Source of the DNA: Escherichia phage PLYYY01 | Sequence record: MZ911962.1 | DNA: 57,025 nt | Strand: one strand, 5' to 3' | Part shown: positions 1 to 57,025 of the stretch, piece after piece | Layout of the letters: every line of letters starts with the position of its first letter | Position numbering within the stretch: position 1 is the first letter of the stretch | The notes under the pieces: model-generated | The model's input: only the letters and a program-made list of their open reading frames with translations | Told to the model about the DNA's origin: nothing | The model's database searches: none | Translations under genes and position numbers: made by a program

Positions 1-879
1 GTGAGCAACACAACTCCAGCAAGCGCGAAGTTTACCCCGTTTCGTGTAACGAGTTCCGGTCTGGATATTAACATTGCGACGCTGGAGTCTGAAGAACTGC
101 GTGATGACGCAGAAACCGCAGACTTCCGTCTTGGCGCTCGAAGCGTTGAAGGTACGGTAACAGGTGAAATGTCCTTCGGTACGTTTGACGACCTCATTGC
201 GGCAGCACTGCGCGGTGAATGGCAGGACAACGTCCTTAAAGGTGGTATTGTTCGCCAGTCATTTACTTTTGTAGACTATAACGCAGATCTGCCATCAGGT
301 AAATACACAATCTATCGCGGTTGTGAAGTTAACAGCATGACTTTCTCATTGTCTGCTGAAAACATGACCACAGTAGAGTTCGGCATTGTTGGTCGCTCGA
401 TGGAAATTGCGGAATCGCTCCCATCTGGTGCAACTATCAAAGACCGTACAACTACTTCACCGATGGACGGCTTCTCCGGTCGCTTGCTGGAAGGCGGTCA
501 GGAAATTAGCGTTATCACGGAAATCGGTCTTACCGTTGAAAACGATATCGCTCCGCGCTTCGTTGTCGGCTCGAAGTTCTCCATTGAACCGTCTGCTGGT
601 CGCCGTGCTGTAACTGGTACAGCTAACGTTTACTTCCTGGATAACAAACTGCGTATGAAGTATCTGGATGAAGTGGAAACTTCAATCAAGTTTGATCTGA
701 TCGACCCAAGCAATCCGGAACAAAAATACACTGTGGAAATCCCTCGCGTGAAATTCACTGAAGCTCCGCGTCCTATTGACGGTGAAGGGGATATCATGCT
801 TAATATGGGCTACCGCGGATTGCTGGACCCAACAACCGCAAGTTCCATCAAAATTACCCGCGTTTTAGCGGCAGCATAA
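1..879 (+). CDS. major tail (tube) protein
   Basis: 292-aa ORF starting with GTG at window position 1 (N-terminus could be cut by the window edge). Sits directly upstream of the chaperone and tape-measure genes in the conserved siphovirus order. No motif-level proof. Confidence 0.6.
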   Translation: MSNTTPASAKFTPFRVTSSGLDINIATLESEELRDDAETADFRLGARSVEGTVTGEMSFGTFDDLIAAALRGEWQDNVLKGGIVRQSFTFVDYNADLPSGKYTIYRGCEVNSMTFSLSAENMTTVEFGIVGRSMEIAESLPSGATIKDRTTTSPMDGFSGRLLEGGQEISVITEIGLTVENDIAPRFVVGSKFSIEPSAGRRAVTGTANVYFLDNKLRMKYLDEVETSIKFDLIDPSNPEQKYTVEIPRVKFTEAPRPIDGEGDIMLNMGYRGLLDPTTASSIKITRVLAAA

Positions 880-888
880 GGATAAGAA

Positions 889-1296
889 ATGACCGACACC
901 AAAAAAGCCAAAGTTGCAGTAGCTAAAAGCTTCCGTGATTTTAAAACTGTGAGCCGGGCAAATGATCCGGCAAACACTAAGCCTATGAATGTGGTTATTC
1001 CTGGTGTAGGCGACACTGGCGAAAAACTCTACATTCGTAGCCGCTACTGCACAGAGTATCGTGACGCAGAATTGAAAGCACAACGTCAACTGTTGGCACT
1101 TATGCAGGGTACAGACGGGGAAGTAACGGATGCTATGAAGGAAGATATCCTTACCCGTTCACTGTGTAATCTTGTAGCAGGTTGGACGTTTGACGAGCCT
1201 CCGACTGTTGACAACGTGTTTGAATTCTTAACGGAGAACCCAACTGTTCGAGAAGACCTTAACGTATTTGCCGCTAAAGATAGTAATTTTTTCTAA
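889..1296 (+). CDS. tail assembly chaperone (lambda G-like)
   Basis: 135-aa ORF with ATG at 889 preceded by AAGGA. Lies between the tail tube and tape-measure genes and ends in the slippery run TTTTTTC followed by TAA. Confidence 0.6.
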   Translation: MTDTKKAKVAVAKSFRDFKTVSRANDPANTKPMNVVIPGVGDTGEKLYIRSRYCTEYRDAELKAQRQLLALMQGTDGEVTDAMKEDILTRSLCNLVAGWTFDEPPTVDNVFEFLTENPTVREDLNVFAAKDSNFF

Positions 1297-1694
1297 AAGC
1301 GCGCAGACAGTTAATTGATAAGAAGATCCTCCAATGGGAACTAAATAGTAAAGTCCCCGGCGGGGGATCTTCTTTATTATCGCAACTGCAAAAGGTTGAG
1401 GAACAGTCTGGTAAGACGCCACCTAAGCTTAAAGAATATCGAGAAAAGGAAATACCGATTTGCTTCGAATATCTATCTACTCTATTTGATGATATTTACA
1501 CTGGAGGAGATTTTAGTTATACAGAATTGCACAGCTATCAAGTGACAATGGGCTTACATCTTCAACCGTACGAATGCGAAATACTGCGGCAGCTATGGCT
1601 TGAAAAGCGCGTGTCAGAAGCTGAACAAAATGCTAAACTCATGGAAAGTCAAATGCAAAATCAAAATAAAGGTAGAAGAAAAAGGAGAAGATAA
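889..1694 (+). CDS. tail assembly chaperone frameshift product (lambda GT-like), predicted -1 frameshift at 1287-1293
   Basis: The -1 frame is open for about 135 codons from 1287 to its TAA at 1692-1694 and has no start codon until codon 88. Heptamer T_TTT_TTC at 1287-1293 sits just before the G stop. The extension stop overlaps the tape-measure ATG (TAATG). Inverted repeat 1321-1329/1365-1373 lies downstream. Confidence 0.55.
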
Positions 1695-4600
1695 TGGCCG
1701 AAACCGCTTCGCTAGTAATCAGAGTTGACGCGAGAGGGATTAGTACCGCGGACTCTATGTTGCGGAACTTAGCGCGTACAGGTGACACAGCGGAGCGGTC
1801 TGCTCAACGTGTTACCTCCAGCTATAAAACATTGTCTAACACATCTAACGAACTTGCAACTGTCACAAGTCGTTTAGATGCTGCAATTGTAGGAATGATT
1901 AGCGTTGACACTATTAGCCGTGTTATATCGCTATCAGACTCCTGGACCATCCTTACCAACAAACTTGAACTAGCTCGTATGGGTAATGAAACCGTTGCGG
2001 ATTCCCAGCAACGTGTATTTGATATTGCCCAGCGTTCCCGTACCAGTTTAGAAGCAACTGCAACTCTGTACTCCCGTCTCCAGCGTGCAATGAAGAATAC
2101 TGGTATGACTGGTATGGAGCTTGGACGTATCACTGAAACAATTAACAAAGCGATGATTGTTTCCGGTGCAACGTCACATGAAGCAAGCGCTGCATTGATT
2201 CAGTTTTCGCAAGCGATGGCATCCGGTGTTCTGCGTGGGGATGAATTCCGCTCTGTTGCAGAACAAGCTCCGCGCTTAACTCAAATCATGTCCGATTCTT
2301 TAGGTGTTACCATTGGACAATTGCGTGAACTAGCCTACAGCGGCAAGTTAACCGCCGATGTGGTTATCAAATCGTTGTCTGGTGCTGCGGATACAATTGA
2401 TAAAGAATTTAGCCGCACTATGCCAACGTTCAACCAGCAATGGACAGTTGCAACAAACAACCTGACTAAGTTTATGGGCGAATCCCAAAAGACTCAAGGT
2501 GCTGTTGCTGCATTGGGACAGACGTTTGTTGCATTATCCGAAAACTTAGGAACGGTTGTAACGGTTGGTTCAGCTTTAGCCACAGTAATTACCGCCCGTA
2601 TCATCACGGCAATGCTGGCCAAGACTAAAGCGTCTATAGCTGCTGCAAAAGCATCTCAGATGGAAGCTGCACAGACTGCGGCAACTACTGCGGTTATGCA
2701 AAGTTCTATTGGCGTTACCGCACAGAAAGCGGCTGCGGATCGTGCCGCTTCGCTTGCAGCGTTACAGGTTGCTCGCGGGTCATTAGCGGTTGCTAAGGGC
2801 ACGGCAGCGGAAGCAGGTGCTCGTCTTGCGCTTATTAATGCTACCCGTGCCCATTCTGCGGCAATTATGGCGGACGTACAGGCGCGGCAGGCGCTCAATG
2901 CTGCTCTTAATGCAACTGTACCAGCCGCAAGCCGGGCAGCTACAGCAATGAGCGTGCTGCGCGGTGCTATGGGGTTAATTGGTGGTCCTGTTGGTGTAGC
3001 AATGCTGGCAGCGGGTGCAATTTACTCCTATAAAGCGTCGCTGGAAGCTGGTCGTGCGGAAAACAATCAGTTTGCAGATAGTGTTGATAGTGTACGCGAA
3101 AAACTGATGCAAATGACGGAAGCTCAGCTGGCAGCTAACGCTGTCAAAGCTAGAGCAATCCTTCCGGAACTTGAAGAGCAAATGAAGCGCGAGCAAACCG
3201 CTCTTAAATCTGCAACGGAAACGCAGAAGTTCTATGAAGCACAATTGAAGCGTCGAGCTGAATCCGGTCGAGATACTGCTAGTGCGGAAAAGAACTTACA
3301 GATTGCTACGGATAACGTCAAGCTAGCTGCTGAACGCGCGGAAGACGCACAACGTCGATATAACAATGTGCTTGAAATGACAAGCCCCGCTATCGAGAAG
3401 ATAATCCCGTTAGCTCGTCAGCTTGCTGCTGATATGAAGGCTGTTCTTAACATCAAATCCGGTCCGCTTATTGACGAGAAAGTTCTTGATCGTTTTAAAA
3501 CTCAGCTAGGTGACGTTAACCGTGAGATTGACGTTAACGCTGTTAAGGGTGCTGGTAATGCTCGTCAATCTGCAATCCTTAGAGGTCTGTATCAAACACT
3601 AGGTAAAGATGCAGACACCTACGGAAGTCTGATTCGCAAAGTAGCTATGGGTCAGGACGTTAGCTCAGAGGCAACAAGCGAGTCCGCTAAAGAGCTTGTT
3701 AAATATGCTCAAGATTTAGCCCAAGCTCTTGGCAAAAACTACGATCTTGAAGAAGCAGAGAGAAACCGGACTAAAGCTACAAAAGACGCTATTAAGGCAG
3801 ATCAACAAAACGCTAAGGTTATTGACGATTTACGAAACAAGCTTAACGAAGTAACCACAGGGGTTAAGGAAAACGCCAAAGCGAAAGCGCAAGCGGTAGC
3901 ACTTAATAAGCTCAATGCGTCTGCAACGGCTGCGGAAAAAGCGGAAGTTGTTAGACTTGCTGCTGCAATCTACGATGCAGAAGAAGCTCAAAAGAAACTG
4001 GACGAGCGTAAGAAGAATCGTAAGTTTGCTCAGGGTCTGTTAGATGAAGGTATGACAGACTATGAAAAAATCGCGTACGAGCAAAATACAAAGATTGCAG
4101 AGCTTAATGCAAAACAACGAGCCGATGATCTAGCTTACTATCAGCTTTACGAAGATGCTAAAACACAAGTCCTGAAGAAAGCAAGTATGGAAAGGGAAAA
4201 CCTGGATAAAGTTCTTATGAACAGGATGATATCCTTTTCTCAAGAATCGTTGGGTGTTATATTGTCAGGTCTGGAAGAAGGTGTTAGTAAACAGAACTTT
4301 ATTTATAAAGCAATGTTTGCAGCACAGAAAGCAATGCAAATTCCCTCAATTCTTGCTAACACGGAAACAGCGGCATCTGCGGCGCTTGCGTGGGGTACAC
4401 AGCAAGGCGGTGCTACAATGGGCGCAGCTATGGCTGGTATAGTAAAAGCTATGGGTTATGCGTCGGCTGCTACTGTGGGTGGCTTAGCAATTGCCGGCAT
4501 GGCACACGACGGTATTGATAATGTTCCGCGCGAAGGTACATGGTTATTGGATAAAGGTGAACGTGTACTTAATGCTCCGTCTAATGACAAGTTAAACCGC

Positions 4601-4810
4601 TTCCTGGATAGCCAGGCTTCACAACAAGGTGGCGTGAATATGTCCGGTGGTGTTAGCATTGTTCAGTATATCACGGTGCAAGGAAATGGCGATGCTGCAC
4701 TCACGCAAGCCATGCAGCAAGCGGCTCGTGATGGCGCGGAGCAGGGATATAATAAAGTTCTTACTGACTTTGCATCCCGAGGAACAATTCGTAGAACTGC
4801 AATGGGGTAA
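1694..4810 (+). CDS. tail tape measure protein
   Basis: 1038-aa ORF, Ala-rich with long coiled-coil-like central region and Gly-rich hydrophobic C-terminal segment; position after the G/GT chaperone. Confidence 0.85.
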   Translation: MAETASLVIRVDARGISTADSMLRNLARTGDTAERSAQRVTSSYKTLSNTSNELATVTSRLDAAIVGMISVDTISRVISLSDSWTILTNKLELARMGNETVADSQQRVFDIAQRSRTSLEATATLYSRLQRAMKNTGMTGMELGRITETINKAMIVSGATSHEASAALIQFSQAMASGVLRGDEFRSVAEQAPRLTQIMSDSLGVTIGQLRELAYSGKLTADVVIKSLSGAADTIDKEFSRTMPTFNQQWTVATNNLTKFMGESQKTQGAVAALGQTFVALSENLGTVVTVGSALATVITARIITAMLAKTKASIAAAKASQMEAAQTAATTAVMQSSIGVTAQKAAADRAASLAALQVARGSLAVAKGTAAEAGARLALINATRAHSAAIMADVQARQALNAALNATVPAASRAATAMSVLRGAMGLIGGPVGVAMLAAGAIYSYKASLEAGRAENNQFADSVDSVREKLMQMTEAQLAANAVKARAILPELEEQMKREQTALKSATETQKFYEAQLKRRAESGRDTASAEKNLQIATDNVKLAAERAEDAQRRYNNVLEMTSPAIEKIIPLARQLAADMKAVLNIKSGPLIDEKVLDRFKTQLGDVNREIDVNAVKGAGNARQSAILRGLYQTLGKDADTYGSLIRKVAMGQDVSSEATSESAKELVKYAQDLAQALGKNYDLEEAERNRTKATKDAIKADQQNAKVIDDLRNKLNEVTTGVKENAKAKAQAVALNKLNASATAAEKAEVVRLAAAIYDAEEAQKKLDERKKNRKFAQGLLDEGMTDYEKIAYEQNTKIAELNAKQRADDLAYYQLYEDAKTQVLKKASMERENLDKVLMNRMISFSQESLGVILSGLEEGVSKQNFIYKAMFAAQKAMQIPSILANTETAASAALAWGTQQGGATMGAAMAGIVKAMGYASAATVGGLAIAGMAHDGIDNVPREGTWLLDKGERVLNAPSNDKLNRFLDSQASQQGGVNMSGGVSIVQYITVQGNGDAALTQAMQQAARDGAEQGYNKVLTDFASRGTIRRTAMG

Positions 4811-4813
4811 TAT

Positions 4814-5398
4814 ATGCTCACTTGGCCCGAAGAGCTTAGACCATCTGAAATGGAATGGTATCTAGTTTCAAACGCTGTAGAATTTACAAGCCCCTTCAAT
4901 GGGGCTTCCCAAACTGTGTCCTATCCTGGATCGCGATGGGAAGCTACGCTAACCTTTAGCAATTTAAATGACTGGCAATCCAGAAAGCTTGAATCGACGT
5001 TAGCTAAACTTGATGGTAAAGCTGGTCGAATCATGCTTCAGGATTTTGGTCGATGGGGGCGTGCGCCAATCGGAGCACCTGTGGTTAATGGTGCAAACAA
5101 TACAGGGACAACTTTATCTACCAAAGGGTGGAGTCCAAACCGCAAGGTTTTATGGGAAGGGGATTACATCGCTGTAAACAATGAATTGAAATTAATAACA
5201 GAAGATGCTTGGAGCGATGCTTCCGGTAACGTAATCCTAAATATTGCACCTATGCTGAGGAGTATTCCTCCAAACGGTGCTAAGATTGAAACTCAGAAGC
5301 CACAAGGAGCTTTCCGGTTAGCAGAAAATACTAACGGAGTTAAACGTCAACCTGCTTTTAATAACTCCTTTACTTTAAAATTTTCGGAGGCATTCTAA
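4814..5398 (+). CDS. minor tail protein (lambda M-like / distal tail)
   Basis: 194-aa ORF immediately after the tape measure; call by gene order only. Confidence 0.45.
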   Translation: MLTWPEELRPSEMEWYLVSNAVEFTSPFNGASQTVSYPGSRWEATLTFSNLNDWQSRKLESTLAKLDGKAGRIMLQDFGRWGRAPIGAPVVNGANNTGTTLSTKGWSPNRKVLWEGDYIAVNNELKLITEDAWSDASGNVILNIAPMLRSIPPNGAKIETQKPQGAFRLAENTNGVKRQPAFNNSFTLKFSEAF

Positions 5399-5982
5399 TG
5401 CTATTCAGTCCATTCAGCGATGACCTTCTTAGTGCAATGGAACAACCGAACGTTGCATTGGTGCTGGCTGCGGAAATAGATTTCCCGTCCGGTGTAACAA
5501 GGGTTCATACAGGAACAGGAACTGTTATTATTAACGGTCAGACTTTTCTTGGAGTAGGCACACTTGGGGATGTTGGTTCAGTTACCGAAGAGAACAGCAC
5601 AAGCTCAAGTACAATGTCTATGGTGCTTAGCGGCCTAGATATGAGTCTTGTAGGTGAAACTTTAAACGAAGAAGTTATCGGATGTAATGTTGTCTGCTAT
5701 CTTGCAGTAATGAACGATCAAGGCGTTGTTACTGGCGCCAACGTATTATTTGAAGGGTTTATTACAGATACATCCTTACAAGCAGGTCAACAAAATGCAT
5801 TGAGTTATGTCATTGCCAACGTGTTTGAGCGTTGGTCGCAAGGTTTACCGGATCGCTATACAGATGAAAGTCAACAGCGTTTGTATTCAGGTGATCGCTT
5901 TTTTAGATATGTCGCACAAATGGCCGAACGTTCAATCTTTTGGGGGAGTAAAAAAGATGCGCCAGGATTCACCTATGAGTAA
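5398..5982 (+). CDS. minor tail protein (lambda L-like)
   Basis: 194-aa ORF whose start overlaps the previous stop (ATG at 5398); call by position in tail module. Confidence 0.45.
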   Translation: MLFSPFSDDLLSAMEQPNVALVLAAEIDFPSGVTRVHTGTGTVIINGQTFLGVGTLGDVGSVTEENSTSSSTMSMVLSGLDMSLVGETLNEEVIGCNVVCYLAVMNDQGVVTGANVLFEGFITDTSLQAGQQNALSYVIANVFERWSQGLPDRYTDESQQRLYSGDRFFRYVAQMAERSIFWGSKKDAPGFTYE

Positions 5983-6391
5983 ATTACCAGGCTGGCAGAC
6001 ACGTTTATTAACCACAGTAAAGGAGTTGTCATCGACTCCTTTCTCTTGGGGAGAAAACGATTGTTGTACGTTTGCTGCTAAATGTGTTGATGCGCAATAT
6101 GGTACTAATATCTATGAACAGATAGCTGGTAAATATACCACCGAACTTGGAAGCAGACGGTTTTCAATTGAAAAGGTTGGAACAGCTTACCTTCCAACAT
6201 TGCTGGATGCTTACCTAAGCGAGCGGGTTGATAAAAATTTTGCGCAACGCGGCGATGTGGTTACATTTGAGGGAGCATTGGGCATAACTGCTGGCATATT
6301 ATGGACTGGATATGTATGGGCTATGGGTCCGAACGGTGTGGAAACTTTCCCGCTTAATAAGATCAAAATTACGGATATTTGGAGGGTCTAA
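5957..6391 (+). CDS. tail assembly protein K-like, NlpC/P60-type cysteine peptidase fold
   Basis: ATG at 5957 preceded by GGGGGAG. Product begins MRQDSPMSKLPGW and contains the NDCC Cys motif typical of NlpC/P60-like tail proteins. The ORF-track start at 5807 would overlap the upstream gene. Confidence 0.5.
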   Translation: MRQDSPMSKLPGWQTRLLTTVKELSSTPFSWGENDCCTFAAKCVDAQYGTNIYEQIAGKYTTELGSRRFSIEKVGTAYLPTLLDAYLSERVDKNFAQRGDVVTFEGALGITAGILWTGYVWAMGPNGVETFPLNKIKITDIWRV

Positions 6392-9042
6392 TGCCACCAG
6401 CAATAATTGGAGCAGCAATAGCTTTAGGCGCATCCGCTGCCGCTGCGGCGGGCTGGATTGCTACGGGTGTAGCTTTGGCCATTGGTATGGCTGCGACTGC
6501 GGCAGGTGCTCTTTTAACTAAGACACCCAATATGAACTTTAATGCATATAAAGGCCAGCAAGAACGTAAGCAGGTTCTACGGGCAGCCGCAGCTCCTCGT
6601 ACCGTAGTATATGGGACAACCGTTGCTTCCGGTGTTATGGTGTTTGCGGAGGAACAGCCTGGAGAACAGGACGAAGATGAACTGCTGCATATGGCGTTAG
6701 TTATTGCGGGACATCCTTTGGATGGGATTGGTGATATTTGGCTTGGGGACGATCCTGTTCAAACTTTTGAAGATTATGTCACTTGGGAGTTTCATAACAA
6801 CCGTCAGACAGTAGACCCTTTCATGAAAAAGAATTGTCCTTCGTGGAAGGATGATATGATTGGAAAAGGGATTGCGTGGCTTCGTATTAGTTTTAAATTT
6901 AACGCAGAAAAATTCCCTTCAGGTTTGCCGAACGTCAAAATGCTAAAACGAGGTCGACGTATATATGACCCACGTTCCGGTCAAACTGTATTTAGTGATA
7001 ATGCTGCTTTAGTAATACTCGATTACTTCCGCACTTACCTGAAACGTAAAGACGAAAATATTAACTGGGACCAGTTTAAAGAAGCAGCTAATATCTGCGA
7101 TGAATACGTTGCTAATGCTGATGGTTCTACCGAGAAACGCTATAGGATTAATGGTGAGTTTGAAGTAGACGAAGCCCCTTCTAAGATCCTGGATGCCATG
7201 CTACAAGCTTGCGGTGGCGAACTGACATATGTAGCGGGTAAACATGGTTTGCTTGTGGGCGCATATTACGGTCCGGCTACAATGACGCTTGATGAAAGTT
7301 GCATTGCTGGGGATATTAAAATTGTTCCGGAGACTTCTTACAAGGAACGTACAAACACCATTACAGGGACATTTATCGACCCGAAGCAAAACTATGTTGA
7401 AGCTGACTTCCCTCCAGTTGTGGTTAAGGAATGGGTGGAAAAGGATGGCGGAGAAATAACTCAGGACATGGATTTCCGTTTTGTTGCCAGCGAGTACCAA
7501 GCGCAACGTTTAGCTAATATTATTTTACGTCGTAAACGTGTTGGGCGCACAATTGAAATTCCTTGCAACATGAAGGGTTATAAGTTCCGTCCAGGAATGT
7601 ATGTAAAAGTTACTATTAGTCAGATTGGCATGAAGAATGTCGAAATGCGTGTTACCAAATGGTCCTTTAATCCTAAAGGTGGAGTTACCCTTACTTTACG
7701 TCAAGACTTCCTGGAGATGTGGGACGATGCTATTGGTAAACCTATGGAGCGTCCGGATCTTGTAGATTTGCCAAGTGGTGGTGTTGCTCAACCTCAAAAC
7801 CTTCAGTACCAAATATTACAGATCAGCGATGTTGTGCAGGGGGTTTTATCCTGGACCAATATGGGGCAGGTTGCGTATAACCGCGTAGCCGTGCGACAGG
7901 GGGGTACAACTATTTGGACTGCACAAGTCCCTGGCCAAAGTGTTCGCGTTACTGGGTTGCTGCGGGGCGCGTATACAGCACATGTTCAAGCGGTATCCTA
8001 TAGCGGCGCGGTGTCACCAGAAGCCTATCTGGAATTTAATATCCAGGCGCCACCTCCGCCAACGTCTGTTGAAGTCCAACAGGGTTACTTTGCAATAAGC
8101 TTAATTCCTAAGTCAGCAGACATTTCAAACGTTAGTACACAATATGACTTCTGGACTTCTGGTGAAACAAGACTTTCTTCTGCATCTACGGATGTTGTAG
8201 AACGCGATGCAACTCGTAAAGGTATGGGTACAACATGGACTTCCGAAGGGTTGAAGAATGACCACACTTATTATTGGTACGTCCGCACTATCAACGCATT
8301 TGGATCGTCTGCATTTGTAGAAGTTGCTGCATTATGTTTCACAACAGCTACAGAACTAATGCCACAGATTGATGCAGAACTCAAAAAGACGGAAACATTC
8401 AAAGAGCTTACTGCTGAAATTACAGGCGTTAAAGATGGTGTTACCCAACTCAGTCAAACTGTAGTAGAAACTGAACAACGTTTAAGTCAAAGCATTAGCA
8501 GCGTCCAGGAAAGCCTGAACGATGTTAGCGCGACTGTACAGGAGACAAGTAAAGCAGTTGTTGATCTGGAAGGTAACGTTAACGCTCAATGGGGCGCTAA
8601 GGTACAAGTTGACAGTAAAGGGCAAAAATACGTCGCTGGTATCCAGTTAGGTATGGAGGGCTCCGGTGGTGCTGTTCAATCTTACTTCATGGTAAGCGCA
8701 AACAACTTTGCTGTTTATAACCCAACAAACAGTGTAGCAGAATTAGCCTTTGCCGTTAAGAACGGCCAAGTATTCATGAAAGCTGCATTTATTGAAAACG
8801 GTACTATTGACAGCGCTAAGATATCAAACCAAATCCAATCTACAAACTATGCTAGCGGTAGTGCTGGTTGGATGATCAATAAAAATGGTACTGCGCAGTT
8901 CAATAACGTTACTATCCGCGGGACAGTATACGCTAATGCAGGTCAATTTGGCTTTAATGGTAATGGGGGTATAACAATCAATAGTAACGGGATTACCGTT
9001 CCGCTATCCGGTGGAGGTAAGGTTGTAGTCGGTAGATGGTAA
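6379..9042 (+). CDS. tail tip / host specificity protein (lambda J-like) with N-terminal I-like hydrophobic segment
   Basis: 887-aa ORF. The C-terminal half resembles lambda J as I recall it (fibronectin-III-like repeats, YYWYVRTINAFGSSAFVEV, KYVAGIQLGMEG). The first ~60 residues are Gly/Ala-rich and hydrophobic like the C-terminus of lambda tail protein I. Confidence 0.75.
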   Translation: MEGLMPPAIIGAAIALGASAAAAAGWIATGVALAIGMAATAAGALLTKTPNMNFNAYKGQQERKQVLRAAAAPRTVVYGTTVASGVMVFAEEQPGEQDEDELLHMALVIAGHPLDGIGDIWLGDDPVQTFEDYVTWEFHNNRQTVDPFMKKNCPSWKDDMIGKGIAWLRISFKFNAEKFPSGLPNVKMLKRGRRIYDPRSGQTVFSDNAALVILDYFRTYLKRKDENINWDQFKEAANICDEYVANADGSTEKRYRINGEFEVDEAPSKILDAMLQACGGELTYVAGKHGLLVGAYYGPATMTLDESCIAGDIKIVPETSYKERTNTITGTFIDPKQNYVEADFPPVVVKEWVEKDGGEITQDMDFRFVASEYQAQRLANIILRRKRVGRTIEIPCNMKGYKFRPGMYVKVTISQIGMKNVEMRVTKWSFNPKGGVTLTLRQDFLEMWDDAIGKPMERPDLVDLPSGGVAQPQNLQYQILQISDVVQGVLSWTNMGQVAYNRVAVRQGGTTIWTAQVPGQSVRVTGLLRGAYTAHVQAVSYSGAVSPEAYLEFNIQAPPPPTSVEVQQGYFAISLIPKSADISNVSTQYDFWTSGETRLSSASTDVVERDATRKGMGTTWTSEGLKNDHTYYWYVRTINAFGSSAFVEVAALCFTTATELMPQIDAELKKTETFKELTAEITGVKDGVTQLSQTVVETEQRLSQSISSVQESLNDVSATVQETSKAVVDLEGNVNAQWGAKVQVDSKGQKYVAGIQLGMEGSGGAVQSYFMVSANNFAVYNPTNSVAELAFAVKNGQVFMKAAFIENGTIDSAKISNQIQSTNYASGSAGWMINKNGTAQFNNVTIRGTVYANAGQFGFNGNGGITINSNGITVPLSGGGKVVVGRW

Positions 9043-9045
9043 CAA

Positions 9046-9065
9046 AAAGGGGCGGAAGCCCCTTT
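9046..9065. terminator. bidirectional intrinsic terminator between convergent genes
   Basis: Perfect hairpin AAAGGGGC-GGAA-GCCCCTTT with A-run on one side and T-run on the other, between the J-like stop (9042) and the minus-strand ORF end (9064). Confidence 0.6.
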
Positions 9066-10044
9066 AATACATATTGGGCAATGCAATGATTGGAGTTGGG
9101 GTAACAATGTTTCTTTCTGGCGGTCTTAGGGACGGTGAATAATAGTTTCCTATCACCTTGTTCCTTTCAGCCCTGACCTTATTCCCATACATGCGGATAC
9201 CGTTATATCTTACATGATCGTAACCACCATTGTATACGTTCTTCATTCCATAATATGCAAGTTGAATTAACCTGTTTCCAATATCCTGATCGCTTGTTGT
9301 TAAAGTTAAAGTTTTATCAAATAAGAATGGTTTCTTTACTGTGGAGAATGTAACTTGCCCAGCGGTATTTGTCATCGTAATACCGTCACCTGCTACTGGT
9401 GGCGTATTATTAAATATTACTAGCTCCATCGTAACACTGGCAGCAACATCATCCCTACCAGTGTAGGAGATGTCCCGAACTATAATGTTAGTGCCATCAA
9501 AGCCAACAGAAACGTTAGCAGAGTTCCACCTTGCAAAAGGAATACCGGATACAGGCAATTTTAAGCTACCATTAACCGTAACGCTTTTAGCGTACTGACA
9601 GGTCATTAATTTTGCATTATTTGAAATCGCTGTGAAGTTAGTAGAGTTGGACACAAATAAGCCAGTGTTGTATGTAGCGGCAGGTAATACTTCCATGATA
9701 GACCCCGCCCATTGTGGAAGTTTTCCGGTGTACCCAAAAGGGTTCCCGCCTTTCAGAATAACACCGGAGTTACCATTCCTGGAAATAGAAGAGATATAGA
9801 ATGGTGAAGGAACGACAAGACCCTGATCGTATACTTCAAATATTTCAACGGGCTTTGTAGGTATTACAAAAACTTGGGAACCTGAAGTAAGGGTTGTATT
9901 AATCGTTAACGTTTGATCGGACTGACAACGCTGATTAAAGTTGGCACAAAAAGATAAAGCCCGTAGACCGGACGTTATTTGCATTGCAGGTCTTCCGTCA
10001 TTGTAGTTTATGTAAATACCTTCAGGCATTATAGACTCCAACAA
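9064..10044 (-). CDS. hypothetical Ser/Thr/Asn/Gly-rich protein on the opposite strand inside the tail module (possible fiber or receptor-binding accessory)
   Basis: 326-aa minus-strand ORF bounded by the hairpin at 9046-9065 and a divergent intergenic region at 10045-10154. No signal peptide seen. Function not inferable. Confidence 0.4.
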   Translation of the reverse strand: MLESIMPEGIYINYNDGRPAMQITSGLRALSFCANFNQRCQSDQTLTINTTLTSGSQVFVIPTKPVEIFEVYDQGLVVPSPFYISSISRNGNSGVILKGGNPFGYTGKLPQWAGSIMEVLPAATYNTGLFVSNSTNFTAISNNAKLMTCQYAKSVTVNGSLKLPVSGIPFARWNSANVSVGFDGTNIIVRDISYTGRDDVAASVTMELVIFNNTPPVAGDGITMTNTAGQVTFSTVKKPFLFDKTLTLTTSDQDIGNRLIQLAYYGMKNVYNGGYDHVRYNGIRMYGNKVRAERNKVIGNYYSPSLRPPERNIVTPTPIIALPNMY

Positions 10045-10154
10045 TGTGGTTAAAGATGATAGGTAATATTGTTTTATATTCTAATTTAATTTACCATATT
10101 TGTATGCCATAGTGCATCCATTAATTGATCAACTCTGCGAGACAAGAGGTAAAA

Positions 10155-12707
10155 ATGGCAACTCGTTTATATGGTGTTTTGCTTGACGGATTAAAAAAAC
10201 CAATCGTTAACGCAACGGTTGTCCTCTTAGCAAAAGGGAACACAATAACAGTCCTTAACGGTAGCGAAGCAATCTTTAACACCGATGCTCAAGGCGCTTA
10301 TAATATCACAGTACAGCCTGGTTACTATAAAGTGATCATAGGTCCACAAGGTATTGAACCCTATAAAGCTGGGGAAATTGCAATATATGCTGACAGCCTG
10401 GAAGGCTCGCTTAATAGCTATTTGGTCAACTGGGCAGAAGAAGATTTAACCCCTGAAGTTATTAAACAAGTTAAAGAGCTTGTAGCAATCTCAGAAGAAT
10501 ACTCGCTTCAAGCTGGGCGTTCTGCTGCTGCGGCACAAGCTGATGCTACAGATGCTCGCAATAGCAAGGCTTCCGCTGCCCAATCCGCTTCAGATGCTCT
10601 TGTCTATAAGAATGATTCTAAGACTAATGCTGATGTAGCTAAACAAGCACAAGCTGGAGCTGCTGGGTCTGCTAACACTGCCAGTGCAGCTTTAACCACG
10701 ATTCAAGGTATTCAAAAGGATGTTACCGCATCCAAGGACCGCGCTGTAACGGCAGAAACCAATGCTATGTCCAGCGAGACTGTGGCTACGCAAGCTAAAA
10801 CCGACGCTGTTACTGCTAAAGATCAAGCTATAGCTGCTAAGGATAAAGCTCAACAAATTGCAAATTCAATAGACCCTCAATCAATTAAAAATTCTATAGG
10901 TCTTGGTGTTGAAAGACGCTACCTTTCGGATCTAACAAAGCCTTTCTCAGATGTTGGTTTTTTCATGATCAACTCTAGTACGATTGGGTATCCTTCTATA
11001 GCTGACCAATCAGCTATGTCCGGTTATGTAGCAAGGCAGGATGGTTCACCTTCCTATACGGGACTGTTTGTAGATCCTGGTCATGGTCACGCTTACACCA
11101 TGACGCAATTTAATAATGTTGCAACATTCCGCCAATTAACTTTCTCCGCAGATGTTGATAGAATTAAACAACTATCCTCAGGTACTCGCGTTTACGGCGG
11201 CCCTCAAGATGAACGTTATTTTGAAATTCACACTGGTGCATGGGGTGTTTATAACGTAACACAAAAGAAATGGCTGCCATTAGCCATTCAACAAGGCGGA
11301 ACTGGAGCTGTTAGTGCGGACGATGCATTGAAGAACATTGGTGGGTTCAAAATGCAAAGGGCGTCCCTTTATACAGAAAATTTAAATGATATTACAGGAT
11401 CCAAATGCGGCGTCTATTTTCAAAGTAGCAGTGCTAATGCGTCCAAGGATAGAAACTACCCTGTACAAGTAGCGGGTGTTTTACTCGTATACGCAAGTTT
11501 TGCGAACGGTCCTGAAAGTTGCATACAAGAATATATAGAATATAACACAGGGACAAGATATATAAGAGCTTACAATGTGGGGCCTGGTACTTGGACCCAA
11601 TGGAAGAATGTTGTAGTAGCTGGTCAAAATATAACATTTGCAGGAGTAACCACACGGGGACAGGATACCACATCCAGTTCATTTGTAAGCCAAGTTACAA
11701 ATGCTTCCGGAACTACTATCGGACAGTTTGAAGCAAGAGCAGACACGACTGGAAACGCTTCCCTTATAGTTCGGGATCTTAGCGGTTCCAATTCTAGATT
11801 TTACACATTAAATTTAAACGGGAGTTTTGACGCGCCTGAAGGTTATGCGCTAAAAACAACCTCTGACTGGAATGCATTATTGAATGTGAACGCATCATCC
11901 TTCAAAATGGTTTCCGGTCCAACAAACTCACCAGTTGAAACCGTCAACTATGGTGGGTTCCACCTAAGCTTTAGCGGTAATTACGGCGTCCAGTTTGCTG
12001 GCAGAAATAATGATTACATGCTTCGTGGAATTGAGGCCGGGGAGTATTCCGACTGGAACAGAATTATAGTTGGTACTAAAGCAAAATATATACCTTTCGA
12101 TTCCCGAGATGGTTTTATTAGCGACAATGACGGTAACACCACATGGGCTCCTAGCAATGGGGGCGGTTTCCAAGCCAGTTATGCGGAAAACCGCATTATG
12201 CAAGGATGGATTGATGGAGCTGGTCGTCTTTATGGTCGCTTCTTAACGTCAGATCAGGCAACAACTCCAAAAACCGATGTAGCTTGGAAGAGTTCCGCAA
12301 TGTTGGAGCTGGATAACAGATTCACAGGAACCAATACATTTATCGGGGATGTTGCGTGCAGTGCAGCTAACCCGTTGCGATTAAGATCGGGGAACCCGAC
12401 AATATCATTTGTTGAGTCCGACGCAAGCGAATCTACTTATTTATTTGTAGCAGATGGCGGGGGCTTTAGACTTAACAGGGATACCACAGCTGGAGCAGAA
12501 TTGTTCAGCTACAGCAGATCCCAAAACAATTTAAAGCTGGGAGTAAGCTCGTATTTCACCTTAAACACAAGATTTGATCAAGGCTGGACGTCTAAAGGTT
12601 CCGTAGATGTAACTACTACAGGCTATAGCACAGTCTCGGTTATTACAACGTCTTCTACAGACGCTGTTGGTGCACGAAACCAATTTGAACATCGAGCGTC
12701 AAGCTGA
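10155..12707 (+). CDS. tail fiber protein
   Basis: ATG at 10155 preceded by AGAGG (ORF-track start 10125 is less likely). About 850 aa with an N-terminal Ala/Ser/Thr/Gln-rich repetitive coiled region and a long beta-rich C-terminal part; follows the J-like gene. Confidence 0.65.
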   Translation: MATRLYGVLLDGLKKPIVNATVVLLAKGNTITVLNGSEAIFNTDAQGAYNITVQPGYYKVIIGPQGIEPYKAGEIAIYADSLEGSLNSYLVNWAEEDLTPEVIKQVKELVAISEEYSLQAGRSAAAAQADATDARNSKASAAQSASDALVYKNDSKTNADVAKQAQAGAAGSANTASAALTTIQGIQKDVTASKDRAVTAETNAMSSETVATQAKTDAVTAKDQAIAAKDKAQQIANSIDPQSIKNSIGLGVERRYLSDLTKPFSDVGFFMINSSTIGYPSIADQSAMSGYVARQDGSPSYTGLFVDPGHGHAYTMTQFNNVATFRQLTFSADVDRIKQLSSGTRVYGGPQDERYFEIHTGAWGVYNVTQKKWLPLAIQQGGTGAVSADDALKNIGGFKMQRASLYTENLNDITGSKCGVYFQSSSANASKDRNYPVQVAGVLLVYASFANGPESCIQEYIEYNTGTRYIRAYNVGPGTWTQWKNVVVAGQNITFAGVTTRGQDTTSSSFVSQVTNASGTTIGQFEARADTTGNASLIVRDLSGSNSRFYTLNLNGSFDAPEGYALKTTSDWNALLNVNASSFKMVSGPTNSPVETVNYGGFHLSFSGNYGVQFAGRNNDYMLRGIEAGEYSDWNRIIVGTKAKYIPFDSRDGFISDNDGNTTWAPSNGGGFQASYAENRIMQGWIDGAGRLYGRFLTSDQATTPKTDVAWKSSAMLELDNRFTGTNTFIGDVACSAANPLRLRSGNPTISFVESDASESTYLFVADGGGFRLNRDTTAGAELFSYSRSQNNLKLGVSSYFTLNTRFDQGWTSKGSVDVTTTGYSTVSVITTSSTDAVGARNQFEHRASS

Positions 12708-12912
12708 AGCTACCCGTGCGCTGATCCGTGACCAGCACGCACAGGCGCAAGCAGTTCTGATCTGTGACCTGAAATCTCAGTTGCAGGAAGCTCGCTTTGC
12801 AAACTCTCAGTTGGCACAAACGGCTGGTCTTACTTGTAAGATCAATCAGGTTGAGCAGTTAGTTAACTTTAAACTGCCAACTCCTCCGACTCCTCCGACT
12901 GGCTGCTGCTAA
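12667..12912 (+). CDS. small ORF overlapping the tail fiber 3' end in the +1 frame (possible frameshift extension or overlapping gene)
   Basis: Frame open from 12613. No ATG and no obvious Shine-Dalgarno; only TTG/GTG at 12667/12670. Coiled-coil-like product ending PTPPTPPTGCC. Confidence 0.25.
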   Translation: MVHETNLNIERQAEATRALIRDQHAQAQAVLICDLKSQLQEARFANSQLAQTAGLTCKINQVEQLVNFKLPTPPTPPTGCC

Positions 12913-12936
12913 TCGTTGAAGTGTGGTTAAACTAAA

Positions 12937-12969
12937 GCGCCTTTCGCTCCTCCGCTTGGGGCGCTTTTA
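12937..12969 (+). terminator. intrinsic terminator after tail fiber region
   Basis: Stem AAAGCGCC / GGCGCTTT followed by TTTT. Confidence 0.5.
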
Positions 12970-12983
12970 ACAGAGGTACTATC

Positions 12984-13352
12984 ATGAGCCACATTAAAAT
13001 CGCAACGATGGGAATGCCACGGGTCAAATTGCCTAAGGTTGCTTTACCTCGCATTAGCGTAGGCGAGCACCACCATGAACATGAGAAAGAGGGATATAAA
13101 CATGCTCACTCTTATGCTCGAGATCATGAACATATGGCAGCTATGTCAAATGTTCTTGACCGGATGGAAGAACCTCCGCATACGTGGGCGGCGTACCACG
13201 ACAAGCCCGGCGGTATGATGTCCATTGTTGAAATGGAATACCGCGAATTAATGGAGTGTAAGAAAGAAGGCGACCGCGCAGGGATCATGAAAGAGTTGAC
13301 CGATCTTGCCGCAGCTTGTACTTGCGCTCTTCAAAAAATGAAAGATATGTAA
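12984..13352 (+). CDS. hypothetical His-rich protein
   Basis: 122-aa ORF with ATG preceded by AGAGG. His-rich segment GEHHHEHEKEGYKHAHSYARDHEH. Weak resemblance of the C-terminal part to all-alpha NTP-pyrophosphatase (MazG-like) motifs; not confident. Confidence 0.4.
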   Translation: MSHIKIATMGMPRVKLPKVALPRISVGEHHHEHEKEGYKHAHSYARDHEHMAAMSNVLDRMEEPPHTWAAYHDKPGGMMSIVEMEYRELMECKKEGDRAGIMKELTDLAAACTCALQKMKDM

Positions 13353-13367
13353 GAATAGGAAGCCGAC

Positions 13368-13898
13368 ATGCAAAACGTAAACGCAGGAATGGGCGTAACC
13401 CAGTTCAACGGGATGAAACCGAAAAACTCCATCAACATGGGCGGTGTTGATTGGACGTTACGTCGGGACGCTACCGATTCAACTACCATGTTCCCACACC
13501 AGAAGGTCAGCTGGCTTAATGCTGGCTGTGAACCTATGGGTGATGGAAGGGTTCATTACTGTTGGATTATGGGAGTGATACCGCCTACGCCGGGCACTAT
13601 CGAACGACCCGTGAATGTGATGTATGTCGGCTTCCACCAGTTTAAAATCACGATCGCTCCAAACTCCATTAGTCAGTCTGATCTTGATCGTATGCACGTT
13701 TACGTCAGCGATGGTACAGACTTTGCAGGTGATTTTATTAATAAGTTTCTTGGTATGCAACCTGAGCAACCTGTAGAAGCTCGCGAGCACATTAGCCCGT
13801 GGCCACCAATGATTGATCAGGAAGTGTTGCAGCCAAAGACCGCTCAAACGGTCCCTCAGAAACCGGAGCAGAAGGTAAAACCAAATGACGAAGAATGA
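13368..13898 (+). CDS. hypothetical protein
   Basis: 176-aa ORF in the plus-strand operon after the tail fiber. Confidence 0.45.
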   Translation: MQNVNAGMGVTQFNGMKPKNSINMGGVDWTLRRDATDSTTMFPHQKVSWLNAGCEPMGDGRVHYCWIMGVIPPTPGTIERPVNVMYVGFHQFKITIAPNSISQSDLDRMHVYVSDGTDFAGDFINKFLGMQPEQPVEAREHISPWPPMIDQEVLQPKTAQTVPQKPEQKVKPNDEE

Positions 13899-14169
13899 AG
13901 GTATTGATAAAGTTGTTGAAGGGCTTTCTATTCGCGCTCATGTTATAGCAGATGAAGGTCATGACCAACTTACTATTATGAAATCCGCATTCAGCGATTT
14001 CAAGTCGCTTGGAAACTTAAGCGGGTTAATGACGGTGGTGTCGACCGGAAAATTAACCCAGCAGCAAATCAGTCTAGCTCAACGTATTGCTGTTAAAGTT
14101 ATTGCGGTACTTGGAATGATTGAAGCCGAAAAGCCCAGTTCCAAGCAGGATAACGAAAGCGACCTTTAA
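13885..14169 (+). CDS. hypothetical protein
   Basis: 94-aa ORF overlapping the upstream stop. Confidence 0.4.
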   Translation: MTKNEGIDKVVEGLSIRAHVIADEGHDQLTIMKSAFSDFKSLGNLSGLMTVVSTGKLTQQQISLAQRIAVKVIAVLGMIEAEKPSSKQDNESDL

Positions 14170-14180
14170 GGAGGTCTACT

Positions 14181-14384
14181 ATGTGTGGTAATACTAACCG
14201 TTGCTGTTTAGGCAGTCCTGCAACACAAGCAGGTATACTCCAGGGGCAATTGGCTCAAGCAGCGTGTAATTGCAAGACGTTTCAACCAGTAGCGCCAACT
14301 CCTGTGTTTGTAAATGCTTTTGCACCGCCTGTTTTCAATACTTTTGGCGTATACCCATACGGTGCTTTCTTTCGTATATTCTAA
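14181..14384 (+). CDS. hypothetical small Cys-rich protein
   Basis: 67-aa ORF preceded by AAGGAGG. N-terminal Cys cluster (MCGNTNRCC, CNC). Confidence 0.4.
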   Translation: MCGNTNRCCLGSPATQAGILQGQLAQAACNCKTFQPVAPTPVFVNAFAPPVFNTFGVYPYGAFFRIF

Positions 14385-14391
14385 GAAGAGA

Positions 14392-14411
14392 AAAGGGGCA
14401 AACGCCCCTTT
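14392..14411. terminator. bidirectional intrinsic terminator at convergence of plus and minus blocks
   Basis: Hairpin AAAGGGG-CAAACG-CCCCTTT flanked by A-rich and T-rich runs, between the plus ORF stop (14384) and the minus ORF end (14414). Confidence 0.6.
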
Positions 14412-14413
14412 CT

Positions 14414-14695
14414 TTAACGCTTATGAAAAGCTGACAGGATTGCAAGTGTTACAGCACCCAATCCGACGACGGTAGCATAAGTGAGTTGGTGTTGAACTTT
14501 AACAAAACCGTAATAGGTGCTAGGGATCTCCACAATCCCAAACGCCATAGCAAAGCTGGTTCCAAGCAGTGCGACAGCAAGGGCGCGTAATAACGCCCTG
14601 CTCATTGCTGTGAAACCTTTCTCGTTACTGTCTCCAGTCATTATAACCACAATAATAAGAAACAGCGCAACAATTACTAGCAGGTATTCCATCAA
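14414..14695 (-). CDS. hypothetical membrane protein
   Basis: 93-aa ORF with two or three hydrophobic transmembrane-like segments. Confidence 0.45.
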   Translation of the reverse strand: MMEYLLVIVALFLIIVVIMTGDSNEKGFTAMSRALLRALAVALLGTSFAMAFGIVEIPSTYYGFVKVQHQLTYATVVGLGAVTLAILSAFHKR

Positions 14696-14898
14696 CGTCT
14701 TCTCCTGTACATGTATTGATCATAAGTAGTCGCAATAATAGTGACTGGCCAGCAAACAAGTATGCATAGAAGACTTACAATTTTCTCCCAACGTTTCTTA
14801 TGAGCTAGCGCATAATCATAATTATTCCAACAAAAGAAATAAGTCATTGCTGCAATCACAGCACCAATAATGAAATAAATAACTACATATTCATTCAT
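14692..14898 (-). CDS. hypothetical membrane protein
   Basis: 68-aa ORF with hydrophobic segments and a C-terminal RRRR. Confidence 0.4.
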   Translation of the reverse strand: MNEYVVIYFIIGAVIAAMTYFFCWNNYDYALAHKKRWEKIVSLLCILVCWPVTIIATTYDQYMYRRRR

Positions 14899-15086
14899 TT
14901 AGTAAACTCCCATTCTAAAGTATTACGATAGCTTGATGGTACATAACGCCCAGGGCGTGGATCAAAACTTTTAACTGAAAATTCCAGCGTTCCAGCGCTA
15001 TATAGTTGTACTTTTTGCCCGTCCCACGGTCCACCAATTAGCTTAAAAGTCTGTCTGTAACCTTTTGCTGCTCTAGCCATATTCAC
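14895..15086 (-). CDS. hypothetical protein
   Basis: 63-aa ORF in the minus operon. Confidence 0.35.
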   Translation of the reverse strand: MNMARAAKGYRQTFKLIGGPWDGQKVQLYSAGTLEFSVKSFDPRPGRYVPSSYRNTLEWEFTK

Positions 15087-15123
15087 TCCTTAAAATACCC
15101 GCGCGAACGCGGGTATTATTTTA

Positions 15124-15330
15124 TTACGCTTCCGGTGTTTCCGGAGTTGGCTCATCTGGAACAACAATAACGTCGGCTAAAACTTTCAACGCTTCTTGTT
15201 GCTCAGCGGTCATATTATTCCAGTAATAGACGTGAATGTAAACTACTGGTTTATCCCCATGTTGCCACGGTTCGCGACTTACTACATCCACACCTAAATC
15301 GCTTGCTACGCTCTTTTCTTTACCAGCCAT
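15124..15330 (-). CDS. hypothetical protein
   Basis: 68-aa ORF in the minus operon. Confidence 0.35.
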   Translation of the reverse strand: MAGKEKSVASDLGVDVVSREPWQHGDKPVVYIHVYYWNNMTAEQQEALKVLADVIVVPDEPTPETPEA

Positions 15331-15362
15331 GCTAATGTACCCCTTTAAGGTTTTACACGCAG

Positions 15363-15656
15363 CTAGCCCCCAAAAGTACCCCTATGATCAAGGGTTCTAA
15401 TGCGCTGCTCCAGCCAACGTGCGTTCTTTTCAAAATGTTTATTGGTACGCGCTGCTTTGCACGCATCAATAATACCTAACTCACATCCAAGCTGCGTTTG
15501 TCCCATCACGTAAGAATGGGTTAACATGCTGGATACAAGATCTTCACATTGTAACTTAATAGGATGGTCTTGGCATAATTTCTTTGCCGCATCCTTTAAA
15601 TCCACAGCTTGGACACCAGGCGCCATCAGCAAAGCTACAAGTAATAAACGTTTCAT
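15363..15656 (-). CDS. hypothetical secreted protein
   Basis: 97-aa ORF with a signal-peptide-like N-terminus MKRLLLVALLMAPGVQA and several Cys. Confidence 0.45.
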   Translation of the reverse strand: MKRLLLVALLMAPGVQAVDLKDAAKKLCQDHPIKLQCEDLVSSMLTHSYVMGQTQLGCELGIIDACKAARTNKHFEKNARWLEQRIRTLDHRGTFGG

Positions 15657-15940
15657 TATGCTTTCCCTTTACGACATAAGGCTTGAAGTTCCAGAAGCGC
15701 ATCAATGTCTTCCTGTGGAGTTACACCAACGTGAATTGGATATTTAGCGCGACATTCGTAGCCAACTTCAACAGTGTGGTTAATGTAGCCGTAAACACAT
15801 CCACCAATAACAGTGAAGATAAGCGCAACAATCATTGTAAGGTATTTACCTTGTTTGCGTTCTTCATTTTGTTTATTAAGCTGACGGTTAAGTTCCACCG
15901 CGTCGATTTTACCTTTGTTGTAATCGTCTACTAAGCTCAT
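15656..15940 (-). CDS. hypothetical membrane protein
   Basis: Likely start at internal Met (MSLVDDYNK); one transmembrane segment LTMIVALIFTVIGGCVYGYI. Confidence 0.4.
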   Translation of the reverse strand: MSLVDDYNKGKIDAVELNRQLNKQNEERKQGKYLTMIVALIFTVIGGCVYGYINHTVEVGYECRAKYPIHVGVTPQEDIDALLELQALCRKGKA

Positions 15941-16004
15941 TTTGCATCTCCTCTTGTTGTATGCATATATTAAAACAGACCCGCGAAGGGCCTGCAAGTA
16001 GAAT

Positions 16005-18044
16005 TTAGGCATATCCCATGTCTTCGAGATACTTCTCTGCTTTAGCTATATAAGCATCATAATCTATGTCGTCCGGTATTTTATCCGGTAGCGTCATGAT
16101 TGGGACACCTCCCGCGCTACCAGCTACACGGTTGCCCGAGTTAGCATAGATTATTTCGGGAGTTTCTTCATTGGTGCTTAAATACCAGCGTACAACCTTA
16201 CCCAAAAATTCGCCATTCCATACCGCGCCGCCTTTCACCGCACGTAGGATAATGAATTTTCTAATATCGTTGCAATTGCGTATAGTACGAGAAACAGGCG
16301 TACCGTGGGCCAAACATTCACATACAGCTTCCATGATAATTTCACCAGTACAGTTCTTTTGAAGCCCTGTTTTCGCGAACCAGCCTTTACGTTTGATTTC
16401 AACATTTCCTTCCTCATCAGGTTCTTTTACTGCAACATAGTTATTGACGTTAGCACTGTACAGCTTGTCATAGTAGTTGGATTCCATTTCAAAGCCTGTC
16501 ACAGACTCCCACCACTTGATCATGTTATCAACGAAGTCCTGCATGTGGTCAGGATACTTAACCACAATACCATCCGTGTTAGCTGAAATTACTTTAACAC
16601 CGTTCAGCTCAAACGCTTCAATGAGCATTAACAGCGATAGCTGTCCGGTGATAGTTACCTGTATCAATAATTGCGGCGCGTACAATACAGACCACATTGA
16701 ACCCAATTTACCGAACGATCCGTTGATTACGATCTTCAGCGTGTTGGCTGTGTTCTTGTCCCCTGAGTGCTTAGCCGCAATACGACGGTCTACAATGCTT
16801 TTATAAACACGAAGGAACGCTGGTCCCAACTGTTCGGGGTATAAGCCCTGATTAAGAATAATTGAAGGGTAATAGGACGTTACGTCAATGTCCCGCTTCT
16901 TAATACCGGGCTCTTTACCGTGACCAGCACACTCTTCGGAGCTATGCAAACCGCCAATACCCATACGGTACACACCGTCCGCAATCTTGATTTCAAGGCC
17001 TGTTAACGCTGGGGGCAAGCTAACGCCACCGTTATCGCTAACAACAAAGCGGCAGTCCCGAACAATATCCAAAACACTATTCATCAGAGGTGTTTGAAAA
17101 CGAATAAAGTCCGGTATGTTATACGCATACTTTGTTCCAGGATAAACTTGTGGACGCTGCGGACGCACACCAGTTAACGCTTGAATCTCATGCTTAATTA
17201 CATCTTCCGCAATCTGTGCATCTGAACGTGAACGCAGATCCACACCGTATTCTTGCGACATAATTTCACGAAGGTGCAAAGGTTCTTGTAATGCAATAAA
17301 ACATTCTTCCGTCTGTACAAGGTCGTTAATACAGTACCAGCGTACAATTAGCATCTGGTCCTGCGTTAACATGGTATTGGGTTTGAACGGTAAATCCTGC
17401 ATACGGCGAGTATGTACACGTCCGCCATATTGTTTCAAACCACCAGACCCAGGCAGAACTTCCATAATATCAATGTGGTTAACGTTCTGCATACGCTTAA
17501 GACGGTAACTCTTTAACACGTCAGAAGGACGCCAGTCTTCCACGATTATCTTATCGGTTGCATCTTTAAGCTGAGCATTAGAGCAGCCGTTAAGCGCAAG
17601 CGTAGCAATGGGCATATCGTACCCGTTACCGTTAAAGCTTACGATAAGGAAGTTTGTCATTACCCAGTTAAGTAACAAGCAATTCAAACTACAACCGTGA
17701 TACATTTCAAAGTAAACAACTTTCTTAGTTCGTACTCCGCGAAATGCAATTAAGAAATAGTTTGGATAACATTCAATATCGTACACAAGCGGTTCGCGGT
17801 TAATCCATGCTTGAATAAGTTCGTCCTGCGTATACAGGTTGTATTGGAAGTTCCGCGCTTCTTCAAGGTTAGGCAGATAATCCGGGCGCTCCCAAGTGCG
17901 CTCCGGCGGTAAACGTTTAACCTTTTCTTTCTTTGCTTTTGGCTCAGGCGGTAAGTCCTGCCAAAAGAAACCAATAGCATCTGTCCGCATTAGACACGTT
18001 CTCCAATTAATACACCGCGAAGATTTTCCCCAAAGAATGCGCAA
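16005..18044 (-). CDS. DNA polymerase, family B
   Basis: Motifs YDIECYP (Exo I), DVTSYYPS (motif A), KIVINGSFGKLG (motif B) and NTDGIVV (motif C). An internal ATG at 17988-17990 overlaps the upstream TAA (TAATG), suggesting the real start is 17990. Confidence 0.75.
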   Translation of the reverse strand: MRILWGKSSRCINWRTCLMRTDAIGFFWQDLPPEPKAKKEKVKRLPPERTWERPDYLPNLEEARNFQYNLYTQDELIQAWINREPLVYDIECYPNYFLIAFRGVRTKKVVYFEMYHGCSLNCLLLNWVMTNFLIVSFNGNGYDMPIATLALNGCSNAQLKDATDKIIVEDWRPSDVLKSYRLKRMQNVNHIDIMEVLPGSGGLKQYGGRVHTRRMQDLPFKPNTMLTQDQMLIVRWYCINDLVQTEECFIALQEPLHLREIMSQEYGVDLRSRSDAQIAEDVIKHEIQALTGVRPQRPQVYPGTKYAYNIPDFIRFQTPLMNSVLDIVRDCRFVVSDNGGVSLPPALTGLEIKIADGVYRMGIGGLHSSEECAGHGKEPGIKKRDIDVTSYYPSIILNQGLYPEQLGPAFLRVYKSIVDRRIAAKHSGDKNTANTLKIVINGSFGKLGSMWSVLYAPQLLIQVTITGQLSLLMLIEAFELNGVKVISANTDGIVVKYPDHMQDFVDNMIKWWESVTGFEMESNYYDKLYSANVNNYVAVKEPDEEGNVEIKRKGWFAKTGLQKNCTGEIIMEAVCECLAHGTPVSRTIRNCNDIRKFIILRAVKGGAVWNGEFLGKVVRWYLSTNEETPEIIYANSGNRVAGSAGGVPIMTLPDKIPDDIDYDAYIAKAEKYLEDMGYA

Positions 18045-18943
18045 GGTTGCGGATACAAACTAAAGTCCGCAGTCTTAACCACATTTTCAAGCAATAGCAG
18101 GATATCAATATTGTACACTCCCGTTATTGTTCGGTCCTGTAATACGAAGCTTGCACCTTCTGCATCGTCATAATGAGTACGCGCCAGACCGTTTTCGATA
18201 TATACACGCGGTCGGTCTTCTGCGAAAGGTTTGATTTTATGCAAGCCTTCAAAAAGACCTGGATCAACAGGATGTGCATTGCATGGAACATTTAAAATAC
18301 GACGTATATCTGGCCACTCCGCATCAATAAGCTGTGTCCGCAACCAGCGACCTTCCGGATAATGGAACGTGACATTGTTCTTGCTGACCTGAATATGCGT
18401 CGGGTTAGCTTTAATGCGAAGTATTTCTTTGATTGCAACGGAAGGTATTATGCAGTCAATAGGAAACTGATTACCAAACCAGTATTCCGCAATGGTGACG
18501 TTATTTGTAGCAAATAGACTACCGTTATTAATCAGGATACCGCAAGCCCACGGACGGGAAGCATCGGAGCCTACAAACGGAGCAACGGACTTCACACCAT
18601 GAACGAAGCGAGCACCATCTATTTCGTACAAATCACCTTCAGGGAATACGTGCGGCGTTTCTTTGTCAATGCAGCGTATAGCAACACGAAACGGACCGGA
18701 CTTGATATTTAACTTACCGTTAGCCATCATTGTTAACTGTACGGTTTCATCGCAGTTCGAAATAGCTTTAATCATAGGCCCAGCTTCAGGCTTGCAATCA
18801 ATATTCAGCTCAATAGGGCTACCCAGTGCAATAACACCGTTAAAACCTTGCACTTGCCCGTCACGAATAAGAAAGCTGGTAAGCCCTTCTACCAGTTCTT
18901 TCTTTGCTACGGAGCCTTGAACAAATTTAAGAGCGTCTAACAT
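17990..18943 (-). CDS. hypothetical protein translationally coupled to the DNA polymerase (possible processivity factor)
   Basis: 317-aa ORF whose stop overlaps the polymerase start. Function is a guess from position only. Confidence 0.45.
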   Translation of the reverse strand: MLDALKFVQGSVAKKELVEGLTSFLIRDGQVQGFNGVIALGSPIELNIDCKPEAGPMIKAISNCDETVQLTMMANGKLNIKSGPFRVAIRCIDKETPHVFPEGDLYEIDGARFVHGVKSVAPFVGSDASRPWACGILINNGSLFATNNVTIAEYWFGNQFPIDCIIPSVAIKEILRIKANPTHIQVSKNNVTFHYPEGRWLRTQLIDAEWPDIRRILNVPCNAHPVDPGLFEGLHKIKPFAEDRPRVYIENGLARTHYDDAEGASFVLQDRTITGVYNIDILLLLENVVKTADFSLYPQPCAFFGENLRGVLIGERV

Positions 18944-19170
18944 TAGCGATCCTCGATTGCTCTAATTGTGGTTAAATCTAATTCACAGGTTGGAGGGTAT
19001 CCATAAAGTCCCATTTGTTTTCCTTGTGCATTAAACCATGTACCTGACGGATCCTGCCACTGCTTAGGTGTCTTGTGGAGGAATACTACTCTGTTTTCAC
19101 CGTAATAATTAATTCTTACGCCTGTGTGAGTATATTTACGTTTACCTTTTGGTCTTCTTAAGTTAGCCAT
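18943..19170 (-). CDS. hypothetical protein
   Basis: 75-aa basic ORF between the DpdA-like and polymerase-accessory genes. Confidence 0.35.
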   Translation of the reverse strand: MANLRRPKGKRKYTHTGVRINYYGENRVVFLHKTPKQWQDPSGTWFNAQGKQMGLYGYPPTCELDLTTIRAIEDR

Positions 19171-20090
19171 CAGAACAACTCCATTACACGATCACGGAAT
19201 GTGCCGTCATGGGTAGCGTTAATGTTTGCAGCAATTACACCATACGCCCATAAGTTGAAGGCGGCACGTGATTCATAGATTGTTGATAAACGTTCGTAAG
19301 TGAAACCGTTTTGCTCAAGGTATTTAAGGACAGCGTCCTGTTCAATTTCAGTTAATGTTGAAACATGCTTACCAAAATGGTGGCGGTCCGGTGACTTATC
19401 AGATACGCGCATTGGTCCCCACGGAGGAGTAACCACACTTCCAAACGCTGCCGCTTGAATCCAGGAGGATGAGTCACAGCTATACCACGGGTAACGCTCC
19501 ATAATGGTTGTGGACGTGATACCAAATGCATGAAGCTTAATCTTAGGACGACCGCTACCGTCGCAAATGTATTTGTCCCACATGCGGTCCAGCCAAGTTT
19601 TAAGCGTGTCCGTTGAACGTCCTACCATGCCCCCGATGGTGATATATTCGTAGTTCTTCATGTAATATTCAAGATAGCGGAAGTCCTCACCAAAGTGAAA
19701 GCACGGTAACGGTTTAGCACCTCGTGCTTCCATTTCAAGCTGGTTACGGTATGTCTGCAACGGATCACCGATACCATCGAGCACCGACGCCATTACTGCA
19801 CCATCTTCTACGCGAAGGATGTCTTTGTTGCGCTTAATGTATTCGCAGTATTCGACAATATCAATGTGAGCACCTAACGAGTGCGCGGAGAATGCACCAG
19901 AGTCGAGAAACACTTTAGCCCCATCCGCACGCATTTGATCAACATACTTCTGACGCCCAACGTAGTGGTAGGATTCCAAAATATGGGGCAGATTGCGCGT
20001 GATATTTTTCTCATGCTCAGACAGTTTTTCATAACGCTGCTGTCCAGGCATATATCCGTTCGTGTAAACTGCTGCCATAAAAACGTTCAT
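19170..20090 (-). CDS. dpdA: DpdA-like DNA 7-deazaguanine transglycosylase (tRNA-guanine transglycosylase family)
   Basis: 306-aa ORF next to folE/queD/queC/queE. The FLDSGAFS segment and length fit the TGT-like fold. Assignment rests mainly on operon context. Confidence 0.55.
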   Translation of the reverse strand: MNVFMAAVYTNGYMPGQQRYEKLSEHEKNITRNLPHILESYHYVGRQKYVDQMRADGAKVFLDSGAFSAHSLGAHIDIVEYCEYIKRNKDILRVEDGAVMASVLDGIGDPLQTYRNQLEMEARGAKPLPCFHFGEDFRYLEYYMKNYEYITIGGMVGRSTDTLKTWLDRMWDKYICDGSGRPKIKLHAFGITSTTIMERYPWYSCDSSSWIQAAAFGSVVTPPWGPMRVSDKSPDRHHFGKHVSTLTEIEQDAVLKYLEQNGFTYERLSTIYESRAAFNLWAYGVIAANINATHDGTFRDRVMELF

Positions 20091-20320
20091 TTTTGGAATG
20101 GTCCTCCAAACTGATCAATTAATTCTAAAGTACGCCAAGCTTCATTAAATGCTTCGTCCGCTCGATGTTTAGCGTCAATAAGCTGCTGCTTTAAAACATC
20201 TGTAGGCGCATCATTCTGTATTGCAGAGCAAGCATCCGCAGTACCTGCTTTAAGCTGGTAGAATGCTGTCTCTAAGATTAGTTGTCTTGACATATTTCCT
20301 CCAATGACTAAAAAGCCCAT
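20087..20320 (-). CDS. hypothetical protein
   Basis: 77-aa ORF between the dpdA-like gene and folE. Confidence 0.35.
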   Translation of the reverse strand: MGFLVIGGNMSRQLILETAFYQLKAGTADACSAIQNDAPTDVLKQQLIDAKHRADEAFNEAWRTLELIDQFGGPFQK

Positions 20321-20364
20321 ACCAGTATTATGACCGATATGGGCTTGATCTGTAAAGCTATCTA

Positions 20365-21006
20365 TTATTTACAAGCTTCAAGGAACTCCCGGCGCCATTC
20401 TTTACCAATATTGCTACCATGCTCCAGTTCTGTAGCGCCCCGGAAAGCTTTAGTAATGGTAGAGCTTCCGCATACCTGCTTAACCCCGCGCGATTCCATG
20501 CACATATGTTTAGCATCAATATAGACACAAACAGCTTTCGGGTCTAAATGCTCCTGGATAGCATCTGCAATCTGGTTAGTAAGACGTTCCTGAACTTGCA
20601 GTCGACGACTAAAAGCATCCACAACGCGAGACAGCTTACTAAGCCCAACGATCTTCCCATTGGGGACATAACCCACAACAGCACGCCCGATAATAGGAGC
20701 CATGTGATGCTCACAATGACTGTATACAGGAATATCACGGACAATGACCATTTCATCCGTACCTTCCGCACCATCTTCAAAGGTTTTAAACAATCCAGCG
20801 ATATCTACATCGTAACCGCTAAACCACGTTGCATAAGCTTTCGCTACACGCTCCGGAGTTTCCTCCAGCCCTGGTCGCAGAACCGCGCTAACTTCAATTT
20901 GGGATAGTAAAGCACGCACAGCGTTAGCAATACGGAATTGAACACCTTCACTATTAATACTATATTTAGACATGGTTTGCAGTTTCCTTGTTGTTAATGT
21001 GGTCAT
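20365..21006 (-). CDS. folE: GTP cyclohydrolase I
   Basis: 213-aa ORF with the FolE signature region SHCEHHMAPIIG and downstream GKIVGLSKLSRVVD. Confidence 0.8.
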   Translation of the reverse strand: MTTLTTRKLQTMSKYSINSEGVQFRIANAVRALLSQIEVSAVLRPGLEETPERVAKAYATWFSGYDVDIAGLFKTFEDGAEGTDEMVIVRDIPVYSHCEHHMAPIIGRAVVGYVPNGKIVGLSKLSRVVDAFSRRLQVQERLTNQIADAIQEHLDPKAVCVYIDAKHMCMESRGVKQVCGSSTITKAFRGATELEHGSNIGKEWRREFLEACK

Positions 21007-21007
21007 A

Positions 21008-21544
21008 TTACAGGCTATAGTTTACGTGACATTTCGAAGTTTCTTCGATGGTGCATTCTACAAGTTGAACGCCATGTTCGTCAAGCAGTAGCGGACCAAT
21101 TACTTCAACCATATAGGCAGCTAGGTTTTCCGCAGTTGGGTTGAACGGCAAAGATACCAGTGAATCGTTAAAAGCTTTAAGATCTTCATCCCCTTCACCG
21201 AAAGTAGGCCAACCGCGTTCAGATTGAGTATCCGTTTCAATACAACATTGCAGTCCGTTGATCAACATATCCTTTTCCCAATGCAGAAACTTATGATCCC
21301 AGTTATCTTCCAGCCACTGGCAGAGCGTAGTTTTAACCACACTAAAGTCAATCACGCGCCCAACGCTGTCCAGACCGTCCTCAATCAGCTTTCCTCGTGT
21401 CACTACTTTTCCGCATCCATGCTTCGGAGCAACCTTAAAGTGAAACTTATAGTTGTGACCGTGGAGGTGGCGACATTTGCTTTCGTGACCTACAACACGA
21501 TGTCCGGCGCAAATTTCATGTGAACGAATTACTGTATAGCTCAT
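21008..21544 (-). CDS. queD: 6-carboxy-5,6,7,8-tetrahydropterin synthase
   Basis: 178-aa ORF with CxxxHGH motif (CRHLHGHNY) and catalytic-region similarity to the QueD/PTPS family. Confidence 0.75.
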   Translation of the reverse strand: MSYTVIRSHEICAGHRVVGHESKCRHLHGHNYKFHFKVAPKHGCGKVVTRGKLIEDGLDSVGRVIDFSVVKTTLCQWLEDNWDHKFLHWEKDMLINGLQCCIETDTQSERGWPTFGEGDEDLKAFNDSLVSLPFNPTAENLAAYMVEVIGPLLLDEHGVQLVECTIEETSKCHVNYSL

Positions 21545-22137
21545 TTTAATACCTCTTTAGACTGTTCAATTTCTAATGCACGCTGTGCGGATGCAATAAT
21601 GTCTTTCAAGTCTTCTACCAGACTTTTATGACCGCGTTCGCCTGGCTGCAACGCCTTTTTAATCAAATGTTGTAAAGCTGGGTTAGTTGTTTTCCAAGCT
21701 TCTAAGACATCATACACGTCCACGATGCATTTTACAACATTGCCGTTTTGATCTTTACCATAAATAATTTTCTGATATTTATTCATGGGAATTTTAGATG
21801 GTTCATATTTCGTAAAAACTGCGGTTTTATCAATTCTCCAGTCGGGCAAATTTGCTTCAATAGATTGTTTGACGTAATCATCTGCAACGATATATCGCCA
21901 GGCTATAATATCTTGAACTTTATAAGGGCTATTTTCATCCATAGCTGAACGCCCTTCTATAGCCCAATCCCATCCATGTAATAGATTCTTAACGTGTGTG
22001 CCGTTGCGCAAACGAACTTCAAACTTCTCATTACGAAGAAAAATAGGCATTCCTTTACCGTCGTGCTGGTGCCAAATTTTATTAAGATTATCTTTCATTT
22101 TACGCTCTCGCTGTACGTGAATGAACTTCGTAAACAA
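21541..22137 (-). CDS. hypothetical protein embedded in the deazaguanine cluster
   Basis: 198-aa ORF (alternative start at Met14, 22098) between queD and the transporter gene. No recognisable motif. Confidence 0.45.
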   Translation of the reverse strand: MFTKFIHVQRERKMKDNLNKIWHQHDGKGMPIFLRNEKFEVRLRNGTHVKNLLHGWDWAIEGRSAMDENSPYKVQDIIAWRYIVADDYVKQSIEANLPDWRIDKTAVFTKYEPSKIPMNKYQKIIYGKDQNGNVVKCIVDVYDVLEAWKTTNPALQHLIKKALQPGERGHKSLVEDLKDIIASAQRALEIEQSKEVLK

Positions 22138-22579
22138 CCCAAAGGATGGCAGATGCTGTGAACTTACTTAAGCTCATTGCTACCATTGATCCCGGATTAA
22201 CAATGCCTATAATACTTAAGAACACAATGGAATCAATTGGTACAGCTACCAAAGAGCTGATAAATACACGTTGATGAAACGGCTTCTTAGTAATCGTGTA
22301 TACCGCATAGTCCGCAAACTCGCTAAGAGCAAAGGATGCAACGGATGCAACTACAACAGCAGGATCCCCAAATACCCAGCTAAGGATGCAACCGACAATC
22401 ATTGCAGGGATGACGCCTTTGCCAGCGTTACGCTGTGCGTAATCACGCAGCACAAAGATAATACCTACAAAGAAAGCCATCATTGGGACTACACCGAGTG
22501 GTGTATTAAGCATCGGAAGGTAGGAAAAGCCCAGGTTTACGAATGTAATTGCAGCCAGATAAGCAACGATAAATTTCAT
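22100..22579 (-). CDS. YhhQ-like queuosine-precursor transporter (membrane protein)
   Basis: Start at the internal ATG 22579 preceded by GGAGA. Multi-pass hydrophobic protein in the que cluster. Confidence 0.55.
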   Translation of the reverse strand: MKFIVAYLAAITFVNLGFSYLPMLNTPLGVVPMMAFFVGIIFVLRDYAQRNAGKGVIPAMIVGCILSWVFGDPAVVVASVASFALSEFADYAVYTITKKPFHQRVFISSLVAVPIDSIVFLSIIGIVNPGSMVAMSLSKFTASAILWVVYEVHSRTARA

Positions 22580-22699
22580 ACTTTTGTTCTCCAGTTTTAA
22601 CAGCGTTATTCGCTGGTTGTTGGGTTTAAAAGCTTTAGTAGTATAGTTGGGTTCCCGCACCCTAAACAATGCGCTAGCGGTGCGGTTTTCGCGGTAAGA

Positions 22700-23407
22700 T
22701 CAAGCTTTGCTAATAAATTCGCTGTACCCTTTAGCACGCAGTTTGCACGCAGGACATTCACCGCAACCATATCCCCAGTCATGCAGAGTGCGGCGGACGC
22801 CATTATAGCAAGTATGGGACTGTTCAATTACTGTGGTTAAGAAGCCAACCTTATCAGCGAGTTCAAACGTTTCCGCTTTGTTTAAACGCATAAGCGGTGT
22901 AACAAAATGGATATCTGTTTCATATCCAACGTTTAATGTAGCTTCAAGCAGGTCTACAAACTGCTGGCGGCAATCCGGATAACCGCTATAGTCTGTTTCA
23001 CAAACGCCTGTAACCACATATCTGGCGCCAACTTTCTGCGCGTAGGCGTGCGCGGTAGTCAGGAAAAGCGCATTACGGTTTGGCACAAAGCTTGCCGGAA
23101 GGTTGTTGTGCTGTTCGTGATGTTCGTTAACATCACCTTCGTTCCCGATTAAAGCGCTATTGCCAATCTGTTTCAAAGCAGGTAATTCAAAGACAACAAA
23201 TGGGACATCGTGCTCTTTACAAATTTGATCAGCACAAGCCAGCTCAATGTTATGACGTTGACCGTATGCAAAACCAATAGCGTAGACCTTATCATAGTTA
23301 TTAAGTGCAAGACCTAAACAGGTCACGCTGTCCTGGCCGCCAGACAGGACCACAACGGCGGAGTTATGATTTTTTACAGGGAATACCAGTTTATCTAATT
23401 TATTCAT
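22700..23407 (-). CDS. queC: 7-cyano-7-deazaguanine synthase
   Basis: Start at internal ATG 23407. PP-loop motif VLSGGQDS and C-terminal Cys cluster CYNG...CGECPAC. No amidotransferase extension. Confidence 0.85.
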   Translation of the reverse strand: MNKLDKLVFPVKNHNSAVVVLSGGQDSVTCLGLALNNYDKVYAIGFAYGQRHNIELACADQICKEHDVPFVVFELPALKQIGNSALIGNEGDVNEHHEQHNNLPASFVPNRNALFLTTAHAYAQKVGARYVVTGVCETDYSGYPDCRQQFVDLLEATLNVGYETDIHFVTPLMRLNKAETFELADKVGFLTTVIEQSHTCYNGVRRTLHDWGYGCGECPACKLRAKGYSEFISKA

Positions 23408-23408
23408 T

Positions 23409-23597
23409 TTAGAAACCTTTAAGGCTAATATTAAGATTAACGACCACTTGTTCAACTACATCATCAGATGTCATCTGACGTTTATGAATTTCAAGCTCCG
23501 AATGTATGTTCTTGGATGCAGCACGACAGATGGCGTCATTCAGCTCGTCTTGTAAACGTTGCATCTTCTGCATAAGAATCACAGTCTCTTCATTCAT
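23409..23597 (-). CDS. hypothetical small protein (tandem paralog 1)
   Basis: 62-aa ORF; similar in pattern to the adjacent 23590-23802 product (LNDAICRAASKNIHSELEIH vs LNSAIAHATMQGVHVELDIN). Confidence 0.4.
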   Translation of the reverse strand: MNEETVILMQKMQRLQDELNDAICRAASKNIHSELEIHKRQMTSDDVVEQVVVNLNISLKGF

Positions 23598-23802
23598 CTT
23601 CTACACCTTTAATATCACAAGGATTGATTGTTACATTTGACATCACAATCGGATGATTGCGTGCTCCGATTGTACTAACGTGGTTAATATCTAATTCAAC
23701 ATGCACACCCTGCATAGTAGCGTGGGCAATTGCAGAATTAAGTTTTTCTACCAGCTCAGTGATCATTTCCTGATGCTGTTTCGCTTCTTCCAAAGTGATC
23801 AT
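23590..23802 (-). CDS. hypothetical small protein (tandem paralog 2)
   Basis: 70-aa ORF; see paralog relation to 23409-23597. Confidence 0.4.
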   Translation of the reverse strand: MITLEEAKQHQEMITELVEKLNSAIAHATMQGVHVELDINHVSTIGARNHPIVMSNVTINPCDIKGVEDE

Positions 23803-24057
23803 TTAAACCTCCGTTAATGTTTGAGTCCAGTCTAAGCCTTCAAGGTCTACATCAGCTATTTCATCGTACTCGTAAGCTCCCGGATCTGCTGGCAGCCATC
23901 TATCAAATCGATGGCTGAGTTCTGGAGGAATTGCTTCATACCCCCAAACCTTCCCATCCTTGTCGGCTGCCAGATAATCAACTCGACTTGGAACGGTTAA
24001 AGTGACACCACAAAAATTAACATCTTTAGTATGCACAACCTGACTTAATACACGCAT
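23803..24057 (-). CDS. hypothetical small protein (paralog of 45074-45376 product)
   Basis: 84-aa ORF sharing AADKDGKVWGYEA...VDLEGLDWTQTLTEV with AVDADGKVHCYDA...VDLEGMDWRDTLMEI. Confidence 0.45.
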   Translation of the reverse strand: MRVLSQVVHTKDVNFCGVTLTVPSRVDYLAADKDGKVWGYEAIPPELSHRFDRWLPADPGAYEYDEIADVDLEGLDWTQTLTEV

Positions 24058-24764
24058 TATTCCACCCCGATATATTTGTGAACCTGAAGCTGCAACGTGT
24101 ACCCGTGTTTCATACAGCTTTTGACAACCGCTTGGATGTTACTGTGGTTAAGATCTTCATCCTGCTCGTCCATTGGCTGCAAATATATCTTACCCTTGAA
24201 CCCCTTCGGAGGTCTAGCGATAAATGGCGTAGCTTGATGATCTAATGCTTGAAGCGGTAAACCGTCTTCCACGTTTACACAGCACGCTTTAAGCACATAT
24301 TTAAATGCATTTGCACGGTACAGCACAGAAGGATGAATTTTTGAAGTCTTAGGACTGCATACAATTACAGGTAACTGGGAAAAGTTCTTAGGTAAAGGCA
24401 TAGACCCGTTAGTTTCAATCTGTACAAGATACCCGCGCGATAACAGTTGTTCAATAAACGGGTTAATTTGCTGACGGAACGGTTCACCCCCAGTAATAAC
24501 CACAAGTGATGTGCTATTGCCTGATTCCAGCTTACGGCTTTCGATTAAACGCATGATATCAACAATGTGGTAAAGAGAACGACCAACAGTATAATCAGTA
24601 TCACAGCCCGGACATTGCAGGTTACACCCGGCAAGACGCACAAATACAGCAGGTTGACCGCAGAATGGACCTTCACCCTGAATGGTAGAGAATACCGAAT
24701 GCACGTCTAAATACATATCGTTTTCTTTAGAACGAGACTCGGGAGCTTGTTGATTAATATTCAT
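24057..24764 (-). CDS. queE: 7-carboxy-7-deazaguanine synthase (radical SAM)
   Basis: 235-aa ORF with radical-SAM Cys motif CNLQCPGC near the N-terminus, adjacent to queC. Confidence 0.8.
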   Translation of the reverse strand: MNINQQAPESRSKENDMYLDVHSVFSTIQGEGPFCGQPAVFVRLAGCNLQCPGCDTDYTVGRSLYHIVDIMRLIESRKLESGNSTSLVVITGGEPFRQQINPFIEQLLSRGYLVQIETNGSMPLPKNFSQLPVIVCSPKTSKIHPSVLYRANAFKYVLKACCVNVEDGLPLQALDHQATPFIARPPKGFKGKIYLQPMDEQDEDLNHSNIQAVVKSCMKHGYTLQLQVHKYIGVE

Positions 24765-24833
24765 CTTAAATCCTCTCGTGAAAAAGAAAGCGCCTCATTG
24801 GGCGCCTTCATTATAACGTGATATGTTTTGATA

Positions 24834-25646
24834 TTACAAGCCGTTCAGGGCTTCCGGTACTGGTACAGGTACGCGACCAGTCACACCATTAAATTTCTTC
24901 CAGCGTGCATACTGGGTTTTAACGGTATCTTCGTTCAGACCATGTCGACCAGCCAGGTTCAGAACATAAGAGATCGGAGCAGGCTGACCCAGCGTAGCGC
25001 TAATCTGGTCCATCAGAGCCCAGGCACGACCGCAGGAAGTTTCCGGTTGCGGACGGCGAACACCGTTCTGTTCAGGCATACGATTAGCTTCTTTTTCTTT
25101 CTCGCGGAGCTCTTTAGCGCGTGCTTTTTCCGCTTCTTTTTCTGCCTGTTTTGCAGCACGGATCTTGTCTTTGAAGCCTTTAATAGTAGCTTCCAGACCA
25201 TCCACCAGACCCTGGGCAGAAGTTACAGCACCGGACAGGTCTTCACCTTTAGACTTCTTAACGACAGCTTTCAGCTCTTTCAGAGCTTCTTTAATGGTCT
25301 TCAGGTTTGCAGATCCCTGAGTTTCTGCTTCCGTGATCTGTTCAACAGTGCTTTCGTCGGTGACGGTAGCCAAAGAGTTTTTCAGGATTTCAGCAGCGTT
25401 AGCAATCGCATTGAATTTGTTTTCCGCTTCAGTGCGGATTTCAGCTTGTTTCTTTTCAGCGGCAGCTTTTTTCTCTGCTTCTTTTTTCTCTTTTGCTACG
25501 CGTGCAGCTTCAGCGGCTGCGGCTTTCTTAGCTTCTGCATCATTCACAGTAGCTTCTTTCTTTGCAGGTTTAGCAGATTTTGCAGCGGCGGCAGCAGCGG
25601 CTGCGGCAGCAGCTTTTTTGTCTTCAATGTTGCTCATTCTCTTCAC
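24834..25646 (-). CDS. hypothetical Lys/Ala/Glu-rich protein with a C-terminal domain shared with the 41235-41909 product
   Basis: 270-aa ORF with a poly-Ala run and histone-H1-like AKK/EKK repeats. C-terminal segment ends YARWKKFNG. Confidence 0.5.
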   Translation of the reverse strand: MKRMSNIEDKKAAAAAAAAAAAKSAKPAKKEATVNDAEAKKAAAAEAARVAKEKKEAEKKAAAEKKQAEIRTEAENKFNAIANAAEILKNSLATVTDESTVEQITEAETQGSANLKTIKEALKELKAVVKKSKGEDLSGAVTSAQGLVDGLEATIKGFKDKIRAAKQAEKEAEKARAKELREKEKEANRMPEQNGVRRPQPETSCGRAWALMDQISATLGQPAPISYVLNLAGRHGLNEDTVKTQYARWKKFNGVTGRVPVPVPEALNGL

Positions 25647-25764
25647 TCCGAATTGTTATGGGTTCGTTTGTTACCAACGGGGTTAAATGTACCAAAGGAT
25701 TTTGTGACACGCAACCCCTTATCTGAATATTTTTAAAAATATTTTTGATCAAGCTTAGAACTTA

Positions 25765-26259
25765 CTAACTCTTCGCCCCTCGGCCGGGTGTCCATGCGGC
25801 TTGCAATGGGGGTTGCTCACAAACGACCCTGGCACCGGAAATAATACCACCCTCCCGTTCAGCATCGTATTTGACACGGGCAGGTTTCCAAAGTCCTTCA
25901 TCCATTGACGGAACGTATTGCCCAATTTGAGGTGAGCAAAAGCCTTGGATATCGTATTCCACACAGAATTCGGCTTGTGCGCTGATTTGGGCGTGATCCA
26001 GGATTGTTTCTGGAAGTTGTGTAAAGTAATCAAACAAAATGCGCTCAACGGTTTCCCGTTCATAAGGTGCAGCTCCTAAGTTTTCTGTCAAGTTAATATA
26101 AAGCATTTGAAGATCAACATCTTCAAGATCATGTAAATCGTCTACTGGTGCCACCAGTGTTGACTCAGGGCAACAAATAATTCCAAGTTGGTGTAGTGTC
26201 AGCCAATTGGGATGCTTTGCCAAGAGTTCAAATTTATCTGTATCAATCAGGACGTACAT
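25765..26259 (-). CDS. hypothetical protein
   Basis: 164-aa acidic ORF in the minus operon. Confidence 0.4.
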   Translation of the reverse strand: MYVLIDTDKFELLAKHPNWLTLHQLGIICCPESTLVAPVDDLHDLEDVDLQMLYINLTENLGAAPYERETVERILFDYFTQLPETILDHAQISAQAEFCVEYDIQGFCSPQIGQYVPSMDEGLWKPARVKYDAEREGGIISGARVVCEQPPLQAAWTPGRGAKS

Positions 26260-26280
26260 TGCAATCCCCTATAAATAAGT

Positions 26281-26304
26281 AATGCCCCAATAGTAGGGGC
26301 ATTA
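26281..26304 (-). terminator. intrinsic terminator (minus strand) after helicase gene
   Basis: Hairpin AATGCCCC-N7-GGGGCATT followed on the minus strand by a T-rich run. Confidence 0.5.
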
Positions 26305-26318
26305 GATGTTGAAGTCAA

Positions 26319-28301
26319 TTAGAACGGAACGTAATCTGGATCATCTGCTTGTACAGGATTAACCACATTGTTCACTGTTATACCTTGCGTATTCTGCGAA
26401 ACAATATCATCCCAGCTCACATCATCGTTATAGCTTGGACCTTCGGTTGTTCCATCTTGCCCGTATACTTTAACTTGAATAGCTTCGTCGTCCTGTGGGG
26501 CTTCAAACTTACCGAAACATGTACCATCATAATCATAGTTCAATATCTCAGGCCATTTCTTATTTGTATGAACTTTGATGTATTTCGGTGTTTTAAGCAT
26601 TGCAGCAACATCAAGAGCTTCTTCAATAGTTTGTGGTAAAGGAAGATGAGTCCTTTTCTTCCACCATGCGACCGCTTTACGACCCGCCCAGTCACCATGA
26701 AGTAGAGCTACCCATTCGCTGAATATTTTACTACCGCAATAATAAGTCACCTTCATTGTTGGAGGTTTGGAGCTGTCATTGCGTTTAGTGTGCTTCGCAT
26801 AAGTCACATGCGTAACTTTGAAGTCTTCAACTACCGGAATGTCCTGTTTGATCAGTGCTTCGGTACTTGCTGCCTTTTTAAGTTTCGTCTGGAACTTAAA
26901 CTCATGACCGCAAAATCCTTCTTTAACATAATCCGTTCCACGTAGTCTAAATCCCTTCAAATATAATTGTTGAACTTGTTCCTGTGTAACGCTGTCCATA
27001 GGAATTGGTGCAAAGCCACCACAATAGCGAGCAGATGCATGATTATACGACCCGCACACATCGCATTCTTTAACCGGAGCAGTACCAGCACCTTTTTCGC
27101 CCGGGCGCTGGGGTTTAACAGGGTCGTTAATAGGGCCCAAACGACGCGTATTACCGCTGAAATCCAGTACAAGGCAGTTCTGCTTAGGGCTTGCTGCAAT
27201 AGCTTGCAAGCGACCTTCCTGCGTGGAAAGATCAAAGCCCTCCGCATATACCGGACGCGTACCGCGACCCAACATCTGAACCCATAGCACCGCCGAGGCA
27301 GTTGGGCGAAGCATGATAATCAGATCAAGCATTGGATGGTCGAAACCTGTGGTTAAGACGTTGTTATTTGTCAGCGCTCGAAACTCTCCACGCTTGAACT
27401 TTTCAATAATCTCGTCACGCTCTTTTGCATCGAGCTTTGAGTGAATACATCCGCAACTAATACCCATATCGTTCAGCATATCACACGCATCTTTAGCGTG
27501 TTCAATACCAGAACAAAATATAAGCCAACTTTGACGGTCTTCACCACATTCAATGGCTTCCTCAAGCGCGCGGAGTGTTGCATCGTCGCGGTTCACCGCG
27601 CTTTGCAGCTCACTCTGGATAAACTCACCGCCGCGTTTACCTACCCCGTTGAGGTCCAGCTCCATCTTAGTACGCTTTGGCACAACCGGAAGCAAATAGC
27701 CTTGCTCCAGGAACCAGTTAAAGGCTTCAGGGGTAGTTGCATCAAACGTTACTTTATCAAATAAAGCATCATCGTCTTCGTTTTCCTTAACAATTGAGCC
27801 GTAACCCAGTCTGTAAGGTGTAGCGGTAAGACCGATGATTTTTAAATACGGGTTAACTTCACGCAATGCTGCAAAGAACTTCTTATACATTGTTGCATCA
27901 CGCGGACTAATAAGGTGCGCTTCATCCACAAAGATTAGATCAACCTTGCCGAACTTTTTAGGATGCTTAGCAACAGATGCAATCCCCGCAAATGTGATAA
28001 GATTATAAACTTCTTTACGCTTCAAACCTGCGCTGTAAATACCTGCTGGCGCTTCAGGCCAGACTTTCATTAATTTATCATAGTTTTGTGCAATTAACTC
28101 TTTGACGTGAGTTAACATCATTACGCGCTGGTTTGGATACCATTTATAAAGCAGATCGAGGAACCCCGCGATAACGAGCGATTTTCCTGTCCCTGTTGGT
28201 AACAGGATCAAAGGGTTCCCCGCGTTACCCTTTTCAGCATCAAAATAGCGGAATACGCTATAAACTGCTTCCTGTTGATAATCGCGGAGCTGCATAATCA
28301 A
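26319..28301 (-). CDS. DEAD/DEAH-box (SF2) DNA helicase
   Basis: 660-aa ORF with Walker A LPTGTGKS, DEAH box FVDEAHL and motif III GLTATP; C-terminal extension with a Cys pair. Confidence 0.8.
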   Translation of the reverse strand: MIMQLRDYQQEAVYSVFRYFDAEKGNAGNPLILLPTGTGKSLVIAGFLDLLYKWYPNQRVMMLTHVKELIAQNYDKLMKVWPEAPAGIYSAGLKRKEVYNLITFAGIASVAKHPKKFGKVDLIFVDEAHLISPRDATMYKKFFAALREVNPYLKIIGLTATPYRLGYGSIVKENEDDDALFDKVTFDATTPEAFNWFLEQGYLLPVVPKRTKMELDLNGVGKRGGEFIQSELQSAVNRDDATLRALEEAIECGEDRQSWLIFCSGIEHAKDACDMLNDMGISCGCIHSKLDAKERDEIIEKFKRGEFRALTNNNVLTTGFDHPMLDLIIMLRPTASAVLWVQMLGRGTRPVYAEGFDLSTQEGRLQAIAASPKQNCLVLDFSGNTRRLGPINDPVKPQRPGEKGAGTAPVKECDVCGSYNHASARYCGGFAPIPMDSVTQEQVQQLYLKGFRLRGTDYVKEGFCGHEFKFQTKLKKAASTEALIKQDIPVVEDFKVTHVTYAKHTKRNDSSKPPTMKVTYYCGSKIFSEWVALLHGDWAGRKAVAWWKKRTHLPLPQTIEEALDVAAMLKTPKYIKVHTNKKWPEILNYDYDGTCFGKFEAPQDDEAIQVKVYGQDGTTEGPSYNDDVSWDDIVSQNTQGITVNNVVNPVQADDPDYVPF

Positions 28302-29206
28302 TCTTTCCCGTAATAGTTAGCTACTTGATAGTTTTGACAACCAACTTTTTGACCCTGAGTATCTACTGCAACGGAATGGAAATTGCAATACCATGTTCCA
28401 TCATCTTTTGGCTCAAGAAATTGACATGTGCGACAGTTTACCTCCGGCATAGTTTTACGCCAGCACAATGAGGAATGGTCGCACCATTTGCATTCGAAGA
28501 AGGTAGAGTCTTTGAATGCACGGTCAGGAATATCCGTAGCAATAGCAATCTGCACACCACGATCAATATACATGTCCGCAGTGACCGGATCAAATGGAAT
28601 AATTTCTGCGTAAACTTCATCATCGTTCTTGTTTACAGCAAGATATAACGCTGCGCCAAGTCCAAGCTTTCGCATGTACACGTTCATCTGTACATAGTGC
28701 TCAGGTTTAGCTTCTTTGACACCTTTAGCTTTCAGTTTCTTGAAAGACTTATCGTTGTGGGTCTTCATTTCAGTAAGCACAGGCATCCCAGGCTGAACGT
28801 CCGGGCAACCTATAACCACACCATCGCAGGAACCGCCAAAGTGTCCGCCAGCTTCGCTAATACGGAACTGGTGTCCGTTTTCATCCTGCTGGTAGACCTG
28901 CATACCTGCCGCAAGAAGCATAGCAATGAAACGCGCTTCTTCCAGATGTCCGCGGTTAAATAGGCGGAGCTGGCGTCCATCGAACTCTTTACGCGTAGCC
29001 CAGCGATATCCGTAGAACAGCTTGCGAGCACATTGCTGTCCAATAAGGGAAGCGCCTAAGTGGCTGCGGTTTCCGCTTTCAGGGCGATATGCGTCTTCAA
29101 TTGTGGGAATGACTACGCCAAGATACTTACGGTAAGTCCCACCCTGATCTTTTTGCACACCGTCATTGATCGCTTGAAGTGTTTTCTCTGCAATATAAAT
29201 AGCCAT
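28298..29206 (-). CDS. PD-(D/E)xK nuclease, Cas4/RecB-like exonuclease
   Basis: 302-aa ORF with QxxxY-like motif (YVQMNVY) and C-terminal Cys cluster CKWC...C...CRTC typical of Cas4/RecB-family iron-sulfur nucleases. Confidence 0.5.
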   Translation of the reverse strand: MAIYIAEKTLQAINDGVQKDQGGTYRKYLGVVIPTIEDAYRPESGNRSHLGASLIGQQCARKLFYGYRWATRKEFDGRQLRLFNRGHLEEARFIAMLLAAGMQVYQQDENGHQFRISEAGGHFGGSCDGVVIGCPDVQPGMPVLTEMKTHNDKSFKKLKAKGVKEAKPEHYVQMNVYMRKLGLGAALYLAVNKNDDEVYAEIIPFDPVTADMYIDRGVQIAIATDIPDRAFKDSTFFECKWCDHSSLCWRKTMPEVNCRTCQFLEPKDDGTWYCNFHSVAVDTQGQKVGCQNYQVANYYGKD

Positions 29207-29227
29207 TGGAATACCTTAGAAAAATAA

Positions 29228-29247
29228 GCCGTCTTTCGACGGCTTAG
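29228..29247 (-). terminator. intrinsic terminator (minus strand)
   Basis: Perfect hairpin AAGCCGTC-TTTC-GACGGCTT followed on the minus strand by ATTTTTCT. Confidence 0.55.
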
Positions 29248-29271
29248 GGACACTACAGAGGGAGGGTTAAC

Positions 29272-30153
29272 TTACTGCTGCCACGGCGGGACTGCTGCTT
29301 GTGCCGGATGCGGTTCAGCTTGCTGCTGTGGCTGCGCTTGCTGCTGCGGTGCTGCTGCCTGACCCGGCTGTGCTACCTGCTGCGCCCACGGTTGCTGAGC
29401 TGCTTCCGGTGCTACTGGCTGTTGTACCGGAGCTTGCTGAACTGGCTGCTGTGGCGCTGCGTTTTGAGCAGGGTTATCCCACGGCTGCGGTGCGGCATTC
29501 TGCCACGGTTGAGCTGCTGCGCCCTGCTGCGGTGCTGGTTGCTGAACAGGCTGCTGAACTGGCTGCTGTTGTTGTACCGGAACTTGCTGTTGCACAGGCG
29601 CTTGCTGTTGCTGAGCAAACGGGTTAGCTGCTGGCTGCTGCGGTGCTGCGCCCGGGAAAGTCGGCTGCTGTGCTGGAGCACCTGCACCGAACGGGTTAGC
29701 TACTGCTGAAGCACCCATTGATGGAGCCTCTGCTGCTTTTTCTGCATACTTAACCGGATCGTTGATGTTAGCGTAACCGTTGGGCTCGTTGCTGTCTTCA
29801 TAACCTTCCTGAGAACGAACTTTCAGACGCAGGTTCAGCGGAATGTTATGCAGTTGAGCAGGAGTATCCCAGCGAATTACGCCTACTGCGTGGGAAAGTG
29901 CGCCCAGTTGCTCGTATGCGATGCGTACAGTATCTTCGTTGTCGTTAATGACGTTGTAACGAGCGAAAATCTTACGACCTTTAGCAAAACCGTCGATGAT
30001 GCTAAACGTTACCTGGATCGCCATACCGCCGTTTTTCGTCGCTTTAAACTCAGACGCTTCAATTACTGCTTTATACCAACCTTTTGGCAATGCGCCGTAA
30101 GAAGGTGCTTGATATTGGCTCGCGTCAAAGGTGAATTTAGTTGGCATAGTCAT
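29272..30153 (-). CDS. putative ssDNA-binding protein with Gln/Pro/Ala-rich C-terminal tail
   Basis: 293-aa ORF. N-terminal ~130 aa globular domain followed by ~150 aa of low-complexity QQP/APQ repeats. Position between the Sak4-like ATPase and the nuclease. Confidence 0.4.
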   Translation of the reverse strand: MTMPTKFTFDASQYQAPSYGALPKGWYKAVIEASEFKATKNGGMAIQVTFSIIDGFAKGRKIFARYNVINDNEDTVRIAYEQLGALSHAVGVIRWDTPAQLHNIPLNLRLKVRSQEGYEDSNEPNGYANINDPVKYAEKAAEAPSMGASAVANPFGAGAPAQQPTFPGAAPQQPAANPFAQQQQAPVQQQVPVQQQQPVQQPVQQPAPQQGAAAQPWQNAAPQPWDNPAQNAAPQQPVQQAPVQQPVAPEAAQQPWAQQVAQPGQAAAPQQQAQPQQQAEPHPAQAAVPPWQQ

Positions 30154-30881
30154 TAGTTGATACCTTTCATTTTGTTGATAACAGAACCTAAGTGTGGGAC
30201 TTCAACCGCATCTAAACGTCCCGAACGATCCTTAGCGATTGTATTAAAGTCCGGTTGAGTTTGCAAGTAACGATACGAGTTACCTTGCTGATCCTTATTT
30301 ACATTCAGACGAAACACTTCGTCGAAGAAATAAGGGAGCATTTGTCCCAATTTGGACCCAGGCATAGATGGAGCATACGCGGTAACACCGGAGACTTCAT
30401 CTTTGTCTTTGCCCATTTTAGCAGACATATAAACATGTTTGCCAGGAATATCGCGAAATTTACGGATCAGATCTTGCATCTTTTCAAGCAAAGTACCATA
30501 AGCTTGACGAGGATCTTTTGTTCCTTTTTTCGCATTGTTTAAACATTGTTCAGCAATTTCGCTCAAGCTGTCAAGCGCAATAGAATTGAAATACTGCTGG
30601 TTAGCTGGAGTTACACACCACTGATAAGCAGCTTCAACGTCCTCCAGACATTTAACTTCGATAACAGGAATGTCATAAACGATCGGCAATCCCATGTTAC
30701 CATAAACGCGATTAAGGTTTTCCGCTGCAATAGATAACAGACCGGACTCTGCGCTGATCAAAATTGGTTTAGGTAGTGTGGCTACAAGGCTGGTTTTACC
30801 CATACCCGCTTCACCGTAAACCAGAATTTTAACGCCTGTGTCTTGCACTACTTGTGAAGACATTTTAATTTCAATGGCCAT
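30153..30881 (-). CDS. Sak4-like RecA-fold recombination ATPase (AAA_24 type)
   Basis: 242-aa ORF with Walker A GEAGMGKTS near the N-terminus and Walker-B-like hydrophobic-D segment; size and context typical of phage Sak4. Confidence 0.65.
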   Translation of the reverse strand: MAIEIKMSSQVVQDTGVKILVYGEAGMGKTSLVATLPKPILISAESGLLSIAAENLNRVYGNMGLPIVYDIPVIEVKCLEDVEAAYQWCVTPANQQYFNSIALDSLSEIAEQCLNNAKKGTKDPRQAYGTLLEKMQDLIRKFRDIPGKHVYMSAKMGKDKDEVSGVTAYAPSMPGSKLGQMLPYFFDEVFRLNVNKDQQGNSYRYLQTQPDFNTIAKDRSGRLDAVEVPHLGSVINKMKGIN

Positions 30882-30946
30882 TTAACGCCTCTCTTTTAAG
30901 TTCGTGCTCATTGTAACGTAATATACTTTGAACCCTCAATTACTTT

Positions 30947-31867
30947 TTAATCTAAAGCCTGATCAGTTTCGTCGCGGAAATGCATAAAGTTAGCAAAACG
31001 CGGTTTATCTTTAACGCCATGAGGGAAGTGTTTATATGAAATAGTCCGACCTTTAATCTTGTCAGGGTTATTCCAATAATAAATCTTATCCTCTTGCGTT
31101 AATTTACCAGGACTAACGTTGATTGTATTGCCCGTCTTAACGTCTTTACAAACAAGCGTCCCGATCATACCGTTAGGAACTTTATTTTCCTGATGTGAAG
31201 ATCGTGTAGTCCTTCCCAGCTCGTTAACGGTAGCTTCATTAAGATTAGTTTCACCCTCAATAATATCGAGGACAATAGCATCTTCCTGAATAAAGCGTTT
31301 AATACGAAGGTATCCGCCTTCTCGAACTGTACCGCGCCCATGTTTGTAAGGCTTGTTTGGATCACGGATAATAATACCTTCATAACCCATATCAAGCCAG
31401 ATGTTTTCCCAGTAAAGCAGCTCTTGCAAAGACTTAACCACGTACATCGGCACAACTTGCAGATCGAGCAGTTCGCCTTTCGCGTGCTGTGTGGTTATAA
31501 AATCTTTCATCATGTTGTAGCGTGCTTCATAGCCCAGGTCTGCAACACTTTCAGCGCACAGATCAAAGATGTGCCATTTCAGGAACGGTTCGCCTTCAAT
31601 TGTGTTTACCGCACTGGTTGTTTTACGGCACAGGTCGGGATCTGTTTCAACTCCGGCCGCAAGCTCACCGTCATAGCCCATGTACTGGGGACCACTGAAA
31701 ATCGCGCTTGTATGGCGGTTTTTAAACAGCTTTAAACTGCGCCCTACTATTTGCCCATCCGGATTTAAACCGCGTACACCGTCGATTTTAGGCCGTATAC
31801 AGCATGGAAACTTAATCTTTTCTTCAACCGCGTCAGTTGCTAAATGTGGTTTAAATGCCATTTGCAC
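30947..31867 (-). CDS. ATP-dependent DNA ligase
   Basis: 306-aa ORF with adenylation motif I KIDGVR and downstream nucleotidyltransferase motifs. Confidence 0.85.
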   Translation of the reverse strand: MQMAFKPHLATDAVEEKIKFPCCIRPKIDGVRGLNPDGQIVGRSLKLFKNRHTSAIFSGPQYMGYDGELAAGVETDPDLCRKTTSAVNTIEGEPFLKWHIFDLCAESVADLGYEARYNMMKDFITTQHAKGELLDLQVVPMYVVKSLQELLYWENIWLDMGYEGIIIRDPNKPYKHGRGTVREGGYLRIKRFIQEDAIVLDIIEGETNLNEATVNELGRTTRSSHQENKVPNGMIGTLVCKDVKTGNTINVSPGKLTQEDKIYYWNNPDKIKGRTISYKHFPHGVKDKPRFANFMHFRDETDQALD

Positions 31868-32513
31868 CTCTATTCATGAAAGAATGTACGAATTTTAATT
31901 TACGAATACGCTCATTACGTTCTGCAACGGCTTTATCGTCTTCTGAACGAGCAGCCAAACAAGCTTTCTCTTTCATACGGGTATTACGACGTAAATGCCC
32001 GCTACCCTTTTTAGGTCTGTTTTCCTTTTTCTTTGCTTCGGAAATAAGCTCTTTGCATTCCTGCAAACGGATCTTGCTTCTTTCCAATCGCATAGCAGAA
32101 CGCGCACGTTCATCACAAAATCTTTGAGCTTTGCTACGCTGGTCCTGATTACTTGTATGACCTTTAACGTGGCGAAACTCAATAGTAAGGTTATATTTAC
32201 GAAGTTGATCGTTCAACCATTTGAAAGCTGTACCTTCCTGTTCGCTTTTCCAGCTTGCCTCTTTATACACTTTAATAGCTGTTGAACAATCTGTTTGCAC
32301 AATTAAATGATCACCCGATTGAATTAAATTAGCTTTCAATCCTTCCCAAATGACATTACAAATTGCCATTGTTTCAGCTGCATTGTTATCCGGAGCACCG
32401 CGTAATGGACCACCGTTAGCATTATTTCCACGGTTACAAACTACCCATCCACCATATCCCGCGGCTTTTGTATTTGGGCAAAAACTTGCATCAGAAATAA
32501 TTGTTACTCTCAT
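31851..32513 (-). CDS. ribonuclease H
   Basis: 220-aa ORF with RNase H-like N-terminal domain (ISDASF, GYGGW, VQTDCSTA) and a basic C-terminal tail. Confidence 0.65.
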   Translation of the reverse strand: MRVTIISDASFCPNTKAAGYGGWVVCNRGNNANGGPLRGAPDNNAAETMAICNVIWEGLKANLIQSGDHLIVQTDCSTAIKVYKEASWKSEQEGTAFKWLNDQLRKYNLTIEFRHVKGHTSNQDQRSKAQRFCDERARSAMRLERSKIRLQECKELISEAKKKENRPKKGSGHLRRNTRMKEKACLAARSEDDKAVAERNERIRKLKFVHSFMNRGANGI

Positions 32514-32557
32514 TGTTTTTCCTTAATAAAAAGGGGATCGAAAGACCCCCTTGTAAG

Positions 32558-32746
32558 TTATGCAGGAATAGATTCTTCCGGTTCTTCAGGGATCACGATT
32601 TCAATCTCTTCTTCATTTTGGAAGGTTAGACGGAAACCATCTCCTGGGCGCCCGAAAGCAAAGGTAAGGGTTATCGTATTATCCTGCTCGTAATGACAGA
32701 TACTTTCTACTTTCATTTCGTTACCGTAAAAGTCACGGTAAATCAT
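32558..32746 (-). CDS. hypothetical protein
   Basis: 62-aa acidic ORF. Confidence 0.3.
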   Translation of the reverse strand: MIYRDFYGNEMKVESICHYEQDNTITLTFAFGRPGDGFRLTFQNEEEIEIVIPEEPEESIPA

Positions 32747-32799
32747 TCCAGGAAGCGCATCGGTCGCTTTGATCTTTCTTACAGCCCTTATTCCCCCGT

Positions 32800-33591
32800 T
32801 TACAGTTTGTCTTTGAACTCTTCGATATATTGCTCGATCGGATACTGCTTACGCTTGAAACGATCAAACAAGATTTTAGCAGATTCTACGTCTTCGTCGC
32901 TCTCTTTACTTGCGCCCGGTGCCATAAAATCACGCCATGTAAAACCGTTCAGATTATGCATCTTAGCGATGTGTTTATTGTAACGACTTTCCCAGTCCAC
33001 ACGCGGACCTTCCATCTTGCGTAAACCGCGCCCAAGCACCTGTACATATAAATCTTTCTGACGTTGTACAGCTTCGCCATTATAAGGTCCGGTTTTAAAC
33101 TCAACAACACTACCGTTAAGATCTGCACCATCCGCAAAGTTGTGTAGCATAGTTTCAATAACGTCATTCAATGTTGGAACCGTCACTTTGCCCTGGGCAA
33201 TACCTGCCAAATAACCGACATTTTCTTCACCGTACAACTCGATCAGTTCTTTCTTGGTCGCTTCTGCTTCTTTGTTTGCGGACAAAGCCAACATCTGTTG
33301 TTCGAACATGTGTTCCTGTTCCAGGAAGTGAGCATAGCGCTCTTCATCCACTTTGCACACAATCCATTTATATTCAACATCCTTGCTGAAGTCCGGATAC
33401 TGATCCACTTCTACTACTTCCGTAGTAAAGAACTTGCCGTTATATTGAATAACAACAGTATCGCCCGGTTGTAGTTCGTCGCTTTCCAGGGCACGGTAGG
33501 TATAAAGACGACCACCTGCTTCAAACTTAACTTTGACAGTTACAACACCTTTTAACAGGGCATGATAAGCTTTCTGAAATTCTTTACGCAT
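32800..33591 (-). CDS. hypothetical protein
   Basis: 263-aa ORF in the replication operon; no motif recognised. Confidence 0.45.
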   Translation of the reverse strand: MRKEFQKAYHALLKGVVTVKVKFEAGGRLYTYRALESDELQPGDTVVIQYNGKFFTTEVVEVDQYPDFSKDVEYKWIVCKVDEERYAHFLEQEHMFEQQMLALSANKEAEATKKELIELYGEENVGYLAGIAQGKVTVPTLNDVIETMLHNFADGADLNGSVVEFKTGPYNGEAVQRQKDLYVQVLGRGLRKMEGPRVDWESRYNKHIAKMHNLNGFTWRDFMAPGASKESDEDVESAKILFDRFKRKQYPIEQYIEEFKDKL

Positions 33592-33632
33592 TTTTAGTTT
33601 CCTCTTGGGCGGATTGACCGCCGTTAATGTGG

Positions 33633-34103
33633 TTAAGCTTTATTTGGAACGATTTCCAGTGACGCAGATCCAACTTTAGATTCAACGCACTGGTTGAAGA
33701 CTGCGGCTTGCTCCGCTGTAAGTTTACGCCAAGCCGCAACTTTCAATACAGGTTTATTTTCCACAAGCTGATCAACGTTAACACCAACTTTAATCAGATC
33801 GCCCAGGATTCCGTTAAGACTTGGAAGATCAATCTTACGATCAATCTTGTGGGTCATTTTCATAACCCCGCCAGTAATTTCAACTTTATTAGTCCCCTCA
33901 GACGGCGCTGGGAAATAGGACTTAATAATCTTATCACGGAGTGCTCGCTCGCGAGCTTGCAGCTTCTGCAATTCCGCTTTAGTTTTATACCACTCAATTA
34001 CATCTGCTTCTGTTGCTTGTACTGCTTTATCTGCGTCGAACATTTTTCTGTCCTCTGTTGTGTTTCGATGTATGTATAGTAGCACATCCATGTGCTTAGG
34101 CAA
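33633..34103 (-). CDS. hypothetical protein
   Basis: 156-aa ORF; real start may be an internal Met. Confidence 0.4.
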   Translation of the reverse strand: MPKHMDVLLYIHRNTTEDRKMFDADKAVQATEADVIEWYKTKAELQKLQARERALRDKIIKSYFPAPSEGTNKVEITGGVMKMTHKIDRKIDLPSLNGILGDLIKVGVNVDQLVENKPVLKVAAWRKLTAEQAAVFNQCVESKVGSASLEIVPNKA

Positions 34104-34106
34104 GAC

Positions 34107-34697
34107 TTATTTTTTATCTAAATGACGTGAAGTCATGATCGGATGCGTAGCAGCTTCTTCCTCTGCTGTAACCACATTGGCAGATGTACCAGTGGACCCA
34201 AAGCCATTAGCACCGCGCTCAGTAGTTTTGAGCTCGTCTACTTCTACCAGTTGCACGCAAGGCACCTTAATAAGCATAGCTTGCGCAACACGGCTACCGT
34301 GCTCAACAATGAAGCCTTCTTCATTATCAATGGTAAGCTTAATCTTAACTTCCCCAGTGTAATCGCTGTCAATAACGCCCACGCAGTTAGCTAGTCGCAC
34401 GTCATTTTTAAATCCGTGCCCGCTGCGGGAATAGATCATAAGCGCGTAGCCTTCAGGGATATCAAATGCTAATCCTGTGCGAATAACTTCACTTTCTCTG
34501 AAGTACACCTGATTATACCCATCCGCACGTAGATCCGCGTGCAGGTCAAAACAAGCTGCCCCGGCAGTGGCGAACGCTGGTAGAATTGCGGTGTCTGTTA
34601 AGCGCTTCACACCGACAGGAATTGTGCTTAATGATGCGGCAAATTTTTCAACATCAATTGCAAAAGAATTTTTTGTGATATTTAATACGTCAGTCAT
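34107..34697 (-). CDS. dut: dUTP diphosphatase (dUTPase)
   Basis: 196-aa ORF with dUTPase motifs AGAACFDL, RSGHG, GVIDSDYTGE and C-terminal RGANGFGSTG. Confidence 0.85.
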   Translation of the reverse strand: MTDVLNITKNSFAIDVEKFAASLSTIPVGVKRLTDTAILPAFATAGAACFDLHADLRADGYNQVYFRESEVIRTGLAFDIPEGYALMIYSRSGHGFKNDVRLANCVGVIDSDYTGEVKIKLTIDNEEGFIVEHGSRVAQAMLIKVPCVQLVEVDELKTTERGANGFGSTGTSANVVTAEEEAATHPIMTSRHLDKK

Positions 34698-34706
34698 AAT
34701 TTCACC

Positions 34707-35174
34707 TTATTGAATTGAACCGCGATCAATTAACCATTGTTTCGCGTGCGCTTTAAAAATAATGCGATAGTCATCAAGACTAATCTCCGCGCGGATGGAA
34801 TCTTTAACTTCGTACCACTGCCACTCACCATTGCTAAAGACAACTGGATTGAGTGGTAGAACAACCTTCCATCCTTTACGTTCTATTTTATACATCAGAA
34901 CTGGATATCTGCCAAGCTCTTTAGCGGATTGAACAGTCTGCTTCCACCATGTGTTCACCTGTGGTGTAGCATGGTTTTTTACTTCAACCGCATGGTGGCA
35001 CGTATTGCTAATGTCGCAACCACCAACCGCACTTTGATTCTGGTTACGCTGAGCAATAGGTTTTTCCGGTAACTGCATCCCCAGCTCTGCGTAGATTTCG
35101 GCATAAATTGCATTAAAGAAATCGCATACTTCCCGCTCACCGCGTTGACCTTTAGCGCGAATATTTACTGCCAT
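34707..35174 (-). CDS. putative PD-(D/E)xK nuclease (Holliday-junction-resolvase-like)
   Basis: Start at internal Met (MAVNIRAKGQRGEREV). E...D...EVK arrangement (GEREV, GGCDIS, VEVKN) resembles Hjc/VRR-NUC-type nucleases. Tentative. Confidence 0.35.
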   Translation of the reverse strand: MAVNIRAKGQRGEREVCDFFNAIYAEIYAELGMQLPEKPIAQRNQNQSAVGGCDISNTCHHAVEVKNHATPQVNTWWKQTVQSAKELGRYPVLMYKIERKGWKVVLPLNPVVFSNGEWQWYEVKDSIRAEISLDDYRIIFKAHAKQWLIDRGSIQ

Positions 35175-35253
35175 GTTTGTCTCCATAACTTTAATGTAAA
35201 ACACTTCATAAAGAATTTTATATTGAAGTTCTGTTGATCTCAAGGAACAAAAA

Positions 35254-35278
35254 AGCCCAGGCATAAGGATTCCTGGGC
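35254..35278 (-). terminator. intrinsic terminator (minus strand)
   Basis: Hairpin GCCCAGG-N11-CCTGGGC followed on the minus strand by TTTTTTG. Confidence 0.5.
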
Positions 35279-35591
35279 TCTCTTGATTGTCGGATAGCTT
35301 ACTTTGTCCGCCGACTTCGTCTATCCTGGCCTACTTGTACAGCCTCGCCAAAGGCTGGTGACGGTTTGGTACATCTGGCGCCGTCGAGTTAAACATTGTT
35401 CACATCGTTCAGTAAGTTGCGGGTTTACCCTGTCCGCTCCAGGAAGCCCAGCGAAAGTAGTTGCTGTAAGGAGGTACAGCTACCGCTTTCAAGGGCTTGA
35501 GTTAAGCATCGTTCACTAAGTTAATGTTGTTAAATTGTTAAACCTCGTTAACTGTGGTTATCTTAAAGGATGCAGTCTTGAATGGCAAGCT
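35265..35591. promoter_or_regulatory. structured non-coding region with GTTAA-containing direct repeats
   Basis: About 330 bp without convincing ORF. Repeated CATCGTTCA(G/C)TAAGTT at 35403-35420 and 35509-35526. Several short hairpins (CAGCCT/AGGCTG, GCTGTA/TACAGC). Clustered GTTAA and one TGTGGTTA. Confidence 0.4.
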
Positions 35592-35906
35592 TCAATTTTG
35601 CGCGGTTCCCTTTGCCGCTTTTGGTGCTAAAGTACCATCATTTAACATCAACTCAAAACCTGTTACTTGATCGGTTGGAACAATAGGGTAATTCATGATA
35701 GCCATGTGGATACGACACCCTCCATCACATTCGTCGATGTATTCACTACCCCAATAGTATAAATGACCATCTCTTCGAATATCCATTGCTGTAGGGAAAT
35801 CTACAAGAATTCTTTTGATTTCTTTTCGTCCTTCTTTATGCAGATTAGTTTCAATACGGATAAGCTCCGCATAAATTGCTTCACAGATAGTATTTACAAT
35901 ACTCAT
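35592..35906 (-). CDS. hypothetical protein
   Basis: 104-aa ORF. Confidence 0.4.
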   Translation of the reverse strand: MSIVNTICEAIYAELIRIETNLHKEGRKEIKRILVDFPTAMDIRRDGHLYYWGSEYIDECDGGCRIHMAIMNYPIVPTDQVTGFELMLNDGTLAPKAAKGTAQN

Positions 35907-36316
35907 TTTTCGTTCCTCACAATCTCATTAGCTTCTTTCCACATAGCTTCACCGTACTTGTCAATGCAAGAGCGAGCAAAGTACCCGTCACCATAGCAGA
36001 AATTCATCATACTGCGATACTTACCCTTACCCTGAATGCGACGAGCGTCGTCCAGACATTTAGCGGACGGTATTCTTTTACCTGAGGCAGCTTTTTGGAC
36101 TTTTTCTTCCGTGGCATCTTTTTGGTCTTTTACTTTACCGTTCATAAAGCGATAGCCGTTTTTTCTAGCAACGGAACGGGCTTCATCTTCGGTAATCATA
36201 AATACTGTATGATACCCTGGCTCCAGAATTTCCGTCTCGGTTACGCAACCATAACCGACTTTCATATGAAGATGACCAATATTCACTTCAAAGTAATGTA
36301 AGTATTTCATTATCAA
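35903..36316 (-). CDS. hypothetical protein
   Basis: 137-aa ORF overlapping the upstream stop. Confidence 0.4.
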   Translation of the reverse strand: MIMKYLHYFEVNIGHLHMKVGYGCVTETEILEPGYHTVFMITEDEARSVARKNGYRFMNGKVKDQKDATEEKVQKAASGKRIPSAKCLDDARRIQGKGKYRSMMNFCYGDGYFARSCIDKYGEAMWKEANEIVRNEK

Positions 36317-36681
36317 CTCCTTAAATTCTGAATCATTCTATCACAGGCAGCTTTTACGGATGAGTTCTGCCAGTCTTCTTCAATTTGTGAAGGTTCTTCA
36401 GGCGAATAAGCAGCACTAATTAGACACTGATTATAACCTTCAATATAAGCTTGCTTTGCGGTATCTATTATTGCTTGTAAAGCAATATTAAATAATTGTT
36501 GATCCATCTCACACCTCACAGAATATACATAAACCAGAAATAACCAGCTACGAAAATAGCACCCGCAAATAATTTTAAAAGCTCGAACATTGTTCCCTCC
36601 GTTAACTTTATGCTGTAAGTATAGCAGGACTTGCGATGTATGCAACAACTTTAGACTTGAAATGCATCTATAAAATAGCAC
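36313..36681 (-). CDS. hypothetical protein (start uncertain)
   Basis: 122-aa ORF; an internal Met (MDQQLFN) may be the real start. Confidence 0.3.
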   Translation of the reverse strand: MLFYRCISSLKLLHTSQVLLYLQHKVNGGNNVRAFKIICGCYFRSWLFLVYVYSVRCEMDQQLFNIALQAIIDTAKQAYIEGYNQCLISAAYSPEEPSQIEEDWQNSSVKAACDRMIQNLRS

Positions 36682-36748
36682 GATTTGCCTTTACATCTGA
36701 TCAGTCTAACTGTACCATTAACCCATAAACAGAGCGGAGGATTACAAA

Positions 36749-36973
36749 ATGGTCATGCTGAATAAAGTATATAGCACAATGGGCGCGGATTATAAAGTTG
36801 TACGTCACCCGCGTACTGGCAAATTTGAAGCATATATCCGTCCAATGGGTGAAGGTTGGATGTATTACGGTACTTATGACGACGCTGAGCAAGCTTATGA
36901 AGAAGCGGAAAGTGCGGCGGAAGCATCCGAAATTATGGCAAGGTACGACGTCGATGATTACTATCTCAACTAA
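36749..36973 (+). CDS. hypothetical small acidic protein, lone plus-strand gene in the minus block
   Basis: 74-aa ORF with GGAGG 8 nt before the ATG, followed immediately by hairpin AAAGGGCC-TTTC-GGCCCTTT plus a T-rich run. The antisense ORF 36701-36976 looks non-coding. Confidence 0.5.
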   Translation: MVMLNKVYSTMGADYKVVRHPRTGKFEAYIRPMGEGWMYYGTYDDAEQAYEEAESAAEASEIMARYDVDDYYLN

Positions 36974-36975
36974 CA

Positions 36976-36996
36976 ATAAAGGGCCTTTCGGCCCTT
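36976..36996. terminator. intrinsic terminator, probably bidirectional
   Basis: Perfect 8-bp GC-rich stem AAAGGGCC/GGCCCTTT with tetraloop. T-run on the plus side and A/T-rich on the minus side. Sits at the convergence of the 36749 gene and the primase-helicase stop (37000). Confidence 0.6.
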
Positions 36997-36999
36997 TAT

Positions 37000-39336
37000 T
37001 TATTTGCTTAAGTCTTTGAAAACACTCTCAATTGACTCGTCTATATACCATCCCAACCCCCTGAAATTACGCTTCAATGCATCCTCACGCGTAACCGGAA
37101 CAAGCGCGCCCATGTCTACAAGTTGTTTGATAGTGAGGTCTGTTGCAGTACCTGCTCCCATCCTGTGATTCTTGAATGCTGCTAACCCGTAGGTTCTGCG
37201 TGTGATAGTTGCCTTCGGAATAATACCGTCAACTCGCAGCTCCTTACGATCACATGCAATTTTACCGCCAAGATAATCTTTGCAGACCTGACAGATAGCC
37301 TTCACACGCGTTTCATCATCACCGCCAATAGTACCTTTTTCCCATGCATTGATCATGATGTCCTGCCCATGCGTAACAAAATCTACCGCCCATTGCATGT
37401 GATTTGGCTGAACGACAGGGTTGATCCAGTTTTCCCCTACCGCTAGCAGGGAGGCAAGACGCAGAGCTTTAAGGTGCGCACGGTTCCACGGCTGACGGAT
37501 AGCTTCGTCTTTAGTTGCGTTAATGTGTTCATCACATAACAAGTTAAACTCCCGCTCAATCCTTTCCGCTTCAGGGCTTAACTGGACGGTAACGGTCTGG
37601 AACTTTGCCATTGTCACTAACGTGTGGTTAACGAGATGGCAGACCATGTCCTTTAATTGTTGTGGCATTGTGATTTCAGGATTTTCGTTTGCAGGAACAC
37701 GATCCCCTTCATATTGCACAATGTGGAAACGGGACAAGAAACCGTCTTCCATCATTTCACGTGTTAACGCTTCAAAGAAGGTGTCCGGTGTTGTTTCGCC
37801 CAGTACGCTGAACGCTACCCCTTCCATCGTTTTGGTATTATTAGCCTTATCAGAATATCCAATACCACCAACAACATCCATCGCACCAGATTTTTGATAC
37901 ACATCTGTAATAGTTTGCTTCAAGGTGTAGTTCGCAGTGCCTGGCTGAGCTGTCGCCATACCTTTAATGGTTTTACCAAACTCACCGTTAATATTCACAA
38001 ACGAAGTATGATCCGCAAAACTTTTACGCAAGGCAGGACCGGAAGCATAGTTAGTCATGTCTACAAATTCATGCACTTGCGGTAATTGCTCGCCTACTTG
38101 CTTGCAGATATAGCTGGGCCCGGCGTGAAGCATTTCTTTGCCCACACCTGATCGGGCGATAAGCACAAAGTAACCGTTCAGTCCAGTGTTGGTGATAGTA
38201 TTCCATACCTTACCGCATACACCTGACAAGAATGCTAACGATGCAGTGATTGCAATTTCTTTCACCGGACGCTGCGATGCCTTGTAGATATACTTCGCAA
38301 GCTCACCAGCAAGACCCGGCGGCCATTCAATAGCGGTTGCATCAATGGACGTGCTTTCTGCAACTACTATTTCACCGGACGGGCTGACTGTGGTTACAGG
38401 CATTTCCGTTACCTGCTGCATTGCACTGTGTGCGGCTTGCATACGGGCAGCGTAATCCCGCGCCAGCGCCGCTACGTTTTCCTGGGCAATGCGTTCACGC
38501 TCCATGCGACCGCGACACATACGCAGGCAACGGTCAATATGAACATTGTTCTTATTAGCCTTCTCACGTTTGCCCAGTGCGCTGTAACGGAACAGACGAC
38601 GACATTGCTCATTACTTTCTGTGTAGAATGCATACATAGAAATAAGAGCAAGATCTGCTTCAGACTGGGAAGGGAATCCCATTTCAACCCATTCGCCATT
38701 GAATAGGCGTGCATACTTATCCCCGTTGTCCGCTTCAAGTGCGCGCTGGTGAATAGTTGCATCGTCTTCTACCGGATCTTTTTCTACCAGTTCGATTTCA
38801 TATGTCTTGCGCTGAAGATCAATTTCATTCACAAGCATAGTAAGATAATGATCACGTTCTGCAACTGGTTTGTTATAGACAGGATTGCCCGTGCAGATAA
38901 TAAAACGCTCCTGACTATAAACCTCGACACCATCACGTCGACGACCTTTACCGATATTTCCTCTTAACCACAGGTGAACACCCAAGCCTGAGCGACTTAC
39001 TTCGGTGTAAGTATCGAACGCGGTCATGATCTGTTCGAAGCGGCGCAACTGTTCCGGCGTCGTGTGCTTCTTGGGATCCGGTTCATTGGTTGCGTTCTTC
39101 ACATCCAGGTCGATGCAGGTGAACGGGTCTTGCGCAGTAAGCACGAAGCCAATATAAGGTTTGTTGAAATGAGCGGCGCAACCTTTAGCAGCTTCAAACG
39201 TCATAAGCATATCCGGATCGGTAACGTCCGCCGCCATCAGGCGCCCGATATCGTTATCCCATACAAGAGGCTTTTTATCCGCATCGGCGACCGCCCATTG
39301 TGGGAAAGCTTTAATTTCAGCGGGAAACAATTCCAT
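37000..39336 (-). CDS. DNA primase-helicase (primase-polymerase-like N-terminal domain plus P-loop helicase)
   Basis: 778-aa ORF. N-terminal region with acidic CIDLDVKN motif typical of prim-pol folds. Central/C-terminal P-loop LIARSGVGKE and helicase-like region. Confidence 0.6.
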   Translation of the reverse strand: MELFPAEIKAFPQWAVADADKKPLVWDNDIGRLMAADVTDPDMLMTFEAAKGCAAHFNKPYIGFVLTAQDPFTCIDLDVKNATNEPDPKKHTTPEQLRRFEQIMTAFDTYTEVSRSGLGVHLWLRGNIGKGRRRDGVEVYSQERFIICTGNPVYNKPVAERDHYLTMLVNEIDLQRKTYEIELVEKDPVEDDATIHQRALEADNGDKYARLFNGEWVEMGFPSQSEADLALISMYAFYTESNEQCRRLFRYSALGKREKANKNNVHIDRCLRMCRGRMERERIAQENVAALARDYAARMQAAHSAMQQVTEMPVTTVSPSGEIVVAESTSIDATAIEWPPGLAGELAKYIYKASQRPVKEIAITASLAFLSGVCGKVWNTITNTGLNGYFVLIARSGVGKEMLHAGPSYICKQVGEQLPQVHEFVDMTNYASGPALRKSFADHTSFVNINGEFGKTIKGMATAQPGTANYTLKQTITDVYQKSGAMDVVGGIGYSDKANNTKTMEGVAFSVLGETTPDTFFEALTREMMEDGFLSRFHIVQYEGDRVPANENPEITMPQQLKDMVCHLVNHTLVTMAKFQTVTVQLSPEAERIEREFNLLCDEHINATKDEAIRQPWNRAHLKALRLASLLAVGENWINPVVQPNHMQWAVDFVTHGQDIMINAWEKGTIGGDDETRVKAICQVCKDYLGGKIACDRKELRVDGIIPKATITRRTYGLAAFKNHRMGAGTATDLTIKQLVDMGALVPVTREDALKRNFRGLGWYIDESIESVFKDLSK

Positions 39337-39357
39337 TATTTATCACCTCCAATCACT

Positions 39358-39657
39358 TTAGCCATAAATCTGTTTCCTCCGCCATTCTTCATATGCTGAA
39401 TTATTTGCATCATATACTTCGCAAGCGTCTTTCATGCTGTCGTATAGTCCAAGGAAAGTTCGCCTTGTTTCCCCGCCTGCATCCACCCATGTTAATCGGG
39501 CAAGCCATTTACCCGTTTTATAATCGAAAGTGACACCCTCACGCCCGCTCACATTCTCCCGAGGCACTCGCGGTTTCCGGCGTGCGAGCCCGCGACCTTT
39601 GAAATTACTGCCCGGGACAGTCCTGCACTTACGACCCACGACCAACCTCCGACACAA
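39358..39657 (-). CDS. AP2-domain-like DNA-binding protein
   Basis: 99-aa basic ORF with GVTFDYKTGKWLARLTW...LGLYD pattern resembling AP2/HNH-associated DNA-binding domains. Confidence 0.4.
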   Translation of the reverse strand: MCRRLVVGRKCRTVPGSNFKGRGLARRKPRVPRENVSGREGVTFDYKTGKWLARLTWVDAGGETRRTFLGLYDSMKDACEVYDANNSAYEEWRRKQIYG

Positions 39658-39844
39658 TCCGACCAGCGTGCAACATTAAGACAGGCTCTGCAACTTCGCG
39701 CACGTAAACGTACACATTAGCAATTTTAACTTCGCCCGGCAGTTTACCGCGTAGCGAACACAACTTGCGACGGCTAAGGCCGAAGCGCTTCTCGATTTCT
39801 GATGTGGTTATGTATTTAAGATCAAATTCTTTTTGACAGTCCAT
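39629..39844 (-). CDS. putative helix-turn-helix DNA-binding protein
   Basis: 71-aa ORF, first gene downstream of the large intergenic region. Segment TSEIEKRFGLSRRKLCSL looks HTH-like. Confidence 0.4.
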   Translation of the reverse strand: MDCQKEFDLKYITTSEIEKRFGLSRRKLCSLRGKLPGEVKIANVYVYVREVAEPVLMLHAGRIVSEVGRGS

Positions 39845-40673
39845 ACCTACCTCCTAACAGCACTATACACAATCCATAGTAATGCAGCCACAATTATTCC
39901 ACCTGAAGTTATGATGTGAGCGGATTGTTAATATATAACCACATGTGATGGAAAGTTTTGGGTAGGAATAGTTGGTGCTCCACAGTTTGCGCAATGTGAC
40001 CGAAAGTTTTGTGAGTTTTGCGAAGTTTTGCGAAGTTTTGTGGTGCCACTGTTGCTAAAAACTTTAATAAAAACAATAAGTTGGTGCAGTAAGTTTTTGC
40101 GTTTTGGGGTAAAACGCATTTTTACCCTAACACCCCAAATCCCGACTATTAGTAAAAAACGTATATAAATCAATAGCATAGATACTAAATGAATAGTGAT
40201 TGGAATGGGTAGAAATCCAAATGATGGAAGTGGAATAAATTATTCCTACTTGATAGAATAATGGAATCGGTACTCCAGAGCGCAAAAACCTAAAACTTTC
40301 AGTCAACAGACTAAAAACGGATAGAAACTAAAAGTTAATAAGTAATACCATAAATATATATAAAATAAGGATTTATTAGTAATGTATATAGTACATATTG
40401 GTATTATTTGAATGTTTTTGGGTCATTGTTAAAAAGTCCCAAAACTCACAAAAAGTGAAAGAATACAATTCGTGACAGGATTGTTAATGGAATATGGTGT
40501 ATGGATATACAGTATTATTCCAGATTCCGGAATAATTGGAATAATGGAATAAATTATTGAACTATTGTGATCGGAAGGTATATCAAGCTATAATGCGCTT
40601 AATCGCGGGATATTGGAGGAGGACTTTATTGCGCGGTTAACCGGACCAGTAGGAGGGCTGGCCCGGAAGTAGT
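39845..40673. promoter_or_regulatory. AT-rich intergenic region with iterons (candidate replication origin and/or early promoter cluster)
   Basis: About 830 bp without ORFs >60 aa. Tandem 10-bp units at 40001-40040. Multiple GGAAT(A) repeats, the palindrome GGAATAAATTATTCC (40232-40246) and a second copy of GGAATAAATTATT at 40546-40558. 14-bp inverted repeat TTTTGTGAGTTTTG (about 40007-40020) versus CAAAACTCACAAAA (about 40440-40453). Confidence 0.5.
40001..40040. repeat. tandem array of four ~10-bp direct repeats (consensus CGAAGTTTTG)
   Basis: cgaaagtttt-gtgagttttg-cgaagttttg-cgaagttttg read directly; a fifth copy gaaagttttg at 39951-39960. Confidence 0.8.
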
Positions 40674-41000
40674 TTAGAGCTGTACAGGTGTGAAGTGGGC
40701 TAGCGTATCGTCGGACATAATACCCGACAGTTTTTCGCTTACCCAGTCGGACCAAATGCTATCCGGTTCCTGGCGATGCACAAACCAGATTTCGGATGTG
40801 CCTTCTTTGCGCATCGGTTGCACTTCTGCAAGGAACTTGTCCTGCATAAGGCGGGTGAAGCAGACGCTGGTCATTGGAACCGGCTTTTCGTCTTTATTGT
40901 AATAAGGGACCAATATTTTATTCCCGAAGTCGGCAACTTCATAAACCGTTCCTTTTCGCAAGCCTCGGATGTCAGTGTAAGAGCGGATGAACTTTTTCAT
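40674..41000 (-). CDS. hypothetical protein
   Basis: 108-aa ORF with ATG at 41000 preceded by AAGGA. Confidence 0.45.
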   Translation of the reverse strand: MKKFIRSYTDIRGLRKGTVYEVADFGNKILVPYYNKDEKPVPMTSVCFTRLMQDKFLAEVQPMRKEGTSEIWFVHRQEPDSIWSDWVSEKLSGIMSDDTLAHFTPVQL

Positions 41001-41002
41001 AT

Positions 41003-41179
41003 TTATTTCCTTACGAACACAGAGCCTACGAATAATGTTGACTGAGTGGCAGCTTGCTCGATTAATTCGCCAACAAGCTGGGACTGGTTTAGAGGTTTAA
41101 GGCCTTCTTTGGCGCGTGCTTCATTTACACGACGTTGAAGGTCTTTTAAGTATTGAGTTGCGAAGCTATCTAATTGCAT
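41003..41179 (-). CDS. hypothetical small protein (58 aa, below ORF-track cutoff)
   Basis: ATG at 41179 preceded by AAGGA. Stop at 41003-41005 directly abuts the start of the downstream gene. Confidence 0.35.
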   Translation of the reverse strand: MQLDSFATQYLKDLQRRVNEARAKEGLKPLNQSQLVGELIEQAATQSTLFVGSVFVRK

Positions 41180-41234
41180 CTTCTTATCCTTAGGGCTCCC
41201 GCAGAAGCCCGTCAGTGAACAGTGTGGTTATAGA

Positions 41235-41909
41235 TTATGCGTCCAGGCCGTTGTATTTGCGCCAGGCGTAGAACTGAATGGCTACCGTTGTTCCGTTGTA
41301 AGAAGGCATTGCAGCTTTCATCTCTTTCAGCTCCGGCGTGCGGCCCAGCTCCTTCAGAAGCTTGTCACCCATTGCCCACACTTCGGCAGTTTTTCCTTTC
41401 AGCGGCTTGCGAGCGCCATTTTTGAAATCACAGCGAGCAGCTTTTGCATCCTGTTTTGGTGCGGCAGCTTTTGGCTCTTCAATTTTGATTTCAGAAACCT
41501 GCGTGGCAGCTTTTGCGTGTTTCATATCTTTCTCTTCCTCCTGCTCCAGAGCTTCGAGGCAGCTTTTGACAATTTCCGGATTTACCATCGGACGCAGTAC
41601 CGAGACGCTAGCAGCTGGCGCGGCGGTCGGTGCTGGGACTTTCTGCTCGGGCTTTTGCGCTTTTTCGTGATCGCGCAGAACCTGAAGGACTTCCTTTTCG
41701 ATGATGTAAAAACCGATATCGTCCTGATGGATTAACTGTTCGTGTGCGTCGCGTGCAACCTGGCCCCAGCGGGTCTTAAGAGCGCGGCGTGCATTCGTTT
41801 TCATGGTGTAGCGCATTTTGTCCTGTTCGCGGTGAGTTACTTTAGACATGGTATAGCTCCTTTCGTTAAAGTTAGTTTGCTTATTATTGCCTACCGTGAT
41901 AGTAGGCAA
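41235..41909 (-). CDS. hypothetical charged protein sharing a C-terminal domain with the 24834-25646 product
   Basis: Likely start at internal ATG 41849 (AAGGAG 7 nt upstream). Lys/Ala/Glu/Pro-rich middle. C-terminus ends FYAWRKYNGLDA, like YARWKKFNG in the other protein. Confidence 0.5.
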   Translation of the reverse strand: MPTITVGNNKQTNFNERSYTMSKVTHREQDKMRYTMKTNARRALKTRWGQVARDAHEQLIHQDDIGFYIIEKEVLQVLRDHEKAQKPEQKVPAPTAAPAASVSVLRPMVNPEIVKSCLEALEQEEEKDMKHAKAATQVSEIKIEEPKAAAPKQDAKAARCDFKNGARKPLKGKTAEVWAMGDKLLKELGRTPELKEMKAAMPSYNGTTVAIQFYAWRKYNGLDA

Positions 41910-41917
41910 GGTATAAG
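41881..41917 (-). promoter_or_regulatory. promoter-like element with dyad symmetry (minus strand)
   Basis: Minus-strand reading gives TTGCCT, a 16-17 nt spacer and A/T-rich -10-like AATAAT. The -35 is embedded in the inverted repeat TTGCCTAC-N7-GTAGGCAA. About 30 nt upstream of the 41849 start. Confidence 0.4.
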
Positions 41918-41922
41918 AAAAC

Positions 41923-42171
41923 TTATTGCACGATTGCTACGAAATCGACGGTTGCGATGTCCATGCTAGCGAAAGCAACGATGCCATAGTCGGTGTCGTG
42001 TTCGGCGGTAAACGCTTTGAGGAACTGCTGTACTGCTGCTTTATGGTTAAGCGTTACGTCGATAGTATAGTCCCAGCTATAGACTTTGCGCTTGCCAAAA
42101 CCTTTAACTGCAATGCGTGCGCCTTTGGTGTTAGTTGGTGCCAAAAATTTGGTGACGATAGAAGTAGCCAT
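41923..42171 (-). CDS. hypothetical protein
   Basis: 82-aa ORF with ATG at 42171 preceded by GAGGA. Confidence 0.45.
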   Translation of the reverse strand: MATSIVTKFLAPTNTKGARIAVKGFGKRKVYSWDYTIDVTLNHKAAVQQFLKAFTAEHDTDYGIVAFASMDIATVDFVAIVQ

Positions 42172-42200
42172 GATGTATATCCTCGTTTTGTTTAAGTTGA

Positions 42201-42239
42201 CTTATTATTGCCCAGTCGGATCAACTAGGCAAGATATAA
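42201..42239 (-). promoter_or_regulatory. second copy of the promoter-like element (minus strand)
   Basis: Shares CTTATTATTGCC...AGGCAAG(A/G)TATAA with the 41881-41917 element; same position relative to the downstream start codon. Confidence 0.4.
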
Positions 42240-42240
42240 A

Positions 42241-42453
42241 TCACTTAATTTGTACCAAATCGTATTCTTTGTAAATTTCGCTAATGTACATATCGAACTG
42301 GCCCATTAAGAAGATTTCGGCCTCCTCCCAGCTTGGGGCAGATACATAACCAGCTATTTTACCGGACGCGAGTTCCACTAATTTGAATTCCATGATGCAA
42401 CCCTTAATGTGGTTAAGCAGTATTGCTTTGTTGAAGTAATAATAGCCTTGCAT
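42241..42453 (-). CDS. hypothetical protein
   Basis: 70-aa ORF; real start may be the internal Met (MEFKLVEL) at 42393. Confidence 0.35.
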   Translation of the reverse strand: MQGYYYFNKAILLNHIKGCIMEFKLVELASGKIAGYVSAPSWEEAEIFLMGQFDMYISEIYKEYDLVQIK

Positions 42454-42714
42454 CGTGATATTGAATAGGCCAAAAGTGCTATTTTGATATTGTTTTGCAT
42501 CTAGTGAAAATTATGCTTGCCTTGCATGTTTAGCACTAATGGCCTAACTAACATCACACCATCTGGAGTATTCGCGCGGGCACACACACATACATATAAA
42601 GCTGCCAAATATTTTTATAAAAAGATGCAAAAAGGTGTAGACACATGATCGGTCTAGCACTACTATATACACATACCGCAAGGGTACTACAAATTAACTT
42701 AAAGGGTTCACATC

Positions 42715-42999
42715 ATGTCCATCGTTACTATGTCGTTCTTCGACTATTGCAATAACGAAAAACAAATTATCGTTAACCTGCAAAAAGGATCTGTTGTCGC
42801 ACGCAATGCTAACCGCCAATGCATCGCGCTAACCGATTTTGCTTTCCGGCTTAACGTGGACAACACCACCGCCAAAAATATCGTTCACGATACGGCGATG
42901 GAAGCCGCTCATGCTGCGAAGGATAAAGGTATCCGCGCAGCACGCGAAATCATGCACAAAGCGCTCGGCATCACGTTCTTCGTTGGCATTAAGGGGTAA
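42715..42999 (+). CDS. hypothetical protein
   Basis: 94-aa ORF, first plus-strand gene after the divergent AT-rich region 42454-42714. Confidence 0.4.
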   Translation: MSIVTMSFFDYCNNEKQIIVNLQKGSVVARNANRQCIALTDFAFRLNVDNTTAKNIVHDTAMEAAHAAKDKGIRAAREIMHKALGITFFVGIKG

Positions 43000-43447
43000 C
43001 TACTATGGCACGCAAATACTCGCTTACACGCGCGCAGCACGCGCTATTATTGCAGGTTATGCGCATGGAGTACGAGGAGACTACATGGGCGCAGGCTATG
43101 CAAACTGGGCGCGAGTTCTACGCGCAATTAATAGCACAAAATGCCTAGACAACATGATCGGTCTGGTGGATACTACACACATCAACCAAACAACGGGGGT
43201 AAACAAAATGCGTAGTTTCAAATGTGTAAGCGTAAACGATAATGCTAAGGCTAGTGCTAAGGGTCTGTTCACAGTAGGTAATGTGTATGACTTCAACATG
43301 GAAAGTTATATACACATGACCCTCACGGGCGTAATGTTCGGCGACGTTGGTGCGGTGCGCTGCGAATTAAACAAGTACACGGAAAAGGAATATGCTCTTA
43401 TCAGCCGCTACACGGGCGAGCCGTTAGCTGTGTTCCATGCAGCTTAA

Positions 43448-43881
43448 GCTATAACGCACACAGCGCCACGCTAGCGAGCTAATGCACAAAGGTAATGGTA
43501 ATGCATTAGCTCGGGCGAAACAGGCGCACAGCGTCGCGCACAGCTCGCACAGCGCACACCGACCCACGCAGGCCCAGCCTCGCGACCCCACCCATCCTTT
43601 TCCAGGTACTTGGATCGCTGGGGCGTGCCCTATCCATCCTGATAGTAAGTCCACGCCTAAATCTCACCCATCACATAGCCTATCCACCTACATCCATGAC
43701 CCCACCTACCTTCTTTTTGAATATATTGCGCTCATCCTTTCTAAATATATGGATTTTGGTAGTAAATTCTAAGTCGTCAACGTATAATTCGTCTTGTAGC
43801 TACTCCATAGCTACCATCTTTAAGCGGATGCGACCAATTTCTATCAATTCTTACCAGTTTTAGAGCATCAAGGAGGTATTT
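43448..43881. promoter_or_regulatory. non-coding region with a long palindrome and GC-rich short repeats
   Basis: 11-bp perfect inverted repeat GAGCTAATGCA / TGCATTAGCTC at 43476-43512. Repeated CGCACAG units around 43520-43560. C-rich repeats (TATCCATCC, TATCCACCTACATCCATGACCCCACCTACC). Palindrome GTAGCTA-N5-TAGCTAC about 43797-43815. Confidence 0.4.
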
Positions 43882-44139
43882 ATGTGCGACTCCAGTGCAA
43901 GCACCACGACAAACTCCTCCAGCAATGTGGTTACAGAGGTAAATGCAATGCGATTAGGTCCATATCGCGGCTATTATGGTCGTGCTGCATGGAATGACGC
44001 TACTCAACGTTTTGAAGGCTGGATTATCTGCCCGGAACGTGTTAAATTTCACTCCGTAAAAGAGAAAAATATCGTTCTTAATTTTCAAAAATGTGTCACT
44101 AAATATGTAGAGGAGCAAGAAGAATGTCTTATCAATTAG
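43882..44139 (+). CDS. hypothetical early protein
   Basis: 85-aa ORF with AAGGAGG before the ATG. Confidence 0.45.
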   Translation: MCDSSASTTTNSSSNVVTEVNAMRLGPYRGYYGRAAWNDATQRFEGWIICPERVKFHSVKEKNIVLNFQKCVTKYVEEQEECLIN

Positions 44140-44480
44140 CATTAGAAGCTGCTGGATGCGAAGTATTAGATTTTGTTGAGTTTGGTTGTTATCAGGGTGA
44201 ATGGCTTGCCCTGATAAGAAAAGATGGTGTATTGGGGGTTTGTGAAGGTTCTTATGGATCGTGCTCGGGTTGTGATTCATTTGAAGCTGAATTTGGCTGG
44301 CATAATGAGGAAAGTCCCGATTATCAGAAACGTCTTGCTGAATTTGGTGAAAGTTACTTACCAGCTAACAGCTTTGAAGAAATGATCGCCAAACTTCAAA
44401 AGGATGTTGAGAATTATGATTGGGATGACGATTATAAATCTATGTTAGAAACTGTTCGTCAATGGCAGAAAAATATATAA
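44124..44480 (+). CDS. hypothetical protein with Cys cluster
   Basis: 118-aa ORF; CxxC-like pairs (GCYQ, CSGCDS). Confidence 0.4.
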   Translation: MSYQLALEAAGCEVLDFVEFGCYQGEWLALIRKDGVLGVCEGSYGSCSGCDSFEAEFGWHNEESPDYQKRLAEFGESYLPANSFEEMIAKLQKDVENYDWDDDYKSMLETVRQWQKNI

Positions 44481-44743
44481 AGGAAAGAAGAATGCGTGTA
44501 GGGGATGGTGAAAAGGTTGTTAACTATTTCGGGACTCAGGTTATAGTACCTGCTTGGGTAAATTGGCTCGCGGTTGATAAATGTGAAGAGCTCTATGCTT
44601 ACGAAAACGAGCCTTATGTAGATAAATCTGATGATTGCGACCGTTGGTATGAGGATACGGGTGAATCCATCTTTATTGGCGAGTTTCCTTTCGAAGAAGG
44701 TCGTTGGGTAAATTCTTTAGTTAATGTTAGTTCGGAGGCTTAA
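44462..44743 (+). CDS. hypothetical protein (member of small paralog family)
   Basis: 93-aa ORF; PAWVNWLAVDKCEELYAYENEP resembles the PWANFIAVDADGKVHCYDAKP motif of the 45074 product. Confidence 0.4.
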   Translation: MAEKYIKERRMRVGDGEKVVNYFGTQVIVPAWVNWLAVDKCEELYAYENEPYVDKSDDCDRWYEDTGESIFIGEFPFEEGRWVNSLVNVSSEA

Positions 44744-45022
44744 ATGCGTGTAGAAGAGATTGTTGAAGGTAAAGAGTATCGTTTACTGACCGATATTGGC
44801 GGTGTTGGGTATACTCCGGGCGATGGTGTTGAGTTCCGGGAACTGAAAGCTGGTTCTATTGTCACTGTTAATAAGGTGGTGTTTGATCTGCATAGCCTTT
44901 TCGGGCAGTGGAACCATACTGTAATTGTTAGCCAGGGTAGCGATGAATACGATGAAGAAGAGGATGCTTACGAAATTAGTTATACTGGTCTTGTAGGCGC
45001 CAATTTCCTGGAAGAAGTATAA
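44744..45022 (+). CDS. hypothetical protein
   Basis: 92-aa acidic ORF. Confidence 0.4.
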   Translation: MRVEEIVEGKEYRLLTDIGGVGYTPGDGVEFRELKAGSIVTVNKVVFDLHSLFGQWNHTVIVSQGSDEYDEEEDAYEISYTGLVGANFLEEV

Positions 45023-45073
45023 TTATCAATCTATAATGGGCTCTACGGAGCCCTTAATTATCTGGAGGTTGTT

Positions 45074-45376
45074 ATGCTTTATTTAGGAATGGATGAAACT
45101 GGACACGAAATTCCTTCTGTTAACAAGGAGACGCAAGTATTTACCGACTATTATGGGTTTGCTGTCCCTGTTGAGCCCTGGGCTAACTTTATCGCTGTAG
45201 ACGCAGACGGTAAAGTACATTGTTATGACGCTAAACCTTCTTGCTATGAATCTGGTAAGCAATGGATGCTTAGCGTATACGGTTTGCATGTGCGCTACTG
45301 CGGTGAAGTTGACCTTGAAGGTATGGACTGGCGCGATACTCTAATGGAAATTAAAGAATATAGGCTTAACCCATGA
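45074..45376 (+). CDS. hypothetical protein (paralog of 23803-24057 product)
   Basis: 100-aa ORF; shared C-terminal motif VDLEGMDWRDTLMEI. Confidence 0.45.
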   Translation: MLYLGMDETGHEIPSVNKETQVFTDYYGFAVPVEPWANFIAVDADGKVHCYDAKPSCYESGKQWMLSVYGLHVRYCGEVDLEGMDWRDTLMEIKEYRLNP

Positions 45377-45597
45377 AAATATTCATGATATTAGGTGCTA
45401 TAATTGCCGCTTTCGTTGTATTTGCAATTGTAGACTCTAAAGAAATGGAGCGGCAAAACTGCCAACGTACTGGTAACAGCCGGGAGGATATTATTTGGCA
45501 ATATATTTACGATGCAAAAGGTAATGTTGTGTCGACATATCCTCAGGTTATTACCGAGTATGAATATAAATGCAATGACCGTAACAGGTGGAGATAA
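45373..45597 (+). CDS. hypothetical membrane-anchored protein
   Basis: 74-aa ORF with N-terminal hydrophobic segment IFMILGAIIAAFVVFAIV. Confidence 0.4.
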   Translation: MKIFMILGAIIAAFVVFAIVDSKEMERQNCQRTGNSREDIIWQYIYDAKGNVVSTYPQVITEYEYKCNDRNRWR

Positions 45598-45869
45598 TAA
45601 TGGAAGTTACTGAAGCTGCTAAACGCATGGTGAAATTCTATGTTGGTTCTGATTCACCTTTAATTCGCGCTTTTGGTCAGGAGCTTTATGTTTTCCAGGG
45701 TGATCGAGAGGAGGCTGAAGAGGTCGCTCAGAAGATTCTTGATTTACAAGAAAAAGCTAAACGGGCGGATGCCCTGGAAGCTGTAGCAAAGGACTTCCTG
45801 CGTCGTAATAAATATGGTCCTTTGTTCTATCGTGATTTGTATAACCGTTTTAAGGAGATTGTGAAATGA
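45588..45869 (+). CDS. hypothetical protein
   Basis: 93-aa ORF. Confidence 0.4.
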   Translation: MEIIMEVTEAAKRMVKFYVGSDSPLIRAFGQELYVFQGDREEAEEVAQKILDLQEKAKRADALEAVAKDFLRRNKYGPLFYRDLYNRFKEIVK

Positions 45870-46135
45870 TTACTGCTCAAGAAGCTCGTGAATTAAGTGA
45901 TAAGCTGGATATTAGTGAAGATATTGCAGTCATTAGTGATAGTATTCGCGCAGCTGCTACAAAGGGATACAATAAAGTATTACTGGTAACTAAATACGGA
46001 GCTGTTGGTAATCCTGACACTCAAGACCCGACCACTATGAAGATTGCTAAATGGTTAGCTGATTCTGGTTTTACTGTCCTATACTATCCTTCAATGGACC
46101 AACGGGATAACGAGCGTACTGAGGTGGCCTGGTGA
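45866..46135 (+). CDS. hypothetical protein
   Basis: 89-aa ORF overlapping the upstream stop. Confidence 0.4.
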   Translation: MITAQEARELSDKLDISEDIAVISDSIRAAATKGYNKVLLVTKYGAVGNPDTQDPTTMKIAKWLADSGFTVLYYPSMDQRDNERTEVAW

Positions 46136-46202
46136 TTGAAGAAAATATCAAATATTGGAAAGGTTTTATTGACGAAATGCTGAAACCATTGGAGAAGAAA
46201 TA

Positions 46203-46595
46203 ATGCTATTAGTTGTCACCGGAGGGCGTAATTTTAAACATGTAGAGTATATTTATGCTCAACTGGATAAGTTGCATATGCAAAGAAGGATAACCACACT
46301 TCGCCACGGTGACGCTGACGGTGTTGACCGCATTTGCGCACATTGGGCGGAGCGGAACGGTATTAAGACGGAGGCGTTTCCTGCGCCGTGGGACAATCTT
46401 TCACTGCCAAATACCAAGATACGATATAACGCCAAAGGAGCTTATAATGCGCAAGCAGGCGCTTACCGTAATCAATTAATGCTGGATACTGATCCTAAAC
46501 CAGATCACGCTATTGTGTTTCCGGGCGGAGCTGGTACTATGGACATGTACAGACGGATTAAAGCATCCGGTATTCCTTACACATTAGCGGAGTAA
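46203..46595 (+). CDS. hypothetical Rossmann-like protein (SLOG/DprA-like fold suspected)
   Basis: 130-aa ORF with LLVVTGGRNF...HGDADGVD...IVFPGGAGT pattern reminiscent of nucleotide-binding SLOG-type domains. Tentative. Confidence 0.3.
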   Translation: MLLVVTGGRNFKHVEYIYAQLDKLHMQRRITTLRHGDADGVDRICAHWAERNGIKTEAFPAPWDNLSLPNTKIRYNAKGAYNAQAGAYRNQLMLDTDPKPDHAIVFPGGAGTMDMYRRIKASGIPYTLAE

Positions 46596-46598
46596 ATA

Positions 46599-47069
46599 AT
46601 GGCTGACGTTAAAACTATTGTTGATGCAATGGACGAATCCAAAGACTGCCAACTGAAGAAGTCGTTTGAAGTAAAACAGGTTACAGAGACTCAGTTGATA
46701 AGCAACTTTGCGCGTTATTGCGGATTGGGTCGCGGGAAGGACTGGAATGGGCTCATTGTAATGCCTACATCGCAGATCCTGCTATATATCCGCAACGTTG
46801 TAGAAGATGTTCTGCGTCTTCAGGTTGAAATCGGTGATGTAGAAATTAACATGACCGCGAGCTCTACCATTGTGGTTAAATGGCAGTCGGGCGAGACACT
46901 TCGTTTAGAAGCGTGCCATTGCGCTAAGAGCTTGCATCACCTACGCGGTTGTCACTACCAGTTTGTTGGGTTTGTGCATCTACAAGGGTTAAGCGGGCGT
47001 ACGGCGATGGTAGCGCGTTTGCTGCTGCGTCCTTATAATAACGAGCCGGAAGTCATATACGAGGCATAA
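46599..47069 (+). CDS. hypothetical protein
   Basis: 156-aa ORF. Confidence 0.4.
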   Translation: MADVKTIVDAMDESKDCQLKKSFEVKQVTETQLISNFARYCGLGRGKDWNGLIVMPTSQILLYIRNVVEDVLRLQVEIGDVEINMTASSTIVVKWQSGETLRLEACHCAKSLHHLRGCHYQFVGFVHLQGLSGRTAMVARLLLRPYNNEPEVIYEA

Positions 47070-47070
47070 G

Positions 47071-47277
47071 ATGGAAACTCCATTGGCTAAACAAATGATA
47101 GAGCGTGCTGATCGGGACGGTTTGTCCGAAGACCATGCTATGCGTCGAACTGCACAAGCGTTTGACGAAATTAGCGTTAATTACGCTATGGGAAAGAGCA
47201 CGCCTAAAGGCTTACTGGGCGCATGGGCTCGCGCTCGTCGCTGCTGGTGCAACTACACCGGAGAACCGCTTGTATGA
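47071..47277 (+). CDS. hypothetical protein
   Basis: 68-aa ORF; stop overlaps the next start (ATGA). Confidence 0.35.
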   Translation: METPLAKQMIERADRDGLSEDHAMRRTAQAFDEISVNYAMGKSTPKGLLGAWARARRCWCNYTGEPLV

Positions 47278-47696
47278 TTAAACATGTCAAACAGCCAACT
47301 TTAAATACATGCGTTTCTGCGTGTTTGGCAATGATCCTTAATAAACCTGTTGAGAAGGTGATTGAGGAATTTCATAGTCGTGATTATAACAACTGGGAAA
47401 TCACTATCAGCGAATATTTGACTAAAAACGGCGTCCAGCATCATTGTTCAGAAGGTGGTGGGCGCGAAACTTTGCATATGGGAGGTTTGTTCCTGTGCAC
47501 GGTGCCAAGTCTTAATATTCCGGGCGCATTGCACCAGATTGTGATTGATATGACAGATCACAAGTTTATTGTGCATGATCCAATTAAAGGATGGGAAGGT
47601 AAAAAGTTCTATGTTGGTCCGGATCAAGATCCTGAAGAGCCTGGAGCTTTTATCATTCATACTTGGGTCAAAGACGTTGAAATCCTACCTTATTAA
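47274..47696 (+). CDS. C39-like (papain-fold) cysteine peptidase
   Basis: Start at ATG 47274. Motif QPTLNTCVSACLAMIL matches the C39 catalytic Cys region. Downstream HQIVIDMTDHKFIVHDP matches the His/Asp region. Confidence 0.5.
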   Translation: MIKHVKQPTLNTCVSACLAMILNKPVEKVIEEFHSRDYNNWEITISEYLTKNGVQHHCSEGGGRETLHMGGLFLCTVPSLNIPGALHQIVIDMTDHKFIVHDPIKGWEGKKFYVGPDQDPEEPGAFIIHTWVKDVEILPY

Positions 47697-47758
47697 TTTT
47701 CTTGCTATCACATAACCCTTCATTGTATTGTGTACCCATCGAATAAGAGGGGTACACA

Positions 47759-47944
47759 ATGACCAAACTATACGCCGGATTGTTTTTATTTGCGACGTTA
47801 ATGTTCGCTGGGCTTTATACCTATACAGTAGTCGAACAACCTTCCACGGTTATCCGAATCTTTGCAAGTACAGGACTGTGCATCTGCCTTATTCTGTTTG
47901 TTTTATGTATTGTTATTATCCAAGACCAAAGGAAAATTAAATGA
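47759..47944 (+). CDS. hypothetical small membrane protein
   Basis: 61-aa ORF with two hydrophobic transmembrane-like segments. Confidence 0.4.
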   Translation: MTKLYAGLFLFATLMFAGLYTYTVVEQPSTVIRIFASTGLCICLILFVLCIVIIQDQRKIK

Positions 47945-48405
47945 CCACAATTGCGTTTGATGGAAAAGTATTAGCTGCGGACCGTGGAGTTATGCGCGGG
48001 GAAGCTGTGACTGCTTATAAGAAAGTTCATAGCGTAAATGGACATCGTGGACGGTTTTTACTGGGCTTGTGCGGCCTTACAGCATTTACCGATCAGGTGT
48101 TGCGTTATTTTAATAGCGCGGAACCTGTTAAGTTCCCTGATATTAAACTTTACAGCAAAGATGATGATTACGGGCAAACTTGCGGTCTTGCGGTTACTCC
48201 GGAAGGTACTTGCCATTTTATTTATAATGATGGTACTTTGAGCGAACCCATGCTGGATGGATGGGGATCTGAGGGTAGCGGTTGTGTGTTTGCTGCTGGC
48301 GCGTTAGCTGCTGGTGCAAGTGCGAGCGAAGCTATTGAGTTAGCAATTAAACACACCACATGCGCATTCCTGGGAGTTGATACAATATCATTTGAGGGTT
48401 TTTAA
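47941..48405 (+). CDS. HslV-like N-terminal-nucleophile hydrolase (proteasome beta-subunit fold)
   Basis: ATG 47941 preceded by AAGGA. N-terminus MTTIAFDGKVLAADRG (Thr right after Met, as in HslV). C-terminal GSEGSGCVFAAGALAAG...AIELAIKH resembles the HslV GSGG region. Confidence 0.45.
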   Translation: MTTIAFDGKVLAADRGVMRGEAVTAYKKVHSVNGHRGRFLLGLCGLTAFTDQVLRYFNSAEPVKFPDIKLYSKDDDYGQTCGLAVTPEGTCHFIYNDGTLSEPMLDGWGSEGSGCVFAAGALAAGASASEAIELAIKHTTCAFLGVDTISFEGF

Positions 48406-48666
48406 ATGACTACATTCAGTCACCTGATCCCACCTGCTTATCATAGTAAGGTAGTTGACCACGGGACGCATGTTGTAATTGGTGGCGAAATCTTTATCAC
48501 AGATAACGAGGAAATCGCCATTGCAATTATTGACAGCACTCAGCATGACTTTATGGTTATCCTGCAACACGAACCAGATAACTTCACTTTTTACTCCAGC
48601 TACGGGGTCGATAAAGGTGGAAAAAGCCTTGTCAGCTGGTACATTAGCGAGTGGTTTGACGGGTAA
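48406..48666 (+). CDS. hypothetical protein
   Basis: 86-aa ORF. Confidence 0.35.
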   Translation: MTTFSHLIPPAYHSKVVDHGTHVVIGGEIFITDNEEIAIAIIDSTQHDFMVILQHEPDNFTFYSSYGVDKGGKSLVSWYISEWFDG

Positions 48667-48748
48667 TCTCCTTAGATCAATTCTCCTTGCGCCGTATCAA
48701 GTTTCTCTGTTACCCTTGAGTGGTTCATGTCAAGCGGAGGAACTCGAT

Positions 48749-49186
48749 ATGGCACTTCAACCTCGTGGTATTCGTAATAACAATCCAGGTAATATTCGCT
48801 GGGGTGACAATTGGCAGGGATTGGTCCCTGTTGATAAGCGGACCGACAAATCTTTTGCACAATTTACGCAACCGATCTACGGCATCCGCGCTCTGGCGAA
48901 AGTCCTGACCAACTACACCAAACGTGAAGGCGTGCCCAATGTGGGTAAGAAAAACATCGACACTGTACGTGAAATTATCGCTCGCTGGGCCCCGCCTAAC
49001 GAAAACGATACGGAAGCGTATATTCGTTCTGTTGCCAAAGCAATTGGTGTTGAACCTAACGATCCAATCAATGTCTTCGACAAGACGATAATGTCAGGTT
49101 TGGTGAAAGCAATCATTCGTCATGAAGATGGCATGATGCCTTATACTGATGACGTAATCGACCGCGCTATTGCAATGGTAATTTAA
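48749..49186 (+). CDS. putative endolysin (call by position in lysis cassette)
   Basis: ATG 48749 preceded by GCGGAGG. 146-aa product begins MALQPRGIRNNNPGNIRWGDNWQG. Immediately upstream of a holin-like gene and the spanins. Confidence 0.4.
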   Translation: MALQPRGIRNNNPGNIRWGDNWQGLVPVDKRTDKSFAQFTQPIYGIRALAKVLTNYTKREGVPNVGKKNIDTVREIIARWAPPNENDTEAYIRSVAKAIGVEPNDPINVFDKTIMSGLVKAIIRHEDGMMPYTDDVIDRAIAMVI

Positions 49187-49189
49187 CTG

Positions 49190-49567
49190 ATGGGGCGTCA
49201 GCCCCTTTTTATTGGAGGGAACATGTTCAACTCATCAAACGAACATTGGGCAGTTCTAGCGGGGTTTGCTCTGATTTCCCTCATTGGGGGAGCTCTCGGT
49301 TACGTCATGCGCACAATTGACGCTGGTAAGAAAGTACGGTTAAGCATTGCATGTCTTGAAGGCTTATCCGCCGCGTTCTTCGGCGTTATAATGTACGCGA
49401 TCTACAGGGAGTTTAATATCAGCCTTTGGTTCGCTTTTGGCCTCGCTGGCCTATTCGCTTGGGCGGGTTCACGTGCTACGTTAAAAGCTCTAAAGTCGCT
49501 TCTAGCATCGCGGACAGGGATCAAACTCGACTCAGAGGACTGCAAACATGAAAATGATTCTAAATAA
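49190..49567 (+). CDS. holin-like membrane protein
   Basis: 125-aa ORF with three hydrophobic transmembrane-like segments and a charged C-terminus; lies between the endolysin-like and spanin genes. Confidence 0.45.
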   Translation: MGRQPLFIGGNMFNSSNEHWAVLAGFALISLIGGALGYVMRTIDAGKKVRLSIACLEGLSAAFFGVIMYAIYREFNISLWFAFGLAGLFAWAGSRATLKALKSLLASRTGIKLDSEDCKHENDSK

Positions 49568-50024
49568 CTTCTTCGGCTTCATAAAAGCTAAGCCCCGTCT
49601 GTTTATCGAGTACCTGATGATCGGCGCGGTTGTGTTTTTATGCGGAGTGGCCGCCTACCTGTGGTCACAGAACGAGCTTAACAAATCAAATTTAAGTTTG
49701 GCTGAAGAACGTTTAACCGTTGTGGAGAAAGACAATGCAAATCTGGGCGAGGCTGTTGTATTTCTTGCTGCACAAAGGGAGAAGGACACGGACTCTTTCA
49801 AGAAACTAACTTCTGCAATTCAAGATGAACAACATAACCACAAGTTGCTTCAGGACAAGTTGCAGACACTGGAGAAAAGCAATGCCGACGTCAAAGCTTA
49901 TCTTAACGAGCGTATTCCTGATGATTTGCGCAGGTTGCTCGACGCAGACTCAACCTCCCCCAGCTCCACAGATAGTGAAGGTAAGACTACCAGCGCATCT
50001 ACTGGTGGAATGTCGGGAAGTTGA
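49548..50024 (+). CDS. i-spanin (Rz-like)
   Basis: 158-aa ORF with N-terminal transmembrane segment, coiled-coil periplasmic region and a Ser/Thr-rich C-terminus. Confidence 0.6.
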   Translation: MKMILNNFFGFIKAKPRLFIEYLMIGAVVFLCGVAAYLWSQNELNKSNLSLAEERLTVVEKDNANLGEAVVFLAAQREKDTDSFKKLTSAIQDEQHNHKLLQDKLQTLEKSNADVKAYLNERIPDDLRRLLDADSTSPSSTDSEGKTTSASTGGMSGS

Positions 50025-50187
50025 GAAAATTCCTTTGGTTTACACAAGAGATATTATCCGACGTTTACAGGATACAGAAACTGCTCTGACTGAATGTAAG
50101 CTAAGGGTTAAGGAAATCATACGCTATGAAGCTGAAAATGTTTCGCTTGATTTTGTAGGATCAAGCAATTATATTCAGCCTAAATAG
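49882..50187 (+). CDS. o-spanin (Rz1-like lipoprotein), overlapped with i-spanin in the +1 frame
   Basis: ATG 49882 preceded by GGAGAAAAG. Product MPTSKLILTSVFLMICAGCSTQTQPPPAPQ has a signal-like segment with Cys (non-canonical lipobox) followed by a Pro-rich stretch. Confidence 0.55.
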   Translation: MPTSKLILTSVFLMICAGCSTQTQPPPAPQIVKVRLPAHLLVECREVEKIPLVYTRDIIRRLQDTETALTECKLRVKEIIRYEAENVSLDFVGSSNYIQPK

Positions 50188-50207
50188 CAATAAGAAGGGG
50201 AGCTTCC

Positions 50208-50765
50208 ATGAACGGGGCAAGTCAAGAGCAATATGATCGTGACTGGACGAACTATATCCAGTATGCAAATAGCTTGTCCGCTGACGAGATGGCAATACGT
50301 GACAAAGTTGTTGCTGAGTATATGTTCGACTACAATTGGACTAACGCTTGCATGAGATGCGGGTTCAATGCTATGTTTGCACAGGAGCTTGGCCAACGCT
50401 TTGCCACGGACTGTTACGTTCGATGGAAGCTCAAGGAGATTGAAAGATCCCGTGTTCAACGTACTTCTGAGCAAGCTAACATTGAAGCAGACCTTGAGCG
50501 TCAGCATATCATTGAAGCATTAAAACGTGAAGCTCATTATACAGGACCGGGATCTTCTCAAGCTGCTAGAGTAGCTGCATTGGGCAAGCTTGCACAAATT
50601 TATGATTTGGATGCGCCCAAGAAGGCTAAAATTGATGTTACTAACAGAGGCGGCGTAATGATAGTCCCTGCTGTAGCAAATATTGACGAATGGGAAAAAA
50701 CTGCATCCGAGTCTCAACAACGACTAGTTAAAGAGACTGAAGATGGAGCTAAACCGACAACCTGA
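50208..50765 (+). CDS. terminase small subunit
   Basis: 185-aa ORF directly upstream of and overlapping the large terminase gene; assignment by position. Confidence 0.5.
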   Translation: MNGASQEQYDRDWTNYIQYANSLSADEMAIRDKVVAEYMFDYNWTNACMRCGFNAMFAQELGQRFATDCYVRWKLKEIERSRVQRTSEQANIEADLERQHIIEALKREAHYTGPGSSQAARVAALGKLAQIYDLDAPKKAKIDVTNRGGVMIVPAVANIDEWEKTASESQQRLVKETEDGAKPTT

Positions 50766-52302
50766 TAACATGCCGCGAGTAGTCTGGAAGCCACATCCAG
50801 GTTCACAGACGCTCGCTTTATCCTGTCCTGCTGATATCATTTTATACCACGGTACTCGCGGTCCTGGAAAGACGGACTGTCAGCTTATGCGTTTCCGTAA
50901 GAATGTTGGCGTAGGGTACGGTAAATTCTGGAAGGGTATTATATTCGACCGTGAATATAAAAACCTTGATGACCTTGTAACTAAGTCACAGCGTTGGTTT
51001 CCTGAATTTAAAGACGGTGCTAAATTCCTTAGTTCCAAGTCTGATTATAAATGGGTTTGGCCTACTGGGGAAGAATTGCTGTTCCGTGTTGCTTGCAAAG
51101 AAAAGGATTATTGGTCTTATCATGGTCACGAATACCCGTTTATCGGATGGAACGAATTAACAAAGTATCCGGACGGGCGTTTGTTTGAAGCAATGATGTC
51201 CTGTAACCGTTCATCCTTCCTACCCGAAGATAATCCAATTATCAATCCGGACGGTACTGTTACATATTTACCAGACATTCCTCTGGAAGTGTTTGCTACC
51301 AGTAACCCGTTTGGTGCGGGGCATAACTGGGTTAAGAAACGCTTCATTGACGCTGCACCGATGGGTAAGATACTCAGGAAAACTACGCGAGTGTTTAACC
51401 CGCGGACGCAGAAAGAGGAAGATGTGGTTACGACGCAATGTCATATCTTCGGATCTTACCGTGAGAACAAAAACCTAAGTCCGAAATATATTGCAGAGCT
51501 TATGTCTATCACAGACCCGAACAAACGCGCTGCATGGTTGGGCGGTAGCTGGGATATCACCTCCGGTGGTATGTTCGATGATCTGTGGCGTAGCACTGTT
51601 CATAAAATACGTCCATTTCCAATTCCTTCAAGCTGGAAGATTACACGTTCTTTCGACTGGGGTTCTTCAAAACCATTCTCTGTTGGCTGGTGGGCTATTA
51701 GTGATGGTTCGGATGTTGTACGTGAAGATGGTACTACATTCTCTACTGTTCGCGGTGACTTATTCCGTATTAACGAGTGGTACGGCACTAACGGTAAAAC
51801 AAACGAAGGTCTACATTTGCTGGACTCAGAGATTGCAAGCGGTATACTGGAGCGGGAATTGGCCTGGGGTATACACGATCGTGTAGTTCCTGGACCTGCG
51901 GATAACTCTATTTGGGATCTGGAGAACAATAACTCTACCGCCGCAACAATGGCGAAGAAAATCCGTCTTAACGGCAAGCTGTATAACGGCATCCATTGGA
52001 AGAGAAGTGATAAATCTGCTGGGTCGCGTAAACGCGGATGGCAGAAAATGCGTGAGTTTCTTAAAGCTGCATTGCGGGAAGATGCAAACGGTAAGCCTTT
52101 GCCGGGACCACGTGAAAATCCAGCAATGTATGTTTTCGATAACTGCAATTATTTCTTTGAACTTGTTCCAAGTCTTCCGCGCGATGAAGTAGATCAGGAC
52201 GACGTTGATACGGAATGTGAAGACCATATGGGCGATGAAGTACGTTATATGGTTCTGGATCAAGCTGTTTATACAGGTGTCGGTAAAACTATCGGTATTT
52301 AA
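50743..52302 (+). CDS. terminase large subunit
   Basis: 519-aa ORF with Walker A GTRGPGKTD and C-terminal nuclease-like acidic motifs. Confidence 0.85.
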   Translation: MELNRQPDNMPRVVWKPHPGSQTLALSCPADIILYHGTRGPGKTDCQLMRFRKNVGVGYGKFWKGIIFDREYKNLDDLVTKSQRWFPEFKDGAKFLSSKSDYKWVWPTGEELLFRVACKEKDYWSYHGHEYPFIGWNELTKYPDGRLFEAMMSCNRSSFLPEDNPIINPDGTVTYLPDIPLEVFATSNPFGAGHNWVKKRFIDAAPMGKILRKTTRVFNPRTQKEEDVVTTQCHIFGSYRENKNLSPKYIAELMSITDPNKRAAWLGGSWDITSGGMFDDLWRSTVHKIRPFPIPSSWKITRSFDWGSSKPFSVGWWAISDGSDVVREDGTTFSTVRGDLFRINEWYGTNGKTNEGLHLLDSEIASGILERELAWGIHDRVVPGPADNSIWDLENNNSTAATMAKKIRLNGKLYNGIHWKRSDKSAGSRKRGWQKMREFLKAALREDANGKPLPGPRENPAMYVFDNCNYFFELVPSLPRDEVDQDDVDTECEDHMGDEVRYMVLDQAVYTGVGKTIGI

Positions 52303-52313
52303 CTGGAGGGTAT

Positions 52314-53810
52314 ATGGGTATTGATGCAACTCACCCGCTATATGACAAGTGGAAGGATGCATGGGTTAAGTGCAACGACTGCTATGAGGGTGAAGATAAA
52401 ATTAAGGAAGAAGGTGTTAAATATCTACCACCTTTAGCTTCCATGATTATTGATGGGATGAATAATCCTAATGATTTGGGCTTTCAACGTTGGCTTGCTT
52501 ATCGTCTGCGTGCTAACTTCCCTGACGATTATTCAAGTGCTGTTACAAACAATTTAGGTCTGCTGCACCAGAAGCCGCCTACAATCCAGCTTCCTCCTGA
52601 AATGGAGTACATGCGGGAGCTGTGTACTGCGGACGGTGAAGACATTATTGCTCTGCTACGTCGCATCAACGAAATGCAGTTAAAAAATGGACGTTTGGGC
52701 CTGCTGCTGGACTTGCCAAAAGGTGAGGATGTAAATAACAGACCGTATATTAGCGTTTATGATGCTTTATCCATTATCAACTGGGATGATGGTAAAGATG
52801 AATTAGGCAATATCAACTTGAACATGGTTGTTCTGGATGAAAGCGGGCCTGTACGTGTCAATCAGTTTGACTGGAAAGAAGAGAAGCGTTATCGCGTCCT
52901 GCAATTAGGCCCGATGGACACAGATGAAGTTGCAGGTGGAGCGGTCTACTCCCAGCATTTATTTATCAACAATACCAATTATGATGAAGGGCAAATGATT
53001 GCTCCTTATTATAAAGGTAATACGCTGGACGAAATACCTTTCCAGTTTGTTAATACAACAGATATTACACCAGCACCGGAAGCGCCTCCATTGTTGGGGC
53101 TAGCTAACATCTGCCTAAGCATGTACCGAAGCGACGCTGATTACCGTCAAAGTCTGCATATGCAGGGTCAGGACACGTTAGTTGTTGTTGGTGGCTCGGG
53201 TGAGAATGGAGATAAAGCCCCTCAGCGCATCGGTCCCGGAGCGGTCATTAACGTTGCTCTTGGGGGTGACGCTAAATATGTAGGCGTTAGCGGTGACGGT
53301 TTGTCCGAGCAACGCCTTGCCCTAGCAGCGGATAAGCAGGAAGCTCAGATTAAAGCTGGGCAGATGGTAAACAACACCAAGAGCACGCAGGAATCAGGCG
53401 AAGCTATGAAAACGCGTATTGCTGCGCGTACCGCTAGCCTGATTCGAATTGCGTATACTGGCGCGGCAGGTTTGGAAAACTTGCTGAAGGTCTGCGCTAA
53501 ATGGATGGGTGCTGATCCAGAGAAAGTTGTGGTTAAGCCTAATCTTGAATTTACCAAGAGTATGTTCAATGGTCAGGACTTTGTTCAAATTATTACTGCA
53601 CGCAACCTTAAGGCTCCGATCAGCTTGCAGTCTATTCATGGCTGGCTTGTTGATCAGGGCTTAACCACACTAAGCTTTGAAGAAGAAATGGCAATTCTTG
53701 AAGAAGAGCTTAAGAAGTGGCCTCTGCCCGATGATGCTAAAGCTGATTTAAACGCAGAGCAGCAAGTAAACAAAGATCCTAAGGAAGACGACGCTTCCGA
53801 TAAAGAATAG
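52314..53810 (+). CDS. portal protein
   Basis: 498-aa ORF immediately after the large terminase with an acidic C-terminal tail; assignment by order and size. Confidence 0.65.
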   Translation: MGIDATHPLYDKWKDAWVKCNDCYEGEDKIKEEGVKYLPPLASMIIDGMNNPNDLGFQRWLAYRLRANFPDDYSSAVTNNLGLLHQKPPTIQLPPEMEYMRELCTADGEDIIALLRRINEMQLKNGRLGLLLDLPKGEDVNNRPYISVYDALSIINWDDGKDELGNINLNMVVLDESGPVRVNQFDWKEEKRYRVLQLGPMDTDEVAGGAVYSQHLFINNTNYDEGQMIAPYYKGNTLDEIPFQFVNTTDITPAPEAPPLLGLANICLSMYRSDADYRQSLHMQGQDTLVVVGGSGENGDKAPQRIGPGAVINVALGGDAKYVGVSGDGLSEQRLALAADKQEAQIKAGQMVNNTKSTQESGEAMKTRIAARTASLIRIAYTGAAGLENLLKVCAKWMGADPEKVVVKPNLEFTKSMFNGQDFVQIITARNLKAPISLQSIHGWLVDQGLTTLSFEEEMAILEEELKKWPLPDDAKADLNAEQQVNKDPKEDDASDKE

Positions 53811-53905
53811 TTGCAACTTGCAAGTTGATCGGTTTATATTAACGAACACGGGGCTGGGACGGCTCAGCTCCAAAAACGTCACACGGGTGACAACGGAGAT
53901 AAGAA

Positions 53906-54778
53906 ATGAAAAAGAGTTCTGTAGCTATTAGTGTTGGTTTTGCTCTAATTAATCCACGCGCTCGCGGTGAAGGTGATGTGGAACTGGAATACGAATATGC
54001 ATCTGCGGAAGAGATCCCGGCAGAGTTTGCTGCTCTTTACGCAGAGCAGGGTGGTAAATACGTTCTTGCAAAAGTTAAAGGTGTAGCCCCTGCTGATAGC
54101 GTTCGTCGTCTGGAAAGTGCATTAGCAAAAGAACGTAACGATCATCGTCAGGTGAAGCAACAGATTAGCGCACTTGGGCGTCCGGTTGAAGAAGTTCTTG
54201 CGGACCTTGATCGTATCCCTCAACTGGAAGCTGCCGCTAACGGTAAAGGTACTCCGGAAGACATCGAAAAGATGGTTAAAGCCCGTCTTGCGCCGCTTGA
54301 GCGCCAATTGCAAACTGTTATCACCGAGCGTGACACGGTTAAGCAGGAAATTGAAGGATACCGCACTCGCGAAACTAAAGCGAAGATTAAAGATGCAGTT
54401 ATTGCCGCTGCTTCTGGTGCTAAATTGCGTCCATCTGCTATCGAAGACGCTGTAACTTATGCACAGTTGCAGATGACCGTCGACGAGAACGGCAATGTGG
54501 TTACGAAAGATGGGGCTGGTGTAACTCCTTACCTGACTCCGGCGGACTGGCTGAACGAAATCCTTCCGAAGCGTCCGCACTGGGTTGAAGGATCTGCTGG
54601 TGGCGGTGCATCTGGTCCGGGTGCTGGCGGCCATCACGGTGAAGACCCATACAGTCACGACGGCTGGAACATCTCTAAGCAGATGAACCTCTGGAAAACT
54701 AACCAATCTTTAGCTAAACGTTTAGCTGAAAAGAATGGCGTAGACCCGCTGAAGCCTGTACGTCCTGCTAAGAAATAA
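53906..54778 (+). CDS. scaffolding protein (putative)
   Basis: 290-aa ORF, Ala/Glu/Lys-rich helical-looking, between portal and major capsid genes. Confidence 0.45.
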   Translation: MKKSSVAISVGFALINPRARGEGDVELEYEYASAEEIPAEFAALYAEQGGKYVLAKVKGVAPADSVRRLESALAKERNDHRQVKQQISALGRPVEEVLADLDRIPQLEAAANGKGTPEDIEKMVKARLAPLERQLQTVITERDTVKQEIEGYRTRETKAKIKDAVIAAASGAKLRPSAIEDAVTYAQLQMTVDENGNVVTKDGAGVTPYLTPADWLNEILPKRPHWVEGSAGGGASGPGAGGHHGEDPYSHDGWNISKQMNLWKTNQSLAKRLAEKNGVDPLKPVRPAKK

Positions 54779-54792
54779 GTTGACATCCCGAC

Positions 54793-54825
54793 GTCCCTGA
54801 TGTTAAGTTTCAACACATCAGGGAC
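54793..54825 (+). promoter_or_regulatory. long perfect hairpin upstream of major capsid gene
   Basis: 11-bp perfect stem GTCCCTGATGT / ACATCAGGGAC with 11-nt loop, no following T-run. TTGACA hexamer at 54780-54785 just upstream. Confidence 0.4.
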
Positions 54826-54900
54826 ACGGGTTCCTAAACAGCCTTCCACGGGGAAAGGCTACCAACAGTAAACAAATCAATCCTTTTCCTGGAGACAAGT

Positions 54901-55962
54901 ATGTCTAAATCTAAAATTATTCTACCATTTGGTCGTGGTGAAACTGACCTGACTCGTTTGAAGGATGTCATTGTCCCTGAAATCTTCACTGGTTATGTGC
55001 AGACGCAGACCGCTGAACTTTCTGCTCTGATTCAATCCGGTGCAGTTGTAATGGACGAGCGTTTATCTGCTAACCTTGCTGGTGCAGGTTTGACTTTTAA
55101 CGAGCCGTTCTATAACGACCTGAAAGATGAAGACGAAGATATCGCGGTTGATAAAGGTAATCCGTCCAAACCGTCAAACATCACTACCGGATCTGAAGTT
55201 CAGGTTCGTATGAGTCGTTCAAAATCCTGGGGTTCTGCGGATCTGGTATCTGCTTTGATTGGTAACGACCCAATGACCGCTATCGGCAACCGCGTGTCTG
55301 CGTGGTGGGTTCGCCGTCTGCAAGCTGCATACATCGCAACCTGGAAAGGTGTATTTGCTAATGCGAAGAAATCCCATAACGACGATTTGACTTTCGATAT
55401 TTCCGGTTCTTCGTTTGTAAACAACCAGACCAACTTTACCGCGTCTAACTTCATCAACGCAACGGCAACGATGGGTGATGCTGCTCGTGGTCTGACCATG
55501 ATTATGGTACACTCTACCGTTCGTAACCGTATGCGTCAGTTGAACCTGATCGACTTCATTCCAGATGCTCGCGGTGAAACTCAGTTTGAGTATTATCAGG
55601 GTCTGCGTATTATTGAAGACGACTCCATGCCGCACGATCCGTCTACTGGTGTCTTCGAAAGCTGGCTGTTCGGTCCGGGCGCCACTGCAATGGGTGCTGG
55701 TTCACCAAAAGTTCCGACCGCTGTGGTTCGTGACGAAGCTGCTAACAATGGCGCTGGTGAAGAAGTTCTTCACAACCGTGTTGAATGGATTCTGCATCCG
55801 GTCGGTCATGCTTGGGCTGCTGCTCAAACTGCTAAAGGTGGTCCGTCTAACGCTGCAACCACTAACAACCTGGCCCATGAAGATTCCTGGCGTCGTGCGT
55901 TCCCTGAGCGCAAGCAGCTTAAAGTTGCTCGCCTGATCACTCGTGAGTATCAGGGTTCCTAA
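54901..55962 (+). CDS. major capsid protein
   Basis: 353-aa ORF after the scaffold-like gene with AGGAG-type RBS context; size and position typical of HK97-fold capsid proteins. Confidence 0.65.
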   Translation: MSKSKIILPFGRGETDLTRLKDVIVPEIFTGYVQTQTAELSALIQSGAVVMDERLSANLAGAGLTFNEPFYNDLKDEDEDIAVDKGNPSKPSNITTGSEVQVRMSRSKSWGSADLVSALIGNDPMTAIGNRVSAWWVRRLQAAYIATWKGVFANAKKSHNDDLTFDISGSSFVNNQTNFTASNFINATATMGDAARGLTMIMVHSTVRNRMRQLNLIDFIPDARGETQFEYYQGLRIIEDDSMPHDPSTGVFESWLFGPGATAMGAGSPKVPTAVVRDEAANNGAGEEVLHNRVEWILHPVGHAWAAAQTAKGGPSNAATTNNLAHEDSWRRAFPERKQLKVARLITREYQGS

Positions 55963-56031
55963 GGCTTCACTCAACGCCGCGCTGTAGTATTTTGGGGACA
56001 TTTATGTCCCCTCTTTTTTAGGAGAACAACC

Positions 56032-56355
56032 ATGCGTTATCAACGTTATGAACGACATGACTTGATGGAAAAATCGTTGCAGGTGGAGCCAATTTCGATT
56101 ACTCTCGATCCTGCTAAGATTGACACCACAACTTCAGAAGTAAAAACGGTTACTGTTAAAATAAACTTTGTCCCAGGCGGAACTACAAACAAAGCGTATA
56201 GCGCGTCAGTTGACGGTTCCTCTGCTACAATTAAAGACAACGGGGACGGTACAATTACTGTGACCACAACCGCAAGCAGTGGTACTTCAAACTTGACAGT
56301 AACGTCCAAGGCAAAGGATAGTGTTACTGGTACATGTGTTATTAATGTGACCTAA
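56032..56355 (+). CDS. Ig-like (Big_2-type) domain protein, possible head decoration
   Basis: 107-aa ORF (start may be internal Met); Thr/Ser/Val-rich beta pattern ending GTCVINVT typical of bacterial Ig-like domains. Confidence 0.45.
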   Translation: MRYQRYERHDLMEKSLQVEPISITLDPAKIDTTTSEVKTVTVKINFVPGGTTNKAYSASVDGSSATIKDNGDGTITVTTTASSGTSNLTVTSKAKDSVTGTCVINVT

Positions 56356-56371
56356 AAATAAGGATTAAACA

Positions 56372-57025
56372 ATGAAGACATTAATTGAAGCATTGTTAGA
56401 ACTTGATCCGGATAACCCGAATCATTGGACTAGCGACGGTCTACCTAAAGTTGACGCTCTGCGTTTCGCTACTGCTAACCCGTCTTTAACCCGCGACGAT
56501 ATTACAACTGCTGCTCCGCTGTTTACCCGCGATAACCGCGTGCTGGAAGAGCCAGAGCCAGTGGAACCTGTTAAATCTGCTGATCCAGTTTTACATGAAG
56601 CTGTCAAACAGGAGAAAGCTCATGAAGAACAAAAGAAAGTCGCGGTTGCAACGATGCAAATCGAAGTTAAGATTAGCGAAGCACTGCGTGCTCTTCTGGA
56701 GCCGGAAAAAATCGGTGACACTTCCAGCCTAAGCGATGAAGAGCTAAAAGCGAAGCGTGAAAAGCTTAGCGATGTGGTTAAAGAGATTGCCCACACTAAG
56801 CACGCGCTGGAGCTTGCTATTGCCGACGTTCAAGCAGATCTGGATAAGATTATCGTTGAGCAGGAAAGTCGTCGTCCTAAGTCCGGTCTTACTGCAACTC
56901 AGATGTATCTCGAGGCGCAGAAAAAACGTAAACCTGAAGACATGCTTTCTGACCATCGCTTCCAGAACCCTATTGATGATCCGGTTGCCCGTATGGTTGC
57001 ACGTAATATGATGCGTCGAGGTTAA
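56372..57025 (+). CDS. hypothetical virion-associated protein
   Basis: 217-aa ORF ending exactly at the window end with TAA; between capsid genes and (if circular) the tail tube gene. Confidence 0.4.
   Translation: MKTLIEALLELDPDNPNHWTSDGLPKVDALRFATANPSLTRDDITTAAPLFTRDNRVLEEPEPVEPVKSADPVLHEAVKQEKAHEEQKKVAVATMQIEVKISEALRALLEPEKIGDTSSLSDEELKAKREKLSDVVKEIAHTKHALELAIADVQADLDKIIVEQESRRPKSGLTATQMYLEAQKKRKPEDMLSDHRFQNPIDDPVARMVARNMMRRG

Follow-up and report, generated by a model that had tools for sequence, protein, structure and literature searches.

A Seuratvirus 7-deazaguanine (dPreQ0) DNA-modification cluster in Escherichia phage PLYYY01 and the small genes interspersed in it

Introduction

The dPreQ0 cluster of CAjan- and Seurat-type coliphages is already well characterised. 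In CAjan (Seuratvirus cajan), dPreQ0 makes up ~23-32% of G depending on the method, according to published work that used LC-MS/MS, nanopore sequencing and CRISPR knock-outs. It amounts to ~71,000 per 10^6 nt, all of which is lost upon deletion of dpdA (PMC6884629), and it is reduced by deletion of folE or queC but not of yhhQ, which has no modification phenotype (PMC7544227). The modified contexts are GA and GGC (PMC7544227), comprising 23.96% and 4.28% of G in CAjan (PMC10484667), while Pseudomonas phage Iggy modifies GA only (PMC10484667). BASEL Seuratviruses withstand type I and II RM systems (PMC8594841). Chemistry, motifs, gene dependence and restriction protection, as used below, are all drawn from this literature on near-identical genes.

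In E. coli, DpdA of the Nonagvirus 9g alone inserts preQ0 into plasmid DNA, at only about 0.3% modification, and 9g DpdA together with Gat-QueC yields dG+ at ~18% of G (PMC6884629). For CAjan DpdA, nine residues have been named as the catalytic Asp pair and the preQ0/guanine pocket, and the enzyme has been homology-modelled with SWISS-MODEL on arcTGT (1IQ8/1IT8) at 15% identity (PMC7544227); HHpred checks on DpdA orthologs are also part of the literature basis for placing it in the TGT superfamily. Bacterial Dpd systems (DpdA/DpdB/DpdC) and archaeal and bacterial tRNA-guanine transglycosylases share the base-exchange chemistry and two catalytic aspartates (PMC7544227), but sequence similarity falls below every curated threshold and the phage substrate is dsDNA.

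Here we analyse a related locus of Escherichia phage PLYYY01 within a 57,025-nt stretch of DNA (MZ911962.1; the window), for which an earlier note had proposed a cluster of the 9g/CAjan type.

Results

Gene identities and layout

The source genome is a Seuratvirus (Queuovirinae), and its cluster DNA is 92-97% identical to that of KS_W4, GottfriedDienst, Seurat and CAjan. The earlier note had described contiguous minus-strand genes at 19170-24764 for FolE, QueD, QueC lacking a Gat fusion, QueE, a YhhQ-like membrane protein and a TGT-family-like 306-aa protein, here identified as DpdA, among which lie five unassigned ORFs. Every ORF was found at its position and strand, and the enzyme set is as claimed. 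The features are:

18943-19170, minus strand: small basic conserved protein, 75 aa, directly downstream of dpdA (phrog_38388)
19170-20090, minus strand: DpdA, DpdA1-type DNA guanine transglycosylase, 306 aa (phrog_887, E 2.3e-96; near-identity to CAjan)
20087-20320, minus strand: small helical protein, 77 aa, probably 68 aa from ATG 20293 (phrog_20065)
20365-21006, minus strand: FolE, GTP cyclohydrolase I (PF01227, E 1.6e-63; TIGR00063, 195.9 bits, above cut-off)
21008-21544, minus strand: QueD, 6-carboxytetrahydropterin synthase (PF01242, E 4.6e-22; CRHLHGH motif)
21541-22137, minus strand: two-domain protein, 198 aa, likely 185 aa from ATG 22098 (phrog_23361)
22100-22579, minus strand: YhhQ-like (Vut_1 / queuosine-precursor transporter-like) membrane protein, 159 aa (sub-threshold profile matches; relatives)
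22580-22699, minus strand: intergenic region, 120 nt, preceding the yhhQ-like gene and containing a GC-rich hairpin (high conservation)
22700-23407, minus strand: QueC, preQ0 synthase without Gat domain, 235 aa (PF06508, E 1.3e-74; TIGR00364, 242 bits, above cut-off; SGGQDS and CGECPAC)
23409-23597, minus strand: 62-aa paralog, small alpha+beta family (pairwise E 7e-5 to the 70-aa ORF)
23590-23802, minus strand: small alpha+beta protein, 70 aa, in the queE-queC interval (in 9/9 Seuratviruses examined)
23803-24057, minus strand: variable accessory gene, 84 aa (phrog_1972)
24057-24764, minus strand: QueE, radical-SAM 7-carboxy-7-deazaguanine synthase (phrog_2076, E 1.7e-68; CNLQCPGC, CX3CX2C)

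The starts of queC, yhhQ and the 198- and 77-aa ORFs were refined from the annotation of relatives and the gene junctions. The 75-aa ORF, whose start overlaps the dpdA stop, lies outside the interval of the earlier note.

Judging from spacing and from terminator and promoter predictions, the cluster appears to comprise three tightly packed minus-strand transcription units, which would be queE-84-70-62-queC, yhhQ-198-queD-folE and 68/77-dpdA-75-clamp-polymerase. Junctions within these units are -8 to +1 nt and the gaps between them 71 and 120 nt. A terminator-like hairpin lies upstream of queE, and terminators are annotated in Seurat at matching positions. The 120-nt queC-yhhQ spacer is 95.8-100% identical across 33 Seuratvirus records, retains its hairpin in STP-SP5 and yong3, and returned no match in an Rfam search.

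The preQ0 enzymes

All four enzymes of the preQ0 pathway are encoded on the same strand as dpdA, at most 5 kb away, and carry the signature motifs named in the earlier note: CRHLHGH at residue 24 of QueD, SGGQDS at 22 and CGECPAC at 215 of QueC, and CNLQCPGC at 47 of QueE. Matches to PF01227, PF01242 and PF06508 exceed the gathering score; QueE falls short of the cut-off in each of the several NCBIfam QueE models that it matches (E 1e-20 to 1e-28; TIGR04322, E 8.7e-28). Identity to the CAjan counterparts is 99% for QueE, 96-97% for QueC and 77% for QueD. No glutamine amidotransferase domain is present in QueC, whose 235 aa are taken up entirely by the QueC domain, placing it outside the archaeosine-type Gat-QueC of Nonagviruses.

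The YhhQ-like protein scores below the cut-off of Vut_1 (E 4.5e-5, 24.3 bits against 27.2) and below that of TIGR00697 (E 3.3e-4, 20.5 bits against 50.95). It is 97-99% identical to the putative 'preQ0 transporter' of CAjan and Bas21, and its gene has dN/dS of 0.00-0.05.

DpdA

The 306-aa protein is 100% identical to its counterparts in KS_W4 and SeppeHuegi and 99.7% identical to CAjan DpdA (306 aa), and all nine residues named for the CAjan enzyme are kept (D63, S64, F67, D105, H132, G153, G154, F189, D206). In an alignment of DpdA from 10 phages, with identity down to 25%, there is no variation at D63, S64, H132 or D206 and almost none at D105. Pfam TGT (PF01702) matched neither this protein nor any of the 10 phage DpdAs, no TGT in the PDB was found from DpdA by phmmer or with a 10-sequence profile, and the NCBIfam bacterial DpdA model NF041059 gives a weak local match (E 2e-3; 17 bits, cut-off 200). 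The protein is assigned as DpdA because it is nearly identical to a genetically validated enzyme and conserves the catalytic residues, and its preQ0-gene neighbourhood is likewise that of phage DpdA1. The HMMER profiles do not tie it to Pfam TGT or to a solved TGT, so that its superfamily placement depends on published work and on the near-identity with CAjan.

Comparison with related clusters

Gene order is identical in CAjan, Seurat, KS_W4 and BASEL Bas21-25, with protein identities of 99.7-100% for DpdA, 99% for QueE, 96-99% for QueC and 97-99% for YhhQ. The 70-, 62-, 68/77- and 75-aa ORFs are shared, as is the queC-yhhQ spacer (99% identical), and PLYYY01 differs from this group only in a mosaic fashion. 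The 84-aa gene occurs in PLYYY01 and KS_W4 but not in CAjan or GottfriedDienst, and in CAjan a further gene, of 107 aa, separates queD from the 198-aa homolog.

The dG+ clusters of the Nonagviruses 9g and JenK1 resemble that of PLYYY01 in the order queE-(gat-)queC-queD-folE-dpdA, adjoining the clamp and polymerase genes, in a DpdA that is 69% identical, and in JenK1 gp35, an in-cluster protein that has the C-terminal domain of the 198-aa protein. They differ in the Gat-QueC fusion, which leads to archaeosine rather than preQ0 (471 aa in JenK1, annotated 'L-glutamine-D-fructose-6-phosphate aminotransferase'), and in lacking YhhQ and homologs of the 62-, 70- and 77-aa proteins. Pseudomonas phage Iggy, Pantoea phage Vid5 and Enterobacter phage EC151 share the core order, with DpdA 60-72% identical, but carry different small ORFs at syntenic positions; EC151 has a YhhQ homolog and a C-domain protein. 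Unlike bacterial Dpd systems, no DpdB/DpdC-type partner was found at the locus or in the GottfriedDienst annotation.

The unassigned ORFs

The unassigned ORFs are all real genes under purifying selection (dN/dS 0.03-0.34). The pairing of the 62- and 70-aa ORFs as tandem paralogs, put forward in the earlier note, is borne out by BLASTP (pairwise E 7e-5) and by end-to-end alignment within one family, a very small one with only 8 cluster representatives among 1.84 billion. The 62-aa gene (dN/dS 0.08-0.11) is missing in KS_A3, STP-SP5 and yong3. The 70-aa gene is constrained as strongly as the enzymes (dN/dS 0.03-0.05), and its AF2 model has a helix at 4-30 and two strands (pLDDT 65). The family has a homolog at the same position in Vid5 (gp39, between queE and gat-queC), and a 70-aa homolog occurs outside any deazaguanine cluster in Nonanavirus AVIO78A, with no deazaguanine genes nearby. 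The 84-aa gene is missing in CAjan, GottfriedDienst, SHIN8 and yong3, has alleles of 46-48% identity in Greed and STP-SP5, a paralog elsewhere in the genome (45146-45352), and homologs in jumbo phages and Klebsiella siphophages.

The 68/77-aa ORF overlaps the dpdA start by 4 nt at its stop and has dN/dS of 0.11-0.18. It is present in 21 phage records, immediately upstream of dpdA in all of them; among these is EC151, with an unannotated homolog (55% identical). The gene is missing in KS_A3, SHIN8, STP-SP5 and yong3, the first three of which have an endonuclease VII-like ORF in its place. The 75-aa protein occurs in 9/9 Seuratviruses; identity is 80-100% in all but yong3, where it is 31%.

The 198-aa protein (dN/dS 0.04-0.34; 56% identical to the CAjan homolog) joins a Seuratvirus-specific N-terminal domain to a strongly conserved, phage-wide C-terminal domain of ~75 aa with the pattern NKY..VDVYDV..NPALQHLIKKALQPGERGHK..DL.DI..SA.RA, whose invariant positions hold charged residues (K, R, H, D). 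Five other PHROGs match the C-terminus only. This C-domain is common to 703 phage records, most without deazaguanine genes, and to 972 protein clusters, and a C-domain protein is present in 9/9 Seuratviruses examined. Neither the whole protein nor the isolated domain gave a Pfam hit, and nor did any of 46 relatives; in the AF2 model (pLDDT 70) the C-domain is a beta-hairpin with three helices.

Discussion

From the gene identities, motifs, conservation and presence/absence pattern observed here, we consider it very likely that PLYYY01 carries here the Seuratvirus form of the 7-deazaguanine (dPreQ0) DNA-modification module of the Queuovirinae. [quoted passage not shown] The predicted chemistry is thus supported and known, and dPreQ0 in PLYYY01 DNA is supported by analogy with those genes. 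FolE would convert GTP to H2NTP, from which QueD would form CPH4, radical-SAM QueE CDG, and QueC preQ0. DpdA, a TGT-related transglycosylase, would then act on double-stranded phage DNA after replication, replacing guanine with preQ0. If CAjan is a guide, exchange would occur mainly at GA and GGC and bring dPreQ0 to about one quarter of G; in this genome, GA holds 24.3% and GGC 4.2% of G (28.5% together). The modification would be expected to protect the DNA against many type I and type II restriction enzymes.

The database labels of homologs, among them the original annotation 'queuosine tRNA-ribosyltransferase', would instead have the cluster modify tRNA through the queuosine pathway. This is extremely improbable, and is refuted already for the near-identical CAjan genes by the loss of all dPreQ0 from DNA in the dpdA deletion; further, 9g dpdA fails to rescue an E. 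coli tgt deletion but does place preQ0 in DNA (PMC6884629), and the annotation of a close relative, GottfriedDienst, shows no queF, queA or queG over the 50 kb covered. We judge it unlikely that the C-domain of the 198-aa protein is a distant relative of DUF3310 of the T7 gp1.7 nucleotide kinase, with the protein acting on (d)GMP or another nucleotide and feeding or balancing the guanine nucleotide pool. The C-terminus of T7 gp1.7 is Pfam DUF3310, a Foldseek search of BFVD weakly matched two nucleotide kinases, one labelled 'Nucleotide kinase [Klebsiella phage P560]' (E 0.03, probability 1.0) and the other at E 0.25, and phrog_25460 is weakly matched by both T7 gp1.7 (E 1e-3) and JenK1 gp35 (E 8e-3). 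The charged invariant residues would suit such a role, as would family members that adjoin PRPP synthetase and NAMPT genes or sit in replication modules. However, the P560 match has an rmsd of 10 A over 103 columns, there was no PDB match, hhalign of the two family profiles gave a probability of 0.15% (E 0.39), and Pfam DUF3310 (PF11753) misses the 198-aa protein and 46/46 family members.

The earlier note had suggested that the interspersed ORFs could be further modification or specificity factors. The evidence here gives no support for any of them as a required factor: in E. coli, 9g DpdA inserts preQ0 by itself and gives dG+ together with Gat-QueC, the 77-, 62- and 84-aa genes are each missing in several Seuratviruses, and the 84- and 70-aa families and the 198-aa C-domain are found in phages without the pathway. 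In addition, the published CAjan 'yhhQ' deletion appears, from PMC7544227 Table 1 and the coordinates, to extend into the 198-aa homolog and take away its 5' part too, with modification unchanged. The interspersed ORFs are genuine small phage genes rather than pathway enzymes; those of 84, 62 and 77 aa are accessory, varying between phages and dispensable. The 70-aa and C-domain proteins, present in all nine Seuratviruses examined, are the remaining candidates for a modification role. Most likely they belong to the early or middle phage proteins and act on host or nucleotide metabolism; any effect on modification would be to modulate rather than perform it. Some functional link between ORFs and pathway keeps a measure of likelihood because of the constraint and position of the 70-aa gene, the coupling of the 68/77-aa gene to dpdA, and the recurrence of C-domain proteins in the cluster. 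That the module includes one or more of these three conserved small proteins as a so far overlooked accessory factor, which might tune DpdA efficiency or the GGC motif, guard the preQ0 pool from host QueF or Tgt, or aid QueE or QueC, nevertheless seems doubtful to us. In its favour, the 68/77-aa gene is paired with dpdA in two genera, including in EC151, whose DpdA is only 60% identical, and C-domain proteins lie inside the cluster, at differing positions, in three Queuovirinae lineages (Seuratvirus, Nonagvirus and EC151). CAjan modifies GA and GGC, whereas Iggy, without detectable homologs of these ORFs, modifies GA only, and 9g DpdA alone achieves little. Yet adding Gat-QueC is enough to reach ~18% of G, Nonagviruses do without the 70- and 77-aa genes, an endonuclease VII-like ORF can take the place of the latter, and both the Nonanavirus homolog and the >700 records of the C-domain point away from the pathway, as does the CAjan yhhQ deletion, which probably truncates the 198-aa homolog. 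No fold or family match points to a mechanism.

It is therefore with considerable reserve, and as a rather improbable proposal, that we name the 70-aa protein, the NKY..VDVYDV..NPALQH..GERGHK-domain protein and possibly the 68-aa protein together as accessory components so far missed in the deazaguanine module of the Queuovirinae. Were this true, they might set the extra GGC specificity of DpdA, raise the efficiency of modification, or stop the host from draining preQ0.

The preQ0 cluster and its enzymes

Minus-strand open reading frames run without a break from 19170 to 24764 of the window, and profile matches bear out the earlier note's reading of this stretch as a 7-deazaguanine DNA modification cluster; the motifs it named are all in the sequence.

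Core genes of the cluster, all on the minus strand
FolE: PF01227, E 1.6e-63 in a profile search
QueD: PF01242, E 4.6e-22 in a profile search; motif CRHLHGH
QueC: PF06508, E 1.3e-74; TIGR00364 above cut-off; motifs SGGQDS and CGECPAC
QueE: phrog_2076, E 1.7e-68; motif CNLQCPGC; radical-SAM and several NCBIfam QueE models below cut-off
22100-22579, YhhQ-like membrane protein: Vut_1 and TIGR00697, each just under threshold
19170-20090, DpdA, 306 aa: phrog_887 'queuine tRNA-ribosyltransferase', E 2.3e-96

QueC, at 235 aa, carries no amidotransferase domain, as had been noted when a glutamine amidotransferase fusion was said to be lacking. Five further reading frames are interspersed among these genes.

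Interspersed reading frames, all on the minus strand
20087-20320: 77 aa; start probably at 20293, giving 68 aa (68/77-aa gene)
21541-22137: 198 aa; start probably the ATG at 22098, giving 185 aa
23409-23597: 62 aa
23590-23802: 70 aa
23803-24057: 84 aa

Junctions inside each unit measure -8 to +1 nt, so the interspersed frames are packed with the enzymes in operon-like units. Plus-strand genes in the region are not credible, the frames being short, antisense to conserved genes and annotated in no relative. A 75-aa protein (18943-19170, minus strand; phrog_38388), whose start overlaps the dpdA stop and whose basic N-terminus reads RRPKGKRK, lies just beyond the interval of the earlier note.

For membership of the 306-aa protein in the TGT/DpdA family, on which the earlier note had proposed profile searches, HMMER-level evidence is weak: the NCBIfam bacterial DpdA model gives a local match of 17 bits against a cut-off of 200, and Pfam TGT matches neither this protein nor nine other phage DpdAs. 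The link to TGT was sought with Pfam and NCBIfam scans of 10 diverse phage DpdAs and by searching the PDB with phmmer and with a 10-sequence profile; neither the single sequence nor the profile matched a solved TGT structure. The weak HMMER result agrees with the literature, in which DpdA is 15% identical to arcTGT and homology modelling was relied on (PMC7544227). All nine active-site residues proposed for CAjan are kept here, and D63, S64, H132 and D206 are invariant among DpdAs of identity down to 25%. As judged from these residues and from near-identity to a genetically validated enzyme, the assignment as DpdA stands on firmer ground.

Kinship with CAjan and the modification expected

Cluster DNA is 92-97% identical to that of KS_W4, RCIP0359, GottfriedDienst (Bas21), Seurat, Greed and CAjan. 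For DpdA, identity is 100% with the homologs in KS_W4 and SeppeHuegi and 99.7% with that of CAjan; QueE reaches 99% and QueC 96-99%. The remainder of the window resembles the genus Seuratvirus as a mosaic. It looks like a complete or near-complete genome, circularly permuted relative to CAjan, with KS_W4 (cluster), CSP1 (30-55 kb) and CAjan (1-19 kb) as best relatives by segment. Neither tRNA genes nor Rfam matches were found in the whole window.

The chemistry of this system has been established in CAjan. There, no 7-deazaguanine other than dPreQ0 was detected; its level is about 71,000 per 10^6 nt, or some 32% of G, and deletion of dpdA abolishes it wholly and leaves the mutant restriction-sensitive (PMC6884629). 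Deletion of folE or queC lowers dPreQ0 about 12-fold, deletion of yhhQ has no effect, and nanopore mapping places the modified sites at GA and GGC (PMC7544227). In the window, these contexts hold 24.3% and 4.2% of G, almost equal to the 23.96% and 4.28% of CAjan (PMC10484667). Because DpdA, QueE and QueC are nearly identical to those of CAjan, whose function is experimentally established, the earlier note's prediction of dPreQ0-type DNA is correct and already known. From 2017 on, the cluster has been described as the signature of Seuratvirus (PMC5758909), and the Seuratviruses of the BASEL collection resist type I and type II restriction-modification systems in vivo (PMC8594841). The earlier note read the system correctly, but the system was already well characterised and novelty is low.

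The interspersed genes

Each of the interspersed frames is a real gene. Comparison with seven Seuratvirus relatives puts dN/dS at 0.03-0.05 for the 70-aa gene, 0.08-0.11 for the 62-aa gene, 0.11-0.18 for the 68/77-aa gene and 0.04-0.34 for the 198-aa gene. A presence/absence matrix of nine Seuratviruses together with EC151, JenK1, Vid5 and Iggy splits them into two classes, variable genes and those present in all Seuratviruses examined. The 70-aa protein, the protein bearing the C-terminal domain of the 198-aa frame, YhhQ and the 75-aa protein directly downstream of dpdA are found in nine of nine.

The 62-, 77- and 84-aa genes can demonstrably be dispensed with. The 84-aa gene is missing from CAjan, GottfriedDienst, SHIN8 and yong3 and falls to 46-48% identity in Greed and STP-SP5. 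Jumbo phages and Klebsiella siphophages also encode homologs of it. A paralog at 45146-45352 on the plus strand (32% identity over 71 aa, tblastn E 3e-7) makes this small gene family multi-copy in the genome. KS_A3, STP-SP5 and yong3 lack the 62-aa gene; these three and SHIN8 lack the 68/77-aa gene. Its slot upstream of dpdA is taken in KS_A3 (L009:3091-3648), SHIN8 (L010:3091-3648) and STP-SP5 (L020:6928-7485) by an endonuclease VII-like frame of 185 aa (phrog_1035), and in the same three phages DpdA identity is 93-95% instead of 99.7-100%. Homing-endonuclease-type replacement with co-conversion would fit this swap. EC151 (MW464860) has an unannotated frame immediately upstream of dpdA (L019:5989-6190) whose product shares 55% identity with the 68/77-aa protein. 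Another small gene occupies the interval between queD and the 198-aa homolog in CAjan, KS_A3 and SHIN8.

The 62- and 70-aa proteins, described earlier as a tandem paralog pair, are true paralogs: BLASTP gives E 7e-5, and they align end to end with an invariant L-N. Their family is tiny: a search of 5.8 billion proteins gave 27 clusters, and an exhaustive HMMER scan of 1.84 billion gave eight representatives. In Vid5, the homolog gp39 occupies the same slot, between queE and gat-queC, and in Nonanavirus AVIO78A a 36%-identical member lies among early small genes, adjoining an RdgC-like exonuclease, in a neighbourhood free of deazaguanine genes. An AF2 model of the 70-aa protein (pLDDT 65, moderate) predicts a long helix followed by two strands, and a PDB fold search with it returned no match. 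Its homologs are labelled as a 'radical SAM domain-containing protein' in CAjan (AJT60529; L002:7912-8124), RefSeq and PHROGs (phrog_26258). Since the protein has neither a Cys motif nor a Pfam match, the label is probably annotation spill-over from queE next door.

The N-terminal half of the 198-aa protein is variable, confined to Seuratviruses and missing altogether in yong3. The C-terminal domain of about 75 aa is very strongly conserved: 24 positions never vary, among them those of NKY, DVYD, N-x-A-L-x-H, KKAL and G-x-R-G-H-K. Counts for this domain stand at 703 phage records and 972 protein clusters, its architectures are many, and most of the phages concerned have no deazaguanine genes. 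Jersey-like, Kagunavirus-type and Vibrio phages are among them, as are Aeromonas phages, whose copies form part of proteins annotated as DNA ligase. In metagenomic contigs it adjoins PRPP synthetase and NAMPT genes or modules of RecT, SSB and helicase. Proteins bearing it also sit inside the cluster at other positions, in Nonagvirus (JenK1 gp35) and in EC151, where the bearer is a 250-aa hypothetical protein between queC and yhhQ.

No Pfam family claims this domain, also in a scan of 46 relatives, and a PDB fold search was empty. With these results and a profile-profile probability of 0.15% in hhalign, its identification as DUF3310, the family to which the T7 gp1.7 nucleotide kinase was confirmed to belong, was rejected. 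What is left is a weak BFVD Foldseek match at E 0.03 and one weak PHROG in common, and the likeness to DUF3310 and gp1.7 is a weak lead, not a finding.

Are the interspersed genes needed for modification?

The earlier note had suggested that these genes could be further modification or specificity factors, and the evidence leans against any requirement for them. It is unlikely that an accessory factor of the deazaguanine module is to be found among them. Such a factor would be in keeping with the strong constraint and kept position of the 70-aa gene, with the coupling of the 68-aa gene to dpdA in two genera, and with the comparison of CAjan, which modifies GA and GGC, and Iggy, which modifies GA only and lacks the interspersed genes. 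However, 9g DpdA alone puts preQ0 into E. coli plasmids and, with Gat-QueC, yields dG+ at about 18% of G (PMC6884629), and the 70- and 77-aa genes are missing from Nonagviruses.

The CAjan 'yhhQ' deletion may also bear on the 198-aa protein. It is given as 550 bp from 31,850 in Table 1 of PMC7544227; the methods speak of deletions of 150-350 bp. Both level and pattern of modification were wild-type. In CAjan (KP064094 31513-32563; L002:5836-6886), yhhQ spans 32084-32563 and the 198-aa homolog, AJT60525, spans 31513-32082. Going by Table 1 only, the deletion would take the first ~77 codons of that homolog, a point on which the authors of PMC7544227 do not comment.

A conserved spacer and other flanking features

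Separating queC from the yhhQ-like gene is a 120-nt spacer (22580-22699, minus strand) that is 95.8-100% identical across 33 Seuratvirus records, although the flanking genes show dS of 0.15-0.5. A GC-rich hairpin within it (about 22655-22685) is kept in the divergent STP-SP5 and yong3. The near-invariant spacer is a regulatory candidate. It may simply combine a terminator-like hairpin, a promoter and a 5' UTR. Only one or two compensatory pairs occur, and variation is too low for a covariation test. Bacterial yhhQ-type genes are often under preQ1 riboswitch control. A preQ1 or preQ0 riboswitch upstream of the yhhQ-like gene was rejected: no Rfam family, preQ1 riboswitches included, matched, whether the cut-off was the gathering score, E<=1 for the cluster or E<=10 for a 161-nt region.

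Just upstream of queE lies a gene (24834-25646, minus strand) whose 270-aa product is rich in Ala and Lys and has a poly-Ala run. Its position is kept in Seuratvirus, Nonagvirus, Vid5 and EC151, and Iggy has the C-terminus only; in some records the protein is named 'transcriptional activator FtrA domain', a label without Pfam support here. Between this gene and queE, positions 24786-24839 (minus strand) hold a promoter-like TTGTAA-18-TATAAT and, behind it, a strong terminator-like hairpin with a T-run, at the place where a terminator is annotated in Seurat.

Implications

With the 62-, 77- and 84-aa genes set aside as dispensable, the 70-aa protein and the un-named, very widespread and strongly conserved ~75-aa phage domain alone merit knock-out. 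What interest remains lies with two uncharacterised genes that all the examined Seuratviruses share and with one conserved spacer. Modification of DNA with 7-deazaguanines is an established anti-restriction strategy, to which the window adds another Seuratvirus genome and no change in principle.

What the first reader, a model, noticed from the sequence alone, without database searches (positions are those of the whole stretch)
23409..24057. Small-protein paralog families scattered across both operons
Seen directly: the products of 23803-24057 and 45074-45376 share (A/V)D(K/A)DGKV..Y(E/D)A...VDLEG(L/M)DW..TL.E(V/I), and the product of 44462-44743 has a related PxWxNxxAVD core. The adjacent products of 23409-23597 and 23590-23802 resemble each other. 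Inference: duplicated accessory genes, one copy embedded in the deazaguanine cluster.
Basis: partly seen in the sequence, partly recalled or inferred. Interest (0 to 1): 0.35.

Follow-up and report, generated by a model that had tools for sequence, protein, structure and literature searches.

The report
Small phage accessory protein paralogs
Three small genes of this E. coli phage (a Seuratvirus) are real but ancient copies of a widespread, uncharacterised phage protein module, and the copy inside the DNA-modification gene cluster is an optional swap-in cassette, not a demonstrated part of that pathway.

Summary
The window is a complete Seuratvirus genome (Queuovirinae, dPreQ0-modifying E. coli siphophage). 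Proteins A (23803-24057, -), B (45074-45376, +) and C (44462-44743, +) are significantly similar to each other. All three match the function-unknown family phrog_1972, and there is no fourth copy. They are ancient paralogs, because each has its own ortholog series. The family is large (1029 clusters at 50% identity) and appears phage-restricted as far as sampled. It has no Pfam or NCBIfam model. A confident AlphaFold model shows a seven-strand all-beta domain with no relative in the PDB. The module occurs singly, or as 2-9 tandem repeats in one protein. It is sometimes fused to nucleotide-pool enzymes (MazG-like, dCMP deaminase, dATP/dGTP diphosphohydrolase N-domain). Gene A sits in a hypervariable slot just after queE. 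Related phages carry this allele, an allele about 48% identical, or nothing. CAjan lacks A yet makes dPreQ0 DNA. D (23409-23597) and E (23590-23802) are distant tandem homologs, shown by a profile search (E = 3.6e-5). The E model is a helix plus a beta-hairpin. All five genes are under purifying selection. Function is unknown. My best guess is a non-enzymatic binding module. The finding is solid but ordinary.

The parts
23803..24057 (-). Gene A, 84 aa. A phrog_1972-type all-beta module sitting in the variable cassette slot immediately downstream of queE.
   Evidence: ORF. phrog_1972 E = 4.8e-23. AlphaFold pLDDT 92.9 with 7 strands. Start overlaps the queE stop as TAATG, and its stop abuts the ATG of E. 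Presence, absence and allele replacement in relatives. pN/pS 0.05.
45074..45376 (+). Gene B, 100 aa. Second paralog, in the + strand array of small early genes.
   Evidence: ORF. phrog_1972 E = 4.2e-28. BLASTP to A E = 5e-10. GGAGG Shine-Dalgarno 6 nt upstream. Relatives in 128 phage records. pN/pS 0.18.
44462..44743 (+). Gene C. Third paralog, 93 aa as the longest ORF, more likely 83 aa starting at 44492.
   Evidence: ORF. phrog_1972 E = 1.2e-15. BLASTP to A E = 8e-8. AAGGA Shine-Dalgarno lies before the ATG at 44492 and after the upstream stop at 44478-44480. Homologs are 83 aa. pN/pS 0.33.
23590..23802 (-). Gene E, 70 aa. Small protein modelled as a helix plus a beta-hairpin (phrog_26258). 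The most conserved occupant of the queE-queC gap.
   Evidence: ORF. phrog_26258 E = 2.7e-51. Orthologs in 39 phage records, including Hafnia phage yong3 and non-deazaguanine Nonanavirus phages. AlphaFold model: helix 4-30, strands 34-47 and 50-62, pLDDT 77. pN/pS 0.04-0.12.
23409..23597 (-). Gene D, 62 aa. A divergent tandem homolog of E (phrog_24420), found only in the E. coli-type Seuratvirus group.
   Evidence: ORF. phrog_24420 E = 5.5e-45. The E-family HMM finds D at E = 3.6e-5. Overlaps E by 8 nt (ATGAATGA). Present in 28 records, all close Seuratvirus relatives. pN/pS 0.08-0.15.
24057..24764 (-). queE (7-carboxy-7-deazaguanine synthase). Context: the upstream neighbour of A.
   Evidence: ORF. 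Annotated as QueE in WildeMaa, CAjan, Greed and GottfriedDienst.
22700..23407 (-). queC (preQ0 synthase). Context: the downstream neighbour of D. The ATG at 23407 follows the D stop after 1 nt.
   Evidence: The listed ORF extends to a TTG at 23455, but homologs are 235 aa starting MNKLDKL.
24786..24809 (-). Terminator-like GC-rich hairpin with a T-run, just upstream of queE, next to a promoter-like site at 24839-24810. A possible boundary of the queE-A-E-D-queC transcription unit.
   Evidence: Consensus scan only. Not evidence of function.

Best explanation
A, B and C are three anciently diverged stand-alone copies of a phage module of about 75 residues with seven beta strands (phrog_1972 and sister PHROGs). 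The module has no catalytic signature. I propose that it works as a non-enzymatic binding unit, and that each paralog recognises a different partner. This is inference. B and C are expressed with the other small early genes on the + strand. A is a swappable cassette inserted at the stop/start junction between queE and gene E. It is co-translated with the preQ0 enzymes but is not needed to make dPreQ0 DNA. D and E are a separate family of small proteins, modelled as a helix plus a beta-hairpin, that arose by an old tandem duplication. Shown here: the paralogy, the fold prediction, the family's size and repeat architecture, the cassette polymorphism, the purifying selection, and the absence of A from a phage with modified DNA. 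Inferred: that the module acts by binding, and what it binds.
Against: No binding partner or phenotype is known, and no experiment exists for any member. A family member sits directly after queE in two genera, Seuratvirus and Nonagvirus-like phages. Three fusions join the module to nucleotide-pool enzymes. Together these hint at a more specific link to nucleotide metabolism than a generic accessory binder would have. The conserved Trp and Glu could line a ligand site rather than the core, and I could not inspect the coordinates. D and E are present in CAjan, so a role for them in the pathway is not excluded.
Confidence: 0.55

Rival explanations
1. The module is a dedicated adaptor, regulator or ligand-binding unit of nucleotide metabolism. 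It would tether or modulate nucleotide-pool enzymes. A would act on QueE or the preQ0 pathway, and the repeat arrays would scaffold MazG-like or deaminase domains.
For: There are three independent fusions. P0080 has 5 repeats plus a MazG-like pyrophosphatase. P0085 has 6 repeats plus a dCMP deaminase. P0139 has a dATP/dGTP diphosphohydrolase N-domain plus 3 repeats. The last two lie on phage-like contigs. A family member directly follows queE in Seuratvirus, in Nonagvirus, and in a metagenomic Gat-QueC phage, and it is translationally coupled to queE. Sampled members sit next to DNA polymerase A, ResIII helicases and an NMN transporter.
Against: A is absent from CAjan, which modifies its DNA normally, and from several BASEL Seuratviruses. 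B and C, and the members in 9g, ECML-117 and vB_Kp3, lie among small early genes with no enzyme nearby. A protein 64% identical to A sits at the early-region position in another phage. Only 3 of 43 multi-domain members have an identifiable enzyme domain. Small ORFs pepper the replication modules of most phages, so neighbourhood evidence alone is weak.
Confidence: 0.2
2. A, B and C are anti-defence or host-takeover inhibitors, and the diversifying alleles track host immune proteins.
For: B and C are in the mosaic early region, where only 61-82% of the region aligns to relatives, in 3-5 pieces. Gene A shows allele replacement and presence/absence while its flanks are nearly identical. There are several paralogs per genome. 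The proteins are small and have no enzymatic motif.
Against: There is no match to any characterised anti-defence protein in the libraries available, and no phenotype data. Within an allele the gene is under strong purifying selection, with pN/pS 0.05. Long tandem-repeat and enzyme-fused forms are unusual for inhibitors.
Confidence: 0.2
3. The similarities are chance matches between short ORFs, or the ORFs are not genes.
For: The D-E pairwise match covers only 26 residues.
Against: The evidence is. Orthologs exist in dozens of phages. Purifying selection acts on all five genes.
Confidence: 0.01
4. D and/or E are unrecognised auxiliary subunits of the phage QueE/QueC step.
For: E lies between queE and queC in all 34+ Seuratvirus records, including the divergent Hafnia phage yong3 and STP-SP5. 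It is tightly coupled to its neighbours. Its constraint is as strong as that on QueE.
Confidence: 0.1

Closest known systems
PHROG family phrog_1972 (function unknown), with sister PHROGs 11307, 21375, 23941, 26007, 15048 and 15430
   Same: A, B and C all match it over the full domain, with E = 1e-15 to 4e-28. The multi-repeat relatives match the same set of PHROGs.
   Different: The PHROG entry has no function, no structure and no literature. The paralogy within Seuratvirus, the cassette behaviour at queE, the tandem-repeat architecture and the enzyme fusions are not recorded there.
Genes of unknown function in the CAjan 7-deazaguanine cluster (twelve genes, six with assigned function; PMC7544227)
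   Same: D and E correspond to CAjan gp43 and gp44, which lie between queC (gp42) and queE (gp45).
   Different: CAjan has no gene A at this site. The window, like WildeMaa and Seurat, carries the extra 255-bp cassette.
MucBP repeat (PF06458) of Gram-positive surface adhesins
   Same: The N-terminal half of the module, with the pattern xVxYFGxxhxVPxWVxYhAVDxDGxV, aligns with repeats of an LPXTG/MucBP protein, P0119.
   Different: Only profile positions 8-49 align. The Pfam MucBP model does not hit A, B or C even at E <= 1. The C-terminal W...VDLEGxDW..TL half is absent from P0119. This is a motif-level resemblance, not membership.
GnsA/GnsB small proteins of E. coli (PDB 4xo2)
   Same: It is the best structural match to the E model, with 58 of 59 residues aligned. 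Both are a helix followed by a beta-hairpin.

Membership tests
phrog_1972-type phage beta-module family | Significant full-length match to the family profile | tested here: met
   A 4.8e-23, B 4.2e-28, C 1.2e-15. The exhaustive HMM search returns 1029 related clusters.
phrog_1972-type phage beta-module family | Shared fold with other members | tested here: met
   The model of A (pLDDT 92.9) superposes on BFVD models of uncharacterised phage proteins with TM 0.7-0.86 and E down to 1.8e-7.
7-deazaguanine (preQ0/dPreQ0) pathway components (FolE, QueD, QueE, QueC, DpdA, YhhQ) | Homology to a known pathway enzyme or transporter | tested here: not met
   No Pfam or NCBIfam hit for A, D or E.
7-deazaguanine (preQ0/dPreQ0) pathway components (FolE, QueD, QueE, QueC, DpdA, YhhQ) | Present in every phage that makes the modification with this cluster | tested here: not met
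   A is absent from CAjan, whose DNA carries dPreQ0 (PMC6884629), and from GottfriedDienst. D is absent from yong3 and STP-SP5. E is absent from the Gat-QueC locus L007.
7-deazaguanine (preQ0/dPreQ0) pathway components (FolE, QueD, QueE, QueC, DpdA, YhhQ) | Loss of the gene changes the modification level | not testable with these tools
   This needs knock-outs and LC-MS/MS.
Radical SAM proteins (the label carried by gene E in RefSeq and pharokka-style annotations, via phrog_26258) | CxxxCxxC cluster motif and a PF04055 match | tested here: not met
   E is 70 aa with a single Cys. It has no Pfam hit at E <= 1. The label looks like an annotation carry-over from the neighbouring QueE.
MucBP domain (PF06458) | Match to the Pfam model over the whole domain | tested here: not met
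   No hit at E <= 1. Only a half-domain motif similarity to P0119.
GnsA/GnsB family (considered for E) | Significant structural or sequence similarity | tested here: inconclusive
Known anti-phage defence proteins (PADLOC) | Match to a defence-system model | tested here: not met
   No hit for A-E at E <= 0.1.
Characterised anti-defence proteins (Acr, Ocr/ArdA-like, etc.) | Homology to, or demonstrated inhibition of, a defence system | not tested
   No anti-defence library is among the tools. The PHROG hits carry no such annotation.

The most novel reading that the evidence does not exclude
The beta-module of about 75 aa could be a previously unrecognised, very large phage domain family (more than 1000 clusters at 50% identity, no Pfam model, no relative in the PDB). 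Its job would be to bind and organise or regulate nucleotide-pool and DNA-precursor enzymes. In Queuovirinae, the copy coupled to queE would then tune 7-deazaguanine precursor synthesis or its channelling to DpdA, with the alternative alleles giving different modification levels or specificities.
Probability: 0.12. Interest if true: 0.6.

Novelty: new member of a known kind. Interest (0 to 1): 0.3.

Why it matters
The finding gives concrete handles on three of the six unassigned genes that sit inside the model deazaguanine cluster of Seuratvirus phages. A is an optional, exchangeable cassette and can be set aside when the pathway is reconstituted. D and E are conserved, constrained and still unexplained. 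It also flags a large, structurally unmatched phage domain family that deserves a Pfam entry and a solved structure. This family forms repeat arrays and is occasionally fused to MazG-like, dCMP deaminase or dNTP diphosphohydrolase domains. For phage engineering, the queE-E junction is a naturally tolerated insertion site. None of this is surprising to a phage genomicist, because small paralogous accessory genes in mosaic regions are the norm.

Tried and rejected
- **Family libraries.** Pfam, NCBIfam and PADLOC scans of A-E found nothing.
- **PDB by sequence.** A search with the family profile gave only E >= 0.6 noise.
- **AFDB50 fold search.** The library was not available.
- **Structure prediction of E with a diverse alignment.** The shallow alignment gave only pLDDT 77.
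- **The search for homologous proteins with E.** It returned only relatives at least 91% identical.
- **Scan of bacterial and archaeal genomes for A-type genes.** No relatives were found, but the search patterns were narrow, so this is weak evidence of absence.
- **IMG/VR scan.** It gave only 9 loci, too few for neighbourhood statistics.
- **Literature.** Searches on the Seuratvirus and CAjan cluster, Queuovirinae early genes and phrog_1972 found only the statement that these genes are of unknown function.
- **Recent duplication within this genome.** Rejected, because each paralog has much closer orthologs elsewhere.
- **A fourth copy or a pseudogene copy.** Rejected.
- **The MucBP adhesin hit as membership.** Rejected, because it is a half-domain motif only.
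- **The 174-aa protein P0013 as a real fusion.** Rejected. Its C-terminal tail is unrelated low-quality sequence after a C-type domain and is probably a frameshifted contig.

Full report
**What the window is.** Megablast of 22000-26000 and of 43800-46200 finds 33-34 phage records, nearly all Escherichia Seuratvirus (Queuovirinae). These include KS_W4, WildeMaa, Seurat, slur01, CAjan and Greed, at 90-97% identity. The window length of 57,025 bp matches whole genomes of this genus. The minus-strand block around the finding reads helicase ... queE - A - E - D - queC - yhhQ - ... - queD - folE - ... - dpdA - polymerase. The plus-strand block at 43.9-46.6 kb is an array of small, mostly overlapping or abutting ORFs, typical of early genes.

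**Checking the observation.** I name the five ORFs as follows:
- A = 23803-24057 (-), 84 aa
- B = 45074-45376 (+), 100 aa
- C = 44462-44743 (+), 93 aa
- D = 23409-23597 (-), 62 aa
- E = 23590-23802 (-), 70 aa

BLASTP gives A-B E = 5e-10, A-C 8e-8 and B-C 7e-6, each alignment spanning nearly the whole domain. Against a database of all 461 ORFs of 35 aa or more in the window, the three retrieve only each other (2e-7, 3e-5, 2e-3). Independently, all three match phrog_1972. A family HMM finds exactly three copies in the ORF set and in the six-frame translation. The D-E pairwise match is short (26 aa; E = 0.04 against the ORF set). However, an HMM built from five diverse E-type proteins (window, STP-SP5, yong3, AVIO78A, Kpn BU9) that did not include D finds D at E = 3.6e-5 over 46 of 66 positions, with the next ORF at 0.7. 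Both parts of the observation are therefore real.

**These are genes.** All five have orthologs in dozens of deposited phages. Nei-Gojobori counts against relatives show purifying selection:

| Gene | pN/pS |
|---|---|
| D | 0.08-0.15 |
| E | 0.04-0.12 |
| A | 0.05 |
| B | 0.18 |
| C | 0.33 |
| QueE | 0.04-0.05 |

. The junctions indicate translational coupling:
- The queE stop and the A start overlap as TAATG.
- The A stop TAA is followed directly by the ATG of E, with GGAGG upstream.
- E and D overlap by 8 nt (ATGAATGA).
- The D stop is 1 nt from the queC ATG at 23407.

C probably starts at 44492, giving 83 aa. That ATG follows the upstream stop (44478-44480) and an AAGGA Shine-Dalgarno, and database homologs and the RCIP0359 annotation are 83 aa.

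**What the A/B/C family is.** A word-indexed search with A alone found only 10 close relatives. A profile of A, B, C and seven relatives found 79. An exhaustive HMMER search of 1.84 billion representatives found 1029 clusters at E <= 1e-3 and 125 at <= 1e-10.

The nearly invariant positions are Gly17, Pro45, Trp54, Glu73 and Trp77. That pattern looks structural rather than catalytic.

**Architecture across the family.** Of the 214 retrieved sequences, 171 are single domains of about 80 aa and 43 contain 2-9 tandem copies in one polypeptide (sequences). Three proteins add an identifiable enzyme:
- P0080 has 5 repeats plus a MazG-like pyrophosphatase.
- P0085 has 6 repeats plus a dCMP/cytidine deaminase.
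- P0139 has the N-domain of a dATP/dGTP diphosphohydrolase plus 3 repeats.

P0085 and P0139 lie on phage-like contigs. One bacterial LPXTG/MucBP adhesin (P0119) matches only the N-terminal half-motif, and I do not count it as a member.

**Old paralogs, not a recent duplication.** Each of A, B and C heads its own series of orthologs from 99% down to about 40% identity. The same proteins are only 20-38% identical to the other two window paralogs.

tblastn finds B-type genes in 128 phage records: Seuratvirus, Nonagvirus, Wifcevirus myophages, Klebsiella T1-like phages and Salmonella SP069-like phages. A-type genes are in 64 records, including jumbo phages of Erwinia, Serratia, Yersinia, Pectobacterium and Xanthomonas.

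In 9g, ECML-117 and vB_Kp3 the member sits in a run of small hypothetical early genes. Five further sampled members sit beside DNA polymerase A, ResIII helicases (twice), an NMN transporter, and a YafQ-like/HNH pair.

**The copy in the deazaguanine cluster is a cassette.** The position immediately after queE has three states in Queuovirinae:
1. **Allele 1**, at least 97% identical to A, in 13 records: KS_W4, KS_A8, OddieOddie, WildeMaa, Seurat, slur01, SLUR75/76/26, KS_A3 and KS_S4.
2. **A second allele**, 47.6% identical and 99 aa, in ECP2304, SLUR25/63, RCIP0359, phiG7, CSP1/CSP1C and Greed. Related copies 46-54% identical sit after queE in STP-SP5 and in the Nonagviruses ChristophMerian, FritzHoffmann and PD328. 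A metagenomic Gat-QueC phage also has one there.
3. **Nothing.** GottfriedDienst and CAjan were read directly and lack the gene. SeppeHuegi, VogelGryff, KurtStettler, Skure, SHIN8, Dru_SM1 and others are inferred to lack it, because E abuts QueE in their records.

A three-way DNA alignment shows identity to Greed collapsing to about 56% only across gene A, while queE and E stay at 86-99%. It also shows a clean 255-bp absence in GottfriedDienst, with the junction at the TAATG stop/start overlap.

Conversely, a protein 64% identical to A occupies the early-region position of B in another Seuratvirus-like contig. So the family moves between the two sites.

CAjan lacks A, yet about 32% of its G is dPreQ0, and this depends on dpdA (PMC6884629). 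The CAjan cluster has been described as twelve genes, six of them of unknown function (PMC7544227). By this natural experiment, A is dispensable for the modification.

**D and E.** E is the constant occupant of the queE-queC gap. It is the only gene there in Hafnia phage yong3 and is accompanied by an A-type gene in STP-SP5. E-type proteins also occur in Nonanavirus/Sashavirus and Klebsiella phages that have no que genes, just upstream of an RdgC-like exonuclease. D is confined to 28 close Seuratvirus records. It is best read as an old tandem duplicate of E that has diverged beyond easy pairwise detection.

The 'radical SAM domain-containing protein' label on E in several RefSeq records, and on phrog_26258, has no support. 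E is 70 aa with one Cys and no Pfam hit.

**How it most likely works.** Shown:
- a compact beta module that is confidently predicted and non-catalytic in appearance
- use as single copies, as multiple paralogs per genome, as long repeat arrays, and fused to enzymes
- location in early or replication regions
- cassette-like turnover at one site, combined with strong purifying selection within an allele

Inferred: it is a binding module whose paralogs have different partners. I put 0.55 on the composite reading, namely an accessory, non-enzymatic binder, with the cluster copy not part of the pathway.

Two more specific versions remain open at about 0.2 each. One is an adaptor or regulator of nucleotide-pool enzymes, supported by the three fusions and by the recurrent position after queE in two genera. 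The other is a host-takeover or anti-defence inhibitor, supported by the early mosaic context and the allele turnover. I could not discriminate between them with the tools at hand.

**Novelty and verdict.** The genes are annotated as hypothetical in every record, and the family exists as a function-unknown PHROG. I found no paper that discusses it. The finding is a correct and well-supported observation of ordinary phage biology: ancient paralogous accessory genes in mosaic regions. Two by-products are modestly useful. One is a large domain family that has no Pfam model and no structural relative and is worth curating. The other is the clear demonstration that gene A in the deazaguanine cluster is an exchangeable cassette. 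Interest is 0.3.

Noticed in passing
window 23590-23802 (-): Gene E carries the label 'radical SAM domain-containing protein' in RefSeq records of CAjan, Seurat and slur01, in KS_* records, and in phrog_26258. It is 70 aa with a single Cys and no Pfam match. The label looks like an annotation spill-over from the adjacent QueE.
   Followed up: yes
window 44462-44743 (+): The longest ORF for C (93 aa, ATG 44462) overlaps the upstream gene by 19 nt. A second ATG at 44492 follows the upstream stop and an AAGGA Shine-Dalgarno and gives the 83-aa form seen in the databases. It is the likely true start.
   Followed up: yes
window 24834-25646 (-) and 41235-41909 (-): This is the only other paralog pair in the genome-wide all-against-all BLAST. 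The C-terminal regions of about 70 aa of these two proteins are 29% identical (E = 6e-4). The first is an Ala/Lys/Glu-rich low-complexity protein annotated variously as 'plectin 1', 'FtrA domain protein' or 'outer capsid protein' in relatives.
   Followed up: no
window 24786-24839 (-): A strong terminator-like hairpin (9 pairs, then a T-run) at 24809-24786 lies next to a 10/12 sigma-70-like promoter match at 24839-24810. Both sit in the 70-nt gap upstream of queE, so this may be the start of the queE-A-E-D-queC unit.
   Followed up: no
window 45038-45053 (+): A GC-rich hairpin (GGGCTC-TACG-GAGCCC) sits in the 51-nt gap between 44744-45022 and gene B. It has no proper T-run and its role is unknown.
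   Followed up: no
window 43882-44139 (+): An early protein of 85 aa (phrog_24875) has a weak match to a HicB-like antitoxin PHROG (phrog_9151, E = 0.005). The CSP1C record lists 'antitoxin HicB', 'RNA-binding protein Hfq', 'ATPase' and 'ATP-binding protein' among its annotations in this early region; I did not map them to specific genes. None was verified here.
   Followed up: no
window 43800-46200 (+): The early region is highly mosaic among Seuratviruses. Only 61-82% of it aligns to any relative, in 3-5 pieces. By contrast, the queE-queC region aligns over 93-100% of its length.
   Followed up: partly
L008 5001-5258 (metagenomic Seuratvirus-like contig, 62 kb): A protein 64% identical to A sits at the early-region position that B occupies in the window. 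It shares the conserved N-terminus MRVLSQVVHTK with A. This implies exchange of family members between the early operon and the queE slot.
   Followed up: partly
L016 1758-2057 (phage Greed) and P0011: The alternative allele at the queE slot is 99 aa. Its C-terminal tail of about 15 aa overlaps the start of gene E by 47 nt, whereas allele 1 abuts E exactly.
   Followed up: partly
P0119 (1664-aa LPXTG/YSIRK/MucBP surface protein): The N-terminal half of the phage module (VxYFG..h.VP.WV.YhAVD.DG.V) matches eight MucBP-region repeats of a Gram-positive adhesin. This is either a shared beta-hairpin motif or very remote ancestry.
   Followed up: partly
window 22700-23455 (-): The mechanical ORF for queC extends to a TTG at 23455 and would overlap gene D by 47 nt. 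Homologs start at the ATG at 23407 (235 aa).
   Followed up: yes

Follow-up and report, generated by a model that had tools for sequence, protein, structure and literature searches.

What does a phage carry in a non-coding gap in the middle of its replication genes? The window, the whole 57,025-nt stretch of DNA analysed here (Escherichia phage PLYYY01), is a Seuratvirus (Queuovirinae) genome. From its letters, the original prediction picked out positions 35265-35591 as a spacer of about 330 bp between minus-strand genes, and offered an internal promoter, an attenuator or a structured RNA as its content. The spacer is longer than this. The intergenic gap measures 417 bp (35175..35591), between a 104-aa gene and a RusA-like nuclease gene that starts at 35174. 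It lies in a minus-strand module for replication and nucleotide metabolism, in the order primase, small genes, 104-aa gene, gap, RusA-like PDDEXK nuclease and dUTPase, followed later by RNase HI, ligase and Sak4.

By blastn of phages, the interval and its flanks are 97-99% identical to Escherichia phages Skure, Seurat, CAjan and about 30 others. GenBank records either annotate nothing in the gap or show a hypothetical CDS on the other strand. Two divergent sources of comparison were available among the phages. One is Salmonella phage STP-SP5, the most divergent relative. The other is a lineage that we call type B (VogelGryff, Dru_SM1, OddieOddie and contig L015), in which an HNH homing endonuclease gene is inserted between the terminator described below and RusA.

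A predicted transcription unit on the minus strand

Read on the minus strand, the gap presents a sigma-70-type promoter (P1), a non-coding stretch of ~306 nt, an intrinsic terminator and a further promoter (P2). These features and the flanking genes are as follows.

35592..35906, minus strand: upstream gene of unknown function, 104 aa, phrog_25787
35588..35560, minus strand: predicted promoter P1, TTGCCA-17 nt-TAAGAT, 9 of 12 matches in a consensus scan
~35553..35248, minus strand: predicted ncRNA of ~306 nt, from promoter, terminator, fold and covariation
35282..35248, minus strand: intrinsic terminator of the RNA, -21.9 kcal/mol, z -5.5, with a U6 run
35243..35215, minus strand: predicted promoter P2, TTGAGA-17-TAAAAT, 10 of 12 matches in a consensus scan
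34707..35174, minus strand: downstream gene for a 'RusA-like' nuclease (Pfam PDDEXK_15)

P1 begins 4 nt past the stop codon of the 104-aa gene. In STP-SP5 it reads TTGACA-17-TAATAT, with both hexamers nearer to consensus and four substitutions in the spacer. The 5' end of the RNA is inferred to lie at ~35553, 7 nt past the -10 hexamer, and its 3' end is predicted to fall within the U-run of the terminator. The terminator hairpin that had been proposed for the low-coordinate edge of the spacer is indeed there. It spans 35251..35282 with a U-run to 35248, has the form GAGAGCCCAGG-10 nt-CCUGGGCUUUUUUG, and is in functional orientation on the minus strand only. An automatic terminator scan missed it because of the 10-nt loop. 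The equivalent hairpin in STP-SP5 has a folding energy of -25.2 kcal/mol, and type B phages carry a different hairpin in the same place (-20.9 kcal/mol, followed by U6).

P2 faces the RusA-like nuclease gene or, in type B phages, the inserted HNH gene. In type B the sequence around P2 has diverged, yet both hexamers and the distance between them are unchanged. All three elements, P1, terminator and P2, are conserved in STP-SP5 as well as in type B, diverged as that lineage is. The idea of an internal promoter fits the sequence twice over, with one conserved predicted sigma-70-like promoter upstream of the RNA and another after the terminator. Transcripts from upstream may also enter the element, in which case a 3'UTR-derived RNA is possible.

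A conserved fold supported by compensatory changes

Seventeen distinct homologues, from phage records, three IMG/VR contigs and seven metagenome contigs, were aligned, and a fold of 56 pairs was curated by hand. Column shuffles (500) and partners slid by 1 to 3 columns served as controls. Across the 17 homologues 98.6% of the cells in the curated fold are paired. Compensatory double changes occur in 12 of the 56 pairs, compared with 3.9 ± 1.3 in the shuffles, none of which reached 12, and with 1-3 in the slid controls. Covariation across related genomes, which had been suggested as a check of the spacer, was thus found. It comes mostly from three divergent sources, STP-SP5, the type B lineage and an extra module in metagenomic contig L019; phylogenetic power is low because the remaining sequences are 95-99% identical.

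The same alignment assigns the RNA to the minus strand, since it contains 75 G-U cells but only 7 A-C cells, and one-sided changes are nearly all to G-U. Helices are canonical in 98.6% of cells on the minus strand and in 91.3% on the plus strand. Folding of the single sequence gives z-scores of -3.18 and -1.53, respectively. From 5' to 3', the RNA is divided into the following modules, ahead of the terminator.

35553..35521, minus strand: A/U-rich 5' leader with UUAAC repeats (GC 0.30 over 35498..35553)
35522..35499, minus strand: linear repeat R1, AACUUAGUGAACGAUGCUUAACUC (repeat families D1/D3)
35497..35445, minus strand: hairpin H1, 19 pairs in four tiers, -26.4 kcal/mol, z -6.3
35444..35419, minus strand: H-type pseudoknot with S1 UCCUG/CAGGR, L1 GA, S2 GCGG/CCGC, junction A and L3 UAAAC
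35418..35386, minus strand: linear repeat R2, AACUUACUGAACGAUG UGAACAAUG UUUAACUC (repeat search)
35385..35360, minus strand: hairpin H3, GACGG / CCGUC, with the 16-nt loop CGCCAGAUGUACCAAA, invariant in all sequences
35357..35340, minus strand: hairpin H4, CAGCCUU-UGGC-GAGGCUG
35326..35292, minus strand: hairpin H5 with an inner 3-bp stem, compensatory changes in 5 of 9 pairs

H1 has compensatory double changes in 6 of its 19 pairs, and 99.1% of its cells are paired. Its apical loop, ACCUCCUU(A) at 35475..35467, exactly matches the 16S rRNA 3' end, the anti-Shine-Dalgarno (anti-SD) sequence. While the stem covaries, the loop is invariant in all 17 sequences. The pseudoknot directly follows H1. 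Four of its nine pairs show compensatory changes (0.9 ± 0.8 in shuffles, 0 of 500 reaching four; 0-2 in slid controls) and 97.5% of cells are paired. This covariation has two sources, STP-SP5 and the paralogous extra module of contig L019. One S2 pair is changed in STP-SP5, from C-G to U-A. In the L019 paralogue, S1 has become CCAG/CUGG and S2 CUGU/ACAG, with all three loops identical.

Neither H3 nor H4 lends covariation support, as compensatory variation is absent from both. H3 can yield none because it is invariant. In H4 the changes are one-sided and all to G-U: A-U to G-U in SLUR76 and KS_A3, and G-C to G-U in STP-SP5. By eye, there is complementarity between the H4 loop UUUGGCG and parts of the H3 loop, and a kissing contact between H3 and H4, or an alternative fold, is possible on these sequences. 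In H5, the type B lineage has replaced both the outer and the inner stem entirely, and GAAG and AAGUA stay invariant. In type B phages H5 and the terminator have diverged in sequence and have the same structure, which, on this comparison, is useful independent support for those helices. The internal loop of H5, in which GAA (5' side) and AGUA (3' side) are kept, resembles a loop-E/sarcin-ricin motif by eye.

Conservation was compared with that of the surrounding genes. The whole RNA is 78% identical to that of STP-SP5, with 96% for H3-H4, 91% for H5, 88% for the pseudoknot and 62%, with compensation, for H1. Identity at 4-fold sites is 49% in RusA, 44% in dUTPase, 60% in the 104-aa gene and 75% in the upstream 137-aa gene; the RNA is thus better conserved than the 4-fold sites of three of its four neighbouring genes (44-60%). 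Alleles of the 104-aa protein are only 53-98% identical, whereas the adjoining RNA stays at ~98%, even in contigs where the protein falls to 53-64%. Part of this RNA identity beside a diverged gene may reflect a shared recombination block and not selection.

We regard it as highly probable that the interval is a discrete functional structured RNA. Among the contents first offered for the spacer, the structured RNA is the best supported, by compensatory changes, by G-U pairs on the minus strand and by conservation above synonymous sites. The strand, the unit of promoter, RNA and terminator, the pseudoknot, the anti-SD loop and the origin of the repeats in a module duplication did not figure in the original prediction.

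Repeats reflect an internal module duplication

A repeat search recovered, as family D3, the two GTTAA-containing direct repeats that had been reported about 105 bp apart. They are CATCGTTCAGTAAGTT (35403-35418) and CATCGTTCACTAAGTT (35507-35522), with a spacing of 104 bp and agreement at 15 of the 16 positions. The similarity is longer when read on the minus strand, between AACUUAGUGAACGAUGCUUAACUC of R1 and AACUUACUGAACGAUG(UGAACAAUG)UUUAACUC of R2, and two further repeat families (D1 and D2) also have a spacing of ~105-113 bp. Because of this longer similarity and the shared spacing, we read the repeats as an internal duplication of a ~105-nt module and not as a chance pair. The sequence indicates that the RNA arose in part through duplication of this module. 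One metagenomic relative, contig L019, has a third module (an extra ~100 nt).

The count of short repeats is also unusual. GTTAA occurs six times in 35265-35591, compared with 0.70 expected from its frequency in the window (Poisson P ~9e-5), and no other 327-bp stretch of the 57-kb window exceeds this count; the several copies noticed at the outset are therefore a real excess. They are the UUAAC repeats of the leader read on the opposite strand, and three copies are kept in STP-SP5. On the RNA strand there are 6 UUAAC (0.3 ± 0.6 in shuffles) and 14 AAC triplets (6.2 ± 2.1 in shuffles). The linear repeats themselves vary. R1 in STP-SP5 has lost UUAACUUAG by an 8-nt deletion and keeps only a UGAACGAUG-YUUAA core. 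The tandem copy number of the 9-mer UGAACGAUG in R2 varies between phages from 1 to 3, Dru_SM1 having three. Across the whole window, enrichment of the UGAACGAUG motif is not significant.

The RNA is restricted to Seuratvirus

The RNA is present in all 34 Seuratvirus records found, in seven metagenome contigs and in three IMG/VR contigs, and a covariance model places a single copy in the window. Blastn of phages returned no homologue beyond Seuratvirus. A search with nhmmer and a 309-position covariance model found none in the loci of Nonagvirus JenP1, Craquatrovirus PSTCR7 and Klebsiella phage Kpn2-P2, nor in 12 IMG/VR relatives of RusA. IMG/VR was also scanned with degenerate patterns, including one for the pseudoknot module, and only known contigs were recovered. 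A metagenome scan gave the seven additional Seuratvirus contigs and one chance match, and a scan of GTDB genomes gave chance matches only. In relatives from other genera, different structured spacers, or even a tRNA, stand upstream of RusA; for the PSTCR7 gap just one near-identical relative was at hand for comparison. Searches of the literature gave nothing relevant on an ncRNA or a transcriptome of Seuratvirus or Queuovirinae. We conclude that the RNA is a genus-restricted, phage-encoded structured small RNA, new as far as the searched literature shows.

Tests against coding capacity and known RNA families

The main candidate for a protein in the gap is the ORF at 35304-35519 on the plus strand, of 71 aa with 9 Arg. 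A CDS is annotated here in several records, among them VogelGryff (bas25_0058) and KS_A3 (CDS0061), so a coding reading, of this ORF or of shorter ones, has been adopted before. Many other records have no annotation at this place. The ORF opens with a TTG start codon and shows no visible ribosome-binding site, and alignment with STP-SP5 puts indels of 1, 2, 3 and 8 nt inside it. In STP-SP5, indels or a stop codon break all ORFs in the gap that reach 20 aa, and substitutions track base pairing rather than codon position. The Arg-rich ORF had been judged non-coding from the outset, rightly on this evidence, and the coding reading can for practical purposes be dropped.

Against Rfam 15, the whole window gave no match at gathering thresholds. 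At E≤10, 35100..35700 gave only three chance-level matches, of 10-14 bits against thresholds of 60-80. ARAGORN found no tRNA or tmRNA in the window. No similarity to E. coli sequence was found among 5,426 genomes or 72,556 plasmids in a test for host mimicry.

Racr RNA anti-CRISPRs are solitary CRISPR repeat units. They should resemble the host CRISPR repeat in sequence and secondary structure. A further criterion is a promoter within 250 bp upstream (PMC10651486). Some variants of the RNA carry AGCGG..GGAUAAACC, a motif similar to the 3' portion of the type I-E repeat of E. coli; predicted promoter P1 lies ~130 nt upstream of it and so within that distance. Scored against the K-12 type I-E repeat (taken from NC_000913.3), a CAjan-type variant reaches 19, as do 0.6% of shuffles. 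The window RNA scores 14, compared with 12.9 ± 1.8 in shuffles, 35% of which reach it. The repeat stem CCCCGCG/CGCGGGG is absent from the RNA, and the key A of the repeat-like motif is polymorphic (G/A), a variation explained by pairing within the pseudoknot. We rejected a type I-E repeat mimic.

Seuratvirus phages make 7-deazaguanines, which makes a preQ1 riboswitch an attractive candidate. For preQ1-I, however, no family match was found at E≤10, and where the aptamer model has a conserved C in L2 and a long A-rich tail, the pseudoknot has just one A as L2 and UAAAC as L3. A type III antitoxin RNA (ToxI-like) or pseudo-ToxI was set aside as well: the repeat unit is ~105 nt, present twice, and not a tandem unit of ~34-48 nt, downstream comes a gene for a PDDEXK DNA nuclease, or an HNH gene, in place of an endoRNase toxin gene, and Rfam gives no match. 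A CsrA sponge of the CsrB/RsmZ type, which would have many GGA motifs in hairpin loops, was rejected, with 5 GGA motifs compared with 5.0 ± 1.9 in shuffles. The RfaH ops element (consensus GGCGGTAGnnTG on the non-template strand) has a counterpart by eye in AGCGGTAGCTGT, with 8 contiguous matches inside the H1 stem; it was rejected because variation follows H1 pairing and not the ops consensus, STP-SP5 having ATTGGTAGTTAT. A T4 gene-32-type operator was likewise rejected, as the SSB-like (DUF669) gene is translationally coupled elsewhere, away from the gap.

A candidate riboregulator and its alternatives

We favour the explanation that the gap holds a stand-alone, unannotated minus-strand gene for a structured ncRNA of ~300 nt that serves as a riboregulator, with a probability of roughly 0.6. 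The RNA probably acts in trans. Host RNA polymerase would transcribe it from P1 as leader, H1, pseudoknot, linker, H3, H4 and H5, ending at the Rho-independent terminator, and P2 would restart transcription past the terminator for the next gene. Exposed conserved elements would then base-pair with the Shine-Dalgarno (SD) regions of mRNAs and block their translation. The main pairing element would be the CU-rich anti-SD loop of H1, and the AAC-rich leader and the terminator U-tail may be contact sites for Hfq. This anti-SD mechanism is a tentative part of the explanation, held weakly because no specific target was found and because the 9-nt anti-SD sequence is not selective: it would pair with any strong SD and provides no specificity by itself. 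In a search for antisense targets in the rest of the phage genome the longest complementarity was 11-14 nt, about the chance level. Only one other perfect UAAGGAGGU occurs in the phage genome, and it is an ordinary strong SD at 14167.

The RNA could instead work by binding protein, as a decoy or sponge and possibly as an anti-defence RNA, its conserved loops, pseudoknot, loop-E-like motif and repeated modules titrating a host or phage protein. Such a protein might be a toxin or nuclease from a defence system, or else a factor directed at the ribosome or the 16S 3' end. We consider this unlikely, although several features fit it. The RNA is modular, with two or three modules and 1 to 3 copies of UGAACGAUG; its loops are invariant while its stems covary, and the most conserved block is made up of two hairpin loops. 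The anti-SD loop copies the 16S rRNA 3' end, a base-pairing target in the phage was not found, and some variants weakly resemble part of the type I-E repeat. The resemblance fails for the window's own sequence, however, and lacks the repeat stem. Any partner protein is only hypothetical, no RNA-binding fold having been found in the neighbouring 104-aa protein. GGA motifs are not enriched, so the RNA is not CsrB-like, and the absence of similarity to E. coli genomes and plasmids means that it is not an antitoxin copy. A more specific version, decidedly improbable in our estimate, has the pseudoknot and the UGAACGAUG/UUAAC linker modules (2-3 copies), together with the loop that mimics the 16S 3' end, trapping a host immune nuclease or toxin. 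Its prey would be, for example, an rRNA- or mRNA-cutting effector or an RNA-guided effector.

Two further explanations tie the element to its position. As a cis control of transcription at an operon boundary, it would be a checkpoint that times the expression of RusA and the downstream replication genes, with a folded leader that modifies RNA polymerase or a terminator that is overridden, after the manner of lambda pR'-6S RNA-tR' or HK022 put RNA. A promoter, a ~300-nt untranslated transcript and a terminator directly upstream of genes are what such a control would look like. In relatives from other genera, too, RusA is immediately preceded by a structured spacer and an intrinsic terminator, and in JenP1 and Kpn2-P2 no obvious promoter follows the terminator. 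In Seuratvirus, by contrast, P2 is conserved right after the terminator, even in type B, so read-through is not needed for the downstream genes; this is also why an attenuator is the least favoured of the contents first proposed. The terminator is strong (about -21 to -25 kcal/mol), the conserved structure, with its pseudoknot and invariant 16-nt loops, goes beyond the needs of a simple boundary, and no Q- or N-type antiterminator gene was seen adjoining the gap. We judge this explanation improbable. Still more so, and very remote in our view, is a replication origin or primer RNA, in which the P1 transcript would form an R-loop at the AT-rich UUAAC leader, prime DNA synthesis in the way of a T4 ori or ColE1 RNA II, and be processed by the phage RNase H. 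The element does sit inside the replication module, the phage does encode a genuine RNase HI-domain protein, and the leader has only 30% GC and short repeats. But GC skew does not turn at 35.4 kb; its minimum and a strand switch lie at ~39-42 kb, and an AT-rich repeat region at 40180..40673, next to the skew minimum, is much more origin-like. The interval has 47% GC, above the 44.7% of the genome, only its 56-nt leader being AT-rich. Further, a strong terminator gives a discrete RNA, which a primer does not require, DnaA-box-like sites were not recognized by eye, and UGAACGAUG lacks significant enrichment across the window.

Significance

Virulent E. coli phages are heavily used models, yet they have almost no annotated ncRNAs, and Seuratvirus includes several phages of the BASEL collection. 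The RNA described here is well delimited, measures ~300 nt and shows covariation; its features include a pseudoknot, an anti-Shine-Dalgarno loop, a terminator and a predicted promoter, and it is nearly unchanged across Seuratvirus while the protein of the neighbouring gene varies by up to 47%. Current records either lack it or wrongly show a hypothetical protein on the opposite strand; at the least, annotations of the genus are corrected. Should it turn out to regulate translation or to act as an anti-defence decoy, phage biology would gain a new RNA family; in the latter case this would be a novel class of counter-defence RNA in phages, with no sequence relationship to Racr or pseudo-ToxI. 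It also offers a tractable system for genetic and biochemical work on the RNA.

Comparison with known systems

The pseudoknot belongs with the compact H-type pseudoknots, which include luteovirus frameshift pseudoknots, the T4/T2 gene 32 operator and the preQ1-I aptamer. It shares with them a 5-bp S1, a 2-nt L1, a 4-bp S2, a 1-nt junction and an A-rich 5-nt L3. Unlike frameshift pseudoknots, it lies outside a coding frame and has no slippery site. The gene 32 operator likewise combines a pseudoknot with UUAAA-type repeats, but the RNA here is not the leader of an SSB gene. It differs from preQ1-I in its single-A L2 and in having no Rfam preQ1 match. With the Racr RNAs it has in common that it is a small phage-encoded RNA with its own predicted promoter and, in some variants, a repeat-like motif; it differs in lacking the 7-bp GC stem of the repeat, and the resemblance is not significant for the window sequence.

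Lambda 6S RNA (the pR'-tR' transcript) and HK022 put RNA are, like the element, short promoter-proximal ncRNAs with an intrinsic terminator and phage genes next. Neither a qut/put-like element nor an antiterminator protein was identified at the element, which, unlike these RNAs, has a separate promoter after the terminator and a far more elaborate conserved structure.

Among bacterial small RNAs, E. coli MicL is 308 nt long with a promoter inside cutC, and DapZ is another long sRNA with a promoter at a gene end. The phage RNA resembles them in its sigma-70-type promoter at the 3' end of an upstream ORF, its length of ~300 nt, its terminator U-tail and its A/U-rich single-stranded region. It has no sequence homology to them, is much more structured (a pseudoknot and five hairpins) and is phage-encoded. 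S. aureus RNAIII and RsaE and B. subtilis RoxS block Shine-Dalgarno sites with C/U-rich hairpin loops. These RNAs come from Gram-positive hosts and usually have several UCCC loops, whereas the phage RNA has only one anti-SD-like loop, and its targets are hypothetical. What it shares with them is the geometry: a stable, covarying hairpin that exposes a conserved CU-rich apical loop, ACCUCCUU.

Variation of the predicted RNA among relatives

The 3' part of the RNA differs in one sub-lineage of the related phages. In this sub-lineage an HNH homing endonuclease gene is inserted between the RNA terminator and the RusA-like gene (RusA). The members are as follows.

VogelGryff, L009 1854..2366
Dru_SM1, L010 1863..2375
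OddieOddie, L050
contig L015

In these genomes a divergent counterpart that keeps the structure takes the place of the RNA's 3' domain, which consists of hairpin H5 and the terminator. The exchange begins just after hairpin H4. The diverged domain looks like a co-conversion tract.

The number of internal modules also varies. A Seuratvirus-like metagenome contig (ERZ1026901 NODE-154) contains an additional module of ~100 nt within the RNA (L019 1145..1250). This module has a long hairpin with a GUUCGUU loop, a pseudoknot and a linker repeat, all its own. The RNA module number therefore ranges from 2 to 3, the third module being found in one contig.

Several GenBank genomes have a "hypothetical protein" CDS annotated inside the RNA interval on the opposite strand. 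Two examples are given here.

L009 1542..1703, VogelGryff bas25_0058
L046 192..407, KS_A3 CDS0061

The indel pattern suggests that these annotations are spurious.

Sequences upstream of RusA in other relatives

Nonagvirus-type relatives carry a short structured spacer upstream of RusA, with a common element (ACCCCUUUUC..CUGUCU) followed by an intrinsic terminator.

L012 13657..13842, JenP1
L013 14054..14153, Kpn2-P2

The JenP1 spacer folds with a z of -3.2. In both phages the terminator directly adjoins the RusA ribosome-binding site on its 5' side. Because no promoter between these two elements is obvious on inspection, the spacer and terminator may act as an attenuator.

In Providencia phage PSTCR7, a 638-bp gap (L011 11580..12217) lies upstream of RusA. 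It holds a promoter-like site, a terminator and a 13-mer, TAACTTAGTGAAC, that is also present in repeat R1 of the RNA. This gap, which has a single, near-identical relative, may be a positional analogue of the RNA. An IMG/VR contig whose RusA is 48% identical has a GC-rich, ORF-free stretch of ~780 nt (L035 714..1500) at the RNA's position upstream of RusA. A tRNA-Ser(GCU) is found inside it (1197..1284), and the remainder of the stretch matches no Rfam family.

Other features of the window

The following features lie elsewhere in the window.

31851..32513 (-), "RNase H" gene
34707..35174 (-), gene annotated as a "RusA-like Holliday junction resolvase"
36975..37000, perfect 11-bp palindromic hairpin, AATAAAGGGCC-TTTC-GGCCCTTTATT
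40180..40673, AT-rich stretch of 494 bp

The product of the RNase H gene has a true RNase HI domain (PF00075, E 1.4e-9). The RusA-like product matches PDDEXK_15 in Pfam and no RusA family. The hairpin, which separates the primase gene from a small gene on the plus strand (36749..36973), looks like a bidirectional terminator; its equivalent in the Seurat record is annotated on both strands. The AT-rich stretch is free of ORFs and dense in short repeats of the GGAAT(A)/TGGAATAA type. It coincides with the cumulative GC-skew minimum and the strand switch. This stretch is a likelier candidate than the gap that holds the RNA (35175..35591) for an origin of replication or for a hub of divergent early promoters.

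What the first reader, a model, noticed from the sequence alone, without database searches (positions are those of the whole stretch)
36749..36996. Isolated plus-strand small gene with its own RBS and terminator inside the minus-strand replication block
Seen directly: the 74-aa ORF 36749-36973 has GGAGG 8 nt before the ATG and is followed at once by a perfect GC-rich hairpin and T-run. It is the only plus-strand gene between 14.4 and 42.5 kb. The overlapping antisense ORF looks non-coding (hydrophobic and Cys/Phe-rich). Inference: a moron-like gene, potentially a host-interaction or anti-defence factor.
Basis: partly seen in the sequence, partly recalled or inferred. Interest (0 to 1): 0.4.

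Follow-up and report, generated by a model that had tools for sequence, protein, structure and literature searches.

The report
Small acidic AP2-fold phage gene
The flagged 74-codon open reading frame is a real, selected gene found in every Seurat-like coliphage; it encodes a small, unusually acidic protein with the AP2 DNA-binding fold, and its function is still untested.

Summary
ORF 36749-36973 (+) has GGAGG 8 nt before the ATG. It ends 1 nt before a perfect 11-bp hairpin, which also terminates the convergent primase/helicase gene. It is the only plus-strand gene in a minus-strand block of about 43 genes.

The window is a Seuratvirus (Queuovirinae) coliphage. The ORF corresponds to Seurat gp59 and PHROG 22269, labelled 'hypothetical' in all 34 sequenced relatives. 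It is coding: dN/dS is 0.17, against 1.03 for the antisense frame.

It is not a classical moron. It sits in a fixed slot in every genus member and has typical GC content. However, it diverges much faster than its neighbours (40% vs 91% identity).

The most likely role is a small trans-acting AP2-type DNA-binding regulator (about 0.4). The main rival is an acidic protein-binding or anti-defence factor (about 0.3). Interest is modest: a sound annotation upgrade, not a new system.

The parts
36690..36718 (+). Candidate sigma-70 promoter of the small gene: -35 TTTACA (36690-36695), 17-nt spacer, -10 TACCAT (36713-36718)
   Evidence: Consensus scan, 9 of 12 matches. This is no better than chance for the region as a whole: 9 sites found against 11.5 expected. 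The -10 TACYAT is invariant in five lineages, but the -35 is kept only in close relatives. Inferred, not shown.
36672..36690 (.). Best-conserved non-coding block, AAAATAGCACGATTTGCCT, between the two divergent promoters. It could be an operator, an UP element or a host-factor site.
   Evidence: GATAGCACGATTTGCC is identical in the window, STP-SP5 and L020, even though the STP-SP5 intergenic region is only 65% identical overall. It is also kept in Felixounavirus SPJ41, which lacks the gene. Function unknown.
36736..36740 (+). Shine-Dalgarno GGAGG, 8 nt before the ATG
   Evidence: Read directly. Invariant in all lineages. The leader is unstructured (z = 0.28). Annotated as an RBS in Seurat.
36749..36973 (+). 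CDS, 74 aa: a stand-alone acidic AP2-fold protein (Seurat gp59 / PHROG 22269)
36975..37000 (.). Bidirectional intrinsic terminator, shared by the small gene (+) and the primase/helicase gene (-). It fills the whole gap between the two convergent stop codons.
   Evidence: Perfect 11-bp stem. -16.4 and -18.2 kcal/mol, 0 of 200 shuffles on either strand. Compensatory changes in relatives. Annotated on both strands in Seurat and SA80RD.
36618..36645 (-). Candidate divergent promoter for the downstream minus-strand operon: -35 TTGCAT (reverse complement of 36640-36645), 16-nt spacer, -10 TATACT (reverse complement of 36618-36623)
   Evidence: Read from the sequence. TATAGCA, which overlaps the -10, is invariant in five lineages. 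It was missed by the scanner because the -35 matches only 3 of 6. Inferred.

Best explanation
Shown:
- ORF 36749-36973 is a real gene under purifying selection, present in every Seuratvirus.
- It has its own ribosome-binding site.
- It shares a bidirectional terminator with the convergent primase/helicase gene.
- It lies head-to-head with the next minus-strand operon, across a conserved intergenic region of about 240 bp.
- Its product belongs to the AP2/ERF fold (three- to four-stranded beta-sheet packed on one helix). This is the same DNA-binding module found at the C-terminus of phage HNH homing endonucleases.

Inferred:
- Host RNA polymerase transcribes it from a weak sigma-70-type promoter (-10 TACCAT, 36713-36718).
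- The protein binds DNA through the beta-sheet face. That face keeps basic or aromatic residues at AtERF1 contact positions: K16, R19, K25, R31 and Y39, with R31 and W37 invariant across the family.
- The solvent-exposed, strongly acidic helix and tail (residues 44-74: 11 Asp/Glu, 1 Arg) serve as a protein-contact or auto-inhibitory surface.
- It therefore acts in trans as a small transcriptional modulator, either a repressor/roadblock or an activator. Its targets would be the junction between two replication-gene operons or other phage or host sites.

It probably descends from the DNA-binding domain of a free-standing HNH-AP2 homing endonuclease that lost its nuclease and was kept.
For: - Coding and selected: third-position bias 12/9/27; pooled pN/pS 0.17 against 1.03 for the antisense frame.
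- AP2 homology, single sequence: weak hits to Pfam AP2 (E = 0.006), to HNH-endonuclease PHROGs 99 and 953, and to plant AP2 structures.
- AP2 homology, four-sequence profile: WRI1 E = 4e-6, and four of the top five PDB hits are AP2/ERF.
- AP2 homology, whole-library search: 39 hits. All seven longer hits checked in Pfam are true AP2 proteins (Pfam E down to 1e-64), six of them carrying several AP2 stretches, retrieved at E = 1e-17 to 1e-4.
- A home-made HMM of six canonical AP2 domains finds this ORF at E = 1.6e-9 among all window ORFs.
- Contact positions: 4 Lys/Arg and no Asp/Glu at the 11 AtERF1 contact positions. WRI1 repeat 2 and the SPJ41 HNH-AP2 domain also have 4.
- Context: divergent from an operon across a highly conserved intergenic region containing an invariant block.
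- Precedent: the AP2 domain is needed for sequence-specific transcriptional silencing by phage CasPR proteins (doi 10.64898/2026.02.23.707548).
Against: - The whole family is acidic (pI 4.05-5.05), against 9.6-11.2 for canonical AP2 domains.
- Only 2 of the 7 AtERF1 base-contact residues are identical.
- The P0017/STP-SP5 lineage has lost most basic residues of the sheet, and the canonical AP2 HMM no longer aligns its sheet.
- The single sequence is below Pfam's AP2 threshold (17.3 vs 33.3 bits).
- Protein type does not co-vary with the adjacent intergenic DNA: window vs L020 is 44% protein and 92% DNA, while L018 vs L020 is 69% protein and 64% DNA.
- The intergenic module occurs in Felixounaviruses without the gene, so the promoters do not depend on it there.
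- The promoter is only a 9-of-12 consensus match.
- There are no expression or binding data.
Confidence: 0.4

Rival explanations
1. Protein-binding modulator or anti-defence factor. The AP2 scaffold has lost DNA binding. The acidic helix and tail, with Glu at 47, 51, 54, 58 and 61 forming one stripe, act as a DNA-mimic or decoy surface. This surface would bind and inhibit a host nucleic-acid-binding protein such as a defence nuclease, a nucleoid protein or RNA polymerase.
For: - pI 4.0-5.0 in every lineage, with 11 Asp/Glu and 1 Arg in residues 44-74.
- The most divergent lineage keeps only 3 Lys/Arg.
- The gene evolves far faster than its neighbours (40% vs 91% for the primase) and is swapped independently of both flanks. 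That is the pattern expected of an arms-race gene.
- It is purifying within a clade (dN/dS 0.17).
- It is small and has its own expression signals.
- There are weak sub-threshold hits to the acidic DNA mimic AcrIIA4 in two libraries (E = 0.055-0.077).
Against: - The only significant homology is to a DNA-binding domain, and the window-type sheet keeps as many basic contact residues as proven DNA-binding AP2 domains.
- R31, at the position of AtERF1's base-contacting R162, is invariant across the family.
- No partner is known.
- None of the Bas21-25 defence studies examined implicates the gene.
Confidence: 0.3
2. Replisome accessory. The acidic, aromatic-ended C-terminal tail (DVDDYYLN, DDYDYCY, DEPDYDFCY, SDFY, CEF) would work like the acidic C-terminal tips of SSB proteins. 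It would dock onto the adjacent primase/helicase or onto host SSB-interacting enzymes.
For: - The tail-to-tail position next to the primase/helicase is strictly conserved in all lineages.
- The tail is acidic with an aromatic residue within the last four residues in every lineage, and it is predicted to be disordered (pLDDT 45).
- The role of SSB C-tips (FDDDIPF) in recruiting host DNA-processing factors is summarised in doi 10.64898/2026.04.29.721553.
Against: - The tail does not match the DDDIPF motif.
- The small protein does not co-vary with the primase: window vs L018 is 91% for the primase (90% over its C-terminal 200 aa) but 40% for the small protein.
- It is not an OB fold.
- The resemblance is recalled from memory, not tested.
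Confidence: 0.1
3. Relic or transcription-level element. The ORF is the decaying DNA-binding remnant of a homing endonuclease, or the locus matters mainly because convergent transcription plus the shared terminator insulates the primase operon from the next operon. In either case the protein has no function of its own.
For: - AP2 domains in phages occur mostly in HNH homing endonucleases.
- An HNH-AP2 gene lies next to the transferred module in SPJ41.
- A sporadic second AP2-like ORF or an HNH gene sits on the other side of the primase.
- The gene lies exactly between two minus-strand transcription units.
Against: - There is protein-level purifying selection (dN/dS 0.17). The ORF is intact in all 17 haplotypes and in four deeply divergent lineages. 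The N-terminus MVMLNKVYS is conserved despite synonymous changes.
- A relic would not persist in every genus member.
Confidence: 0.08

Closest known systems
AP2/ERF DNA-binding domain (Pfam PF00847), e.g. AtERF1 GCC-box binding domain, WRI1, TEM1
   Same: - Profile-level sequence homology (E = 4e-6 to WRI1).
- Reciprocal retrieval of Pfam AP2 proteins.
- Beta-sheet plus single-helix topology.
- The Y-[KR]-x-V ... G-[KR]-[FY]-x-A-x-[IV]-R ... G-T-[YF]-[DE]-x-A-E-x-A pattern.
- Basic residues at the R147, R150, K156 and R162 equivalents.
   Different: - Stand-alone 74-aa protein of a lytic coliphage.
- pI 4.4 instead of about 10-11.
- Trp154, Arg152, Arg170 and Glu160 are not conserved.
- An extra conserved N-terminal strand (MVMLNKVYS).
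- A long acidic helix and tail.
- Below Pfam's own gathering score.
C-terminal AP2 domain of phage HNH homing endonucleases (PHROG 99/953; e.g. the SPJ41 HNH endonuclease, L004 2633-3166)
   Same: - Same domain in the same kind of genome.
- Free-standing gene with its own signals, inserted between conserved replication genes and often on the opposite strand.
- Weak direct hits to phrog_99 and phrog_953.
   Different: - No HNH nuclease domain or motif.
- Present in all genus members, not sporadically.
- Under purifying selection.
- Acidic, whereas the SPJ41 HNH-AP2 stretch has pI 9.6.
CasPR anti-CRISPR repressors (CapR + AP2 phage proteins; bioRxiv 10.64898/2026.02.23.707548)
   Same: - Phage-encoded AP2-containing proteins acting in trans as sequence-specific transcriptional silencers.
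- They show that a phage AP2 domain can serve anti-defence.
   Different: - No CapR zinc-finger domain and no cysteine at all.
- Gammaproteobacterial lytic phage, not a Bacillota prophage acr locus.
- Much smaller.
- Acidic.
Mobile regulatory cassettes of T4-type phages (promoter-early stem-loop elements). Recalled from memory, not tested here.
   Same: A conserved promoter/leader module flanks exchangeable small genes and marks recombination boundaries. Here the 36505-36768 module is about 94% identical in two Felixounaviruses, where it carries a different cargo gene.
   Different: This applies to the intergenic module, not to the protein. The module is a divergent promoter pair plus a 24-codon ORF, not a stem-loop repeat.

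Membership tests
AP2/ERF domain superfamily (PF00847) | Sequence match to the family model above the curated threshold | tested here: not met
   The single sequence scores 17.3 bits (E = 0.0059) against a gathering score of 33.3.
AP2/ERF domain superfamily (PF00847) | Significant profile-level homology and reciprocal retrieval of bona fide members | tested here: met
   Profile A1 vs PDB: WRI1 E = 4.1e-6, and ERF096 and AtERF1 at E = 0.03-0.07. Profile vs 1.84 billion representatives: AP2 proteins at E = 1e-17 to 1e-4, confirmed by Pfam (E down to 2e-64). Canonical-AP2 HMM: E = 1.6e-9.
AP2/ERF domain superfamily (PF00847) | Three-stranded antiparallel beta-sheet packed against one alpha-helix | tested here: met
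AP2/ERF domain superfamily (PF00847) | Conserved Arg/Trp DNA-contact residues (AtERF1 R150, R152, W154, E160, R162, R170, W172; residue list from memory of Allen et al. 1998) | tested here: inconclusive
   HMM alignment: R, P, T, Y, R, W, Y at those positions, so 2 of 7 are identical. There are 4 Lys/Arg over the 11 contact positions. Proven DNA-binding AP2 domains (WRI1 repeat 2, SPJ41 HNH-AP2) also have 4. The P0017/STP-SP5 lineage does not align.
AP2/ERF domain superfamily (PF00847) | Sequence-specific DNA binding | not testable with these tools
   Needs EMSA, DAP-seq or ChIP-seq.
Moron (autonomous accessory gene of a phage) | Own promoter and terminator, transcribed independently of neighbouring genes | tested here: inconclusive
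   The terminator is strong and covarying. The RBS is invariant. The promoter is only a 9-of-12 consensus match with a conserved -10. The opposite strand forces independent transcription. There are no expression data.
Moron (autonomous accessory gene of a phage) | Sporadic presence: absent from close relatives, inserted between genes that are adjacent elsewhere | tested here: not met
   Present at the same slot in all 33 close relatives, in STP-SP5 and in three deeply divergent metagenomic lineages.
Moron (autonomous accessory gene of a phage) | Atypical base composition | tested here: not met
   GC 44.4% vs 44.7% for the window, 48th percentile of 225-nt windows.
HNH-AP2 homing endonuclease | HNH nuclease domain | tested here: not met
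   The 74-aa protein matches only an internal stretch of about 40 residues of phrog_99 and phrog_953 (E = 0.0027 and 0.059) and gives no Pfam HNH hit. I take that stretch to be the AP2 part of those profiles, but did not check it.
CasPR (CapR + AP2 transcriptional anti-CRISPR) | CapR zinc-finger domain with conserved cysteines | tested here: not met
   Zero Cys in the window protein. No CapR match. Definition taken.
AcrIIA4 family (acidic DNA-mimic anti-CRISPR) | Sequence or structure match to AcrIIA4 | tested here: not met
SSB-type acidic C-terminal tip | C-terminal D-D-D-I-P-F-like motif ending in a hydrophobic or aromatic residue | tested here: inconclusive
   The tails are acidic with Tyr or Phe within the last four residues in all lineages. 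None matches DDDIPF, and the window protein ends in ...DDYYLN.

The most novel reading that the evidence does not exclude
An AP2 DNA-binding fold has been converted into a small acidic decoy that no longer binds DNA. Instead it mimics DNA, or otherwise blocks a host nucleic-acid-binding defence or housekeeping protein. It occupies a fixed 'allele slot' next to the primase gene of Seuratviruses, where highly divergent versions are exchanged by recombination under arms-race pressure.
Probability: 0.27. Interest if true: 0.6.

Novelty: new variant of a known kind. Interest (0 to 1): 0.33.

Why it matters
This gives a testable fold assignment (AP2) to a 'hypothetical protein' found in every Seuratvirus. 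That includes the widely used BASEL phages Bas21-25 and the 7-deazaguanine model phage CAjan.

If the protein binds DNA, it is a candidate regulator of the switch between two replication-gene operons in phages that appear to rely on host RNA polymerase (from memory, not checked here). It would also be a second example, after the CasPRs, of a phage AP2 domain used for regulation instead of homing.

If it does not bind DNA, it would show how a DNA-binding fold can be recycled into an acidic inhibitor.

The portable divergent-promoter module around it shows how regulatory DNA moves between unrelated phage families. None of this changes current concepts, so the finding mainly improves annotation and suggests experiments.

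Tried and rejected
- Foldseek of the AF2 model against PDB: no hit below E = 0.2 and no AP2 hit. BFVD returned only uncharacterized small phage proteins, plus one HNH endonuclease at rank 34.
- ATAGCAC as a repeated operator: three + strand copies lie within 222 bp (36556, 36675, 36771), plus ATAGCAG at 36621. The window-wide count is not enriched (10 vs 7.4 expected). Only the 36675 copy is conserved in divergent lineages. The others lie in coding sequence or in the minus-strand -10 element. Dropped as an operator set.
- Rfam: no family in the whole window at gathering thresholds, and none at E <= 1 in 35200-37100. The leader has no significant structure.
- Literature: no paper cites the gene's tags or accessions. 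In the papers on Bas21-25 defence triggers the hits were the terminase, the capsid protein, a different HNH gene (bas24_0090) and a Bas52 SSB-like protein. One read attempt on the Retron-Kva2 preprint failed on a term-length error and was not repeated.
- CasPR membership: rejected, because there is no CapR domain and no Cys.
- AcrIIA4 similarity: rejected as sub-threshold and probably compositional.
- P0004, an apparent fusion of the neighbouring gene's N-terminus with this protein's C-terminus: it lies at the very end of a 1218-bp MEGAHIT contig that also carries the intact gene. It is most likely a fold-back assembly or amplification chimera.
- NCBIfam gave nothing useful. PADLOC was not run, because it models defence proteins, not anti-defence proteins.
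- Co-variation of the small protein with either the intergenic DNA or the primase: none found.

Full report
**What the window is.** The 2.5 kb around the finding is 93-97% identical to Escherichia phages RCIP0359, CSP1C, Greed, OddieOddie, Seurat, CAjan and the BASEL phages GottfriedDienst, KurtStettler and SeppeHuegi. These belong to genus Seuratvirus, subfamily Queuovirinae. They are lytic siphophages of about 57-61 kb. The minus-strand block carries the replication, recombination and 7-deazaguanine-modification genes.

**Checking the observation.**
- The ORF runs from ATG 36749 to TAA 36971-36973 (74 aa). GGAGG is at 36736-36740, 8 nt upstream.
- One nucleotide after the stop, a perfect 11-bp hairpin begins (36975-37000, AATAAAGGGCC-TTTC-GGCCCTTTATT), followed by TATTTGCTT.
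- The stop codon of the 778-aa primase/helicase on the minus strand ends at 37000. The hairpin therefore fills the entire gap between two convergent genes.
- It folds at -16.4 kcal/mol on the plus strand and -18.2 kcal/mol (GAAA loop) on the minus strand. None of 200 shuffles folds as well on either strand.
- The stem shows compensatory changes in divergent relatives, and two GenBank records annotate it as a terminator on both strands.
- In the curated Seurat record the homologue, gp59, is the only plus-strand CDS among gp24-gp66.

**Is it a gene, and on which strand?** I compared 17 distinct haplotypes from the window, GenBank relatives and IMG/VR.
- Variable sites fall 12/9/27 on codon positions 1/2/3 of the plus frame.
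- Nei-Gojobori pooled pN/pS is 0.17 for the plus frame. It is 0.16 against the most divergent close relative, L007.
- Pooled pN/pS is 1.03 for the overlapping 91-aa antisense frame.

The gene is already annotated as a 'hypothetical protein' in every relative: CPT_Seurat59, SA80RD_67, bas21_0066 and others. It forms PHROG 22269, of unknown function.

**What the protein is: sequence evidence.**
- Single-sequence searches gave only weak but consistent hints. These were Pfam AP2 (E = 0.006, below threshold), an internal stretch of HNH-endonuclease PHROGs 99 and 953, and plant AP2/ERF structures.
- The word-indexed database found only four close clusters.
- A profile of those sequences raised the match to the AP2 transcription factor WRI1 to E = 4e-6. 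Four of the top five PDB hits were AP2/ERF domains.
- The same profile run against 1.84 billion representative proteins found 39 proteins. The seven longer hits I checked in Pfam are true AP2 proteins (E down to 2e-64), six of them with several AP2 stretches. It also found three more divergent short homologues, P0005, P0007 and P0017, which all begin MVMLN.
- A small HMM built only from six canonical AP2 domains picks this ORF out of all 631 window ORFs at E = 1.6e-9.

**What the protein is: structure evidence.**
- The AlphaFold2 model (pLDDT 77.8) has strands 7-9, 13-19, 26-32 and 38-43 followed by one helix, 46-72.

I conclude that the AP2-fold assignment is well supported by sequence and moderately supported by structure.

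**Why it is not an ordinary AP2 domain.**
- Every family member is acidic, with pI 4.05-5.05. The AtERF1 domain has pI 11.2 and the AP2 stretch of a phage HNH endonuclease has pI 9.6.
- In the window protein, residues 1-43 (the sheet) carry 6 Lys/Arg and 3 Asp/Glu. Residues 44-74 (helix and tail) carry 1 Arg and 11 Asp/Glu.
- Glu47, 51, 54, 58 and 61 are spaced so as to lie on one helix face. This is read from the sequence.
- Mapped by HMM alignment onto the AtERF1 contact positions, the window protein keeps R150, R162, R147 (as Lys) and K156. It has lost R152, W154, E160 and R170.
- That still leaves 4 basic residues over 11 contact positions, and no acidic ones. Two AP2 domains that do bind DNA also have 4.
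- The P0017/STP-SP5 lineage has lost most of these residues, and the canonical model no longer aligns its sheet.
- R31 and W37 are invariant across the family.
- The N-terminal MVMLN[KN]VYS lies outside the canonical domain. It is the most conserved segment, and it is maintained through synonymous changes.
- The C-terminus is always acidic, with Tyr or Phe near the end.

**Context and distribution.**
- The gene is present in all 33 close relatives and in STP-SP5.
- In metagenomic relatives with 40-50% protein identity the layout is identical. The gene lies tail-to-tail with the primase, about 27 bp apart, with about 240 bp of intergenic DNA upstream and variable small genes beyond.
- GC content is typical.

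These points rule out a classical moron. Yet the protein diverges much faster than its surroundings:

| Pair | Small protein (aa identity) | Intergenic DNA (nt identity) | Primase (aa identity) |
|---|---|---|---|
| window vs STP-SP5 (L018) | 40% | 65% | 91% |
| window vs L020 | 44% | 92% | 78% |
| STP-SP5 (L018) vs L020 | 69% | 64% | 74% |

The gene is therefore an independently exchanged, fast-evolving allele in a fixed slot. It co-varies with neither flank.

**The regulatory junction.**
- The intergenic region is better conserved than the ORF.
- It holds a -10-like TACYAT (36713-36718) and, in close relatives, a -35 TTTACA for the small gene.
- On the other strand it holds TTGCAT-16-TATACT (36645-36618), followed by a GGAGGG RBS and a conserved, unannotated 24-codon hydrophobic ORF (36590-36516). 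This ORF precedes the next annotated gene.
- A 19-nt block (36672-36690) between the two promoters stays identical even where the rest of the region has diverged to 65%.
- The segment 36505-36688 plus 36704-36768 is 95% and 88% identical in two Salmonella Felixounaviruses. There, a different 127-aa gene sits behind the plus promoter, and only the first 17 nt of the AP2-like gene survive. An HNH-AP2 homing endonuclease lies next to it.
- The promoter module is therefore portable and works without this protein in another phage family.

**How it most likely works.**

Shown:
- It is a selected, separately signalled gene for an AP2-fold protein.
- It lies at the boundary of two minus-strand operons.

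Inferred:
- It is transcribed early by the host polymerase.
- The sheet face binds DNA.
- The acidic helix and tail contact another protein or auto-inhibit.
- Its role is that of a trans-acting transcriptional modulator.

I give this model about 0.4. All characterized AP2 domains bind nucleic acid, the window-type sheet keeps a normal number of basic contact residues, and R31 is invariant. The divergent-gene layout is typical of regulators, and phage CasPRs show that AP2-based silencing occurs.

The main rival, at about 0.3, is that the fold has become an acidic protein-binding decoy or anti-defence factor. The family-wide acidity, the loss of basic residues in one lineage and the arms-race-like divergence all favour it.

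Smaller possibilities are a replisome accessory using an SSB-tip-like tail (about 0.1) and a relic or purely transcriptional element (about 0.08). The first has no motif match and no co-variation with the primase. The second is contradicted by protein-level selection.

**Comparison with known families.** By profile and fold the protein belongs to the AP2 superfamily, although it falls below Pfam's threshold and has an atypical charge.
- It is not an HNH-AP2 endonuclease, because it has no nuclease domain.
- It is not a CasPR, because it has no CapR domain and no cysteine.
- It is not an AcrIIA4 relative, because the hits are sub-threshold.
- It is not a moron by distribution or composition.

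The likeliest origin is the DNA-binding domain of a free-standing homing endonuclease. Such genes recur around this primase. The window itself has a second AP2-like ORF, basic and sporadic, at 39358-39657 directly upstream of the primase. Other relatives carry an HNH gene at that position.

**Verdict.** The gene is real and already annotated, but without a function. The new information is the AP2-fold assignment, the unusual acidity, the combination of a fixed slot with fast evolution, and the portable promoter module. This is a useful annotation and a set of clear experiments, not a new kind of system. Interest is about 0.33.

Noticed in passing
window 36516-36590 (-): Unannotated 24-codon ORF, MFELLKLFAGAIFVAGYFWFMYIL, with a GGAGGG RBS (reverse complement of 36595-36600). 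It is the first ORF after the minus-strand promoter. It is intact in all close relatives, in L020 and in SPJ41. STP-SP5 has a diverged but still hydrophobic version (MFEFVKIFASVIFIALYFWLMYWV). No intact copy was found in L019. It is probably a real membrane micro-protein gene.
   Followed up: partly
window 36505-36688 and 36704-36768; L004 (Salmonella phage SPJ41) 1880-2064 and 2501-2568: The divergent-promoter module, including the 24-aa ORF, is 95% and 88% identical in two Felixounaviruses (SPJ41 and SWJM-02). There it drives a different 127-aa gene with no Pfam match. A relic of the small gene's leader plus its first 6 codons is left next to an HNH-AP2 endonuclease that splits the DNA polymerase gene. 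This looks like a mobile regulatory cassette exchanged between unrelated phages.
   Followed up: partly
window 39358-39657 (-), and 39629-39844 (-): A second AP2-like ORF (99 aa, basic) lies directly upstream of the primase. Pfam AP2 gives E = 2.5e-4, below threshold, and a canonical-AP2 HMM gives E = 3e-6. It is present in only 9 relatives. Other relatives have an HNH endonuclease or short hypothetical genes at this position. The overlapping 71-aa ORF upstream has a helix-turn-helix-like stretch. It may be a fragmented or derived homing-endonuclease-type element.
   Followed up: partly
window 35903-36316 (-): The 137-aa ORF between the gp57-like and gp58-like genes occupies a hypervariable slot. 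Relatives have nothing there (Seurat, CAjan) or unrelated ORFs of about 65-190 aa. This probably explains the gap seen in most megablast matches. It has no PHROG or Pfam hit.
   Followed up: no
L023 (ENA contig k141_29406, 1218 bp) 1069-1206: The 45-aa protein P0004 fuses the N-terminus of the gp58-like neighbour to the C-terminus of the 74-aa protein. It lies at the very end of a contig that also has the intact gene, and the junction is at a short AKQAY/AEQAY microhomology. It is most likely a fold-back assembly or amplification chimera.
   Followed up: partly
window 35265-35591: A gap of about 330 bp lies inside the minus-strand block. It contains the best promoter-like site of the region on the minus strand (35243-35215, TTGAGA-17-TAAAAT, 10 of 12), which SA80RD also annotates as a promoter. 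Some records call small plus-strand ORFs here (for example 35304-35519). These look non-coding. There is no Rfam hit.
   Followed up: no
window 36596-36612 and 36724-36740: The leaders of the two divergent genes form an imperfect inverted repeat of each other: CCTCCGTTAACTTTATG and CATAAACAGAGCGGAGG (17 nt, 76% complementary). This may simply reflect two Shine-Dalgarno regions, or it may reflect duplication of a leader module.
   Followed up: no
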